Below, piece after piece: positions 1-64,000 of a DNA stretch of 64,000 nt. Position numbers and translations under genes: made by a program. Source of the DNA: Eledone cirrhosa (taxonomy: Eukaryota); the NCBI GenBank assembly GCA_964016885.1, contig OZ024743.1, positions 39,122,001 to 39,186,000 on the forward strand. The letters run 5' to 3'. Numbering within the stretch: the first letter of the stretch is position 1; each line of letters starts with the position of its first letter. Under the pieces are notes generated by a model. It saw only the letters and a program-made list of their open reading frames with translations. It searched no databases and had not been told where the DNA came from.

Positions 1-146
1 TACAACCCATTCAATAAATTGAGGGTAACGTCGAGGTAATCAACGACCGAGAGATTGGCCTCAACCTGTATAGAGAGGTTGAAGCCTTTAAAGAAGGCTG
101 TGAGTTCTTTTCTGAACCTGTCGCAAGCACGAGGTCCGCACGGTTC
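1..146 (-). mobile_element. Penelope-like element RT fragment (continues off the window)
   Basis: Manual minus-strand translation CGPRACDRFRKELTAFFKGFNLSIQVEANLSVVDYLDVTLNLLNGL matches the PLE RT C-terminal 'V.FLDVTL' region. Confidence 0.75.
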
Positions 147-218
147 TTATATATTTGATATATATTTTCCTTATCGAGCCCTCTTTAGATTTTAGTCTTC
201 AATTTTATTATTATTACT

Positions 219-308
<90 letters not shown>

Positions 309-309
309 A

Positions 310-450
310 TCCCGAGTTCAATTAGGAGTAACAACTGTAAGTAAGGTACTCAATACATAGCAGAGTATAAATATTAAGTATAGAAATTACTTCTACAGGA
401 CTAGAACTATTTTATCCTTTCATCCGAAGGAAATCCTCAGTATTTCCTTT
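310..450 (-). repeat. PLE pseudo-LTR tail with decayed hammerhead
   Basis: Similar to 46237-46373 and 58275-58330 (gtaagtaaggtactcaata...ttctacaggactagaact). The minus strand has CTGAGGA, but the GAAA core is mutated. Confidence 0.6.
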
Positions 451-816
451 GAATAAAACAGTTCTATTTATACTAAGATCTTTAATAAACATACAAATGA
501 ATTCTCTTATTCCACCACTTCCAACATCTCTAACATTAACTCAAAACATAATACTAAAATATTAAATAATAAATCATATCCATCCAACCCTGAGCGACAT
601 AGTAATAACACTAAAAGGCCCGACGTCAATGTCAACTCTAAACAAGATTACTTAAATATAAATACTACGTCAAACGTAATTTCGTTGAATGCTCCTAATA
701 CTAATCTAAATCAGGAAATATTAGCACCTCTTGTAGGTAATTTCTCCACTACAATTCCATCTATAAATAATTCAGGGCCACTTGCAAATTACTCTATTAA
801 TAACATTAATCATTAA

Positions 817-1239
817 TGCAATTGCCCTAATAGAACTAAATGTTCTCTGAATAATCACTGTCTCGATAAAAATTTAGTATACGAATGTAAGGCGATAACT
901 AGTACCAATTATTATACCTACTTTCGCTCTACTTCTACTTCCTTTAAGGCAAGATTATGTAACCATTATTCGTCTTTTAAATGCCGACTTAAAAGAAGAA
1001 ACACTGCACTTTCAGAACTTATCTGGTCCTTAAAAGACATAAATATTAATTACAAAATTTCTTGGAGAAACATTTGCAACATTCTCCTTATTCCAATGCT
1101 TCCCTATCCAGAACTTGTAATTTATGCCTAGCGGAAAAATTTACCATTATCTCTAATTTTAACTCTATAATATCGCACAGATTTATTTTCGCTTTGCATC
1201 CATAAATCGCTTAGGTCATTTCACAGAATATACAGCTAA
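817..1239 (+). pseudogene. PLE GIY-YIG endonuclease remnant
   Basis: Translates CNCPNRTKCSLNNHCLDKNLVYECK...YFRSTSTSFKARLCNHYSSFK...TALSELIWSLKD...ISW, then frameshifted CNLCLAEK. Same motif order as ORF 33937-34503. Confidence 0.8.
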
Positions 1240-2220
1240 TATCTTACTCCATAATTAAGATTAAAAACTTTCTCTCACACATATATATATATCTTTTTTT
1301 ACACATATACCCCTTTTTTCTACCATATTTCAGTACATTCTACAAAGATCATTCAAAGATCTGACGTTTTTGGTACCCTAATTTTAAAATTTTTAAATTT
1401 TTTAGTTTTTCAATTTTTTCAATATAAACAATTTTTTTAAACTTTTAATCCACTATAGCAAATTCCTCTATCTTCTTGGGGATACCAATTTCTTTTAAAT
1501 AGTTCATCTTTATATCATTTTTTCTCAACATTACTTTTTTTAAGCCGCTATATTTCCCAATTTTTTTACTTCAAATCTATTAATATTAGCATTAGGTGAA
1601 TTTTGTAAACAAATTTTTGACGTATTATTTTCTTCCTCGTATTTTTCTTTATTCTCTCTTTCCATGCTTGTATTAACTTAAATAATTACTTTTCTATTAC
1701 AATCTATTGAAACAGAGTAGGACCCTATATCGTCTTCTAAGCTTATTTTACTTTATTTTATCTTAATAATACATTTTAATAAATGTTTCGCACATCTTAA
1801 TAAATCCTTCACTATATAAAACCTAAATATATAAACCCTAAATAAATAGTATAATTAATTTCTATATCTGTAATCATAAACATACTCATTCATAAACCTC
1901 ATTAACTTTATTTTTTTATTTTTTTATTTATTTATAAATGTACAACCGTTTTTTCAGTTATTTCTCTGTGGAGACAGCGTTTCTCAGTTTAAATGTTTAT
2001 CTCTCTCTCTTTCTCTCCTTTCTCTCTCCTTCCTCCTTCTTATACTCTTCCTCCGTTATCCTTTCCTCCTTTTTTCTTTTTCTTTCATCCTCTTCCTTAC
2101 TTTTTTCCCGTTCCTTTCCTTTTTTCCAATCTCCTATACCCTTTTAAATTTATTTATCATATGTTGTTTAGACACTACCTTGCTCACAAGTGTTTTTTTA
2201 AGCTTCATATCATGTCAGCC

Positions 2221-2290
2221 TATTTCATCTGATGACAACGCAAATATCGTCCCAGGATGATTTTGTTTTTGAAATACGCATAATGAAATA
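2221..2290 (+). ncRNA. Minimal type I hammerhead ribozyme (PLE pseudo-LTR)
   Basis: tatttcat-CTGATGA-[extended stem II, atcgtcc/ggatgat]-GAAA-tacgca-TA-atgaaata. 8-bp stem I, ~1 kb downstream of a GIY-YIG remnant. Confidence 0.75.
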
Positions 2291-2416
2291 CATGGAACTT
2301 TAAAAAACATTTTTTAATTTCTTCTTATATATACTCCAGTCCAATAAACTGTTGACTGCTACTTATCCGATATTTGCATTGCTTTATTGCGCTACAATAA
2401 AACTCACCTCTTACAA

Positions 2417-2462
2417 TATATATATATATATATAATTATATATATATATATATATATACATT

Positions 2463-2513
<51 letters not shown>

Positions 2514-2518
2514 ATATA

Positions 2519-2583
<65 letters not shown>

Positions 2584-2599
2584 TTATACATATATATAT

Positions 2600-2646
<47 letters not shown>

Positions 2647-2655
2647 TACATATAT

Positions 2656-2713
<58 letters not shown>

Positions 2714-2738
2714 GTATATGTATATATATATATACACA

Positions 2739-2799
<61 letters not shown>

Positions 2800-2808
2800 A
2801 TATATGTA

Positions 2809-2867
<59 letters not shown>

Positions 2868-2872
2868 ATGTA

Positions 2873-2955
<83 letters not shown>

Positions 2956-2962
2956 ATATGTA

Positions 2963-3047
<85 letters not shown>

Positions 3048-3050
3048 GTG
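2417..3050. repeat. (TA)n microsatellite with TACA/TATG variants
   Basis: Directly visible. Representative of many such tracts (e.g. 28060-28350, 36575-36770, 46100-46235, 46850-47440, 50470-51790). Confidence 0.97.
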
Positions 3051-4252
3051 TGTGTGCGCGCTTGCCTGTGTGTGTGGATATATTCGTTACACTACACAAC
3101 AAGCACACAAATTCATATATTTATACAAATGCACACAAACATAAGTGAACAAGTCGGTTGCTTTTGTTTACTTACAGCCACACTGGAAATAGTCTTTTAT
3201 CACATGAAAGCATTAATTGTGTTCTGGAAATAATTTGCTTTCAGTCGACAACGTATTAGGTGTGATGTTAGTCTATATAAATAAATGTGTCAATACATTG
3301 GAGTTAAAAGGATGACTCGTGATACAACCGAAAGAATGAATGTGCTGCATGGAAGGAATTTACATACACATGTGTTCAATTTAACAATTGTTACAGCTGT
3401 CAGTTTTCAGAGAATCAATAATTAAGAAATAAAGTGAGTTATTGTACAAAAAAAAACCGCATATAGCTAAGTTGTTTATTAATGACTTTCAATTCATGCA
3501 ACATCTGTATGAAGAGTTGACGTAATGCAAATGTCCGTGGATAAAACGTATAATTAGATGTACCAGCAGAGGTCATGCATTTTTGAAAGCATATATGCAC
3601 ATATATGCTGTTGGGTTACTGTTATAGCGGTGGTTCAACAATGAGAATGTGATGCTTTATGCTGTTAAGCCAAACACTTTATATCACGATGTTACAGCTA
3701 ACTCTCAATGTACGTATAACGGATGGTATGCTCCAAAGCATAGATGTTATAAATATAGACTGAGGACATTGTTTACATACGGATGTTGGATTACCATTCG
3801 TTCCGTCTGTCTACTGACATTTGAAAGCTGCTGTCTTGAGATCTAGTTTAAAAGACTGTGGATATTATGTGATGGCCATTACATTTAATGGTTAATAGTT
3901 AAATCATATAGTCCATTTCTAGGAGATAAGGGTTTCACTTCCTTATAAAAGCTGATGGCACCTTCGTTGTCTGTCATTTAATAGTTTTCATCTTATTTTA
4001 TACGTTTTCTATTGCATTGTCCTTTTTAGATTTTGTATTTATCATTGTTGTGATATAAGTATAGCCAGCGCATTCGTTCCTTTGGTCTCACACTGTTTAA
4101 CTATTGTGTTTTACTCTGGGCGATAATGTTTAGCTTTTCATTCCATTGAGAGCTTTGTGATGATTGCCTCAAAACAATACGATTAGTACCTGCTATTTGG
4201 CATCTGAAACTTCGATTCATACTCAAATTGTACACACACACACATGCACACA

Positions 4253-4323
<71 letters not shown>

Positions 4324-4800
4324 CCACACACACACCCACACACACACACACACACACCCACACACACCCACACACACACACACACACACAGACGCACACA
4401 CAGATATGTATATATATATATATATATATGTATATATAAACCCATCACTTTAAAGCGCCATAATTTGGCTTGCGTACGTTTATTATACATATACATGCAC
4501 ACATATATATGAATGAATATAGTGCTGATAACACCGTGTAACATATTTTTTGTTCCCCGGTTCTAAGTGTCATTTTCTGGTTAATTATATCCCATTATTA
4601 TTTTAAAAAAAACTATTATTTAATCAGAAGTTTGGGTTTGTGGTCAGGAGTTTGATATTTCGAAATTTTCATATTTTTCAAAAAAAATAACACTTTTTAA
4701 AGATTTATCAGTTCATATAATTAAATCAACAGTGTATATATTTATTTTATTACACAAGCTTATCAAAAGCAAACAAGTAAAAACAAATAACACTTATAAA

Positions 4801-5180
4801 TCAACTGATACACGTCAGAAATGACTGGATTTCCTGGATTTGCGGTTGTAGTCCAGGTCGCATTCCCGCACTAGCCCCCAGATATAGTCCCTCATTCATA
4901 TTTTCATTGTAGTGGCCCTGGTACCTCCGCTCTATCTCTTTCACATCTTGGTGGAATCGTTCGCCTTGTTCTACTGAGTAGGCGCCCATATTGTCCTTGA
5001 ATTTTTCCAGATGAGCGTCCAGCATATGGAGTTTAAGCGACATCCTGCATCCCGTGGCGGCAAAAGCCTTTATCTGGTCCTGCACCAGTTGCTGGTAGTT
5101 TTCAGCTCTGTAGTTGCCCAGGAAGCCCTCAGCGACTGTCTTGAAACAGTTCCATACTGTTCTCTCAATCATATTGAGCT
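4801..5180 (-). pseudogene. Chapaev3-like transposase, C-terminal fragment
   Basis: FLGNYRAENY...GCRMSLKLHMLDAHLEKFKDNMGAYSVEQGERFHQDVKEIERRYQG, a characteristic C-terminal motif, followed by a frameshift. Confidence 0.8.
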
Positions 5181-5446
5181 TTTAGTGAATTGGTCACAGC
5201 GTTATTTACTTTGGTAAACACCACTGCAGGCCAACCACTAATTAAATTCTCTACAGATATAATAAGGTTAACAAATTCGCTCGTGAGTGAACTGTCCGAG
5301 AGCCGGTTGCCAATTAAGCTAAGATGTCTCTTTTCTCTTTCCATTATAATCCCTAGACTGGAAGTTCAAGGAATCTTCTAGAATTCAACGCGAAGTAACT
5401 CCAATTAGTTTTTTTCTCGTCGGGCAAGGTAACGCTAGTCGCTACA
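5181..5446 (-). repeat. 3' LTR of the Gypsy element
   Basis: Minus strand starts TGTAGCGA at 5446, just after the polypurine tract ggaggggag (5450-5458), and ends TCACTAAA at 5181. Aligns with 9287-9481. Confidence 0.88.
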
Positions 5447-5722
5447 ATGCTCCCCTCCAGACGATATTTGATAATAACAGTAAGGTCTTTGTAGCGAGGA
5501 GCCGTAGAATAAGGAGCAAGCAAAACAAAAGGTACATAAATTACAATGGTTTGGAACAGAAGCAAAGTATGGAAATAAACATGCAGAAAAATGTAACTGG
5601 AACAATACAATTCAAAACAGTACATGGGAGCAAGGAAAATAGTGCTCAAAATAAGTTCAACATTTTTCAAATTCAAATAGTTAATGCTACTATGGGTTAG
5701 ACGAATATTGTTTTTAAGAGTT

Positions 5723-8690
5723 TCATGGCCATATTACTGTCCTGCCACTTCGTGTGACATATAGTTGTGTGTTATGTGGTGTTTGCGGTGGAGGTGAATG
5801 TGGTGTTTGAGTGGGAGTGTATGTGCTAGGTATGTCAGGCAACGATCTGAGACTTTCAGAGAAAGCCTTCTTTGCTCTGTCAACGGATATTACCTTTTTT
5901 CGACCATTGACAGACACTGCAAAGTGTTTGGTTGTGTGCGAAAGACACGAAAAGGTCCATTTTAGGGTGACGTAAGAGGTCTCTTGACGGAATCATTCCG
6001 TATGAAAATGTGTGTCCACGTAGATGGGTCTGATGGGTAAGCAGAAGAAATAGATTGGTCACGAGGGTTCATTGGTGGAAGATCCGAGATATACGAACGA
6101 ATCCTGGTGACATATGATGCTGGGTCAAGATGTGATTAATCCACTGGTGCTAACATTTGTCCAGGAAGAGACAATGTGGTACCATAAAGAAGTTCAGGAG
6201 AAGAAAAACCTAAATCTGTCTTAATGGCAGAACGACAATCAAGTAGAACGATCGGCAAAAATTCTGTCCAACGTTGCGGATCAGGAGTAGCGCGAAGTGC
6301 AGCTTTCAACTGTCTATGAAACCTCTCGACAATTCCATTGGAGGCTGGATGATAGCTGGTTATATGATTGTGATGAGCTCCCAAGAGTGGTGATATTTCA
6401 CGAAATAAGGAGGCTTCAAATAGGCGTCCACGATCCGTAGTTATTTTAGTAGGAATACCAAAGCGATCAATCAATTTGAAATGAAAGCTCGGGCAACGGA
6501 CTCTGCTGTTTTTTCCACCAAGGGTATGGCTTAGGCTACCGAGAGAAACGATGGCTACAAGTCAATACGTATGTGAACCCACGACTAAGGGGCCATGGAC
6601 CAACAATATCCAGGTGAATATGACGGAAACGTGCGTCTGGCGGGCTGAATTTCCCAAGAGGAGCGCGGACATGCCGATAAATCTTAGAGCGCTGACATTT
6701 CAAAGAAGAACGTGCCCAACCGTTGATTCAACGACGCATATTTCGCCAGAAACATTGAGCCGTAATAAGCTTCACCGTGGCAGCTATGCCGGAATGCGAC
6801 AAGGAATGAAGTGCATCAAAAACGGTACGTTGATGGCAATCTGGAACAAGTGTTCTGGGTGAGCCAGTAGAAATATCGCAGAGAATTTTTCCTTCAGAAG
6901 ATGGAAGAGGTAAATATTCCAATTTGCTGCAGAACTGGTCAGAGGAAATGTCCAGCGAATCCAAAGTAGGTTGGTCAGTTGCAATAGCAACTAAATCAAT
7001 ATGTGCAGGATGCGCAAGAGAAAACACAGAAAGTCGAGATACTGCTTCCGCGGGTATGTTGGCAACTCCAGCTATATGACGAATGTCACTGGTGTACTTG
7101 GAGATCAAATCCAAATATCTGTATGCCCTTGAAGAGCGATTGTGACTGGTTTAAGGTCTGTGAATACCGTGAACTCCCGACCTTCAAGAAGATGGTGGAA
7201 GTGTCTCACAGCAAGATAAACTGCTAAAAGCTCTCTGTCAAAAGTACTGTAAAGTTGCTCTGCTGGTTTTAGTTGCCGTGAGAAAAACGCCAGTGGTTGA
7301 ACCTGGTGGTCGATTCCATGTTGCAATGCTGCTTCAACAGCATGATCGGATGCGTCAACAGATAAAGAAAGTCTCGCGTTTTCAACAGGATGGGCGAGTA
7401 AGGAAACTTCACCTATCTCACACTTGACGAATTCAAAAGACTGCAAAGCATCGGCAGAAAGTGAAGGAGCATATTTCTTTTTCGCAGTCTTTAAAAACTG
7501 TGTCAAGGGGAACAACTTGTCCGCACAGTTAGGTGTGAAGCGACGATAAAAGTTAATTAATCTCAAGAAATGACGTAATTGTTTCAGGGAGGTGGGTGGT
7601 GCGATATGCTGAATCGCTTCTACCTTAGATGGCAAATGTCGTATGCCTTCTGAGTATATAAGATGTCCAACGAATTCCTGTGAATCTGTACCAAACACAC
7701 ATTTAGCTGTTCATCCGAATCGCTGGTTATCAGGACATCATCAACGTAAGCAAACACGAAATCCAAACCACGCGTGATTTCATCTATAAAACGCTGGAAC
7801 GTACTAGGAGCATTCCGCAAACCAAAAGGCATGGACAGGAATTCAAATGAATCAAAGGGGGTGGTCACAGCTGTTTTTGATATATCCCCTGGATTCATTG
7901 GTATCTGGTGGTATGCATGTATTAGATCTATTTTGGAAAATATCTTGCATCCATGCAGAACGGATGAAAAATCCTGTAAGTTTGGTAGAGGATAACGGTC
8001 CGGCGTGGTGATGGCATTAACTCCCACAGGCCTAACATCCGCTTCACTCTTACGAGCCAGGTGAAGCGGAGATGCCCATAGGCTGGTGGACGGTTGTATA
8101 AGACCGAGTTGGAGCATATGCTCGAACGCGTTTCGTGCTTTTTTTAGTCTATCCGGAGCCAACGTTCGTGGTCGAGAGAAAACCGGTGGACAAGTTGTTG
8201 TAACAAAGTGTTGAGTCGAGTGGACTGTCTGAGTAGGTTTAAATTAAATATCCGTTAACTCGGGAAACGTAGTAACGAGTGCATGAAACTGGTTTCCAGC
8301 CGGAGCCACAAAAAATGACGGTACTGACAGCAGTAGTGGTAGATTTACGAGTAGGCGTAGATGAGGATGTGGTACTATCCACAAGTTTCTGGTTCCTGAC
8401 ATCTACCAAAAGTGAACAGTGCTGTAAGGAATCCGCACCGAGAATAGGATGAGGTAGGTCGACAATGACAAAAATCCATTTGAAATCTCGACTAAAAGCT
8501 AGGGTCAATGTTAAAGATATTTGTCCATAAGTTTTTATACGACACTGGTTTACTGCATACAAAGAAAAACCAGAAAGAGTTGGCTTGGTAGAGTTGAACC
8601 GTAAGGGCCAAATACTGCAACTTGATCCTGTGTCGACCATGAATGATTTGTTTGAAACTCGGTCTCTAATGAAAAAAGCACGATGAATCC
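5723..8690 (-). pseudogene. pol: Gypsy pol (protease, RT, RNase H, integrase), frameshifted
   Basis: FMVDTGSS (protease); PDRYPLP, FSKIDL, AYVDDVLI (RT); SVDASDHAV, YSTFDRELLA (RNase H); HSLSHSGI, TTDRG, YHPASNGIVERFHR (integrase); terminal TRSGR. Confidence 0.92.
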
Positions 8691-9232
8691 TCACGAGGTG
8701 AAGCAGGCTGGGTTTTGAAAGTAGAAGAGGCAATGACCGAATCAGCCGAGGTAGGTTCTCTAAAAAATTCCATAATTCTGTCCGCAGAGGCAGCAATTTG
8801 TTCTATCGAACTGGTGTCAACCGTATTCGCTAATATGGTTCTCACATTAGTTGGCAAACGGGAGAAGAATAACTTTTTTACGAAGGGACTGTCTTCAGGT
8901 GCAGCATCACGGAGTTCACGGATACGCCGTAAAACCTCTGTAGGAGTTATGTACCCCAGATGTTCATCCTCTAATAAGGAACGAAATTTACCCTCAGGTG
9001 ACCTACAGTTCCTATGCAGTACCTCTGTCTTCAGAGACTCGGAGGAAACGCCTTGGGGAGGGTTCTTGATTATGTGTTTTACTGTAATCGCTAATGAAGC
9101 TGGAATTCCGCTGATTCGCACGTTTAATTTTTGCTGTTTTTCCTGTACTCCGTTGACCGCAAAATACGCATCAAGCTGGTCGAACCACAATTTAGCATCG
9201 CCAGAATACGGTGGTAACGATGTGTTGCCCAT
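8666..9232 (-). pseudogene. gag: Gypsy gag
   Basis: LPPYSGDAKLWFDQLDAYF...LGYITPTEVLRRIREL...KLFFSRLPTNVRTILA, lying between the PBS and the protease. Confidence 0.82.
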
Positions 9233-9267
9233 TATAAAATTTGGTCGAGAGAGATGATTTTCTTTTT

Positions 9268-9285
9268 CATCGCGTCGGGTCACCA
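9268..9285 (-). promoter_or_regulatory. Primer-binding site complementary to the tRNA-Trp 3' end
   Basis: Minus strand tggtgacccgacgcgat, 1 nt after the LTR end. The eukaryotic tRNA-Trp PBS is TGGTGACCCCGACGTGAT. Confidence 0.8.
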
Positions 9286-9286
9286 C

Positions 9287-9481
9287 TTTAGTGAATTGGT
9301 CACAGGGTTATTTACTTTGGTAAACGCCACTGCAGGCCAACAACTAATTAAATTCGACACAGATATAATATGGTTAACAAACTTGCTCGTGAGTGAACTG
9401 TCCGAGAGCCGGTCGCCAAATAAGCTAAGATGTCTCTTTTCTCCTTCCTTTATAATCCCTAGACCGGAAGTTCAGGGAATA
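9287..9481 (-). repeat. 5' LTR of the Gypsy element, outer end deleted
   Basis: Aligns to 5181-5375, then runs directly into transposase sequence. Confidence 0.85.
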
Positions 9482-9650
9482 TTTTTCCACTACTTCATCC
9501 TGCAGACGAATAGCTCTGCATTGGACTTGGTCTGACCCATATCCCTGACCAAGTCATTGACTTCTTTTTGGTTTGGGAAGTGAGGAATTTGTTTCTGGTA
9601 CCTCAGGCAGGTAATCCAAGTCCTCAGCATCCATCTTCTCCTCTTAATCA
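9482..9650 (-). pseudogene. Chapaev3-like transposase, upstream fragment
   Basis: PHFPNQKEVNDLVRDMGQTKSNAELFVCRMK*W resembles the family motif PH...Q.ELNDLVRDL.L.K..AELL.SRLK.W. Confidence 0.72.
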
Positions 9651-10856
9651 GAATACTTGTCTTGGAAATTAAATTTGATATGCAATACAAAATAAACATT
9701 GGAAAGGGAAATACATATTTAAATAATATAAAAGAACACTAATTATACTAATGAAAATTCGCGCTTAAAACACATCTTACCCTTTATTCAGGGTGCGAAA
9801 ATCCAGTATAAATAAATCTCTTTATTCCACTTTTTAACAATTTTATACTGTATTGCCATTTTATAATTTTCTTTAGGTACTACTCTTTATTTTATAATTT
9901 TAATTTAACCTGAAACATATATAAACAAATCATTTAACATAAGCAAATTAAACTTACATACAACGTAAAGTCCGGCATACAAATAATTCTTGTGAATAGC
10001 TTAGAAATGTTACAAATCCAAACTTTTAACGGTTTAATAGCACTTTTTTTAAATTTATTTGGGACCTAAGCAACACAAAGAAAGTGATTACAAGCCAGGA
10101 ACTGAGAAAAATAATGTTTTTGTTACACGGTATAATTTGGTTATTTATCCGTGGTGGACACATCGTCATGCTGAGAGATTAAACTGGTTTAAGCAGCCAT
10201 AAACCACTCCATGTCAGTAGTGTATTGCCAGCGAAATCTGGATGATTAGGTGTGACAGAGTTTCTATTTACGAAATATTGTTAAGATAGTTTTTTTTACA
10301 TAATTGTTTTATTGCCCAATATATATGATATCACCTGGTGCTCATACAATTATGAGGTGTAGTTATGCAATATGCAGATATGTCGCAGATAATGTATTAC
10401 CACCTTGCTGAGGCGAGCGAGAATATGAGATATTCAATCTCGTTTCTTACTAATGATTAGTGGCAAATGTAACTGTCATTTGACTGGCGGAATTTGTAAG
10501 CTCTGAGAAAAGATCCTTAATCCTAGCGTACTTCGACACCACCGCTGCACCAGCAAAAACAACAATATTTCAAACAAGTTTTTGAATATGATGTGATGAA
10601 AGTAGCAACACTACCACGACGGCGACCACCATTAGCACCACCATACTCAACGTCAACAACAACAATAAGACTAATAATAACTATAACACTCATGCCACTA
10701 ACGATATTACGGTACACATTGACTGTATATAAAATATTTTTAAAAAACATAAAGCTAAGCAAAGAAAAAAAATGATATGAAAGATCAGAAATGCAATATA
10801 AAAAAAATAAATAAGAAAACAAAATATGTATGTAGTAGATTAAAATGAAGATTAAT

Positions 10857-10888
<32 letters not shown>

Positions 10889-11406
10889 TATGAGGTGTGT
10901 ATACATATATGCACTTATATTTATACGGAATATTAAACATATAAGAGACACTGCCACACATTGTCCCACGCCAATGTTGAAAGGAATTTATAATGACCTA
11001 CATGATCACATTTATAGCAAGGGGTTTGTTAAATCTTATTCATCCATGTTTGTATGACAGCTTATATAAATCGCGGATATTTCGCTTTAACTAATTCATT
11101 AATATGAAATGATAGCATATATATAGTTACGTTTTGCAATGAAGTAAATCATATTGAAGACATACATATTGTTCCTTCGTCATAAAATAAAGAAGGATTA
11201 TGACAATTTTATATATACGATTAGTTACCTTGTCCGTCCCAGTTGACGCTATATTGTTTGGTTGCAATTAGATAACCCCTAATCTAACTCGTTCTACCAT
11301 CCTTACTTTTCAAGAGATGTTTAAATTCATCATTCGAATGCAGTTGAAAGAATTTACGTTCTTGTCACGGCATGCATGTCGTATCAAACTAATATATACA
11401 TACATA

Positions 11407-11505
<99 letters not shown>

Positions 11506-12042
11506 GTTCTGTATATGTGGGGGTACGCACGTGTGTGTTTGTGTTTATATGTGGTGTGGATGTGGGTGGCGTGGTGCGAAAAAAATGTGGAGAGTTGCTG
11601 GTTATTTTTCAAGATATGGAGTGGAGGGTTGGAGAAATGACCGAAGGTGCAGAATCCAATGTTGGTGGTGGTAGGAAGTGGAGGGAAGTGGGGTGCGCGC
11701 GCACAGGAAGTGGTCAGATGGTCCAGACAGGGTGTAGAGATAGCAGTAGAGTGGGATGACAGGTGGAGTGAGGTGAGGACCGTGTGTGTATATGTGTGTG
11801 CGTACGTGTTTGGATGAGTGTGTGGTAAAGGGGGTGTTAGTGGGTGTTACCATTACATGTGATGGGGAAAAGGATGGAAAGCAGCTGTGTAAATTGGGTT
11901 TGTGGTGCATGGGTGTGTGGAGTTGGTGGTGTACACAGGTGTGGGTGTGTGTGTGTGTGATGGTGAGTGTTCATGTGCGTGGGATCGGGGGGAGGTTAGT
12001 CATGGTAGTTTTGGGGTGGTCGGAGTGGATGTGTGGGTGAGG

Positions 12043-12142
<100 letters not shown>

Positions 12143-12277
12143 TACTATTTATATATATGTACGATATTAAACAAATGGAAACTTGTCGAGTGCTTTATAT
12201 CAGTTATAAAATATTTACTTGTTGTAACCCAACAATTTTAAATAAAACTGTTGCATATATATATGTATATATTTATA

Positions 12278-14505
12278 TTGGTAAACGGAATAGAAAATGC
12301 TGACAAATTGTTCATAGTGAAAAATAGTTTAATTAGGAATAAGTGATAATTAGTAATAGTATTGGTTAGTATTAAGTTTTGGTTTTAAGTTTTACCGGTT
12401 GCGCATTTCAAAAATAATTTTGAGATAGAGCGTCCGTGATCTTTGCTCTGATCTGATTAGTTTTGGGAATTCTACCTGTTTTTATGTTAAAATAGTGGCT
12501 CCAGCGGTATTAAAATAAGTTTTGCGCCAATTCGTGTTGCAAAAACAATTTTGATTGGTCGGTAGAGGTCATGTGATTGTGAAAAATTGATTTTGCGCCA
12601 AATGTAGGTTTGTCACGGCTGACTGAGAAATAAGTCTTTCACAACACATATGTGTGTGTGTGTGTAGTAGTAGTAGTAAAGAGGTTCGTTGTGATAATGG
12701 TCATCTGGGATGTGTGTGCGACCGCAGCCTGTTGACAGTTCAAATGCCTATTAAGACAAGTGTGTGTGTGTGTGTGTGTGTAGCCGAGTAATTGGTGGTA
12801 GAGGGATGGTCAGTAGGAATGTGTCTGTAAGTGTGTGGGGGATATTTTAACATGTTAAAAGATATTTTTTCAGCTCTTGTCTTATACGGAGAAGTGTGTG
12901 TGTGTGTGTGTGTTTGTGTGTGTTTGTGTGTGTGTATATATGTGTGTGTGTGTGAGAGAGAGAATGTGTGTGTGTGGGGGGGGGGATCGGTATTTATTTC
13001 TGTTAAAATTGTGTACCTTATTCGATATTTTCAGTAAAATCGATTTTCTCAATAGAACATCAACATCCTTAATAATTAAAGGTGTGAAATGATATTTAGT
13101 ATTGGCATAATACCAAGGTGTGTGTGAGTGTGTCCAGATTGTACGTACTGCAAGGGGGATCCATTAGGCCTTGCGCTATTGGAATACCTGTACCTGGTGT
13201 GTGTCCAGAAATGGTATACCTGTGCACACATTGCACATATGTATCTTGAGTATGTCCAGAAATTGTATACCTGTGCACAAATATGTATCTGGAGTGTGTC
13301 CAGATTGTACGTATGCAAGGCGAATTCATTAGGCCTTGCCGTATTGGAATACCTGTGCACAAATATGTATGTGCCCATCAGGGTGCAATGCATCTGTGCG
13401 TTTATGTATGTGTGTGTGTCAGCACGTTTATATCTATAGATATCAAAAGGTATGCACATTTGTGTATATTTGTGTTGTACCAAATTACTGCCAACCACAA
13501 CAACGAAACCCACAGTAAAAACATGCGATAGACCCAACTATGGCATTTGCATCAACCTAATAGAGGGTTCGGAATTCTATTTCAAAGAGGGACAACGTTT
13601 TATAGTAAAACACAATTTCACATGTGCATCGGAAAATCTAATATATGTATTAACTTGCTCAGGTTGTCGAGAACAATACATAGGCCAGACCAATAACAGC
13701 CTCCGCCAACGCAAGACTGTCCATAGATCCCAAATTAAAATACGGGAATACAGGAAAATACCACTGAGTGAACACATTGATACCTGTCCCGCCCAAAATC
13801 ATCCCAACTTCAGAATCTTTCCCCTCTACACATTTAAAGATAATGCCACCCACACCCAGCGCATCAGCAAGGAATCTTACTTTATTAACAAATACGGACC
13901 CCGTCTAAACACTTCTCCCTAAGACGAACCCACAACATACACACGTCAACATACATACCTACATCAGTGTACATCTCTACCCACATATAAACACAATGAC
14001 ATACGTAAACACACATGTTCTATGGTGCAACACAAATATACACAAATTTGCATACCTTTTGATGTCTATAGATATAAACGTGCCGACACACACACATGCA
14101 TAAACGCACACATGCATTGCACACTGATGGGCACATACATATTTGTGCACAGGTATTCCAATATGGCAAGGCCTAATGAATTCCCCTTGCAGTGCGTACA
14201 ATCTGGACACACTCCAGACACATATTTGTGCACAGGTATACAATTTGTGCACATGTATACAATTTCTGGACACACTCCAGATACACATATGGGCAAAGGT
14301 ATTCCAATACGGCAAGGCCTAATGGAGCCCCCCTGCAGTACGTACAATGTGGACACACTCACACATACTTTGGTATTATGCCAATACTATATATCATTTC
14401 ACACCTTTTATTATTAAGGTTTTTGATGTTCTATCGAGAGAATCGATTTTACTGAAAATATCGAATAATGTACACCATTTTAACAGAAATAAATAATGAT
14501 CCACC

Positions 14506-14540
<35 letters not shown>

Positions 14541-14768
14541 TCTCTCTCACACACACACACACATATATACACACACACATACAGACGCGTACATTACCAT
14601 ACAAAGAGACACACACACACACACACACACGTACACACACACACACACACACACACACTTCTCCGTATAAGACAAGAGCTGAAAAAATATATTTTAACAT
14701 GTTAAAATATCCCCCACACACTTACAGACACATTCCTACTGACCATCACTCTACCACGAATTACTCTG

Positions 14769-14809
<41 letters not shown>

Positions 14810-15300
14810 TCTTAATAGGCATTTGAACTGTCAACAGGCTGCGGTCGCACACACATCCCTGCTGACCATTATACAACAACGAACCTCTTTACTACTACTA
14901 CACACACACACATATTTGTTGTGAAAGACTTATTTCTCAGTCAGCCGACACAAACCTACATTTGGCGCAAAATCAATTTTTTACATTCACATAACCTCTA
15001 CCTACCAATCGAAATTGTTTTGACCACAAGAATTTTTGCAACACGAATTGGCGCAAAACCGATTTTAATACCGCTGGAGCCACTTTTTTAACATAAAAAC
15101 AGGTAGAATTCACAAAACTAATCAGATCAGAGCAAACATCACGGACGCTCTATCTCAAAATTATTTTTGAAATGCGCAACCGGTAAAACTTAAAACCAAA
15201 ACTTAATACTAACCAATACTATTACTAATTATCAATTATTCCTAATTAAACTATTTTTCACTGTGAACAATTTGTCAGCATTTTCTATTCCGTTTACCAA
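12278..15300 (+). mobile_element. 5'-truncated PLE with inverted pseudo-LTR, forming a ~3-kb palindrome
   Basis: 12278-13482 is the reverse complement of 14023-15300, with high identity and some indels. The spacer holds a GIY-YIG ORF end, and both outer ends abut TA runs. Confidence 0.88.
13495..13922 (+). pseudogene. PLE GIY-YIG endonuclease domain (Neptune-like), 5'-truncated, open frame
   Basis: TCDRPNYGIC...FTCASENLIYVLTCSGCREQYIGQT...LRQRKTVHRSQI...LSEHID...RISKESYFINKYGPRLN. Confidence 0.88.
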
Positions 15301-15596
15301 TATATCATAACTTGTGTGTTACACCTCTATTCTTTTATATTTATATATATATGTTTATATTTATATATATGTATATATTGATATTTATATACAGTAGTTT
15401 GATACGATATATTCGTAGTGGGGAAGAGGTATAAATGTAGCATCCTTATCTTTACTCATGTTTGAGGCGCGTTTCATGATCGATCATCTGGAGAAATTTT
15501 CGGAATCGATCGCGTGACAGACGCCGGAATCGATTGCGTAGCAGACTTGCGGATTCATAATTGGTGGATTCTACAGCGGTGTATATACTTATTCTT

Positions 15597-16450
15597 ATGC
15601 CAGATGATTGAACGTCTGAAAGTATATACTTTCCTTAGGCATATTAACGCTGAGCAGCCTAATTTGCATATCGAGTGAGTTAATCGGCCGGGCGCACCGA
15701 AAACGATAAACGGAAAAAATGAAACGAAATTTCATTTCTCACTCTTAGTACGGCTGTTACTTAAATATAAGTATGTACACGTACATACATATATGTATAC
15801 AGACGTACAGAAGTATGTATATATATATATATATATACATACATGCACACATATATATATATATATATGTACGTATGGATTCACGGAACATTTATTATAA
15901 TGCTCGGTGTGTTAGTAAACAAACATCCCGAATTAAGCCGTAGAGTGTCTAGCAACCATCGTTGCTCATTTGTTCAACACTGAAAAAGGAACGCTATACT
16001 AGTTTCAAGCTTATTAGCTATCGTCAGCAATGTATACCTTCCTGCCAGAAGATTGAACGTATGTAAGTATATACTTTCCTTATGCATATTAACGGCTGAG
16101 CATCCTAATTTGCATATCGAGTGAATTAATCGGCCGGGCGCACCGAAACCGATAAACGGAAAAAATGAAACGAAATTTCATTTCTCACTCTAAGTACGGC
16201 TGTTACTTAAATATAAGTATGTATACGTACCTACATATATGTATACAGACGTACATTAGTATGTATATATATATACATACATGCATACACATATATATGT
16301 ACGTATGGATTCAACGTGATGAACAAATGAGCAACGACGGTTGCTAGACACTGTACGGCTTAATTCGGGATATTTGTTTACAAACACACCGAGCATCATA
16401 ATAAATGTTCGGTGAATCCATACGTACCTATATATATATATGTGTGCATG

Positions 16451-16470
<20 letters not shown>
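15597..16470 (-). repeat. ~445-bp hammerhead-containing tandem repeat (about 1.6 units plus an inverted partial unit)
   Basis: The unit starting gccagatgattgaacg recurs at ~15599 and ~16044. 16320-16470 is an inverted copy of ~15820-15975. Same family as 52490-54055. Confidence 0.85.
15991..16033 (-). ncRNA. Minimal type I hammerhead ribozyme
   Basis: Minus strand acattg-CTGACGA-t-agct-aata-agct-t-GAAA-ctag-TA-tagcgt. Core intact; stem I weakened relative to the 52765 copy. Confidence 0.72.
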
Positions 16471-16504
<34 letters not shown>

Positions 16505-17134
16505 ATTAAGTGAAATGTAACTTCTATCGATGCATTACAATATTTTCTAAATCTTCATTATTTATTATTACACAATATAGTCCTCGGAAAAGATTGAAAG
16601 TCATAACTATTAGTAGGCATGTTTGGTCTTTTAAGAACATGTCATAGAAATATTTCGTCTCAAAGACGGGAAATTGGATTGTCTAGTAGTGCATAGAATC
16701 GATATGTGTATTAAATCACAATGATGTTCACAAGACATTAGTTTAGATAACATAGAAATGGACAAGCTAAATCGACGTAAGTACACTTTCTTCGATATGA
16801 AATGAATGAATTAAATACTTTTTTTGCTTGAAATATGTAGTAAGTGAGGGAATGAGAAGGAGAAAAAGGAAGAGTGTGAGAAAGAGACACATAAATAACA
16901 TTATAATACATATGTATAAAATCACACATGCACACACACATAACTATATATATGTATATGTTTTTACATACTCACTGCATCATACAGATACACTTTCACC
17001 CGCACAAATACATACACCCAAACACACACACACAAAGACAAATACGCACACACACATACACACACACATATATATATATATATAAATGTATATATGTATG
17101 TATATATATATATTTAATATATATATATATACAC

Positions 17135-17165
<31 letters not shown>

Positions 17166-17507
17166 AATGTATGCATATATGTATATTGAGATTGTAGGTA
17201 TCACTATGATAAATATAGAGAGAAGAGATTGGAATAAATGAAAATGAACGTAAAGTAGACGTTGGCACTAGAGACAATGAAGCCGTACAAAATATATAAC
17301 ATTGAACATATAATACAAAATGATAGTGAATATAGACAAGAAGGATAAGTAATTCAGCAAATGAATTTCTCCATTAATTGATTGAAATTCAAAGCCAGTT
17401 CGTACATTGCATAAATATATACACGTGCAAACATGTATATTTACACCCACACACATACGCACGCACACACACACATACACACACACACACACACATATAT
17501 ATATATG

Positions 17508-17886
17508 TACGAGGGCAATCCCAAAAGTAAGGTCTCCAAAGCGATGGAGACGCACAGAAACTGTTCGTTCGGCTGTTGGCAACACTGTTGTGATTGTTAC
17601 TTCCTTCACTCCCAAACAAGCATGCGCGCGCTTCGCTGGGATGCTCAATCTTGGATTGGCAGCCGTTGATAGTGGAGCTCCCGTTAAATGCTACCGCCAA
17701 ATGCGAAGTTTGCGCAGTTATTCGGTTTTCTGAACGCAAAAGGCGTTGAACCGATTGAAATTCATCGCCAATTGAATGAAGTGTATGGACTGTCGTGCAT
17801 GGACGTCAAGAACGTTCGCAAATGGTGTAGAGAGTATACAGCCATTCGTACTGAAATTCTCGACGAACAAAGGAGTGGGAGACCGT
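17508..17886 (+). mobile_element. Mariner (Tc1/mariner) 5' fragment: left TIR plus transposase HTH
   Basis: ta-cgagggcaatcccaaaagtaaggtctcc TIR. Frameshifted KCEVCAVIRFLNAKGVEPIEIHRQLNEVYG...VRKWCREY...DEQRSGRP, then truncated. Confidence 0.88.
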
Positions 17887-18561
17887 AATTTGTTAACTTG
17901 AGTACCATTATATATTGTTTATTATAAATGTTAGTATATTATTATTATATTATTATTGTGACATCTATATTGTTTGTGTAAATTAACCGTAGATTATCTA
18001 TTCTATTATATTGTATTATATAGTATATAATTGTATTGTTTATTATTTATTATATGTGCTACTTATAATTATATCATATTATTACCTCATGTATATTGGG
18101 TAGATGTATTAGTATTATTATTATTATTATTTTCATTCCTATCATGCTTATTTTTATATTCAAACTCTTAATAAGGTTTAATTTGTGCAGTTGAAGATGG
18201 ATGTGTGTATTGTTGTATGTGTATGTGTGTGTACGTGTGCGCACATATATACATATGCATATTGTACCTTTTGATTGTTATTGTAATTTTAATGTTGGTA
18301 AAGGTATATTATATTATATTATATTACATTGTATTATATATAATTCCTGCTCTATATAACCACCATTGTTTAGCTCTAGGTTTTTTTTGCTTTGGACTAT
18401 ATTTGTAATATGGTTCTTAATGTTATATACATCCTTAGTCATTTTTATTATATATTTTTATTATGTTTATTATATATTTTTGCAATACTTTAGTGTATGT
18501 ACACTCCATATTCTTCGGAGCTTCCGGCTTGTATCTGTCGGTATTACTTCTTGTTGTTTTA

Positions 18562-18607
18562 ATTGCCCTGATGAGTCCTTAATAGGACGAAACATTGTCG
18601 GCTAATA
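18562..18607 (+). ncRNA. Minimal type I hammerhead ribozyme
   Basis: attgcc-CTGATGA-gtcct-taat-aggac-GAAA-cattg-TC-ggctaat, overlapping or followed by AATAAA and then (TA)n. Confidence 0.85.
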
Positions 18608-18829
18608 AAGATTTTTGATGTATTGAAGGCTTCTTTGTTTTACTCTCTTAATATATATATATATATATATATATAATGTACATATACATGAATAATATAT
18701 ACATATTTATTTTATTAAGGCTGAATAGTGAGTCTTGTTCCTCGGCAGTCTCCCCAGTTTATCACACGTAGAGTATAACGTGTGAAACACATTAAAGTAT
18801 ACATACCTGTATATGTATATATACATATA

Positions 18830-19116
18830 CAGGAGCTACGTCCGTTCAAAATTAGGTTTCGAACACATCTCCATTCTTTCACAAATAGAAAACTAAGCAC
18901 TCCACTTCGCTCACGGAATACATCACATCACTAAAGGACTTAAACGGCATCGCTGCACCGTACAATTTCAAGAGGAAATGCTATATTTGCCTCATGGAGC
19001 TCTATCACATCATAACTGCACCCCACGAGCTCGTCAACAGTAGAGCTGAAACAGCGATAAGTTGAACACATCGCTTAAAAATATCCTTCTTCAGATGGGT
19101 TAAGGATGAGGAGTGA
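18830..19116 (+). pseudogene. PLE GIY-YIG remnant
   Basis: RPFKIRFRTHLHSFTNRK / HSTSLTEYITSLKD / APYNFKRKCYICLMELYHIITAPHELVNSRAE...THR, with frameshifts and a stop. Confidence 0.75.
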
Positions 19117-19485
19117 AACCGTGCACCGGAACTCCCTGCAACAAGTCTTAACACACCGGCGGGCAGGCGCTGCAAAATAACACCCAGGAAACAATCCTTG
19201 CATACCAGACACAGCCTCAAACGACTCAGACAAACAGATGCGACAAACAAAACTCTCAAAATAAGCGTTGATTACATGCGTATCGACAATGGTAAGGTTG
19301 TAACCTCATCTCGTAGCAGATAAACAAATTTTTCCGGGAAAGACTACCCTAACACCGGGCAGAGTTACCTCCCTTGACCGGCTGCAAAATCAAAACAAGC
19401 TATTTTTGCGAGCAATGAACCTTGGCGTGGATTTAACCTCCAAAACTCTTTCCGAGCAATGTAAGGAACACTTTTGATTATTTAT

Positions 19486-19525
19486 GCCCTTGAGAAGCCC
19501 AAATGGGCGAAACGTACGTAGGTGC
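19486..19525 (+). ncRNA. Minimal hammerhead ribozyme, U3-A8 core variant
   Basis: gccc-TTGAGAA-gccc-aaat-gggc-GAAA-cgtacg-TA-ggtgc. Palindromic stem-loop III, with AATAAA just downstream. Confidence 0.72.
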
Positions 19526-19832
19526 TGTTTTAAATAAACATGTTTTAACGGTCTATTCTCTGATTTCTTACTTTCCCAGGTGCTTACGCTCTGCTAACTC
19601 TCTAGCGTACTAAATATTAACACTTCGAATATTTAATACTGACGGCACTAGTATCGAGCACCTTCGGCATACGCTACTTGGCAAATAACTATATGTATCA
19701 CCTATCCTCCCCTTTTTTTCTCTCTCTAGATACGCAAATAATGTATATATATATATATATGTATATATATACATATAGGTGTGCGTGTCTGTGTCACTTT
19801 GTATATACGTATACAGACATATACAGTTCTAA

Positions 19833-19950
<118 letters not shown>

Positions 19951-20425
19951 GACCGCTATATATCTACGTATATCACAAGCGCTCTATCTCAAAATTATTT
20001 TTGAAAAGCATTAGAAATAGCACAACCTGTAAAAACTTAAAACTAAAATTGAATACTAACCAATAATTATTACTAATTTATACTTATTCCTAATTAAACT
20101 ATTTTTCACTGGAAAAAATTTGTCAGCATATATATATATATATATATATACAGATATATCCACCAATATTAATGGTAGTGTCTAAACCGTATGAAGAACT
20201 CAATCTAATCCGTATGAGAAGATGTCGTGAAGCAAAGTTTAAAATACAAAATTTTCAACGATATAATTTATTGGATACAGAGTCAGAAATAGAAATATTA
20301 AAACAATGAAATTAAACAAAAAACGGTTAATTAATAGTAACATTCATTATTTTACGATCGTTTCTGGGGGGTAGTCCTCCTTATGTCCATTCTATTACTG
20401 TTCTATATAAAATTATTACAAAATA

Positions 20426-20564
20426 TCATTATTTCTGAAGACGGCGGATAGTGAAGACGTATGTATATTGTCTTACTATTATATTTTGTAATATAGTTTA
20501 CATAGATCAATCATATAATGGACATACGGGGGATTACCACCCAGAAACGATCGTAAAATAATGA
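20426..20564 (+). ncRNA. Type I hammerhead ribozyme with ~100-nt stem II
   Basis: tcattattt-CTGAAGA-[long imperfect hairpin including cgtatgt/acatacg]-GAAA-cgatcg-TA-aaataatga. Perfect 9-bp stem I. An inverted partial copy lies at ~20296-20391. Confidence 0.8.
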
Positions 20565-20777
20565 GTTTTACTATGAATTAACCGTTTTTTAGTTTAATTT
20601 CATTGTTTTAATATATATATTAGAAAATATAAATTTTCACCGTATTTTAGACTAAAGAAATTTCTAGCCTGATAGTGGGGTTTAAATATGGCACTGTTAA
20701 TGACAACACTATTATCTACGTATCTCTACAATTGTTTTGTGGAATAGGAGGTTAATTATATGTCTAAATTTTGCTAG

Positions 20778-20824
20778 TGCTCCGATAAATCCAAACGGAG
20801 GTTTGGAAGAAACGATTGTCAGCA
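20778..20824 (+). ncRNA. Decayed or variant hammerhead (CCGA core)
   Basis: tgct-CCGATAA-a-tccaaac-ggag-gtttgga-a-GAAA-cgattg-TC-agca. Related minus-strand copy at 22863-22911. Confidence 0.55.
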
Positions 20825-21003
20825 ATAACATGTTTTGAACATAATTTTGATTATTCTGTTGTTTATATTCCGGGTCTGTAAAACATCTGATGTATTAACA
20901 ATGAACTATTTTTCTGACTGGTAATAAGATGGTAATGAATTACTGACCTTTCCTGTTTATAATTATATATAGTGTATATATAAGTATAACTAATATTATG
21001 TTT

Positions 21004-21062
<59 letters not shown>

Positions 21063-21187
21063 TTGCGAGGTTTTTGATATGAAATCGTGTGTCGAAACAA
21101 ATATTAATTAATAACAGAACACACTCACTATTTGGTTGATTTTACATAAAATACCTGATCAGCAAAACCTACCCTTTTAAGAAAACT

Positions 21188-21595
21188 TACTGTTCTAATA
21201 GGAAATGTATAACATGTACACTAAACCCCCGGATAAACTGTAAAACTAGAAACGTAGTTTATAGCATAAGATATACAGAGGGTACTTGCAGAAACATGAC
21301 AACAACATACATAGGCGAGACAGCTCGTAGCATAGGTGAAAGGATAGGCCAACACTGGGGGGAACTAAAAGGACGAAAAAACGGTTCAGTACTATACGAA
21401 CATGCCAGACAACAACACAACGGTAACATAGACAACATAGAAGTTAGAATAATATCTAAACATAGAAATGACCCTGCAGATAAGCAAATCAGAGAGGCCA
21501 GTGAAATAGAACATAGAAGGCCAAGGCTAAACAAAAAAAATGAATGGAATAACAACAACACCCAAAAGGACAACACTGACCTAAGAGAAGTATAA
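21188..21595 (+). pseudogene. PLE GIY-YIG endonuclease (short, compact type), 5'-truncated
   Basis: YCSNRKCITC...NCKTRNVVYSIRYTEGTCRNMTTTYIGETARSIGERIGQH...SVLYEH...IREASEIEHRRPRLNKKNEW. Decayed HHR-like motif at ~21851-21900. Confidence 0.85.
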
Positions 21596-22081
21596 ATAAA
21601 TAAATAGATAAATAAATAAATAAATACATACACAAGCACAATGACAACAAACACATATAAACACACACTTATAAACTAAGATAGAATACATTAACCAATA
21701 CACAGTCACCCAAACAAGAACACACATCAAACAAATCACTATACGCAAACGCATGCGCAGAGAAGACAAAATAATAGACAAATAAATAAATAAATAAACA
21801 GACTAAATAAAGATGGCGTAAGCATACAATGCAACGGGAGGAAACATAATAGCACCACTGACAATGTTGCATATGTGCAACGAAAGAACTTTGATAGACT
21901 ATTTATATGTGTTTGTGTCCATATTGTATCTGCATTTTTGACCGTTGGTCAAACATTGAGGAGCGAATAAATAACATTTTCCGATATAAAAGACACAGAA
22001 GCGAAAACCAACCAAACAGTGAGTGTATTCTGTTATTAATTCTGGCAATATTATTACACAAATATGCCCCTCCCCAAGTAT

Positions 22082-22130
<49 letters not shown>

Positions 22131-22135
<5 letters not shown>

Positions 22136-22605
22136 ATACTTTGGGAGGGTCATGTTGCCAATAAGAAACACACGCACCAGTTGCTTTCACTTCAGTTCTG
22201 TCAAAGGACAAAATGAAAACACACACACACATAGAACAAACAACCAACCAGTAACATGTAAATAAACAAATAGATAAATGAACATAAACACACACAAACA
22301 CCCGGATGTGGCGCATGCGCAGACTGAGCACACAACACACACACAGAAACAAAATGGCGTAGGACAGAACAAAGGAGAGGCACAGAAACAAAGAAAGGAA
22401 TCCCCAGTCACTGAAGAGGTCACAGAGTGTGTGACGAAAGAACTATGACTATATATAAACAACTATCTGGTTGTGCAACCAACCAACCAACCAGAAATTT
22501 ATAAATATATAAACCTATAAATTTAAAAATATATAATAAATTGAAGTGAAAGCAGCTGGTGCGTGTGTTTCTTATTGGCAACATGACCCTCCCAAAGTAT
22601 AACAA
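22131..22605 (+). mobile_element. Non-coding mini-PLE: pseudo-LTR with 64-bp inverted ends
   Basis: 22131-22194 is the reverse complement of 22542-22605 (1 mismatch) and encloses an HHR. The left end abuts (TA)n. Confidence 0.72.
22406..22450 (+). ncRNA. Minimal type I hammerhead ribozyme
   Basis: agtca-CTGAAGA-g-gtcac-agagtgt-gtgac-GAAA-gaac-TA-tgact. Confidence 0.78.
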
Positions 22606-22664
22606 TATCGGTTTCAACACACTATTTCAGATAAAGAATCTTGCTAAACAAATTCAGAAACGAA

Positions 22665-22705
<41 letters not shown>

Positions 22706-22862
22706 TGTATACATGAATACTTTAGTGAGTTAAATTTAGTGTGTATTGAAACTTACGTGATTGTATGTCTAGTCCATTCTCACACAGATATATAGGTAAA
22801 TATACATATATATATATAGAGAGAGATTACATGAAACAAAGTTCTGTTTTTTAATCATTTAT

Positions 22863-22911
22863 TTGCTTACGATTGTTTCTTCCAAACCGAGGGTTGATGT
22901 CTTCGGAGCAA
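22863..22911 (-). ncRNA. Variant hammerhead (CCGAAGA core)
   Basis: Minus strand ttgct-CCGAAGA-...-GAAA-caatcg-TA-agcaa; stem II decayed. Confidence 0.55.
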
Positions 22912-23210
22912 TTATTCAGTGATTTTTAACATACTTGACCTCCTTATCAACACAAGAGACATATAGAAACATATGTATATATTGACCCACAGTGGGTTGA
23001 CATCCATTATAATAATATAGCATGGCAATTTACATACAAAGATTACAGTCATATATAACTGCTCTGTAAAACAACTGATGTTGTTACATTGAGCTATTTA
23101 TCTTACTGGTAATAAGATAGTAATAAATTACTGTTTTTCACTATTTAGGGTATAACATATATATAACTATAAAAGGTTTTAGTATATACATAACCATAAA
23201 TAGTATCCTT

Positions 23211-23252
<42 letters not shown>

Positions 23253-23649
23253 ACTCATAAAGAATTCTATAATAGCACTCCTAATTGATTTATTCATTTC
23301 ACTCTTATCGTATAATGAGGTTGCTTACGCCAATTACGCCAAACGGACAGCTCTTTCACATTTAACTAATAGGAATCCCATTGTTCTATCATACCCATGT
23401 GTCACTATCTTCAGTGAGAGACGCCAGGTTTTGGTGTATGTTATGTCGTGAGTTAAACCTTAATTGATTCCCTTTCAGTTGTTCGCTAATATCAGAGTAG
23501 TTCTATATTCAAATAGTAAGATTTCACTAAGATAAGCTCTTTTTTGTAAGAGTATTTTAGAACATCCTTTCTAATTTACTTCTCACATTCAGTTATTACC
23601 AATGCAAATATGGCTAAATGTTTTAGAAGTTCACTTCCCAATCATTAGA

Positions 23650-24420
23650 TATTGGCTTTAATCCCACTGCGTCGCTTTCTGTACACATGCCTTAACATAT
23701 CCTCTGTATAAACTCCCACCAAATTCCCCTGCAGACCGTAATGTTACTACAGATATTGTAACATGATAATAAGCAGTTATATAGATTATGAATAATTCAT
23801 GCATTATTTAAGCCAAACACATCGCATCATGCCATTATGAATGTAGGCATTGTTGTGTAGTTAAAAATGTGCAACCCACTCATGGACCAGTGATATCCAG
23901 ACTTTGTGATATCCACGTGTCGGGTCAAGGCTCGTGAATGTAACTGCTTACATGGGAAATGTGTGGAAGTCCTGAGGGGTGGATTATGTTTGCAATTCAC
24001 ACTGACCGAGTTTTCTTACATAATAGTTCACGTTGCATCATACAGAGAGTGGTGTTCCTGAAAGGATCTGGCATGTATGATTTTAGAACAGTATTCAGTT
24101 GCTTATCAATTATTATCAATTCGGGAGATTATAGGCCTGACGAGGTTACTAGTTTTGTGTACTTTAATTGTAGATATGTTCAGTGTTAATTTCTGTTCAA
24201 TATTTAGGAGGTTGTTGCATCCTGATGGTGCAGAAATTGATATATTCAATTTTTTTTTAGTTATAAATTGCTGCCTCTCATATTTTTCCTGAGTTGTCTA
24301 TAAACTTGGGGTTGGTTTTTAAAAAATGTGTGATGTATTTCTCGTTATCCATGATTGCAAACTGATTGCATTTGTCACATTTACGAACTCTAATTGGTTC
24401 ACTGATTTCAACGCAAGTTA
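23650..24420 (-). pseudogene. Ancient PLE RT remnant
   Basis: Minus-strand peptides IRVRKCDKCNQFAIMDNEKY (cf. KADKG) and IKVHKTSNLVRPIISRID (cf. PK.HK...P.RPIIS). Many stops. Confidence 0.55.
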
Positions 24421-25563
24421 CCAACTAGATATCACCCAAATCGGGGACATGGAAGGAGGAATTCGGAATAAAACATATTTCCACTAAACACGCAGAAGTC
24501 TTTACAATTACACTGATATTTAGTGCACCAATAGATACAAAATAGCTTGCAGTTATAGTCTTCATAAAATGATCCTTCACGTTCTCCTTCACTAAGACAA
24601 TTATAAGAAAATTTCACTTGTAAAAAACCATTAGTTCCCAACGGGAATCTCAAAACATTTGAAGACCATGCAAATTTAAGAACCCTGTTACAAAATACTG
24701 AACTCAAATATTCTCAATGAAAAAGAAGGAAATACATAATTGTTATAGAATAGACCATTATGTTATTAAAATAAACACAACATAACATGCAGAGTTAGAT
24801 TATACTACAGAATTACCTTAAAAAAGGAATACCTGCCTCACAGTTAGAATATAAATCGAAGATATAAAATTTTATAGATATGCCTGATCAGATGTACCCA
24901 CAACTTTATGAACCGTAAAACCTACTGAAAATCACCATTGTGAAATAAACGTTCAAACGAAAATATATTTGTCAGCATCATGACCACATATGTTACATCG
25001 TTCACACAATCATTGCAGTTTCCTGTCGTATAAACATGCACTTACGACAAGGGGCCAATGAAAGATTTCCATATATTACATCGAAACAACAAATAGGATT
25101 ATAATAGTTGATAACTTTATACTATTATATAGAAATTCACACATAATAGGCGAACCCCTATGGCAAATCTACTAATATTAGCTACATAAATCAAACATCC
25201 GTACAAAGATACATCTCATGTTAAATCACGAATGTTTATCGTCCTCCACTCATTAGGAACATTTTAAATTAGCCAATACAACTATCGCTGTTCAATACAT
25301 CATATGACTGATGATACTGATTTTCAAAATGTAGACTAAATTGATACACAAATTTACTAAACGCAACAATTTAAGAACGCAACTGTTCCAAACTAAACAT
25401 AAAATAACTAATAAGGAGACACGATATATGCATAGCAAAAATATACAACCTGAGAATAGTCGTGCTTTACATAAACCATGTTTGAAAAAGGATGGTTCCT
25501 TACTTATACGTAAAATACTTATACAGACACCTCCTACACATATTCTTTTTCATTCCTTGGACA

Positions 25564-25976
25564 TTTAGAAAGCTGTAGCTAGGCAAAAAACACCAGCAAC
25601 TATCGCCACCTGTCGGTCTCCAGCAGAAACAGGGGAGGGGGCCATCATACATATATTTCGAAATGAACTGGTCCTCATCAGGACGACCACTCCCGCTCTT
25701 GGAACTGCTGGACTTTCAAAACAGTCGAGAATATATAGTTTTCTCGTTTGTGTAATCTTATTTGCATATGAAGCTGTATAAGGTCGCTTCACCTATAATC
25801 GAATAGAATTAGAATCTCGCCTGTTTTCAAAGTCAAGCTGTTGCAAGGGCAGGAGGAGTTGTTCTGATGAGAACCAATTCAGTTCGAAATGCATCGAGGA
25901 TTGCCCCCTTGCATCTGCTTGACACTGCCAGGTAGCGATAGCTGCCTATGTTTTTGCATAGCTACGGCTATCTAAA
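25564..25976. repeat. Diverged inverted repeat pair, each arm with a decayed hammerhead
   Basis: ~25564-25730 versus ~25820-25976 in reverse complement. CTGATGA-gaac..gttc-GAAA at 25864 (+) and an equivalent motif on the minus strand at ~25640-25690. Cleavage triplets decayed. Confidence 0.6.
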
Positions 25977-28108
25977 TATTCATTTATAAACATACCGTAT
26001 TTCTTAAAAAATACGGAATTGCAATACATATCTATATATATATATATATATATTTTCCATATATACACTGTTATGAACACAGAATTTAAACATAATAAAA
26101 AAATATTTCACCCATTGCAAAATAAATATGTATGTTTGTTGATATCTTTGTCTTAACAATTACGTGTGTTCGTTCCAGTTAGTGTGTGGTCAAAACGATT
26201 TCGAAATATAGCTGTGTTTCTTGTTATTGCAGTTGCTGTTGGTGATGTTGTAGTTATTGCAGTTGTACTTAAGCAAAGGGAGCCTTTCATTCAAACGGAA
26301 TTTTATTTCTATCTCCATGTCTTTTCATACCAGCGTTCATTCTGCCATCTATGTAAAGATTTTAGAAAATATATTACAACAGCACCCCTAAATAAATAAA
26401 TAAAAACATTATACTTTGAATATTACGCTTATTGTTTAAATGTAATATAATTTGATTAAGCATTTATTCTATAATGATTTATACGAGCGCGGGAGAATAT
26501 GTTATTTGGCCAAATTCTTCCCCCGCCTACCATATTTTCAATGACTCCTCTCACCCTCATTTGTTTAATTTTTCGTCCTGCGGCTAGCACAGAAACGATA
26601 GGGGTTTTAGACGCTACAATGTGAGTATGCGGTTCAATGAGTCCAGTAGTGAAAGGGAAATTATAGAAAAATCAGTTGTTTTGCTGTTTATTTATATTAT
26701 GTTTTGACCAAACGTAGAATCACATATTTTATGTATGTGTTGTGCATATAAAACAGTATATGAAGCGTGTATCGCAACGCAGTCGTTCATTGCTGTCATG
26801 GTATGCCCGTTTATGATTTTATATTCATAAAATGAATTATATTTCTTCAAAGAATGTTGAGAAAGGAAAGATAATCGATTTCATATTTTATGTAAGATCA
26901 TAATCAACATTTTATTTTATATCAGTTTGAAACAGTGATTAATATTGGAAAATACATTAGTAAACTGACCTTTGACGCTCTATATTACGTTAGAAACATT
27001 GTATTTAACGGGATATACAATTGCTCGATGTCAAAGATGAGACAGATTATTTACAAAAGTGCACTTTGAAACGATATTTAGTAAGAGTGGAAATCTAGTT
27101 TACATGTACATCCGTTCAACACCTACTCACTTATTCAAACGTGGTATGTACATGTGTATAGCCATACATTTATTGTAGCCCTTTTACATTTCACGACTTG
27201 TATTCTAAGCGTGGTCTCTTGTGGCCAATATAAATACATAGTAATTACTATTCATGTTCACCAAAGCTTAATTATTGTTTGTAAAGTAATACATGTATAT
27301 TGGAAGAAAAGAAAAACGAAAAGCAATGGTGAAGTCAAATATTACAAATATGTTTCAAAATCAACACAGACATCGTAAAGACAATCTCAAAGATCTCATC
27401 CGCAAGCTAATATATTATTTTAGATCATTTATACTTCAACGAAATACTTCTTCAATATTAAATAATTCTGAAAATGGTAGCAAACTTGATGTAATCTTAT
27501 TTCGGAAAAAAAAAAAATAATGTAAGACAAATAAATGCAAAAATAAAATGGAAGACTAGCATTAAATACATTAACGTCAAATTATTGTTTCTTAGTTTCT
27601 GGCTGAGACGTTTTGCTTTAGTTAATGTTCCAAAATAGAGGATGTTTAGAGAGAAATTAATTTGATAAAGTGTGTGCTTTCCCTACATAAAGTAATAGCT
27701 ATATTAATCTTATACATTATTTTTCTTGGCGGCAATGACTGAAATTGAAGGTAAAGGATATTTAGAAGGGTGAGAAAAAATGGCGTGTCATTCTAACAGA
27801 CAGAAAGTGAGTGAGAGAGAAAGAGATATACAGGCATAGAGAAATATACAATGATGGAGAAGGAGAGGGAATGATTTCAAGGAGAATTTATGAATATATA
27901 TTTACGCCTGGGCTCATAAATTCACATATTACTATCACGTTTATTGAGTTTGTTTATTTTCTTCAGTCTCTACAGCACTGACTTTCAGCTTCACACTTTG
28001 ATTCATTTATTCCACGTATTGTGATGGTAGAAACTAAAAGCTAAAAATGTATCCGTGGCTATATATATATATATATATATATATAGCCACGGCTACATAT
28101 ATATATAT

Positions 28109-28238
<130 letters not shown>

Positions 28239-28643
28239 GTAGATATATATATATGTATATATGTATGTATATATATATATATATATATTATCTATATATG
28301 CATATATTTGTATGTACATATGTATATGTATGTATATTTATATATATAATGCTTCTAATATATTAGTGTTCGTGTCTGGTGTATAAACCTTTATTTACAT
28401 TTGGGTTACCGTTTACTTTATATTTATATAGTAGGAGTAGAACGAAATTTCATTAACTTATTTTATCTCAAACACATCATAATGCTGTTTTTATCCGTCA
28501 TGTGAATTTCAGATTGAAATGCGTTTTAATAAAATGCTATTTATTATTTTAAAAATACACGCCCTTTTATAAATGAAACAGGTAAATCATGGGTAGGTGT
28601 TTATTCTCATATATATATGTATTTTACATGTATACACACATAA

Positions 28644-28674
<31 letters not shown>

Positions 28675-28914
28675 TATAGATAGATAGATAGATAGATAGA
28701 TATATAGATAGCTATATAGATAGATAGATAGATAGATTTATATATATATATATATATGTGTGTGTGTTTATATATATTAACATTTGTATTTTGATATGTA
28801 GGTATATGTGCATATATATATAAGAGACATATATACAAATAAATATATATACACATATCTATATCTGTGTGTTTGTGTGTATCTCTCTATTTGCGTATCC
28901 GTGTATTTATGTGC

Positions 28915-28963
<49 letters not shown>

Positions 28964-29288
28964 ATTGTGTGTGTATGTTTATAACATGAGGAAACGTTCT
29001 TTACTAATATTCTTTTGTTATCATACATCAAACATATTTGTTAAAATAGTTGAATTACCTATCGGCTAAAACTGATGCGCAACGTGAAGTATTCCTCTGC
29101 GTACAAATGTTTCACACCGTAACATCAATAGATATCCCGTATTTATTTATGCATTTATTTATTATTGTCGACAGTAATGGAAACAAATCGAATGGACATC
29201 AAAAAGCCTTATAGAAAAAATATTATAATAAGTGAAATAATTATGAATTGTTGCTACGCATCTTAAAATGCATGTTAATTAGTACTGG

Positions 29289-32200
29289 CCCTCTCTGCTG
29301 GCTTAGAGCAACAGAGAGGGCCAGTGGATGATGGATCAGCTGTCTCTGAGACAAATATAAAGAATGCAGTTTTGTCCTGCAGAAGAGCCATCAAAATGGG
29401 CACTTTGAATGTGAGGACTATTCGAACACTGTAGAAGAGAGAGAGGAGTTGGAACATCTGTTCGAGGAGAGTGGTATACAGATACTTGCGATCCAAGAAC
29501 ACAGGATTCTACACGATGAGCCCATGAGGAGTGTGATGATCGGGAGGAAGAGCCAGCTCACCACTACATCGGCAGTGAAGAACACAACAAATGCTGCAGT
29601 AGGAGGAGTGGGTTTTGTGTCCAGTGCAAAAACCAATCTGTTGGTGAGGGAAATAATGCCTATCTCCCCGCGAGTGTTGAGGGTGACCATCAATGGAAAC
29701 CCAAGACTGACAGTCATCTCAGCCTATAGTCCAACCGAGGGGGACAGTGATGTGAATGCCGAGGAGTTCCATGAGGAGGTGTGTAGAGCTGTCAACACCA
29801 CTCAGGCATACAATATCCTGCTTGTTTTGGGGGACTTCAATGCACATCTGAGTAAGGAGGGCAGTGAAAATCCTTGCTGGTACTTCCATAACAACACCAA
29901 CCGAAATGGAAGACTACTGAGAGACACCCTGCTGGAGGCGAACTTGATGGCGACCAACCTAAGGTTTAGGAAGAATCTGGGGAAGATGTGGACCTACATC
30001 TCAGATATGCACCTGTCCAAGTCCCAGATTGATTTCATTCTGGTGAGGAAAAAGTGGCGGAATAGTATTCTGAACACGGAACCATACAGCTATTTCAGTA
30101 CACTGGGTAGTGACCACCGGCTTGTTATGAGTGAGGTCCGCGTGAGCTTAAGAAGGAGCAAGGCTCAGCCCCGGAGAACAATCTATGACTGGGGAGTTTT
30201 CAAGGAAGATAATAAGCTACAGGAGAGGTTCACAGTGGAAGTGAGAAACAGGTTTAGTGCTCTGTGTGGAGAGTCAGAGGAGAGAGAAATTGGATGGACT
30301 GAGGAGAGTGTGACGAGGAGGTACGGGCACTTCACCAATGCAGTGGCGAAAGCAAGTGAAACCTTGGTGCCGAGGAAAAAGAACAAAGGGAAGCACGTCA
30401 GCTCTGCAAACCCAAAAGTGTGTGCAGCCAGAGAACACCTGAAAGCTGCCAGGGACCAATTCTATGCTGATCCTACGGAGGAGAGGATGGACACTATGGA
30501 GGTGATGAAGGAAGAGCTCTGTACCGCTTAGACTGAGGTCAGAGAGGAGACACTGATAGAGAAGATCAGAAGTGTGGAGAGAGCGGTTGACAGATCTGGA
30601 TGTAAGGAGAGCTGGATGATCATCAACGAGATCACAGGGAGGAAGAAAAGGTGTTCGAGTCAGATCCAGGGAACGGGGCCCGAGGATAGGAAGAGGAAAT
30701 GGCTAGACCATTTTAGGACCCTACTAGGAGAGCCACCCTCCACAGCCCAGAGCACTGGGGAGATCAGGCGGCTGTTTGAGGAACTGGATGTTGAGACAGA
30801 GCCCTTCACCAGAGAAGAGCTTCAGAGAGCCAAGAAGAAGATCAAGGAGGGCAAGGCTCATGGAGAAGATGGAGTGGCATCAGAGGTGATGAAGAGGTGT
30901 GATTTTGATGATATCATCCTGGGGTTCTGTAACGGGGCACTGGAGAAAGGAGTTGCCCCGAATCAGTGGAGGATCAGTAACATCGTCCCAGTGCCAAAGA
31001 AGGGATATCTCTCTAACACCAACAACTACCGGGGGATCTCACTGACGTCACTTGTGGCAAAGACCCTCAACAGGATGATTCTTAACAGGATCCAGCCTGA
31101 GATGGAGAAGAAGCTCAGGGACAACCAGAACGGCTTCAGAGAGGATAGATCAACTACTAGTCACATCCTGATGCTGAGGAGGATATTGGAGGGAGCTAGA
31201 GCAAAGTGCCTTCCTGCGGTCATGGTTTTCATTGACTTTAGGAAGGCCTTTGATTCTGTGGACCGTTACTGCCTGATGAAGATCTTACAGGCTTAGGGAA
31301 TCTCCAAGAAGATAGTGGACCTGATATCACTGCTCTACACCAACACCAAAGCCCAAGTCATTACACCTGATGGGATGACAGAGTTCTTTGAGATACTGGC
31401 TGGAGTGCTCCAGGGAGATACATTGGCTCCCTACCTTTTTATCATCGTAGTGGACTATTGTATGCGCCTTGCACTGGAGAAACACCAGGACTCTGGCTTT
31501 ACTGTAGCACCGGCTCAGAGCAGGAGAGTTGGGGCGAAAAAGGTATCGGATGCTGAATTTGCCGACGACATAGTTTTGGTGACAAATACAGTGAAGGAGG
31601 CAGGGGATTTGATGCGGGAGGTTGAGACTGTGTCGATGAGTGTAGGGCTGAGAATGAATGAGACTAAAACAAAATATCTGGTAGAGAATGTTGAGAAGCC
31701 AGAGGGGATCACTAATGTAGGCGGGAAGCCGCTGGAATTGGTTGAGGACTTCCTGTATTTGGGAGCAAAGATTGGGAATACGGAAGATGATGTGGTTGAG
31801 AGGAAGAGCAAGGCCTGGGCAGCGTGTCACAGCTTGAGATCGGTGTGGAAGTCGGACCTTCGTAGAGACCTGAAAATCCGCCTCTTCATTGCTGTAGTGG
31901 AGTCTGTGCTGCTGTATGGGTCTGAGACTTGGACACTGACCAAGAGACTCACTCAGATGGTGGATGGGTGCTACACGAGAATGCTGAGGATGGCTCTGAA
32001 TATTAATCAGTATACACTGAGGATGAAAAACTCCGAGCTGTATGGGAGCATCCCAAATGTCAGCTCAAAAGTGACACAGAGGAGACTGAGGTTGGCTGGA
32101 CATGCTCACCGACATCCAGAGTTGAGATTGCACTCAGTGCTCCTTTGGGAGCCCCTACATGGACACATTAGAAGAGAAAGACCAAGGTTAACATATGTTG

Positions 32201-32324
32201 ATGCCCTAAGGACAGACACTGGTCTGTTGGAGATGCAGGATATGGCAGCGATAATGAGGGACAGAGACCGCTGGAGAGAACTCGTCCATGGATCTCGGGA
32301 ATTTTACCCGCCTTAGATAGATAG
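29289..32324 (+). mobile_element. RTE-clade LINE, near full-length ORF, 5' UTR truncated
   Basis: 11-bp TSD attagtactgg (29278-29288 and 32325-32335). (ATAG)n tail directly after the stop codon. Single APE-RT ORF. Confidence 0.92.
29396..32316 (+). pseudogene. APE endonuclease-reverse transcriptase of the RTE LINE
   Basis: GTLNVRT, AIQEHR, LGDFNA, IDFILV, SDHRLV (APE); NYRGISL, QNGFR, FIDFRKAFDSV, GVLQGDTLAPYLF, EFADD, LLYGSETW (RT). The three track ORFs are in one frame separated by TAG stops, with a further stop and frameshift at ~29432-29448. Confidence 0.93.
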
Positions 32325-33167
32325 ATTAGTACTGGGGGTACAAGATTTTGAATATGAATTTATACTGGGAAGTCGTTGAACTCAACTGCCGCAACGTATC
32401 TAATAGCAGTTTGATTGTAGCATTCCCGTTATTCTATAGAAATACGGGTATATTAATTAATATTTTATCTTAATTAATTAACTTAACCGTTATAGAGCTT
32501 CAATGAAAATAGTAATTGCTAACAGTTAAGATGTTATATACAATATAATAACATACCTTGGCACTATGTTACTTCATAAAACTACGTTTGTGCAATTTAA
32601 ATTGGAGTGGATTTGTTCATAGTAATGCAGGTACTTTTAGGAAGGTGAGCATAAAAGGGATGAAGATATAGTTTATAACATCCTCATTTAGATGCTTTTA
32701 AACAGCGTATTTATCCCTCAATGTTGCAAATCAAAATATGATTAATTAGTATAAAAACTGGAAAATACAAGATATTCGATTATATAGAAGAGTATATATG
32801 TCATGTATGTATGAGAGAACAAAGTTCCATTAAATGATTTTTATGAGATATGGAACGTTACATATATTTCACAAATGATTAGCTCAACGAATTTAACTTC
32901 AAGACATTCCTGACTCAAGGATTGATCTGCGCACGAAACTTGTGTACACAACCAAAGGAATTTCTACACAGGGTCTCCTGGTATCCTATCAATACACTAT
33001 CCAAAGCAAATCATCTATTGAATAAATTTAACGTTCAAAATGAAATAATATAGACGTTTTACAAAGGAATTTAGTCCTCTCATATATACATTTTATATAT
33101 ATATATATATATGGGGAAAAGTATGACCCTGACGGCAGAGCTCAAGTCGTTTCGACGGCTATTTCTG

Positions 33168-33234
<67 letters not shown>

Positions 33235-33469
33235 GAAGTTATATTTAAATTGTTGGGATACAACAAGCAAATATTTTTATAACTGATATAAAGCACTCAA
33301 CAAATAATTGGAGTAAAAATACGATATATGAACAAATGGAAACTATATTTATAAAACCATATTTATTTCATTATACATATTTCAAGGACACCAAGTCAAA
33401 TTATGGTGTGCTTTCATCACATAAAATATAATATAGATCAGTTTTATAAATAAATATTGACATACCCTT

Positions 33470-34503
33470 AAAGAATGCGACCATCCATCCCTACACATAT
33501 TTTCCTTAGAATCTCCCACCTGTCGTCCAACCAGCAAACCTTCAAAGAACATGCCGAATATTATGATGATGCACTTAGGAAGGCTGGACACCTAGATAAT
33601 ATAGAGTATATAGTCGAGGATCTCCAAAACACCCAAAATAAATCCCATAGAGGTAGAAATAGCATAGAATCACCACCATACATACACTACCCCAATAGGC
33701 ACACTAATAGTCGCACACCACCAAACAGAAGGCGATGTAAAGAGTATATATGATACAACCCGGTCTATAACAACTCTATTAAAACCAATCTACCCTCACA
33801 ATTCATTCGATTAGTTAAAACACACTTTCCAACATCACATAAATATAATAAAATCTTAAACCCTAACACTATTCGACTTTCATATTCAATCGCCCCTAAT
33901 ATTGAAAAACATATAAAAAAGCTTAACGCAAAACGGTTGTATAAACGCCTTCCAACACATAACAATACACGTAAAACATCGGCTATAACATCACAAAACA
34001 ACAAACAACATCCCGTCTTGACTAAGCGACTTCATCAACCCATCCATGCCAATACAACAACGCAAAATTATAACTGTAACTGTGTCCAACCAGGAACGTG
34101 TCCGTTGAACAATCAGTGTCTTGAACGCAACATCATATACAAATGTAATATCGAATCGGGTAGCCAGAAGTGGTATTATGTGGGGTCTACAGCTACCTCC
34201 TTCAAATATCGCCTTTATAGACATCGTTACTCGATAAAACATGAAAACCAGCGTTATGTAACAACACTCGCAGACAAGGCTTGGCAGCTGCGGGAAAATA
34301 ACCAACAATTTAACCTAAAATGGGATATATTAGCGAGGCACCTGCATAAACACGGACAGGAATTTTGTAAATTGTGTAATATGGAATTATTTTGTATTAT
34401 GAAATCCAAAAATATTTTATTAAATAACAGAATAGAGCGGTCGTTATACTGTAACCATCGCTTGAAATCTACATTTTCATATTACAAACACTACCAGGAT
34501 TGA
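33470..34503 (+). pseudogene. 5'-truncated PLE: RT thumb, linker and GIY-YIG
   Basis: IPTHIFLRISHLSS...YDDALRKAGH; *YNPVYN..KTN...HFP...NTIRLSYS; CNCVQPGTCPLNNQCL...IIY...YVGST..FKYR...CKLCNME...LLNNRIE...CNHR. Confidence 0.88.
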
Positions 34504-34984
34504 ACGGCTGTCTCCATCTCCGTTTGATTGTCAAAATACATATTAACATTCTCTATTAGTCTTAATTCTATCAACTCTTCTATTCTTTACCATTTAATAT
34601 AAACTGCTATAGATAAAATGAGATTTCTTAATTCAATTCCCTAATGCATATACCAGCAGGCTACCAGCATTGTTGTTATACAGTAGCAGTGAAAATCTCC
34701 CTCTTCCTAAATTGACACTTTATATCTATTAATACTACTACACCAAACGACCAGCCCTGTCCATTGTTCAATTGGTCAAGTATAGATTAAAATAGGCACT
34801 CCCAAAAATACTTATTTACATAAAACAAGCCATATACTCATTGTATTCTCATTAGAAACCTTTTATATACTTGTTTACCAGAACATTGAATTGCCATCTG
34901 TCATATACTATCCCCTCTCTTCTTCCTTTCTTACAACTAATATAAATACTTCAATTTTTTCTGATTTTTTACAATTTATCCAAT

Positions 34985-35101
34985 ATCTCTTAAGAAGTGA
35001 CAACTGATTATACATTTTCTATCGAATACTTGCTAACATTATATGATTACGCAAGCAGCGATACATAGTTATTCCGTCTGTTACAGAAACATATGTCAAT
35101 A
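34985..35101 (+). ncRNA. Decayed hammerhead with long stem II in the pseudo-LTR of the 33470 PLE
   Basis: CTTAAGA (G5 lost), stem II gtgaca/tgttac with inner tatcg/cgata and cttgc/gcaag, then GAAA-catatg-TC and AATAAA. Confidence 0.5.
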
Positions 35102-35320
35102 CCTAATAAATTCCTTTATAAAAGCACTTTCATTTTATATTCATATTTTCTACATTTTCTCCGGAATATAATTTTTACTCGTTGAGCAAACCTACATGTA
35201 CGCTGTTCATCTCTAATGTGAGGATATATTATCACTACATTATTGATAACTTGAAATTTTATATATATATAGAATAAGGAAAATCGAAGTAATTTCAGAT
35301 GTTCAAGTCCTTTAATAATA

Positions 35321-35506
35321 ATTGGTTCTACTTTAGGCACAAGGCCAGCAATTACCCAGTGCATTACTGGTACTTTGTTTTATCGACCCTGTAAGGATGA
35401 AAGACAAAGTCAACCTCGGCGGGATTTGGACACAGATCGTAAAGGGACGTAACTATGCTGGAATGCATGGTGTCTGACTCTCTACCGATACTGCCAATTC
35501 ACCGTT
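35321..35506 (-). mobile_element. tRNA-derived SINE, near full length
   Basis: Minus strand has A-box-like tggcagtatcggtag, a degenerate B box, and the gactttgtctttcatccttacagggtcgataaa body. Flanked by the direct repeat aagtcctttaataataatt. Confidence 0.85.
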
Positions 35507-35522
35507 AAGTCCTTTAATAATA

Positions 35523-35634
35523 ATTGTTTCTACTTTAGGCACAAGGCCAGCAATTACCCAGTGCATTACTGGTACTTTATTTTATCGACCCCGTAAGGAT
35601 GAAAGGGAAAGTCAACCTCGGCGGCATTTGAACT
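35523..35634 (-). mobile_element. tRNA-derived SINE, 5'-truncated at the B box
   Basis: Same family as 35321-35506, flanked by (TAA)n. Confidence 0.82.
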
Positions 35635-35643
35635 AATAATAAT

Positions 35644-35715
35644 GCTGTGATATATATTTCAATGGCGACACTGGCCACACTGTTCTGTGCGAGTGTCGTG
35701 ACATCATCAGACAGC
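35644..35715 (-). ncRNA. Type I hammerhead ribozyme with extended stem II
   Basis: Reverse-complement copy of 36372-36445; core intact. Confidence 0.8.
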
Positions 35716-36371
35716 TTGTTACATAATAAGGTTATGTTTCCGAGGCAATCCGAATTGAATCGACATGGAAACAGTTGAAGTGCGTGCTTTTGGGTTCTTC
35801 ATCCGTTCCCCTGTGAGTACTAATTCACCCCCACCGGTCTGCGCAGGCGCATGTCCGCAGATTTCAACGAAATTCGCTTAGTCAGTTCACCCACTCAGCC
35901 AAACAATGACCCAGGATTTTAGGATTTTAATTTTTATTTCCAACTCTCACTCATAACTTCCAATGTAAAACAATGATACCTAGAATTAAGTTTATTTTCT
36001 CTTAGGTGTTGATGGTCAGTCGTAATGTCCACGCTTGGTAAGAGGTAGTATTGTGACCTGTAAAAAATAACATTCTGCCATCCCCTCTGGCTTTCGGCTG
36101 ACTGCCACAGTCTGGATGGGTAGCAGTAAACCATGGTACAGGCCTAAGTGGGTCATTATTTGGCTGAGAGGGTGAACTGACTAAGCGAATTTCGTTGAAA
36201 TCTGCGGTAGCAAATGGTCAATTTCCTTCGGACATGCGCCTGCGCAGACCGGTGGGGGGTGAATTGGTACTCGGAGGGGAACGGATGAAGAACCCAAAAG
36301 CACACACTTCATCCGTTCCCCTGTCGATTCAATGTGGATTGCCTCGGAAACATAACCTTATTATGTAACAA

Positions 36372-36445
36372 GCTGTCTGATGATGTCACGACACTCGCAC
36401 ACAGAACAGTGTGGCCAGTGTCGTCATTGAAATATATATCACAGC
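36372..36445 (+). ncRNA. Type I hammerhead ribozyme with extended stem II
   Basis: gctgt-CTGATGA-[acgacact/agtgtcgt, cacac/gtgtg]-GAAA-tatata-TC-acagc. Confidence 0.82.
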
Positions 36446-36572
36446 ATTATTATGAAAGGACTTGAACATCTGAAACTACTTCGCTTTCCTTATTCGATAT
36501 CTACTCCGTCACTCCTATTTGGAAAAAGTACGTTGAGTGCTTGAATTGAATTGCATCAATATTTACCCTAAG

Positions 36573-36771
<199 letters not shown>

Positions 36772-39700
36772 GCCCATAGACTGAATGAGAAAAGCGTGAG
36801 AACATCATACCCTGCTGATGGAACAGTGATACAATATAATGATACACTTGTTGGCACGTTATGATACATATACAGGTTTCATATGTGATAAAACCTGAAA
36901 GGCTAATCGTCATTTGATGATGAAGTGTTAATGAATAATGTAATCGACTCTGGGTGCTCAACAGATGTTTAATGATGCTAGTAGTCTCACTTATTCATTA
37001 AATGCCTCGAGATAAATATGTTTGCACACACACATACAAAGAATAATTAAATCAATGCATATAGACTTTGACTTGAGGGCACATTTCTGTAAATTTAAAG
37101 TATGCTTTGCTACCTCAAATTGTTTTATCATATTCTATCTCGTTAACACATTTTCTAAACCAGAAATCTATCATTTGATATGCCTTCTTTCTCATTGGTT
37201 GTGTGTTATAGGTGTTAGTAGTTCTTTATGTTTACCAGTTAAGAAGTGATAGTTGTATTCACACTTTCTCCGCGATTGCTTGCTTCATGTATATCACTGA
37301 ATCTATCCATGAATCTTTAAACATGACATAAGTAGTCGCTTTCAGAATTTGTGTGAAGGTCAATACATAAAATATCAGTCTAGTATTCGTTTCGATTCCC
37401 GTCCATATTTTCTCTTTAGTCCATCCGTCTTTCTATCTCTTTGAATGAATTCAGCTGTAGTCAAACGTGGAGAAGGATGCCTCACGTGGGCCATAACGGT
37501 GCACTGAAGGCTATATGGGGAGTTAAACTACTAACGAATGGAATCTAGAATTGCGTCCTGAAAGCCCTACTAAATTTCACCTTGTACATTAACATGTATG
37601 CGTCGGAGTATTTCAGAGACACGTGTACTCGTAAAATATTTACCAAACTGAAAAGTATCTCTCTGAATCGGAGTGATACTGTATATCCCAAGTCGGTTAC
37701 AATCAACCGGACTGGTTGCGGTCAACCCAATTACCTTTTCCATTTTTAGGTCAACCTGAGACTATAATAAATTACGTTGTACAAGATACTACACTGTTAA
37801 TATCATACCAAAACCCTAATTCATTCCATCCATTTCTATCACGGACAATATTCTACAGAAGGTTTCTTTTCTCTGGACATGACGGAGACGTTGTTACTTC
37901 CTCTAGCAAATCGAGAGAACAGTTGGAAGGGTTTTGCTAGCTCTGTTGCTTGTTCTTTTATATATTTTTTAAGCGTTTGTTGTTTGATTTCATCTAGTAT
38001 CATAAGTAGATTTTCTGTAATCTATCTACGTATAGAAAGTAAAAGCCAATAAATTCATCCAATATCGAGGAATATTGTAGAAACATACCGCTTATAACAC
38101 AATGTAATTTGGTAATGTGATATGTGAGTCTTGGTTTGTGTTAAATTTGATGTACTTACGTAGCGAAAATTTAGTGCAGATAACTAGTATGGGAATAATC
38201 TATTGAATCACTCTGTATACGTGTAAATTCATTTAAATTTCATTCGGGGGTTAACAGGTGTATTTGTTATCATACGCAGAAAATAGTGTATGAAATTTTT
38301 TGAGATAGTTCGTGTTCAGATAAATGACTTGATGATGTATAGTTGCAGTGCACTGACTTTTATCGATTCTGTATGTTTTACTATTTTGCTGAACCATGTT
38401 ATGTCGTTCAATTTGATTTTGCTTAATCTTACGTTTTACATTACATGTTGTCACATATAATAGAAAGGAAAAAGCAAACGAAAAGATAAATACAATTCAT
38501 ACCAGTAGCATCAAAATCATTCCGAAAGTAATAGACGTTTTGTAGTTGCTTAGTTTGTTTACTTCACCACATCTATGGCTGTGTTGGTTTGCCGTGTATA
38601 TATATTGCTAGAACGAACTGTAATACTGAGTCATTTCTTCAGCTTCAATGGCAACACCGTTCATTACTCGCTGTACTGAAGTACACTATAAATTTGTTTC
38701 AGTGCAGATGCAGTAACTGAAGCTGCGAGAAATGTGCATATACACGCCATAATTTATATATTTAAACAGGTAAACATATCTTATGTATTCGCAAATTAAA
38801 CGTTAACATATATAAATATATGTGTCTTTACATAATACCTTTCTTTACATAATCATGAATTGTTTCTGTCCAGATAGATATATATATCTTTGTTTTCTAG
38901 TTTACTACACAAAACCAACAGTATGCAGATGATTGTCTGATTGGATCTAATATACTAATATGTACAATATTGGACATTTATCATACATAGATTAGTTACA
39001 TCAAATATATTGATTTATGTATCAAAATAACTCTGGATCATAGGCATTCTGCCAATAACATGTTAAATATGTCAATAATTATAAGTGAACGAAAACAAGC
39101 TAGTATAAAGTTACATGTCATAAAGTTAATTTATTAGTAGGTTACACAGTAATTTTGCCAAGGCAGATTTAGCGAAGCAATATCTTTAACTACATGATGG
39201 CTTCGAATAAATACGTGGAATAATTCTAGATAAAAGAAAAGTGTCGATTTGATAGTGTGAGATGTACTCGCCTCAGGGAGGAGATAGGAATCGATGCAAA
39301 ATGCACTCTTCTCTATTGAACTTCTTAATTATGATGCCGGATGCCCTTCCATCATCGCAGTTGAGATGAATTCTACTGAATATTCTCTGGAATTAAGTCA
39401 TGATTGGTCACAGGAAGTAACAATTAAGGATTTCACTAAAGGTCTGACGCTCCTAGATTGAAAATATACGTCCATAGTTATGTTAAGTTTTTCCTATCAT
39501 CAGAATATAACATATCCTCCTACATCATAAAATAATTAGGGAATTATATCTAAATGAATAAAATAACGGGAACAGCGTCAACATTAAGAAAGCTTACATA
39601 TCTACTTAACGTCTGGTTAAACATCGCAAGAAACAATTCCAGTTCTCATTCGTATAAACGTTCGTCTAAAATTAGATGTAGAATTTGGTTTTAAGTTCCT

Positions 39701-41394
39701 GAAATTTTATTCAACCCAGGAAATAGAAACAATCTCTAGCACGGAGGAAAAAACATGTAGTGACAAAATAACTGTAGCAAAAAAATGAAATTGTATACAC
39801 AGTTTTATTTTATTCTGGTGTCCAAATATTTATACCAAAATTATTTCAAAATTAACTCTATTAACTGTGTCGTGCTTTATATATACTGCCTCTTTCGGTA
39901 TATTTATGTAACCAATTTATGACAGCTTTCAGCAAATATTTTCAAATGGCAGATACGTTTTTGATTAGGTCACAAAGTATTGCCACGTTAAAAAACGAGC
40001 GAATGAGAGAACAATAAGAATAAAGTAAAACAAAAAGATAACATTATTGCATAACAGAAGTAACATGGTATTAACTATTTTCTTTTATAGCCTCCAACAA
40101 AATGTGTTCCATTCAATATGGTAAGAGTCAAAATAGTATAAATCAATAAATGTATATGAAGACCAATGATAAATGTTGTAGTGGAAAAGAGAAACGAAAA
40201 TCAGTCACTATATATTTAACTGCGAAATGCTTCAAAGGGTTTGTTACTGTATTCTTTGACTGATTTCCGTCATTGGACTGAGGTCTCACTGGGACTCCAC
40301 CTTAATCTATACACCCATATCAACTCCGCAGCTTACTTGGCCGAATCTGGTACTTAATATAGCAATTACATTTTGTCGAACATATACATTATTATGGCTA
40401 AACAGTAAGCCGTGTTACACTTGAGGTTTAACGAACACTCACAGGATATTCCATAACAGAGAGAGGGTCAATAGGGGAAGCCTCGGGAGTGATGGATGAT
40501 AAATATTTTAAATGGGTGTGTAATGGTCTATGTAGAAATGAACGAAGAGTAAAAAGTGGGTGAACATTGACAGAAAGTGCAAGAAAAAATAGTATAGTAT
40601 TAACGCTGCTGGTGGTGATGAGCAGAACAAGCAATGAGATTAACAAAATGGTATGATTTAATGTTTTGATAATGTAAATATATAGAAAATAACATGGGTA
40701 GGTTCATGAGCCTTAATTGATGGAGATGGTTAATACATTTAGTGGATAACGGAATTAATTGAGAAGACGTTTGGCATAATATATGCTATTATAATGATGA
40801 TAAAGTTGAAATTAATAAAATTAAAATAATAACTGTTGGACTGGTAATGGTGATGACAACGGCAGTGTCAAGGACTAATTGAAAATATAATATAAATATA
40901 AAATATATTGTATATTTGTAATACTACTTATGGCATAGAGGGGCAGTAATCGTGGAGTAGAGATTTGTAAAAGGTGAGAAAATAGAAACATTAGGTTTTA
41001 GGAAATACGAAAATAATGGGATTGGAGCAAATAACAATAGGGAAATAAGAGAATAGTGGAAATAAGGAAATAAAATAATAATGATAGAAATGAGAAAATC
41101 TGAAAATAATCCAAATGAAACATGAAAAATAAAGGAAACAATGAAAAACCGAAAAGATTGTTGGGTTTTCCGCAATCAGGAAATTCACAAGATGTAGAAT
41201 TCAGAAAGCATTTCGTGAAGGCCATCCTAGCCCGAGTGTATGGATGTGTATAGGAAGGATTCTCTAGGCGTGTTAGTATGTGTGAGAGTGGATCAGCGTT
41301 CTGCTATTCGTACAATCCAGTACACATCGTTATCCGTTGTATAAATTCAGCCAGGCATAGATATGCTTCATGCGGCACAGGAAGAACTTCATTA

Positions 41395-41582
41395 TGGTGG
41401 ATTGGCAGTATCAATAAAGGGTCGGACGCCATGCTTGAGGCAAAGAGTTACGTCCCTTTACTATCTGAGTTCAAATCCCGCCGAGGTTAACTTTGCCTTT
41501 CATCCTTACGGGGTCGATAAAATAAAGTACCAGTAATGTACTGGGTATTTGCTGGCCTTGTGCCAAAAGTAGAAACAATTAT
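41395..41582 (+). mobile_element. tRNA-derived SINE
   Basis: B box gagttcaaatccc, body ctttgcctttcatccttacggggtcgataaaataaagtacc, tail agaaacaattat. Confidence 0.88.
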
Positions 41583-41589
41583 ATATAGG

Positions 41590-42780
41590 GAGGGGAAATT
41601 TCCTTTATTCCATTTGGTCAGATTGATGGTTGTTGATGTGAACTTGTTTCTGGAGCATAATTTTCATCTTGTTCTTCGACCATTATGAGTGTTCTTTTTC
41701 CGACAGTAATCTATTTAATGGCAGGGCCTGTAGAGTGGTTAGGCTTAAATAGACATATCTATTTAAACAAAGATGCTCGGATTAGTAATCGCCTATGTTT
41801 GAACATGTTCAAATGTTTAGAAAAGCGGCATTTGAAACTGTTTTCAGTCAGTCCCATATTTATTTTCCCCTATACTTTTTCTCTGCATAAAATCGCATTG
41901 GATGTTCATTCGTAGTCTGGTGGGTATTGAGTTTTATCTCTACATTTAGATTCCGGAATCACCTCAGATGTGCTGTCTCTATATATAAATTATTTGATGT
42001 GCTTTAGAATTGTAACCCCATACATGGAGGAAAAACACGGTTGTTTGATGCTATAGGGAGGGCTATACCAGGAAAACTTCCTGGCCTTGTGTTTTCGTTC
42101 TGAGGGGCTGAATGTAAGTGAGATGTTCGAAGAAGGTGCGTTTTAATGCAATGTTGCAGTAGGAGGAAATACCTGAAATGATATGCTTGTTTGAAGATAG
42201 GCTAGATCTCCACTTACTCACATTTTTCAATATTTTTAGTTATATCCAACTGTTTCGCAAATTTGTGGTTTGTTACAACACACGACCCAAGGCCCAGAAA
42301 TTTCACTGCAGTAATCAGGTTTTTCTCAACTCGTCCATTTGATGCCCATTACACTTACCGGCTATTCAAAGTCCATCGTCTTAGTTCTACACCTGCAATT
42401 TTAATTTTCACAGTGTGTACCAAGTAAAGACAGACATATTCTTCTATATCTGTTACGTCAAAACCTCCCATTGCAATGTCAAAGAATTCGGCACCAAGTT
42501 TTCTTTACCCCGGTGAGTAACAAGACTATACAGAGATTGGGCTTAGCGGATTACAATATTAATTAATAGTTTTACAAGAGTGTTGAAATTTGCTTAAATC
42601 ATTGCGGAATAGTAACATTGTTCTCTTTTGGAAGCCAGCCTCTTCAATGCAGATGGCTGAATGAGACTCACTGCTTATTTCTGTTAGTCTGACACTAACA
42701 ATATGAACTAATGATGACATAGATTCCTCTCCGACAAATCCATGAAATTCCTTCGGAAACACCCCACCCCTTATGATGGA
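41590..42780 (-). pseudogene. Ancient PLE remnant (RT to GIY-YIG)
   Basis: Minus-strand peptides FFDIAMGGFD...CLYL, DDGL, RKFSWYSPPYS and MGLTENSFKCRFSKHLNMFKH, in PLE order. Confidence 0.62.
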
Positions 42781-42799
42781 TGGTAACTCCGAAATATAG

Positions 42800-43900
42800 A
42801 GAACAATGAAACGATTCCAAGCTTACTTCATCACTGATTTTTATTTTACTGCACACAACGTTCCCTTATTTCCTCCCTACTCACTTATCCATTTTCTTCC
42901 TCACTTCCCTGATTCTGTTACTCGAGGATTTATCCATCTGCATTGCAGAACCTTCCGAAGACGACAATTTTAATAGGTTCACGTTTATATTGTTTTGCCC
43001 AATAATTTAAACTTCCAAATATATTCTTTCTATCGTAGTTTTACTTTTTACACAATACATTATTGACGGTGTGGCATTCATACGTTTACAAATTTCCCCA
43101 AAATTATTATTAATTTCTAGTTGGTTACATAATACTGTCCCGTAACTAACAAAATCGAAATTAGATTTCCGCAGTTCAGGAATCTGTTGACTAGCCTAAA
43201 ATCAATAAATGATGTTTTTCGTATCTTATCTGCATCCACCTATACATAAACACTTAAAGGTTTGCTGCATTTAGATTTACGACTTAATAATAACGTTATA
43301 TAGTTTGCAAATTTAGACATAATCATGAATAAAAAAAAAATACGTCAAACACACTATCCATCATAGTCAGGTGTTTTGGGCTGCCTATTCAAACTTAAGA
43401 GCTTTCAAAATATAACTCTGAAGGTGTTTGCGTTAACGCCTTCATATTACATCACCTTCTTTCAATATCCTAAAGAATCATTGATTTTATCTCAGTGTTC
43501 ATGTTACAAGTCTATTAAATTTCAACAATCTTTACTGCAAGTAGCATTTGTCATTTTAAAAATCTTGCTTTTCTATAAAACGAATACAAATTTTCTGAAA
43601 ATCTGTTTCCATTTAATTTTTATTTCCATTCACTGTAAATACGAACCCCATGAATATACTTCTTATCTACCTCAATACTCACTCATCTTTTTCCATTTCT
43701 TAGATTGTTCTAAACCCCACTCTCAGGCTAAAGTTTCTTTAGTAGAATATACAGCGAAAGATTCTATTCCTGTTTTCTTAAATATATTCCCGTTCGATGT
43801 CATTGGATTGTTTTTGTCCATGTTCTTTCACATTGAGAACAATTTAGAAACTAGTATCACCAGTGATTCTCGTTCCATGTATCCAACACTCCAAACAAAT
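42800..43900 (-). pseudogene. Possible very old L1-like ORF2 remnant
   Basis: Weak minus-strand motifs PKTPDYDG (cf. KSPG.DG) and KPLSV/VDADKI (cf. RPISL.N.D.KI). Confidence 0.3.
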
Positions 43901-44069
43901 TTTTATGCAGCCAGCAATATATTTCAACTTATGACTATTATTAAAAACTCGAAAAACGTGTTAAGTAAAGACAGAACAAAGGAGCAATATATACACTCTG
44001 CCAATCTCAGCCGTTCACAGCACTGAATGAAAAAAAAAGTATTTTACATATAATTTCAATGATGATAAT

Positions 44070-44141
<72 letters not shown>

Positions 44142-44153
44142 TATATATTTATA

Positions 44154-44199
<46 letters not shown>

Positions 44200-44781
44200 T
44201 GTGTGTGTGCGTGTGTGTGTGTGTTATTTACTTACAATGTTTCATCCTCCCCTTTTGGCAGGTATCATCATATACCTCAGCCTGGGGTGAACAATAACTA
44301 GAATAAGGTATTGGGATACAAAGGCGGGCGGAGGGAGAATGTGTCAACATTCCATTTATTCATGTTATTCAACATATATATATATATATATCTACATAGC
44401 TTATCTGCATTTACTGCGGTTATGAGAAGCGGTTCTTATTCGGGTACAACTTCTGATTTAGCCTAAGAAAATATCTATATGCGTGTGTAATTTATACAAG
44501 CATGTATTTATTTTTTTATTTTCAATTGAGTTCTTAAACAGGTTGGATTGATAATGTTTTCAAAAAAAACTAGTTAACCCGCGTGTATATTATATATTTT
44601 CCTCATTTCGTGGATCGTGGGTTGTCTCCCCTTCCCGCTTCGTGTCGCTATGATACTTCCTCAGTCAAAAACTGCTGGAATTTCAAATTTGGCTGTCATT
44701 CGAGGTGAGAGAGATCAACTTTACGGACATGATTTTTGACAGCGGTAAGAAATTGTTTTCTTATATCAATGTTTAACAGGC

Positions 44782-44907
44782 TTCCACTGATGATTTATAA
44801 GTGCCCACCTAAATATATTCTTACATGAATATATATTATGCTTCTACATAAACTGGAAACATTCTCCCAAACTTGTAGAAAACTTATAATGAAACAATTG
44901 TTTGGAA
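44782..44907 (+). ncRNA. Type I hammerhead ribozyme with branched stem II
   Basis: ttcca-CTGATGA-t-ttataag-[two hairpins]-cttataa-t-GAAA-caattg-TT-tggaa. Confidence 0.8.
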
Positions 44908-45789
44908 AGAGAGATATACTTTAACTTTAATTATATCTCATAAAATAATACAACTGGTTTTTCCACATTATACATATTGTTAGCACTCCAAACACGTAAA
45001 TTGGGTTTATATTTCAATATAACCTAATGTTTCTTGAGTGAGATGGTTACCAGTCAGAGTTTAGCTTTAAACTATCTCTGTTATTTTATTAAATATTTAC
45101 TCTTGATTGGCCAGAGGTGTTTATTTCCAGGTACCTTATGAATTTGACTTACCGTATTTATTACTGTTGTGAAATATTGTGGCTTTTTTTGGTTGTAACT
45201 TCTCTGTTTTTTAGCCTAGGAAAATATATATATATGCCTACGTATATAATTACATGCATATATGTATTTATTTTCTTTTATTAATTGAGTTCTTTACACG
45301 AGGAATTAATATTGGTTTTGAAATAGCTAATTAACCCGCGTGTGTTTTATATTTTACTCTTGATAATTCGGCTGGAGATTTATATTCCCATTTGACCATT
45401 ATAGCATAACTTTCTGCATTTACTGCGGTTATGAGAAGCGGTTCTTATTCGGGTACAACTTCTGATTTAGCCTAAGAAAATATCTATATGTGTCTGTAAT
45501 TTATACAAGCATATATTTATTTTTTTATTTTCAATTAAGTTCTTAAACACGTCGGATTGATAATGTTTTCAAAAAAACTAATTAACCCGCGTGTATATTA
45601 TTTTTTTTCCTCATTTCCTGGATCTTGGGTTGTCTCCCCTTCCCGCTTCGTGTCGCTATGATACTTCCTCAGTCAAAAACCGCTGGAATTTCAAATTTGG
45701 AGGTCATTCGAGGTGAGAGAGAGCAACTTTACGGACATGATTTTTGACAGCGGTAAGAAATTGTTTTCTTATATCAATGTTTAACGGGC

Positions 45790-45915
45790 TTCCACTGATG
45801 ATTTATAAGCGCCGACCTAAATATATTGTTACATGAATATATATTAGGCTTCTACATAAACTGGAAACATTCTCCCAAACTTGTAGAAAACTTATAATGA
45901 AACAATTGTTTGGAA
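45790..45915 (+). ncRNA. Type I hammerhead ribozyme with branched stem II (second unit)
   Basis: Core and stems identical to 44782-44907, 1008 nt downstream. Confidence 0.8.
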
Positions 45916-46101
45916 AGAGAGATATACTTTAACTGTAATTATATCTCATAAAATAATACAACTGGTTTTTCCACATTATACATATTGTTAGCACCCCAAA
46001 CACTTAAATTGGGTTTGTATTTTAATATAACCTAATGGTTGTTGAGTGAGATGGTTACCAGTCAGAGTTTAGCTTTAAAATATCTCTGTTATTGTATTAA
46101 A

Positions 46102-46213
<112 letters not shown>

Positions 46214-46236
46214 AATATATATGTATATATATATAG

Positions 46237-46530
46237 GTACGTTATTCCGGGTTGAATCGGAGGTAACCACAGTAAGTAACGTACTCAATACATTGCAGCG
46301 TATAACAGTTTTAATATTGATGAGATTCTACAGGACTAGAACTGTTTCATTCTTTAGAAATCATCAGGGATCTGGGTATCAAAAAATAAGTATGGTATTT
46401 ATAGGTCTCTACAAGTGGTAGGAGAGGGTGGGGAGTGGGATGGGTGTGGGTCATTGGTTGATAGAAAAGGGAATTCATTAAAAGGTAATTCAACAAATCT
46501 ATAATTTATTTTTATTTTTATTTTTAGAGT
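46237..46530 (-). repeat. PLE pseudo-LTR with hammerhead at 46323-46373
   Basis: Minus strand agatcc-CTGATGA-tttctaaagaat-GAAA-cag-ttctagtc-ctg-TA-gaatct. Reverse complement of 52151-52402. Confidence 0.75.
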
Positions 46531-46896
46531 AACAAAGGCAGAAAGAATTCTATAAACAGGTTCAGGATGGCAGGCCACTCCTTATTATTAAGTTTCTGTT
46601 AAGCTAATAGGTGTCTATAAGATCAGTGGGTGTCATTCATGGTAGATATATTTAAAGGAATGGGAGATTCTTTAAGGTAACTAAATTCTAAGTAACAAAG
46701 GTTTAGAGAATTCTGGAGACAAATTCAAAATATTGAGTGCATATCTTACAATTATCCTCAAATTTCTCTTAAACTATTCAACTATATGACAAAATTCAAC
46801 AGACACATTCACAGAACACACTCGCGCGCACCCAGAAACACACACGCTTACACATATACATATACATATATACACACACACATCCACATACACAAC

Positions 46897-46954
<58 letters not shown>

Positions 46955-46982
46955 CATACACATATATATACATGCAATTACA

Positions 46983-47034
<52 letters not shown>

Positions 47035-47101
47035 CATATATACATACATACAGACATATACACATACAGATACACACATTCACGTATGTATATACATACA
47101 T

Positions 47102-47134
<33 letters not shown>

Positions 47135-47135
47135 C

Positions 47136-47192
<57 letters not shown>

Positions 47193-47199
47193 TATACAC

Positions 47200-50734
<3,535 letters not shown>

Positions 50735-50863
50735 CACACACATATACACACACATATACATACACATACATACATATACATATACATATATACACATACA
50801 CACAAATATACACACACATATATACGCACACACATACACACATACGTATACATAAATAAATAA

Positions 50864-50934
<71 letters not shown>

Positions 50935-51045
50935 TATACACATATATACACACACACACACATATATAAATATTAAATAAATAAATAAATACACACAAAG
51001 AGAGAGAACCACACAAACACATATACACACATACCACACACACAC

Positions 51046-51078
<33 letters not shown>

Positions 51079-51082
<4 letters not shown>

Positions 51083-51268
51083 TAAACGGAATAGAAAATG
51101 CTGACAAATTGTTCACAGTTGAAAAATGGTTTAATTAGGAATAAAAGAGTATTAGTGATTGTATGGGTTAGTATTCAGTTGTGGTTTTAAGCTTTTAAGT
51201 TTTTACCGGTTGCGCATTTCTAAATGCTTTTCAAAAATAATTTTGAGATAGAGTGTCCGTGCTGTTTG

Positions 51269-51275
<7 letters not shown>
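51079..51275 (-). repeat. Solo tail of the 12278-15300 PLE family (another copy at ~19980-20129, +)
   Basis: ttggtaaacggaatagaaaatgctgacaaattg... matches 12278 onward; embedded in (TA)n. Confidence 0.8.
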
Positions 51276-51315
<40 letters not shown>

Positions 51316-51316
51316 G

Positions 51317-51371
<55 letters not shown>

Positions 51372-51479
51372 ATATATATATATATACATATATACACACA
51401 CATATATACACACACACATATATACATATATGTACATATACACATATGTACACATATACATATACATACATACACAAAT

Positions 51480-51531
<52 letters not shown>

Positions 51532-51539
51532 ATATATAC

Positions 51540-51638
<99 letters not shown>

Positions 51639-51960
51639 CAAATACATGCACACACACACATATATGTATACATATACACACATGCATACACATATATATG
51701 TGTGTGCACACAAACACATACATACACATCCATATACATACACACATATATACACACATACACACAAATATATACACATACAAATAAATTAGTACTCAAT
51801 AAATATACGCATATACACAGGCACATAAAACATCTCTACAGACAGAAAATTCAGATAGGTAAGAGGTACTCACATAACCATAGGTGCCGTATTTCAGGTT
51901 GAGGAGGGGTGGGGGTAGGGTGGGAAGGAGGTATAGGGGCCAATAGGAGAAGGTCGTTTT

Positions 51961-52150
51961 TAGCCATCGGGCTTTAACACTGGCTTAAAGTGATTGAAAG
52001 TTGCAAAGATCTTGTGCATGCAGTTCGGGCAGTGTTCAGAGATTTTGTTCAGTAGCGGGCCCTTGGCGAATACAATTTCGTAGCTCTCTGAGATACAACG
52101 GTCGCAGCCCTTGTGTCCCCCGTTGTAAGAGCGCGCTTTCTGGAGTATTA
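51961..52150 (-). pseudogene. PLE GIY-YIG C-terminus
   Basis: VILQKARSYNGGHKGCDRCISESYEIVFAKGPLLNKISEHCPNCMHK...DG*, fused to an oppositely oriented pseudo-LTR. Confidence 0.75.
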
Positions 52151-52399
52151 CTCTAAAAATAAAAATAAAAATAAAAATAAAAATAAAAATAAAAATAAAA
52201 ATAAATTATAGCTTTGTAGAATTAGCTTTTAATGAATTCCCTTTTCCATCAACCAATGACCTACAGCCAACCCACTCCCCACCCTCTCCTACCACTTGTA
52301 GAGACCTATAAATACCAAACTTATTTTTTGATACCCAAATTCCTGATGATTTCTAAAGAATGAAAAAGTTCTAGTCCTGTAGAATCTCATCTATATTAA

Positions 52400-52402
<3 letters not shown>
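52151..52402 (+). repeat. PLE pseudo-LTR with hammerhead at 52337-52387
   Basis: TATAAA, then aaattc-CTGATGA-...-GAAA-aag-ttctagtc-ctg-TA-gaatct, ending in (TA)n. Confidence 0.72.
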
Positions 52403-52489
<87 letters not shown>

Positions 52490-52492
<3 letters not shown>

Positions 52493-52555
52493 TATGTATG
52501 TATGTATACGTACATACATACGTACATTAAGTAGTATGTATATATATACATACAT

Positions 52556-52597
<42 letters not shown>

Positions 52598-54051
52598 GTA
52601 TCGGTTTACCGAACATTTATTATAATGCTCAGTTTGTTTGTTTGTAAAACAAACTGAGCATTATAATAAATGTGTGTTTGTTTGTAAAACAAACAAACAG
52701 CCCGAATTACGCCGTACTGTGTTTAGGCAACCACGTCACCTTTTTGTTCAACACTGACACAGGAACGATGTACTAGTTTCAAGCTTATTGTGTATCGTCA
52801 GCATCGTATACCTTCCTGCCAGATGGTTGAACGTCAGAAAGTATATACTTTCATTATGCATATTAACGGCTGAGCAGCCTAATTTGCACATCGAGTGAGT
52901 TCAGTCGGCCGGGCACACCGTAAACCATAAATGGAATAGAATGAAACGAAATTTCATTTCTCACTCTTAGTACGGCCCTTACTTAAATGTAAGTATGCAT
53001 GTATGTATACGAACATACATATATGTATACAGACGTACGGTAGTATGTATATATATACATACATGCACACATATATATATATGCACGTATCGGTTTACCG
53101 AACATTTATTATAATGCTCGGTTTGTTTGTTTGTAAACAAACCAACAACCCGAATTACGCCGTACTGTGTTTAGGCAACCACGTCACCTTTTTGTTCAAC
53201 ACTGACACAGGAATGATGTACTAGTTTCAAGCTTATTAACTATGGTCTGCATCGTATACCTTCCTGCCAGATTATTGAACATCTGAAAGTATATACTTTC
53301 CCTATGCATATTAACGGCTGAGCAGCCTAATTTGCATATCGGGTGAGTTCAGTCGGCTGGGGACACGGAAAACGAAAAATGGAGTAGAATGAGACGAAAT
53401 TTCATTTCTCACTCTTAGTGCGGCCCTTACTTAAATGTAAGTATGCATGTATGTATACGTATATACATATATGTATACAGACGTACAGTAGTATGTATAT
53501 ATATACATACATGCACACATATATATATATGCACGTATCGGTGTACCGAACATTTGTCATAATGCTAATGGTTGAACGTCTGAAAGTATATACTTTCCAT
53601 TTATCGTTTTCGGTGTGCCCGGCTGACTGAACTCACTCGATATGCAAATTTGGCAGCTCAGCCGTAAATATGCATAATGGAAGTATATACTTTCAGACAT
53701 TCAACCATCTTGCAGGAAGGTATACGATCCTGACACTGACGATAGCTAATAAGCTTGGAACTATGACATCATTCCTGTGTCAGTGTTGAACAAAAAGGTG
53801 ACGTGGTTGCCTAAACACTGTACGGCGTAATTCGGGCTCTTTGTTTATTTACAAACAAACAAACCGTGCATTATAATAAATGTTCGGTAAACCGATACGT
53901 GCATATATATATATGTGTGCATGTATGTATATATATACATACGACCGTACGTCTGTATACATATATGTATGTACGTATACATACATGCATACTTACATTT
54001 AAATAAGGGCCGTAGTAAGAGTGAGAAATGAAATTTCGTTTCATTCTATTC

Positions 54052-54055
<4 letters not shown>
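52490..54055 (-). repeat. ~445-bp hammerhead-containing tandem repeat (about 2.3 units plus one inverted unit)
   Basis: gcacgtatcggt recurs at ~52594, 53083 and 53531; ~53600-54055 is inverted. Same family as 15597-16470. Confidence 0.87.
52765..52807 (-). ncRNA. Minimal type I hammerhead ribozyme
   Basis: Minus strand acgatg-CTGACGA-tacacaataagctt-GAAA-ctag-TA-catcgt. Perfect stem I, stem II mutated. Decayed copies at 53213-53255 (-) and 53724-53772 (+). Confidence 0.7.
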
Positions 54056-54131
<76 letters not shown>

Positions 54132-54155
54132 GAAAAAAGAGAATGAGTGTTGCGA

Positions 54156-54310
54156 CGAAAGGAATTGATAGGACATATTACAATTGTTTCTCGGGCGACC
54201 AGCTCGAGGCACGACCGATCAAACTTAACTGTGAAATCACGCTGGGCTCGGATACGTCCCGATTCTCCTAAGAAGATTTTCATATTGTCCTTTAACATCG
54301 AATTCCTTCG
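54156..54310 (-). ncRNA. Decayed hammerhead with long stems I and II
   Basis: Minus strand cgaaggaatt..ggacaat-ATGAAAA-...tcggg...cccga-GAAA-caattg-TA-atatgtcc..aattcctttcg. Confidence 0.55.
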
Positions 54311-54353
54311 CTTCACAATTTAGATCCTTTTTTTATATATATATATATCCAAG

Positions 54354-55264
54354 TTTCCGCTTCTGTGGTTTACCATTCGATCATTTGGTGAAATATATTT
54401 CTTTAATGGAATGTATACAGGGAAGATTAATCATATTATAAGATATCTATCTTTGAAGTTCTGGTCAACTTTACTGAGTTACCTACCTAGCTATGTTTGG
54501 TTACACACTTGTTAAAATTATCTCCTGTGATTATTCATGTTTATTTATATGTTAATCAATTTCTAGTTATTACAAAATGCTCGGACCTACCCGTTAGAAT
54601 CTTAGAGCTTATTTTTCGGGTGATATGGCGCATGTCTTTTTGGCATGACACCCATAATTTTGATTTAGATTAAATTCATTTGATTTATCTTAATTTTGGA
54701 TATAGATATATAAATACGGCTCCTTAATTGTAGAGCAAACTCTGTTGAAAGGTCTCGACTGCTGTTTCTAGTTGTCTATAACCCTATTCACGCCACTGGG
54801 ACGAAGCTAGTATGATGTGTGTATTTCTAGTAGATATAGCACATGTTGCTGGCCAGTCGCTGATTTGAACTTGAAGTGTAAACACTGACCGCCGGAACTT
54901 CTTCATTGTTGAAAATCAAACTTTCCGCTTCTGTGGTTTACCATTCGATTAATTGGTGAAATATATTTCTTTAATGGAATATATACAGGGAAGATTAATC
55001 ATATTATAAGGTATCTATTTTTGAAGTTCTGGTCAACTTTACTTAGTTACCTACCTAGCTATGTTTGGTTACACACTTGTAAAACTTATCTCCTGTGATT
55101 ATTCATGTTTATTTATATGTTAGTCAATTTCTAGTTATTACAAAATGCTCGGACCTACTCGTTAGAATCTCAGAGCTTATTTTGCAGCTGATATGGCGCA
55201 TGTCTTTCTGGCATGACACCCATAATTTTGATTTAGATTAAATTCATTGGATTTATCTTAATTT
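54354..55264. repeat. Tandem repeat with 568-bp unit (1.6 copies)
   Basis: tttccgcttctgtggtttacc at 54354 and 54922; flanked by (TA)n. Confidence 0.88.
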
Positions 55265-55288
55265 TGTATATATATATATATATATATA

Positions 55289-55339
<51 letters not shown>

Positions 55340-56239
55340 AGTGTCACTTGGAGTTACTGCAGGTTCTCCCGGGTGAGCACACGATGTTTAGGTTCACTTC
55401 TGTGTTGAGGTGTAGAGCTTATACAGAGTGTAATATATTGAAAGGATAACAAGGACGATTGGTTACTCCTTCATTACATGTATTGATAGGTGGCGTGCGT
55501 TTAGCCACTGATCAGCTCAACGTTCGATCTGTATCGATCTTACCCGACTCACTAATCAGCAGCTCGACGGACCCTTTAAAATACTAAACTTATAACAAAA
55601 TCTCAATTTAACGGAGTATATGTAGAACCAACCAGAATAAGTCTCATATAGTCATCTCCCTATGTAGATTGATTTTCTTGATTTTTTTCTCAGTTTATTT
55701 TAATATACAATATTGCTTCTCAGAGAGATTTCTTTCGTTGAGATGTTTGGGTATTAGAAACTAATTAATATTCAATTAATATTAAACAGCTCCATAACCT
55801 TTCGAGCTATAGCAGACGGTCTTTATTCTGTTATTTCTAGCGATATTATAAGTCTGTCAAGTAGTCAAAATATGCTAAGATACTTGAGAACGCAACACTA
55901 TGCATGTTATTATTTGACCATCCTGACTCGGCTTAGGAAACAGTATCAATCATATCTTGTTCCATTTCATTTAGACTTGAAGAATTATACTCCCCCGAAG
56001 AGTGAGGTAGCATCTTCAATTATTGGTGGTTCTCATGTTCATTATTCCCCATACGATATTATGTTACGGAGATATACATATAAGCGAAGGTAGATAGAAC
56101 AATGTTTTCGTCTATCTTATTTATACTCCCAGATTTATATTTTTTTCTCATTTGATTTTAATATATATAATCTCTATATATATATTTGAAAGCTGGAGGC
56201 ATCGTCGTTGTTTTATCGCGCAACGGTTCTAAAATGCTA

Positions 56240-57290
56240 AAGTTGCATGAGTGGCAGTGGGGTCTGGGGGTACCAGTGGAGGATTTGGTGGTGGAAAGTA
56301 GCTGAGGAAAAGGAGATTTCGGAGGTTAGGTGTGCGCTTGAATTGTAAGGTGTGTGAATGGTAACAAGTTTGTTTTGGAGAGCTCCGACTGGAGGCGGCA
56401 GAAGAGCCGAAATACAGTCATCTTGAGATAAAACCCGGAGGTGCTGTAAGTAAGGGAGCATCGAGGTAGGACTGGGAATAGTGGGTTTGAACAAAGCAGA
56501 GGTGATGAGGAAATACTGGGATGGGTCAATGGAGACGAATGTGACCAGGAATTGTATGGATGTGGTAGAGATTGAGGTGGTGAAGATAGGGAACTAGAGA
56601 ATGAAGTGAAACCATACTCTGGTGAGTAAGATGGCGCCGATACATTTTCCATTATACCGCCTGTATAGCGTAGGGTTCGGCCAGTATATTGGGTAAGGAT
56701 TTGGGCCTAAATGTTAGGCATAGTTGGGGCGCATTCTTCCACACATGGCTAACCAGGTTACATGTTTGTAGAACTTACTTGTGAAGTAAAAGCAGTTGAG
56801 GGTGAGAACCAGCTCGCGAACCGTCGTAGATGATGTGACCGGAAATGTAAGGGAGAGAGATGAAGGTTGAGCAAGTGTTGGGATGATGTACGCCTTCAGC
56901 CTGCAGTATGACCATGTAGAACGATATGCTGTGGACGGTGAAACGGAGGCGGTTTGGCCAGGTTGAAAGATGAAGTAGCAAAATAGGTGGTGGGCGTAGT
57001 TGGCATCACATATGTGGGAGAGGAGCGCAGCTATTAGAAGGGCGAATATGGAATCGAGATAAACAGAGATGACTTTCATGGGTTAATTGAAAGAGGAGAC
57101 TATAGCGCTGCCAGGGGAATCCGGGTTATGGATTTGGGGAGGAGGTAGATGCTAGATGTGTGGTGTGTGTGAACAATGAAGTTGTTGGCGGCCGGAGGCG
57201 GCAGCGAAGAAGCGACGACTTTTATACAGTGGAGGGTAATAGTTAATGGTATTGATGTGTAAAATCAGACGGCAGGTGAGATTAGAAGAG
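56240..57290 (-). pseudogene. PLE reverse transcriptase remnant (Neptune-like)
   Basis: IYLLPK.HNPDSPGSAIVS, ISVYLDSI, LVLTLNCFYF...AMCGRMRPNYA (cf. G.AMG..MGPNYA), LYRRY...CIG. Frameshifted. Confidence 0.75.
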
Positions 57291-57524
57291 ATGGTTACGA
57301 AACTGTCAGTAGTGCCACACAAGTGCATTCACACGCATACACACACACACAGACAGAAACACACACACATACTCACACACACATTTATATATATATATAT
57401 ATGTGTGTGTTATACACTAATGCTTGCACACATACATGCGTGCTCACAGATACAGACGCATGTACGAACACATACAAACATAACCACATACGCACATGCG
57501 CGCACGCACACACACACACATACA

Positions 57525-57562
<38 letters not shown>

Positions 57563-58326
57563 GTGTGTGTATGTGCATGTGTGTGTCTGTGTGGTTATGT
57601 TTATGTGTTTTCGTACGGGTATATGTATCTGTGAGCACGCCTGTATGTATGCAAGCATTAGTGTATAACTCAGAAACGTCTTGTTATCATCTAACTGGGG
57701 AACGTTTAGATAGTAATCTCTTCCTTCACTTAATTTATTGTAAAGAGAATTTAATTAAACGTGTTTCTGTGTATGATAGATATTTATTTAAATATATTTT
57801 ATCTATTTAAGCTGGAAATTTCCAACACGTCGCACAAACAAGTACGCATAATTATCTTCTATTCTCCTATAAAATGTGCGTATTCTATATTTCAATATTT
57901 TGATAACATTGAAGAAGAACAGTTTTATTTGATTTAAAATATAAACATTTAGTTTAATATAACAGTTTTGTTGGAATTCGACAACAGCGCCTAAATTATA
58001 TTGAAATGTGTTTAGTGCAGTAAATTTAATTTCCTAAAGGAAGATCACGAAGGTGTTTGCATACACTTATGTGTCAAGAATTCAAATATATATATATATT
58101 GTTATACTTGGGGAGGGTCATACATTAGTAATAATATTGCCAGAAATAATAACAGAATACTGCTTGGTTTGTTTTCGCTTCTGTATCTTTTATATATCCA
58201 TAGTTGATGTATTTGGTAATCAACGTTTATCATTGATTGACCAGCGGTTAAAAATACAGTTATATATATAAATAGGTAAGTTATTCCGGTAACCACAGTA
58301 AGTATGGTACTCAATATATGGCAGAG

Positions 58327-58377
<51 letters not shown>

Positions 58378-59430
58378 GGTTATTCCCCTTGTGATTTCCA
58401 CACGTGGTCTAACTTACCACCGTGTCATTCACTTATTTGGTACAGAGCGAAATACCTGTTGATAACGTGATATTCCTTGTTCGATTATTATACCCAAAGC
58501 TTATATTTTTAAGCAGACTGTATTTTGATTTAGGTGTCACAGAAACTCTACATCGGATTTTAACAGCAATTCCGGGAGTCCAGGTCTGTTTATCATTTAT
58601 TTTTTATCATTTATATGTTTTGACCAGTTTAGATTGATTTGGTCTTTGGCTTGGGTGGTTAATGCCTTCTTGACCACCTTTTCAGTTTTGTATGGCTTCT
58701 TAAAACATTGTTTAGCCCTGGTTTTTGACTATTGAGCACTTTGCCATTATCATTTCTGATTTTTCTATTTCGCTACGCTTTTCCTGCCCGCCGAAATGCG
58801 ATTCTCGCTGAATCTTTATTTTTATTAATCTCCCGTGTCTTACAATTAACTTGTTAATAATTTCTATTGACAGGTTAATTGTATAAGTTTATTTTAAAAC
58901 CACTCGGTTGAGAACTTATTCGATTTGTGCTATTTATGATATTGTTTGCATGATTTACACTTACTGAATTACTTTGCCAAAATCTGGGTTATTCCCCTTG
59001 TGATTTCCACACGTGGTTTAACTTACCACTGTGTCATTCACTTATTTGGTACAGAGCGAAATACCTGTTGATAACGTGATACTCCTTGTTCGATCATTAT
59101 ACCCAAAGCTTATATTTTTAAGCAAACTGTATTTTGATTTAGGTGTCACAGAAACTCTACATCGGATTTTAACAGCAATTACGGGAGTCCAGGTCTGCTT
59201 ATTATTTATTTTCCATTATTTATTTTGTTTTGACGTGTTTAGCTTGATTTGATTTTTGGCTTGGGTGGTTAATGCCTTCTTGACCACCTTTTCAGTTTTG
59301 TATGGCTTCTTAACACACTGTTTAGCTCTGGCTTTTAACTATTGAGCATTTTGCCAGCATCATTCCTGATTCTTGCGTTTCGCTTCGCTTTTCCTGCCCG
59401 CCGAAATGCGATTCTCGCTGAATCTTTATT
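58378..59430. repeat. Tandem repeat with 609-bp unit (1.7 copies)
   Basis: ggttattccccttgtgatttcc at 58378 and 58987, with near-identical ORF translations at 58422 and 59031. Flanked by (TA)n. Confidence 0.88.
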
Positions 59431-59432
59431 TG

Positions 59433-59980
<548 letters not shown>

Positions 59981-60232
59981 TATGCATATAGAAGTAGTTG
60001 CACAACAGTTAGTTCACCATACCGAGAACAAATGTTTCACCTTATGCGGATTTTCAGCTTTGTCAGTTTGAAATTTTACGGAAATGGAAAAACAACTGTA
60101 CGAATCGGCATGCGTAGAAACGTTCACTTCTCCTGGTCAAGTTATCTTGCGGTCGATCGATGTCAGGGAGATAACTTTGGATGTCCAGAATAAATTGTTC
60201 GAGTTGTTCAGAATATTAGATTATTGATGTTA

Positions 60233-60660
60233 TTAAATCTGGAGTTTTGAGTAATGTAGAATGTGTTTCCAGACGTGTGGACAACGTGTAAAATATTCAT
60301 TGCTTGAATTTAGGCAAACGTTATTGCTGAATTTTTGCAGGATATTGATCATTTCTTCAACGCACACTCCATAATACATATTTCCACTTGCGTATGGCTT
60401 GGACCTAGTGATAGCTTTCCATTGGATGAAGTAGTCTAAGCGTGAGTCTTTGAGGGACCATACACGGCTCGCGAGTTTCATGGACGATCGTTTGTTCAGG
60501 GTATCTAAATCTCGACTGATGGCTCAGGAAGCGTTACTTAAACCGGCCCTCCGCCATACCCACATCGGAAAGCTTCCTGAACCATCAGTCGACCTTTAGA
60601 TACCCGGAAAAAACGATCGCCCACGAAACTCGCGAGACGTGTATGGCCCCTCAAAAACTA
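60233..60660 (-). pseudogene. PLE GIY-YIG C-terminal remnant with fold-back inverted duplication
   Basis: KLASRVWSLKD...IQW...PY...VCVEEM...CLNSSNE...CPH. 60446-60532 is the reverse complement of 60572-60659. Confidence 0.75.
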
Positions 60661-61196
60661 AGAATAATGGGAAAGGATTTCAGTCTTAATCTTAACGGGA
60701 GATTTCATCCGAGAGACTGCCTGACCTACTTTGCAACTTCAAGCTGAAAGTGATAGCATATTCATACTGTTGCAGAATCTGGTGAACATTTAAAGAGGAA
60801 GGTTGTCGTATTCCGTCGTCAGAAATAAGCACATTATTGGACGGAAAATTCAAATAGATTAAAAGCCGCCGGAGCTCTCACTCAGGTTAATTATGGGAAT
60901 AACTTAGACAGAAAGGCAAAATACATACACATCTAACTACTATAAAAGACATAGTGTTCAACTTACGAATAAAGATATTTCTGGGAGATATTTAAAATTA
61001 TCTCTAATGAGCCATCCGTTTAGATTCCGTCCAGCTGTGCCGCTATACACTGACGAGGTGAATTTAAAAAATCGTATTTAATAAATACGAAATTGAAAAA
61101 CAGAATGCACAGAATATGTTAAATAGTGGATTAACGGCTTCGTGTGGGGACAGAAGTTATGCTCCAAACAATGCAGATCCATACACACACACACAC

Positions 61197-61274
<78 letters not shown>

Positions 61275-61279
<5 letters not shown>

Positions 61280-62035
61280 GGGTTCACTCTAGCTCCATAT
61301 TTTCATACTGTGTCCCTGAAGCTCTACAGTCCCATAGTGTGCCACCCTAGCTCTCTGCAGTGCCATAGTGCGACACACAAGATCCGAAGTGCCGTATTTT
61401 TCCACCCTATAGCCACAGTGCTCTTGGGGTTCACGCTAGCTCCATATTTCCATAACATCTCATTGAAGCTCCACAGTTCCATGGTATCCCACCCTATCTC
61501 CAGCGTTCCATGGTGTACTACCCTAGCTCCGCAGTGTCATATTGCGGTTCCCTAGCCCCAAAGTGCCTTATTTCACCACATTATCTACCCATTACCCATT
61601 ATACTTTCCATCATAGTTACGTCCCTTTACAGTCTGAGTTCAAATCCCGCCGATGTTAATTTTGGCTTTCTTCCTTATGGGATCGATTCAATAAAGTACC
61701 AGTAATACACTAGGATAATTGCTGGCCATGTGCCAACAGTAGAAACAATTATCTCCCCCTTATCATCTGGAGTCACCCTAGCTCTATATTTCCATAATGT
61801 ATCATTGAAGCTCCCCATTTCTATAGTGTGCCAGCCTAGCGCCGCAGTGCCGTATTGTGGTATCCTAGCTCCAAAGTGCCGTACTTTCCACCCTATATCT
61901 CCATTGCCGTTGGCAGTCACCCTAGCCCCATAGATCCATACTGTGGCACTGACGGTCTCCAGTTCTAAAGTGTGACACCCTAGCTCCGCAGTCCCATAGT
62001 TCGGTACCCTAGCGTATTTGTCCACCCTATTTCCC
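61275..62035. repeat. ~30-bp minisatellite with ~146-bp higher-order unit
   Basis: Recurrent caccctagctcc..cagtgccatagtg. Higher-order starts at ~61283, 61430, 61772 and 61917. Confidence 0.75.
61612..61752 (+). mobile_element. tRNA-derived SINE, 5'-truncated, inserted in the minisatellite
   Basis: gttacgtccctttac..ctgagttcaaatcccgccg...agaaacaattat, as at 41395. Confidence 0.82.
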
Positions 62036-62737
62036 CGTTGTCATATTTTACCGTCTTATGTTTCAGTGCCTTACTGTCCCTTAATAGTATCTTATGACGA
62101 AGATGATGTTTATTTTGATGGTGATGATGATGATTATAATGATTTTGATGGTGATGATGAGGTTGCGGATGTATGGATGGTGATGAAGAAGGTGGTGCTA
62201 TCTTAATGGTGATGATGTTGATGACAATGACGATACATATTTTCTCACCAGTTCAATCTCCTTTGTAGACGCATACAATAAAAGAGAGCAAAGTTGTTTT
62301 ACACCATCCCCTTCCCTACCGTTTACACACTCATACATTCACCGCACACATACACTTACCCCCCCCCCCCCCCACACGCACACACACGCACATATAAACA
62401 TAGATAGCTTTGTGCAAATGTTGAAACGGTGTTTAATTTTTTTTTCACCTTAGAATTTTCACCATCCCCCTTCCTTCGTGTTAACACTTTCATCCCACAT
62501 CAGGCTGACACACGGATAGAAACGATTCGACTTTAAGTAATATAGATATATAAATCCGTCTCTGACTCCACTAGATAGCATTTCGGTTCTCTTAGATGCT
62601 GTGAAGCCTGGTGGTCAACAGCCGATGACCCTGGAGTTTGACATTTTTTTTATTTAAAAAAATGTTTCTTTAATGTTTCCCCTTAAAAAAAATTGATTTC
62701 CGTTCACTGCATTCTCCTCTCTTTCATAAGTTTCTTA

Positions 62738-62852
<115 letters not shown>

Positions 62853-64000
62853 TTTAAAATAGCAGATTAAAGTTTAAGCAAAGAATCGCTGTTTTCTTAT
62901 ATATACTGTATATATGAACAAATTCAGGCCCCAACGGCTGAGCTCCATTCATTTCAACAGCTACTCTGATGGGTTATGGTTCCCCTGGTATTTTACCACA
63001 CCCTATCTGATATATAAATATATATATACATATATATATATATAATCAGTGATCCCTAATGATGTCTACGCTGATATCAGTCATTGAAATTAAATTGCTC
63101 ATTAATTTTCTAATGCGAATATGTTTCTAATTGAAATATTTAAAACAGAAATGAAGTGTATGTAGCATCAGTGTCTATATATGAATTAAAGCTGTGCACA
63201 TTAGTTACTGAAATCATTTTTCTTTAATTTTCTGACATTTAGAGATAGCTGCACGGATAGCTGTTGATTACTACGTCATTTGCTGTTTCATATGTTCTAC
63301 ATTTATTTGTTTATATTCTGCACGTTTGGATGTATTTCTCCTTTAAATATCTGGGTATGTTAATTATGAAATAGCGTTTTCATGTTTAATGTAATATTTT
63401 GAAAATGATCATTTTCAGCAATCATTATATTTGTTTGATTTTTCTTCCTATATGCTATCTTCATGGATGAAACTGAAATTTGTAATTATCTGATGTATTT
63501 CAAATGTCTAAAATATATATTTCTGGTTATAGAAATTGGTAATAGTTAAAAGAGTGTATATAAATAAAACACACACTCATAGATCGTTGGAAAACCTATG
63601 TTCCTTATTTGGCTTGTGATTATGAATATATATGTTGACTCTTAAACTGCACATGTTTCGTTCACTCTCTATACTTAACTATATGCTTTCCCATACAATT
63701 TCTTTATACAAGTAACATTTAATTTACGATATATTACAAAAAAAATGTGTTTCTTTTTAATTTCTGAATTTCTCGACTTTCCCTTTTATTGGGAAGAGGC
63801 TCTCAAATTCTTGTGGTTACATACCACGTGTCTTGGGCATATAGAACTGGTGAACCCTTCTCTCTCCATGTCTGAACAGAGCCAATTTCTTGAATACATA
63901 AAAGACAGTGTAAGTGCAATAAAGCAACAAAAAAGATACATGGAGATTTGAAATCCCGTACTGGACAGTTATTTAATGTCCCCGAAGTATGAACAGAATA

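What the first reader, a model, noticed from the sequence alone, without database searches (positions are those of the whole stretch)
52490..54055. Dispersed ~445-bp tandem family with one hammerhead per unit (candidate cephalopod retrozyme)
Seen: the same unit forms separate arrays here and at 15597-16470, each in head-to-tail tandem and ending in an inverted partial unit, embedded in (TA)n, with no ORF. Combining the copies gives a complete minus-strand HHR: acgatg-CTGACGA-t-agct-aata-agct-t-GAAA-ctag-TA-catcgt. The unit also has a perfect palindrome gaaagtatatactttc, a ggctgagcagcc hairpin and an ATTTGCAT octamer. Inference: tandem-plus-inversion structure is what PLE-type reverse transcription of a circular or multimeric RNA would leave, so this fits a non-autonomous retrozyme family.
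Basis: partly seen in the sequence, partly recalled or inferred. Interest (0 to 1): 0.76.

Follow-up and report, generated by a model that had tools for sequence, protein, structure and literature searches.

The report
Hammerhead-bearing Penelope-type tandem repeat family
A 446-base non-coding repeat with a hammerhead-ribozyme motif lies at thousands of places in this 3-Gb animal genome as short tandem-plus-inverted arrays next to TA microsatellites, the footprint that Penelope-like retrotransposons leave, so it is likely a new member of the known animal 'retrozyme' class; RNA cutting and RNA circles remain untested.

Summary
Both window arrays are tandem units of about 446 bp with an inverted arm and no ORF. 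None of the four window copies carries that majority motif whole.

The family is dispersed. Two queries gave 2,653 and 3,037 first-look candidates, on many contigs.

In 58 sampled loci the insertions have variable 5' ends and two alternative fixed 3' ends 56 nt apart. TA repeats follow 75 of the 84 ends at those two sites. In 38 of 58 loci two arms are joined 5'-to-5', and in 24 of the 26 such pairs whose arms both end at a fixed site, one arm uses each site. Published work describes this as the Penelope-like element (PLE) insertion signature (PMC8557442, PMC11167929).

Between subfamilies the hammerhead core never changes, and one helix I pair covaries: AU, UG, GU, UA. Rfam scores stay below threshold.

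Not obtained: RNA evidence, the autonomous partner, and the host taxon.

Verdict: a new member of the known non-LTR retrozyme kind, with an unusually clean PLE-type footprint.

The parts
52403..52490 (.). (TA)n microsatellite flanking the 3' end (site B class) of the left arm of array 2
52483..53566 (-). Left arm of array 2. Sense (hammerhead) strand is the minus strand. About 2.3 tandem units, running from unit position R257 at 53566 to R389 at 52483. The first unit carries a local hairpin duplication at about 52607-52679.
52765..52807 (-). Hammerhead copy 1: core CTGACGA/GAAA and helix I intact, helix II 5' strand mutated (TACAC instead of TAGCT)
53213..53255 (-). Hammerhead copy 2: core mutated (GCAGACCA instead of GCTGACGA)
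53567..53604 (.). 5'-to-5' junction between the two arms: a short antisense piece around the GAAAGTATATACTTTC palindrome joined to the sense arm through TTCC microhomology
   Evidence: read against R
53605..54051 (+). Right, inverted arm of array 2 (R1-R439). Its 3' end is of the site A class and carries the terminal hairpin segment.
53724..53772 (+). Hammerhead copy in the inverted arm: 6-nt insertion before the core, with GAAA and helix III mutated
54050..54128 (.). (TC)n(TA)n microsatellite flanking the 3' end of the right arm
15598..16306 (-). Array 1, tandem arm (subfamily B): R285-446, R1-446, R1-110. The 3' end is cut at R110 against unique DNA.
15991..16033 (-). Hammerhead copy of array 1: core, helix II and helix III intact. 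Helix I has 5 of 6 standard pairs, 2 of them wobble.
16316..16500 (+). Array 1, inverted partial arm (R173-361), running into (TA)n at 16429-16504

Best explanation
This is a dispersed, non-coding 446-bp repeat family carrying a type I hammerhead motif, and it was most likely spread by the reverse transcriptase-endonuclease of Penelope-like elements (PLEs) acting in trans. That would make it an animal 'non-LTR retrozyme'.

Shown directly:
- The unit closes on itself in tandem.
- Each insertion is an arm of about 0.1 to 5 units.
- The 3' end of an arm sits at one of two fixed sites, both reading CATTTA and lying 56 nt apart. Site A is ...TTCCATTTAT at R446. Site B is ...CTTACATTTA at about R390.
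- The 3' end runs into (TA)n, and the 5' end is variable.
- In two thirds of sampled loci, two arms meet 5'-to-5' with their 3' ends outward, almost always one ending at site A and one at site B.

Inferred:
- A sense RNA is transcribed across tandem units.
- A PLE ribonucleoprotein nicks TA-rich DNA on both strands and primes cDNA at the internal CAUUUA sites.
- It copies more than one unit from a multimeric or circular template and stops at variable points, often at the strong hairpin around R227-258.
- The two cDNAs are then joined by microhomology.

Predicted and untested: the hammerhead has a 1-bp helix III capped by the palindromic loop CUAG. It would therefore cut mainly as a double hammerhead in multimeric RNA, where ACUAGU pairs with itself, and release 446-nt monomers that a tRNA ligase could circularise.
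For: Family size and spread:
- Two queries gave 2,653 and 3,037 first-look candidates. All 40 scored per query gave matches, and the matches lie on many contigs.

Fixed 3' ends:
- Site A is followed directly by (AT)n in about 19 arms of the first 30 loci, whereas internal units continue ...CATTTAT|CGTTTTCGG.
- Site B was seen in 23 listed arms.
- Over 58 loci and 102 arms, 40 ends are at A and 44 at B. TA repeats follow 75 of these 84 ends.

Arm arrangement:
- 38 of 58 loci are head-to-head. The 4 apparent tail-to-tail cases are matches of the unit's TA-rich part to flanking microsatellite.
- By end class the 38 head-to-head pairs are AB 24, AA 1, BB 1, and 12 with one irregular end.
- 5' ends are spread over R1-R400 with a cluster at R221-300. 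Only 4 of 102 lie within 5 nt of the hammerhead cleavage site.
- Arms longer than one unit therefore read straight through the cleavage site, so the template was uncut multimer or circle.

Agreement with published PLE features:
- PMC8557442 (passages read) describes 5' truncation, partial tandems, an adjacent inverted 5'-truncated copy, a tail at one end only, and (TA)n targets.
- PMC11167929 (main text read) describes internal initiation of reverse transcription at two nearby sites and cleavage plus extension of both DNA strands.

PLEs in this genome:
- GIY-YIG gave 10,596 first-look candidates. All 150 scored are over the Pfam cut-off, with open frames up to 1,096 aa.
- A 5'-truncated PLE with inverted arms lies in the window itself.

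The hammerhead:
- The motif has helix I of 6 bp, helix II of 4 bp, and helix III of 1 bp plus a palindromic 4-nt loop. This is the architecture that PMC4209133 (passages read) gives for canonical metazoan type I hammerheads.
- The U-U mismatch at the base of helix II and the 1-bp helix III with a palindromic tetraloop each have a precedent in dimer-active axolotl retrozyme hammerheads (PMC7229834, passages read).
- Across subfamilies A, B and C the changes fall on the free core position N7, on loop 2, and on pair 2.3-1.3, which reads AU, UG, GU or UA. In subfamily C a seventh helix I pair is gained.
- Of 49 fixed A-versus-B differences in 446 positions, only 3 lie in R26-166, and 2 of those are the compensating pair. 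By contrast 22 lie in R181-260.
- Rfam aligns the core in register to Hammerhead_HH9.

Other properties:
- GC is 0.38 and there is no ORF.
- The monomer RNA is predicted to be highly structured: circular MFE -141.8 kcal/mol, z = -8.05 against dinucleotide shuffles.
Against: - No Rfam hammerhead model reaches its gathering score. The window gave none at gathering and none among the rows listed at E<=10. An intact copy scores 17.6 bits against a cut-off of 52.
- There is no RNA evidence at all. The four candidate RNA runs matched only the microsatellite-like part, and the runs that hold the family are of unknown kind and are contigs.
- No autonomous partner was found. In 42 PLE loci, nothing outside the TA-rich part resembles the unit, apart from separate family copies lying nearby in 3 of them.
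- Covariation rests on one base pair among closely related sequences. The alignment for one search was also pre-selected for an intact core, helix II and helix III, so the invariance of helices II and III there is by construction.
- Within subfamilies the hammerhead region is no better kept than its neighbours (1.9% against 1.9-2.1%). This is expected for dead copies but gives no extra support.
- The distance between the two 3' sites is 56 nt, whereas the published PLE tail is 30-40 bp.
- About 8 of 14 single arms have unique DNA at the 5' flank rather than TA repeats. It is therefore not settled whether (TA)n is purely the target or partly made or extended at the 3' end.
Confidence: 0.75

Rival explanations
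1. The unit is not an independent element. It is the terminal repeat (pseudo-LTR) of a coding PLE, and the arrays are heavily 5'-truncated ordinary PLE insertions.
For: Earlier notes of this scan on other genomes ended this way (e1-7908855, e1-7812955, e1-7858566). These are unchecked leads. Family copies lie within 10 kb of a GIY-YIG ORF in 3 of 42 PLE loci, and in L101 and L102 they lie downstream and in the same orientation.
Against: In arms longer than one unit, the tandem junction mapped joins the end of one unit (R446) directly to the start of the next (R1). Arms reach 5 units (L064, 2,240 nt; L101, at least 4.5 units) with no coding body inside. L101 and L102 share nothing but the family copies. 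The L101 ORF ends in (CA)n 2.5 kb and several microsatellites before the array. A profile of the unit finds no non-TA-rich similarity in the other 39 PLE loci.
Confidence: 0.08
2. It is a SINE-like element mobilised by a LINE. Twin priming would produce the inversions, and (TA)n would be its 3' tail.
For: The 3' end is fixed, the 5' end is variably truncated, and 5'-to-5' inversions with 0-6 nt of overlap resemble L1 twin priming. (TA)n is always at the 3' side but at the 5' side in only about 6 of 14 single arms. LINE ORFs exist in the window.
Against: Arms contain more than one unit in seamless tandem. There are two alternative 3' ends used one per arm in 24 of 26 pairs. There is no tRNA, 5S or 7SL head: Rfam gave nothing at gathering anywhere in the window. 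The unit carries a hammerhead. TA repeats on both flanks of many single arms argue that (TA)n is a target. No comparison with the 3' ends of the genome's LINEs was made.
Confidence: 0.07
3. It is an ordinary minisatellite or satellite spread by DNA-level processes (unequal exchange, fork stalling and template switching at TA repeats and hairpins), or a Helitron/Helentron-type rolling-circle DNA element. On this view the hammerhead-like motif has no function.
For: The unit is tandem, AT-rich and full of palindromes, and it sits in unstable TA microsatellites. Rfam does not call the motif. Cleavage is untested.
Against: There are thousands of dispersed loci of mostly 1-2.5 units that share the same two 3' termini, with variable 5' ends. 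There is no fixed 5' end, no 5'-TC or CTRR-3' ends, and the 3' end reads CCATTTAT. The arm orientation rule is strict (38 head-to-head against 0 real tail-to-tail). The pattern of change between subfamilies spares the hammerhead core and compensates in helix I. The descriptor gives 0 hits in 3.84 Mb of simulated sequence.
Confidence: 0.05

Closest known systems
Animal non-LTR retrozymes (Cervera and de la Pena 2020, PMC7229834; abstract and passages read)
   Same: A type I hammerhead inside a short tandem unit of 150-450 bp. GC is low and there is no ORF, LTR, PBS or PPT. Copy number is in the thousands. Helix III is 1 bp with a palindromic tetraloop, as in axolotl HHR_Amex1, and there is a U-U mismatch at the base of helix II, as in HHR_Amex2. 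Both axolotl motifs cut better as dimers.
   Different: No RNA, circle or cleavage data exist here. Arrays are mostly very short (median arm 530 nt) and are dispersed rather than long. The main text of that paper has no occurrence of 'inverted' or 'microsatellite', so the insertion footprint found here is not described there. The paper does not mention cephalopods, and the host taxon here is unknown.
Penelope-like elements, insertion anatomy (Craig et al. 2021, PMC8557442, passages read; Frangieh et al. 2024, PMC11167929, main text read)
   Same: 5' truncation, partial tandems, an inverted 5'-truncated copy joined at the 5' end, an extra terminal segment at one end only, a (TA)n or AT-rich target, and two nearby internal start sites for reverse transcription.
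   Different: No RT or GIY-YIG ORF is present. The whole element is one 446-bp unit that closes on itself. The segment between the two 3' ends is 56 nt rather than 30-40 bp. In vitro the anole element showed no top-versus-bottom strand difference in start site, whereas here the two arms of a pair nearly always use different sites.
Newt satellite 2, Schistosoma and cave-cricket hammerhead satellites (review PMC6155905, passages read; PMC2837043, search listing only)
   Same: A type I hammerhead in a tandem repeat of a few hundred bp. Helix III is weak, so two tandem copies are needed to form an extended helix III.
   Different: Those were described as satellites in long arrays. Here the family is dispersed in short arrays with defined insertion ends. 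The octamer ATGCAAAT in the unit recalls the snRNA-type promoter reported for newt satellite 2. That comparison is from memory and was not confirmed in any paper read here.
Vertebrate non-LTR retrozymes as PLE derivatives (Li, Clavereau and Pollet 2026 preprint, 10.64898/2026.07.22.740005; abstract, section 14 and passages read; supplements closed)
   Same: Retrozymes co-occur with PLEs, and a PLE origin is proposed.
   Different: The preprint's argument is sequence similarity to PLE terminal repeats in Xenopus, with local amplification afterwards. Here no similarity to a PLE was found, but the insertion footprint itself is PLE-like. That points to mobilisation in trans rather than local amplification only.

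Membership tests
Hammerhead ribozyme, type I | Conserved core C3 U4 G5 A6 N7 G8 A9 ... G12 A13 A14, with an A15.1-U16.1 pair and a non-G residue at 17 | tested here: met
   CTGACGA (CTGATGA in subfamily C) ... GAAA-CTAG-TA is the commonest form in all three subfamilies. 70 copies carry the exact core, helix II and helix III pattern. 0 of 4 window copies carry the whole majority motif.
Hammerhead ribozyme, type I | Three helices around the core, with helix I open-ended | tested here: met
   Helix I is 6 bp (7 in subfamily C). Helix II is 4 bp plus a U-U at 10.1/11.1, with loop AAUA. Helix III is 1 bp with loop CUAG, and ACUAGU is self-complementary (read from the sequence).
Hammerhead ribozyme, type I | Score at or above the gathering threshold of an Rfam hammerhead model | tested here: not met
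   The window gave no match at gathering. The intact copy L028:1640-1770 gave RF02275 at 17.6 bits against 52, E 0.035, with the core aligned in register.
Hammerhead ribozyme, type I | Compensatory change in the helices | tested here: inconclusive
   One pair (2.3-1.3) reads UG 12, AU 8, GU 2, UA 1 and other 3 among 26 distinct rows. The covariation score exceeded all 500 shuffles. The rows are closely related and were pre-selected for an intact core, helix II and helix III.
Hammerhead ribozyme, type I | Self-cleavage after position 17 | not testable with these tools
   Needs an in vitro transcription and cleavage assay.
Animal non-LTR retrozyme | A type I hammerhead in a tandem unit of 150-450 bp, with low GC and no ORF, LTR, PBS or PPT | tested here: met
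   The unit is 446 bp, GC is 0.38, and the longest frame is 83 aa. Tandem arms are shown. PBS and PPT were not searched for specifically.
Animal non-LTR retrozyme | Unit-length linear and circular RNA in tissues | not testable with these tools
   No RNA run holds the family.
PLE-type insertion (non-autonomous PLE derivative) | 5' truncation and partial tandem | tested here: met
   Across 102 arms the 5' ends spread over R1-400 and the median arm is 530 nt, about 1.2 units.
PLE-type insertion (non-autonomous PLE derivative) | An inverted 5'-truncated copy joined at the 5' end | tested here: met
   38 of 58 loci. The 4 apparent opposite cases are low-complexity matches.
PLE-type insertion (non-autonomous PLE derivative) | A terminal extension ('tail') at one end only, or two adjacent RT start sites | tested here: met
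   There are two 3' end classes 56 nt apart. Pairs are AB 24, AA 1 and BB 1. The length differs from the published 30-40 bp.
PLE-type insertion (non-autonomous PLE derivative) | Microsatellite or AT-rich target | tested here: met
   TA repeats follow 75 of the 84 class A or B ends. The 5' flank is TA-rich in about 6 of 14 single arms.
PLE-type insertion (non-autonomous PLE derivative) | Sequence shared with an autonomous PLE of the same genome | tested here: inconclusive
   None was found in 42 PLE loci. These are a small sample of 10,596 first-look GIY-YIG candidates.
Helitron / Helentron | Fixed 5' and 3' termini (5'-TC, CTRR-3' after a subterminal hairpin), inserted as one unit | tested here: not met
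   The 3' end reads CCATTTAT or CTTACATTTA, the 5' ends are variable, and arms are head-to-head.
SINE | A tRNA-, 5S- or 7SL-derived head | tested here: not met
   No Rfam family reached its gathering score anywhere in the window.

The most novel reading that the evidence does not exclude
The near-strict rule that the two arms of one insertion end at different sites (24 of 26 pairs) records a coordinated two-strand insertion by one PLE complex. In it, the cDNA primed from one DNA strand starts at CAUUUA site A and the cDNA primed from the other strand starts at site B. This would be a strand-specific choice of start site that the one in vitro study did not see. It would explain why PLE 'tails' sit at one end only. 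A 446-nt non-coding hammerhead element with thousands of young copies would then be a natural minimal template for dissecting PLE retrotransposition.
Probability: 0.25. Interest if true: 0.7.

Novelty: new member of a known kind. Interest (0 to 1): 0.5.

Why it matters
Hammerhead-bearing tandem repeats in animals are proposed to be parasites of Penelope-like elements. So far the link rests on co-occurrence and on sequence similarity to PLE ends in a few vertebrates.

This family supplies an independent line of evidence. Its insertions carry the complete PLE footprint although no PLE sequence is present: partial tandem, an inverted arm, a one-sided terminal segment, and TA repeats at the ends.

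The copies are young, about 2% from their subfamily majority. There are thousands of them, and the hammerhead is intact in most sampled copies. The family is therefore a practical substrate for three tests:
- whether the ribozyme cuts;
- whether circles form;
- how PLE reverse transcription chooses its start sites.

Tried and rejected
- RNA evidence. The look-up of sequencing runs listed four possible RNA runs with small shares. Laid on 1.5 units, they matched only the TA/CA-rich low-complexity stretch, so they say nothing about the family. Runs X5-X8 hold 0.44-0.87 of the words but are of unknown kind and are contigs. They show presence only.
- Other organisms. Runs X9 and X10, from two other coded organisms, hold pieces mostly 85-95% alike. 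This hints that relatives carry the family. It was not pursued.
- Partner search, first sample. 30 GIY-YIG loci with 1.5-kb flanks were compared by blastn.
- Partner search, second sample. 12 loci with long ORFs and 10 kb each were compared by blastn, and a profile of the unit was run over all 42 loci. Only separate family copies in L055, L101 and L102 and TA-rich matches came up.
- The L101 and L102 linkage was examined and rejected.
- Rfam on 20 PLE loci at gathering gave 0 matches.
- Host taxon. The protein-atlas search on a LINE ORF gave only 'Eukaryota' with mixed phyla.
- Earlier findings by place and by sequence returned nothing.
- Enrichment of 5' ends at the hammerhead cleavage site was not seen: 4 of 102 against about 2.5 expected. 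Apparent 5' ends exactly at R1 are probably an artefact of short missed upstream pieces, because no 5' end was scored in R401-446.
- Literature. Searches for retrozymes in cephalopods found only PMC8557442, which mentions both words in other contexts. One search listed only 15 of 5,018 papers, so it is weak evidence of absence.
Full report
**1. What is in the window**

Tandem Repeats Finder reports one long-period array, 52675-53566, with period 448, 2.0 copies and 92% matches. The repeat finder adds an inverted copy. Arms 52934-53247 and 53738-54051 are 95% complementary, and 53382-53565 and 53868-54051 are 94% complementary.

The region 15598-16500 has the same layout with a 445/446-bp spacing.

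To map the arrays I took a natural unit from another locus as a ruler. R is L028:1565-2010, 446 nt, ending ...CCATTTAT. Against R:
- Array 2 is a minus-sense arm at 52483-53566 (about 2.3 units), a 38-nt composite junction, and a plus-sense arm at 53605-54051.
- Array 1 is a minus-sense arm at 15598-16306 and a plus-sense arm at 16316-16500.

(TA)n lies on both sides of array 2, and on the right side only of array 1.

There is no credible ORF.

**2. The hammerhead motif**

None of the four window copies has the complete majority motif.

Rfam finds no hammerhead in the window at gathering. None appears among the rows listed at E<=10 either (those lists were cut at 150 rows or fewer).

The genome settles the matter. 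In 43 hammerhead-region copies from the first 30 loci plus the window, the commonest sequence is ACGATG-CTGACGA-TAGCT-AATA-AGCTT-GAAA-CTAG-TA-CATCGT.

On an intact copy Rfam aligns the core in register to Hammerhead_HH9, but at 17.6 bits against a gathering score of 52, E 0.035 on 131 bases. Formal Rfam membership is therefore not met.

The architecture matches published descriptions:
- Helix I of 6 bp, helix II of 4 bp, and helix III of 1 bp capped by a palindromic 4-nt loop are what PMC4209133 (passages read) describes as the canonical metazoan type I hammerhead.
- The 1-bp helix III with a palindromic tetraloop, and the U-U mismatch at the base of helix II, are each described for axolotl retrozyme hammerheads that cut efficiently only as dimers (PMC7229834, passages read).
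- ACUAGU is self-complementary, so two tandem copies could form a 6-bp helix III. This is the double-hammerhead mode described in the review PMC6155905.

A permissive descriptor found no hit in 60 simulated 64-kb windows, and one in the real window, which is a family copy.

**3. Subfamilies and constraint**

A search with the array-1 copy found a second subfamily, B, with 3,037 first-look candidates. Its commonest hammerhead is ACGTTG...CAGCGT.

A third form, C, occurs in a 4.5-unit array in L101: AACGGTG-CTGATGA-TAGCT-AACA-AGCTT-GAAA-CTAG-TA-CATCGTT.

The differences among the three forms fall in four places:
- the free core position N7;
- loop 2;
- position 2.7, which gains a seventh pair in C;
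- pair 2.3-1.3, which is A-U, U-G or G-U, with one copy U-A.

On 26 distinct rows that pair reads UG 12, AU 8, GU 2, UA 1 and other 3, and the covariation score exceeds all 500 shuffles. Two caveats apply. The rows are close relatives. I also selected them for an intact core, helix II and helix III, so only helix I is informative.

Between subfamilies A (14 units) and B (17 units) there are 49 fixed differences in 446 positions. Only 3 lie in R26-166, two of them the compensating pair, whereas 22 lie in R181-260.

Within subfamilies, divergence is about 2% everywhere outside the TA-rich part, the hammerhead included. This is what dead young copies should show.

**4. Insertion anatomy across the genome**

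The two DNA searches gave 2,653 and 3,037 first-look candidates. 40 were scored each time and all gave matches, on many contigs. These counts are lower bounds and the two sets may overlap.

I analysed 58 loci, 29 per query, all chosen by the tool as best matches. The sample is therefore biased towards loci with at least one complete unit.

3' ends:
- In the sense orientation, many arms end ...TTCTATTCCATTTAT followed at once by (AT)n, while internal units continue ...CATTTAT|CGTTTTCGG. This is site A, R446.
- Other arms end about 56 nt earlier...CTTACATTTA or ...CTTACATA, running into (TA)n. This is site B, about R390.
- Both sites read CATTTA.
- Over 102 arms, 40 end at A, 44 at B and 18 elsewhere. 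TA repeats follow 75 of the 84 A or B ends.

5' ends:
- They are spread over R1-400, with a cluster at R221-300. The strong hairpin GCTGTTTGTTTGTTTACAAACAAACAAAGC lies there.
- Only 4 of 102 lie within 5 nt of the cleavage site.

Arm pairing:
- In 38 of 58 loci two arms are joined 5'-to-5' with 3' ends outward.
- The 4 apparent opposite cases are matches of the unit's TA-rich part to flanking microsatellite.
- Several 'single' arms also have short inverted pieces that the first mapping missed.
- Junction coordinates differ between the two arms of a pair, for example R129 and R188, or R274 and R130, with overlaps of 0-11 nt. The inverted arm is therefore not a simple snap-back copy.
- Of the 38 pairs, 24 combine one A end and one B end. 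One is AA, one is BB, and 12 have one irregular end.

**5. Comparison with what PLEs do**

PMC8557442 (passages read) lists these features as characteristic of PLE insertions:
- a high degree of 5' truncation;
- partial tandems;
- a 30-40-bp tail, often at one end only;
- (TA)n as a preferred target for one clade.

PMC11167929 (main text read) shows for an anole element:
- cleavage and extension of both DNA strands;
- AT-rich cleavage sites;
- initiation of reverse transcription at two adjacent internal RNA sites, with the sequence between them corresponding to the tail;
- unprocessed RNA as the main template.

The family here shows every one of these features without carrying any PLE gene.

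PLEs are abundant in this genome. GIY-YIG gave 10,596 first-look candidates, all 150 scored lie over the Pfam cut-off, and frames reach 1,096 aa. One 5'-truncated PLE with inverted arms, between (GT)n and (AC)n, lies in the window at about 12990-14500.

**6. What follows, and what does not**

Arms longer than one unit read through the cleavage site, and 5' ends are not enriched there. The template was therefore uncut multimeric RNA or a circle. The DNA cannot tell which.

The 3' ends are fixed.

It is also not settled whether (TA)n is only the target. It is nearly universal at 3' ends, but it is present at the 5' flank of only about 6 of 14 single arms.

The monomer RNA is predicted to be strongly structured, z = -8.05. 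Retrozyme RNAs are described the same way, but palindromes and TA repeats explain much of the value.

**7. Rivals**

*An ordinary truncated PLE end.* This was the outcome of several similar earlier cases in other genomes (leads only), so I tested it.
- The unit always closes on itself, and arrays reach 5 units without a coding body.
- Family copies lie near PLE ORFs in 3 of 42 PLE loci. However, L101 and L102 share only the family copies, and the L101 ORF ends in (CA)n 2.5 kb before the array.
- A profile of the unit finds nothing else in the PLE loci outside the TA-rich part.

*A LINE-driven SINE with twin priming.* This would explain the fixed 3' end and the inversions. It would not explain the seamless multi-unit arms, the A/B pairing rule, or the hammerhead.

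*A DNA-level satellite or a Helitron.* Neither fits the variable 5' ends, the orientation rule or the termini.

**8. What remains open**

- No RNA evidence was obtainable.
- The autonomous partner was not found in a small sample of PLE loci.
- The host taxon could not be established, so 'cephalopod' stays unverified.
- In the held literature, retrozymes are described for cnidarians, a mussel, amphibians and other vertebrates. Two searches for retrozymes in cephalopods found nothing specific.

**9. Verdict**

This is a real family of a known kind, and it is well supported as a PLE-type non-autonomous element with a plausible dimer-acting hammerhead. The added value is the clean insertion footprint, above all the one-A-one-B rule. 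None of the papers I read describes that rule for retrozymes.

Noticed in passing
window 12990-14500: A 5'-truncated Penelope-like element. A 156-aa GIY-YIG ORF lies at 13452-13922 (+) (PF01541, E 6.6e-6). It sits between inverted arms of about 450 bp (13000-13450 against 14020-14500), and the whole lies between (GT)n and (AC)n microsatellites. It has no similarity to the 446-bp unit.
   Followed up: partly
window 33937-34503 (+): A 188-aa ORF with a Cys-rich stretch followed by an IIYKC...YYVGST-like motif that resembles a PLE endonuclease. It gave no Pfam match at E<=0.01.
   Followed up: partly
window 48030-48322 and 49768-50060 (ORFs 47858-48337 and 49596-50075): The two places give identical tandem-repeat rows and identical frames 1,738 bp apart. 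This is a direct duplication of a microsatellite-rich segment, or possibly an assembly duplication.
   Followed up: no
window 29449-32316 (+) and 6136-9286 (-): The first is a LINE with endonuclease (PF14529) and reverse transcriptase (PF00078) frames. The second holds frames of an LTR-type retroelement (RT, integrase-like).
   Followed up: partly
L097 (plus coordinate 703, minus strand), L098:8686 (+), L041:25 (+), L100 (plus coordinate 1674, minus strand): Other hammerhead-like motifs with different stems lie near GIY-YIG ORFs: CTGATGAGTCC...GGACGAAAC and CTGATGAAGGGT...ACCCAGAAA. Other PLE families of this genome seem to carry their own ribozyme motifs. None reached an Rfam gathering score in the 20 loci L031-L050 (L041 among them); L097, L098 and L100 were not searched with Rfam.
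   Followed up: partly
L101:7280-7360; flanks in L003 (about 2340-2400) and L026 (about 1290-1350): An unrelated palindromic repeat of about 80 bp (CCGACGGCAGAGCTCAAGCC...GGCTTGAGCTCTGCCGTCGG) recurs next to TA microsatellites. It may be another small mobile family with the same target.
   Followed up: no
L028:1000-2300 laid with runs X9 and X10: Runs labelled as two other (coded) organisms hold pieces of the unit that are mostly 85-95% alike. The family, or a close relative of it, probably exists beyond this genome.
   Followed up: partly
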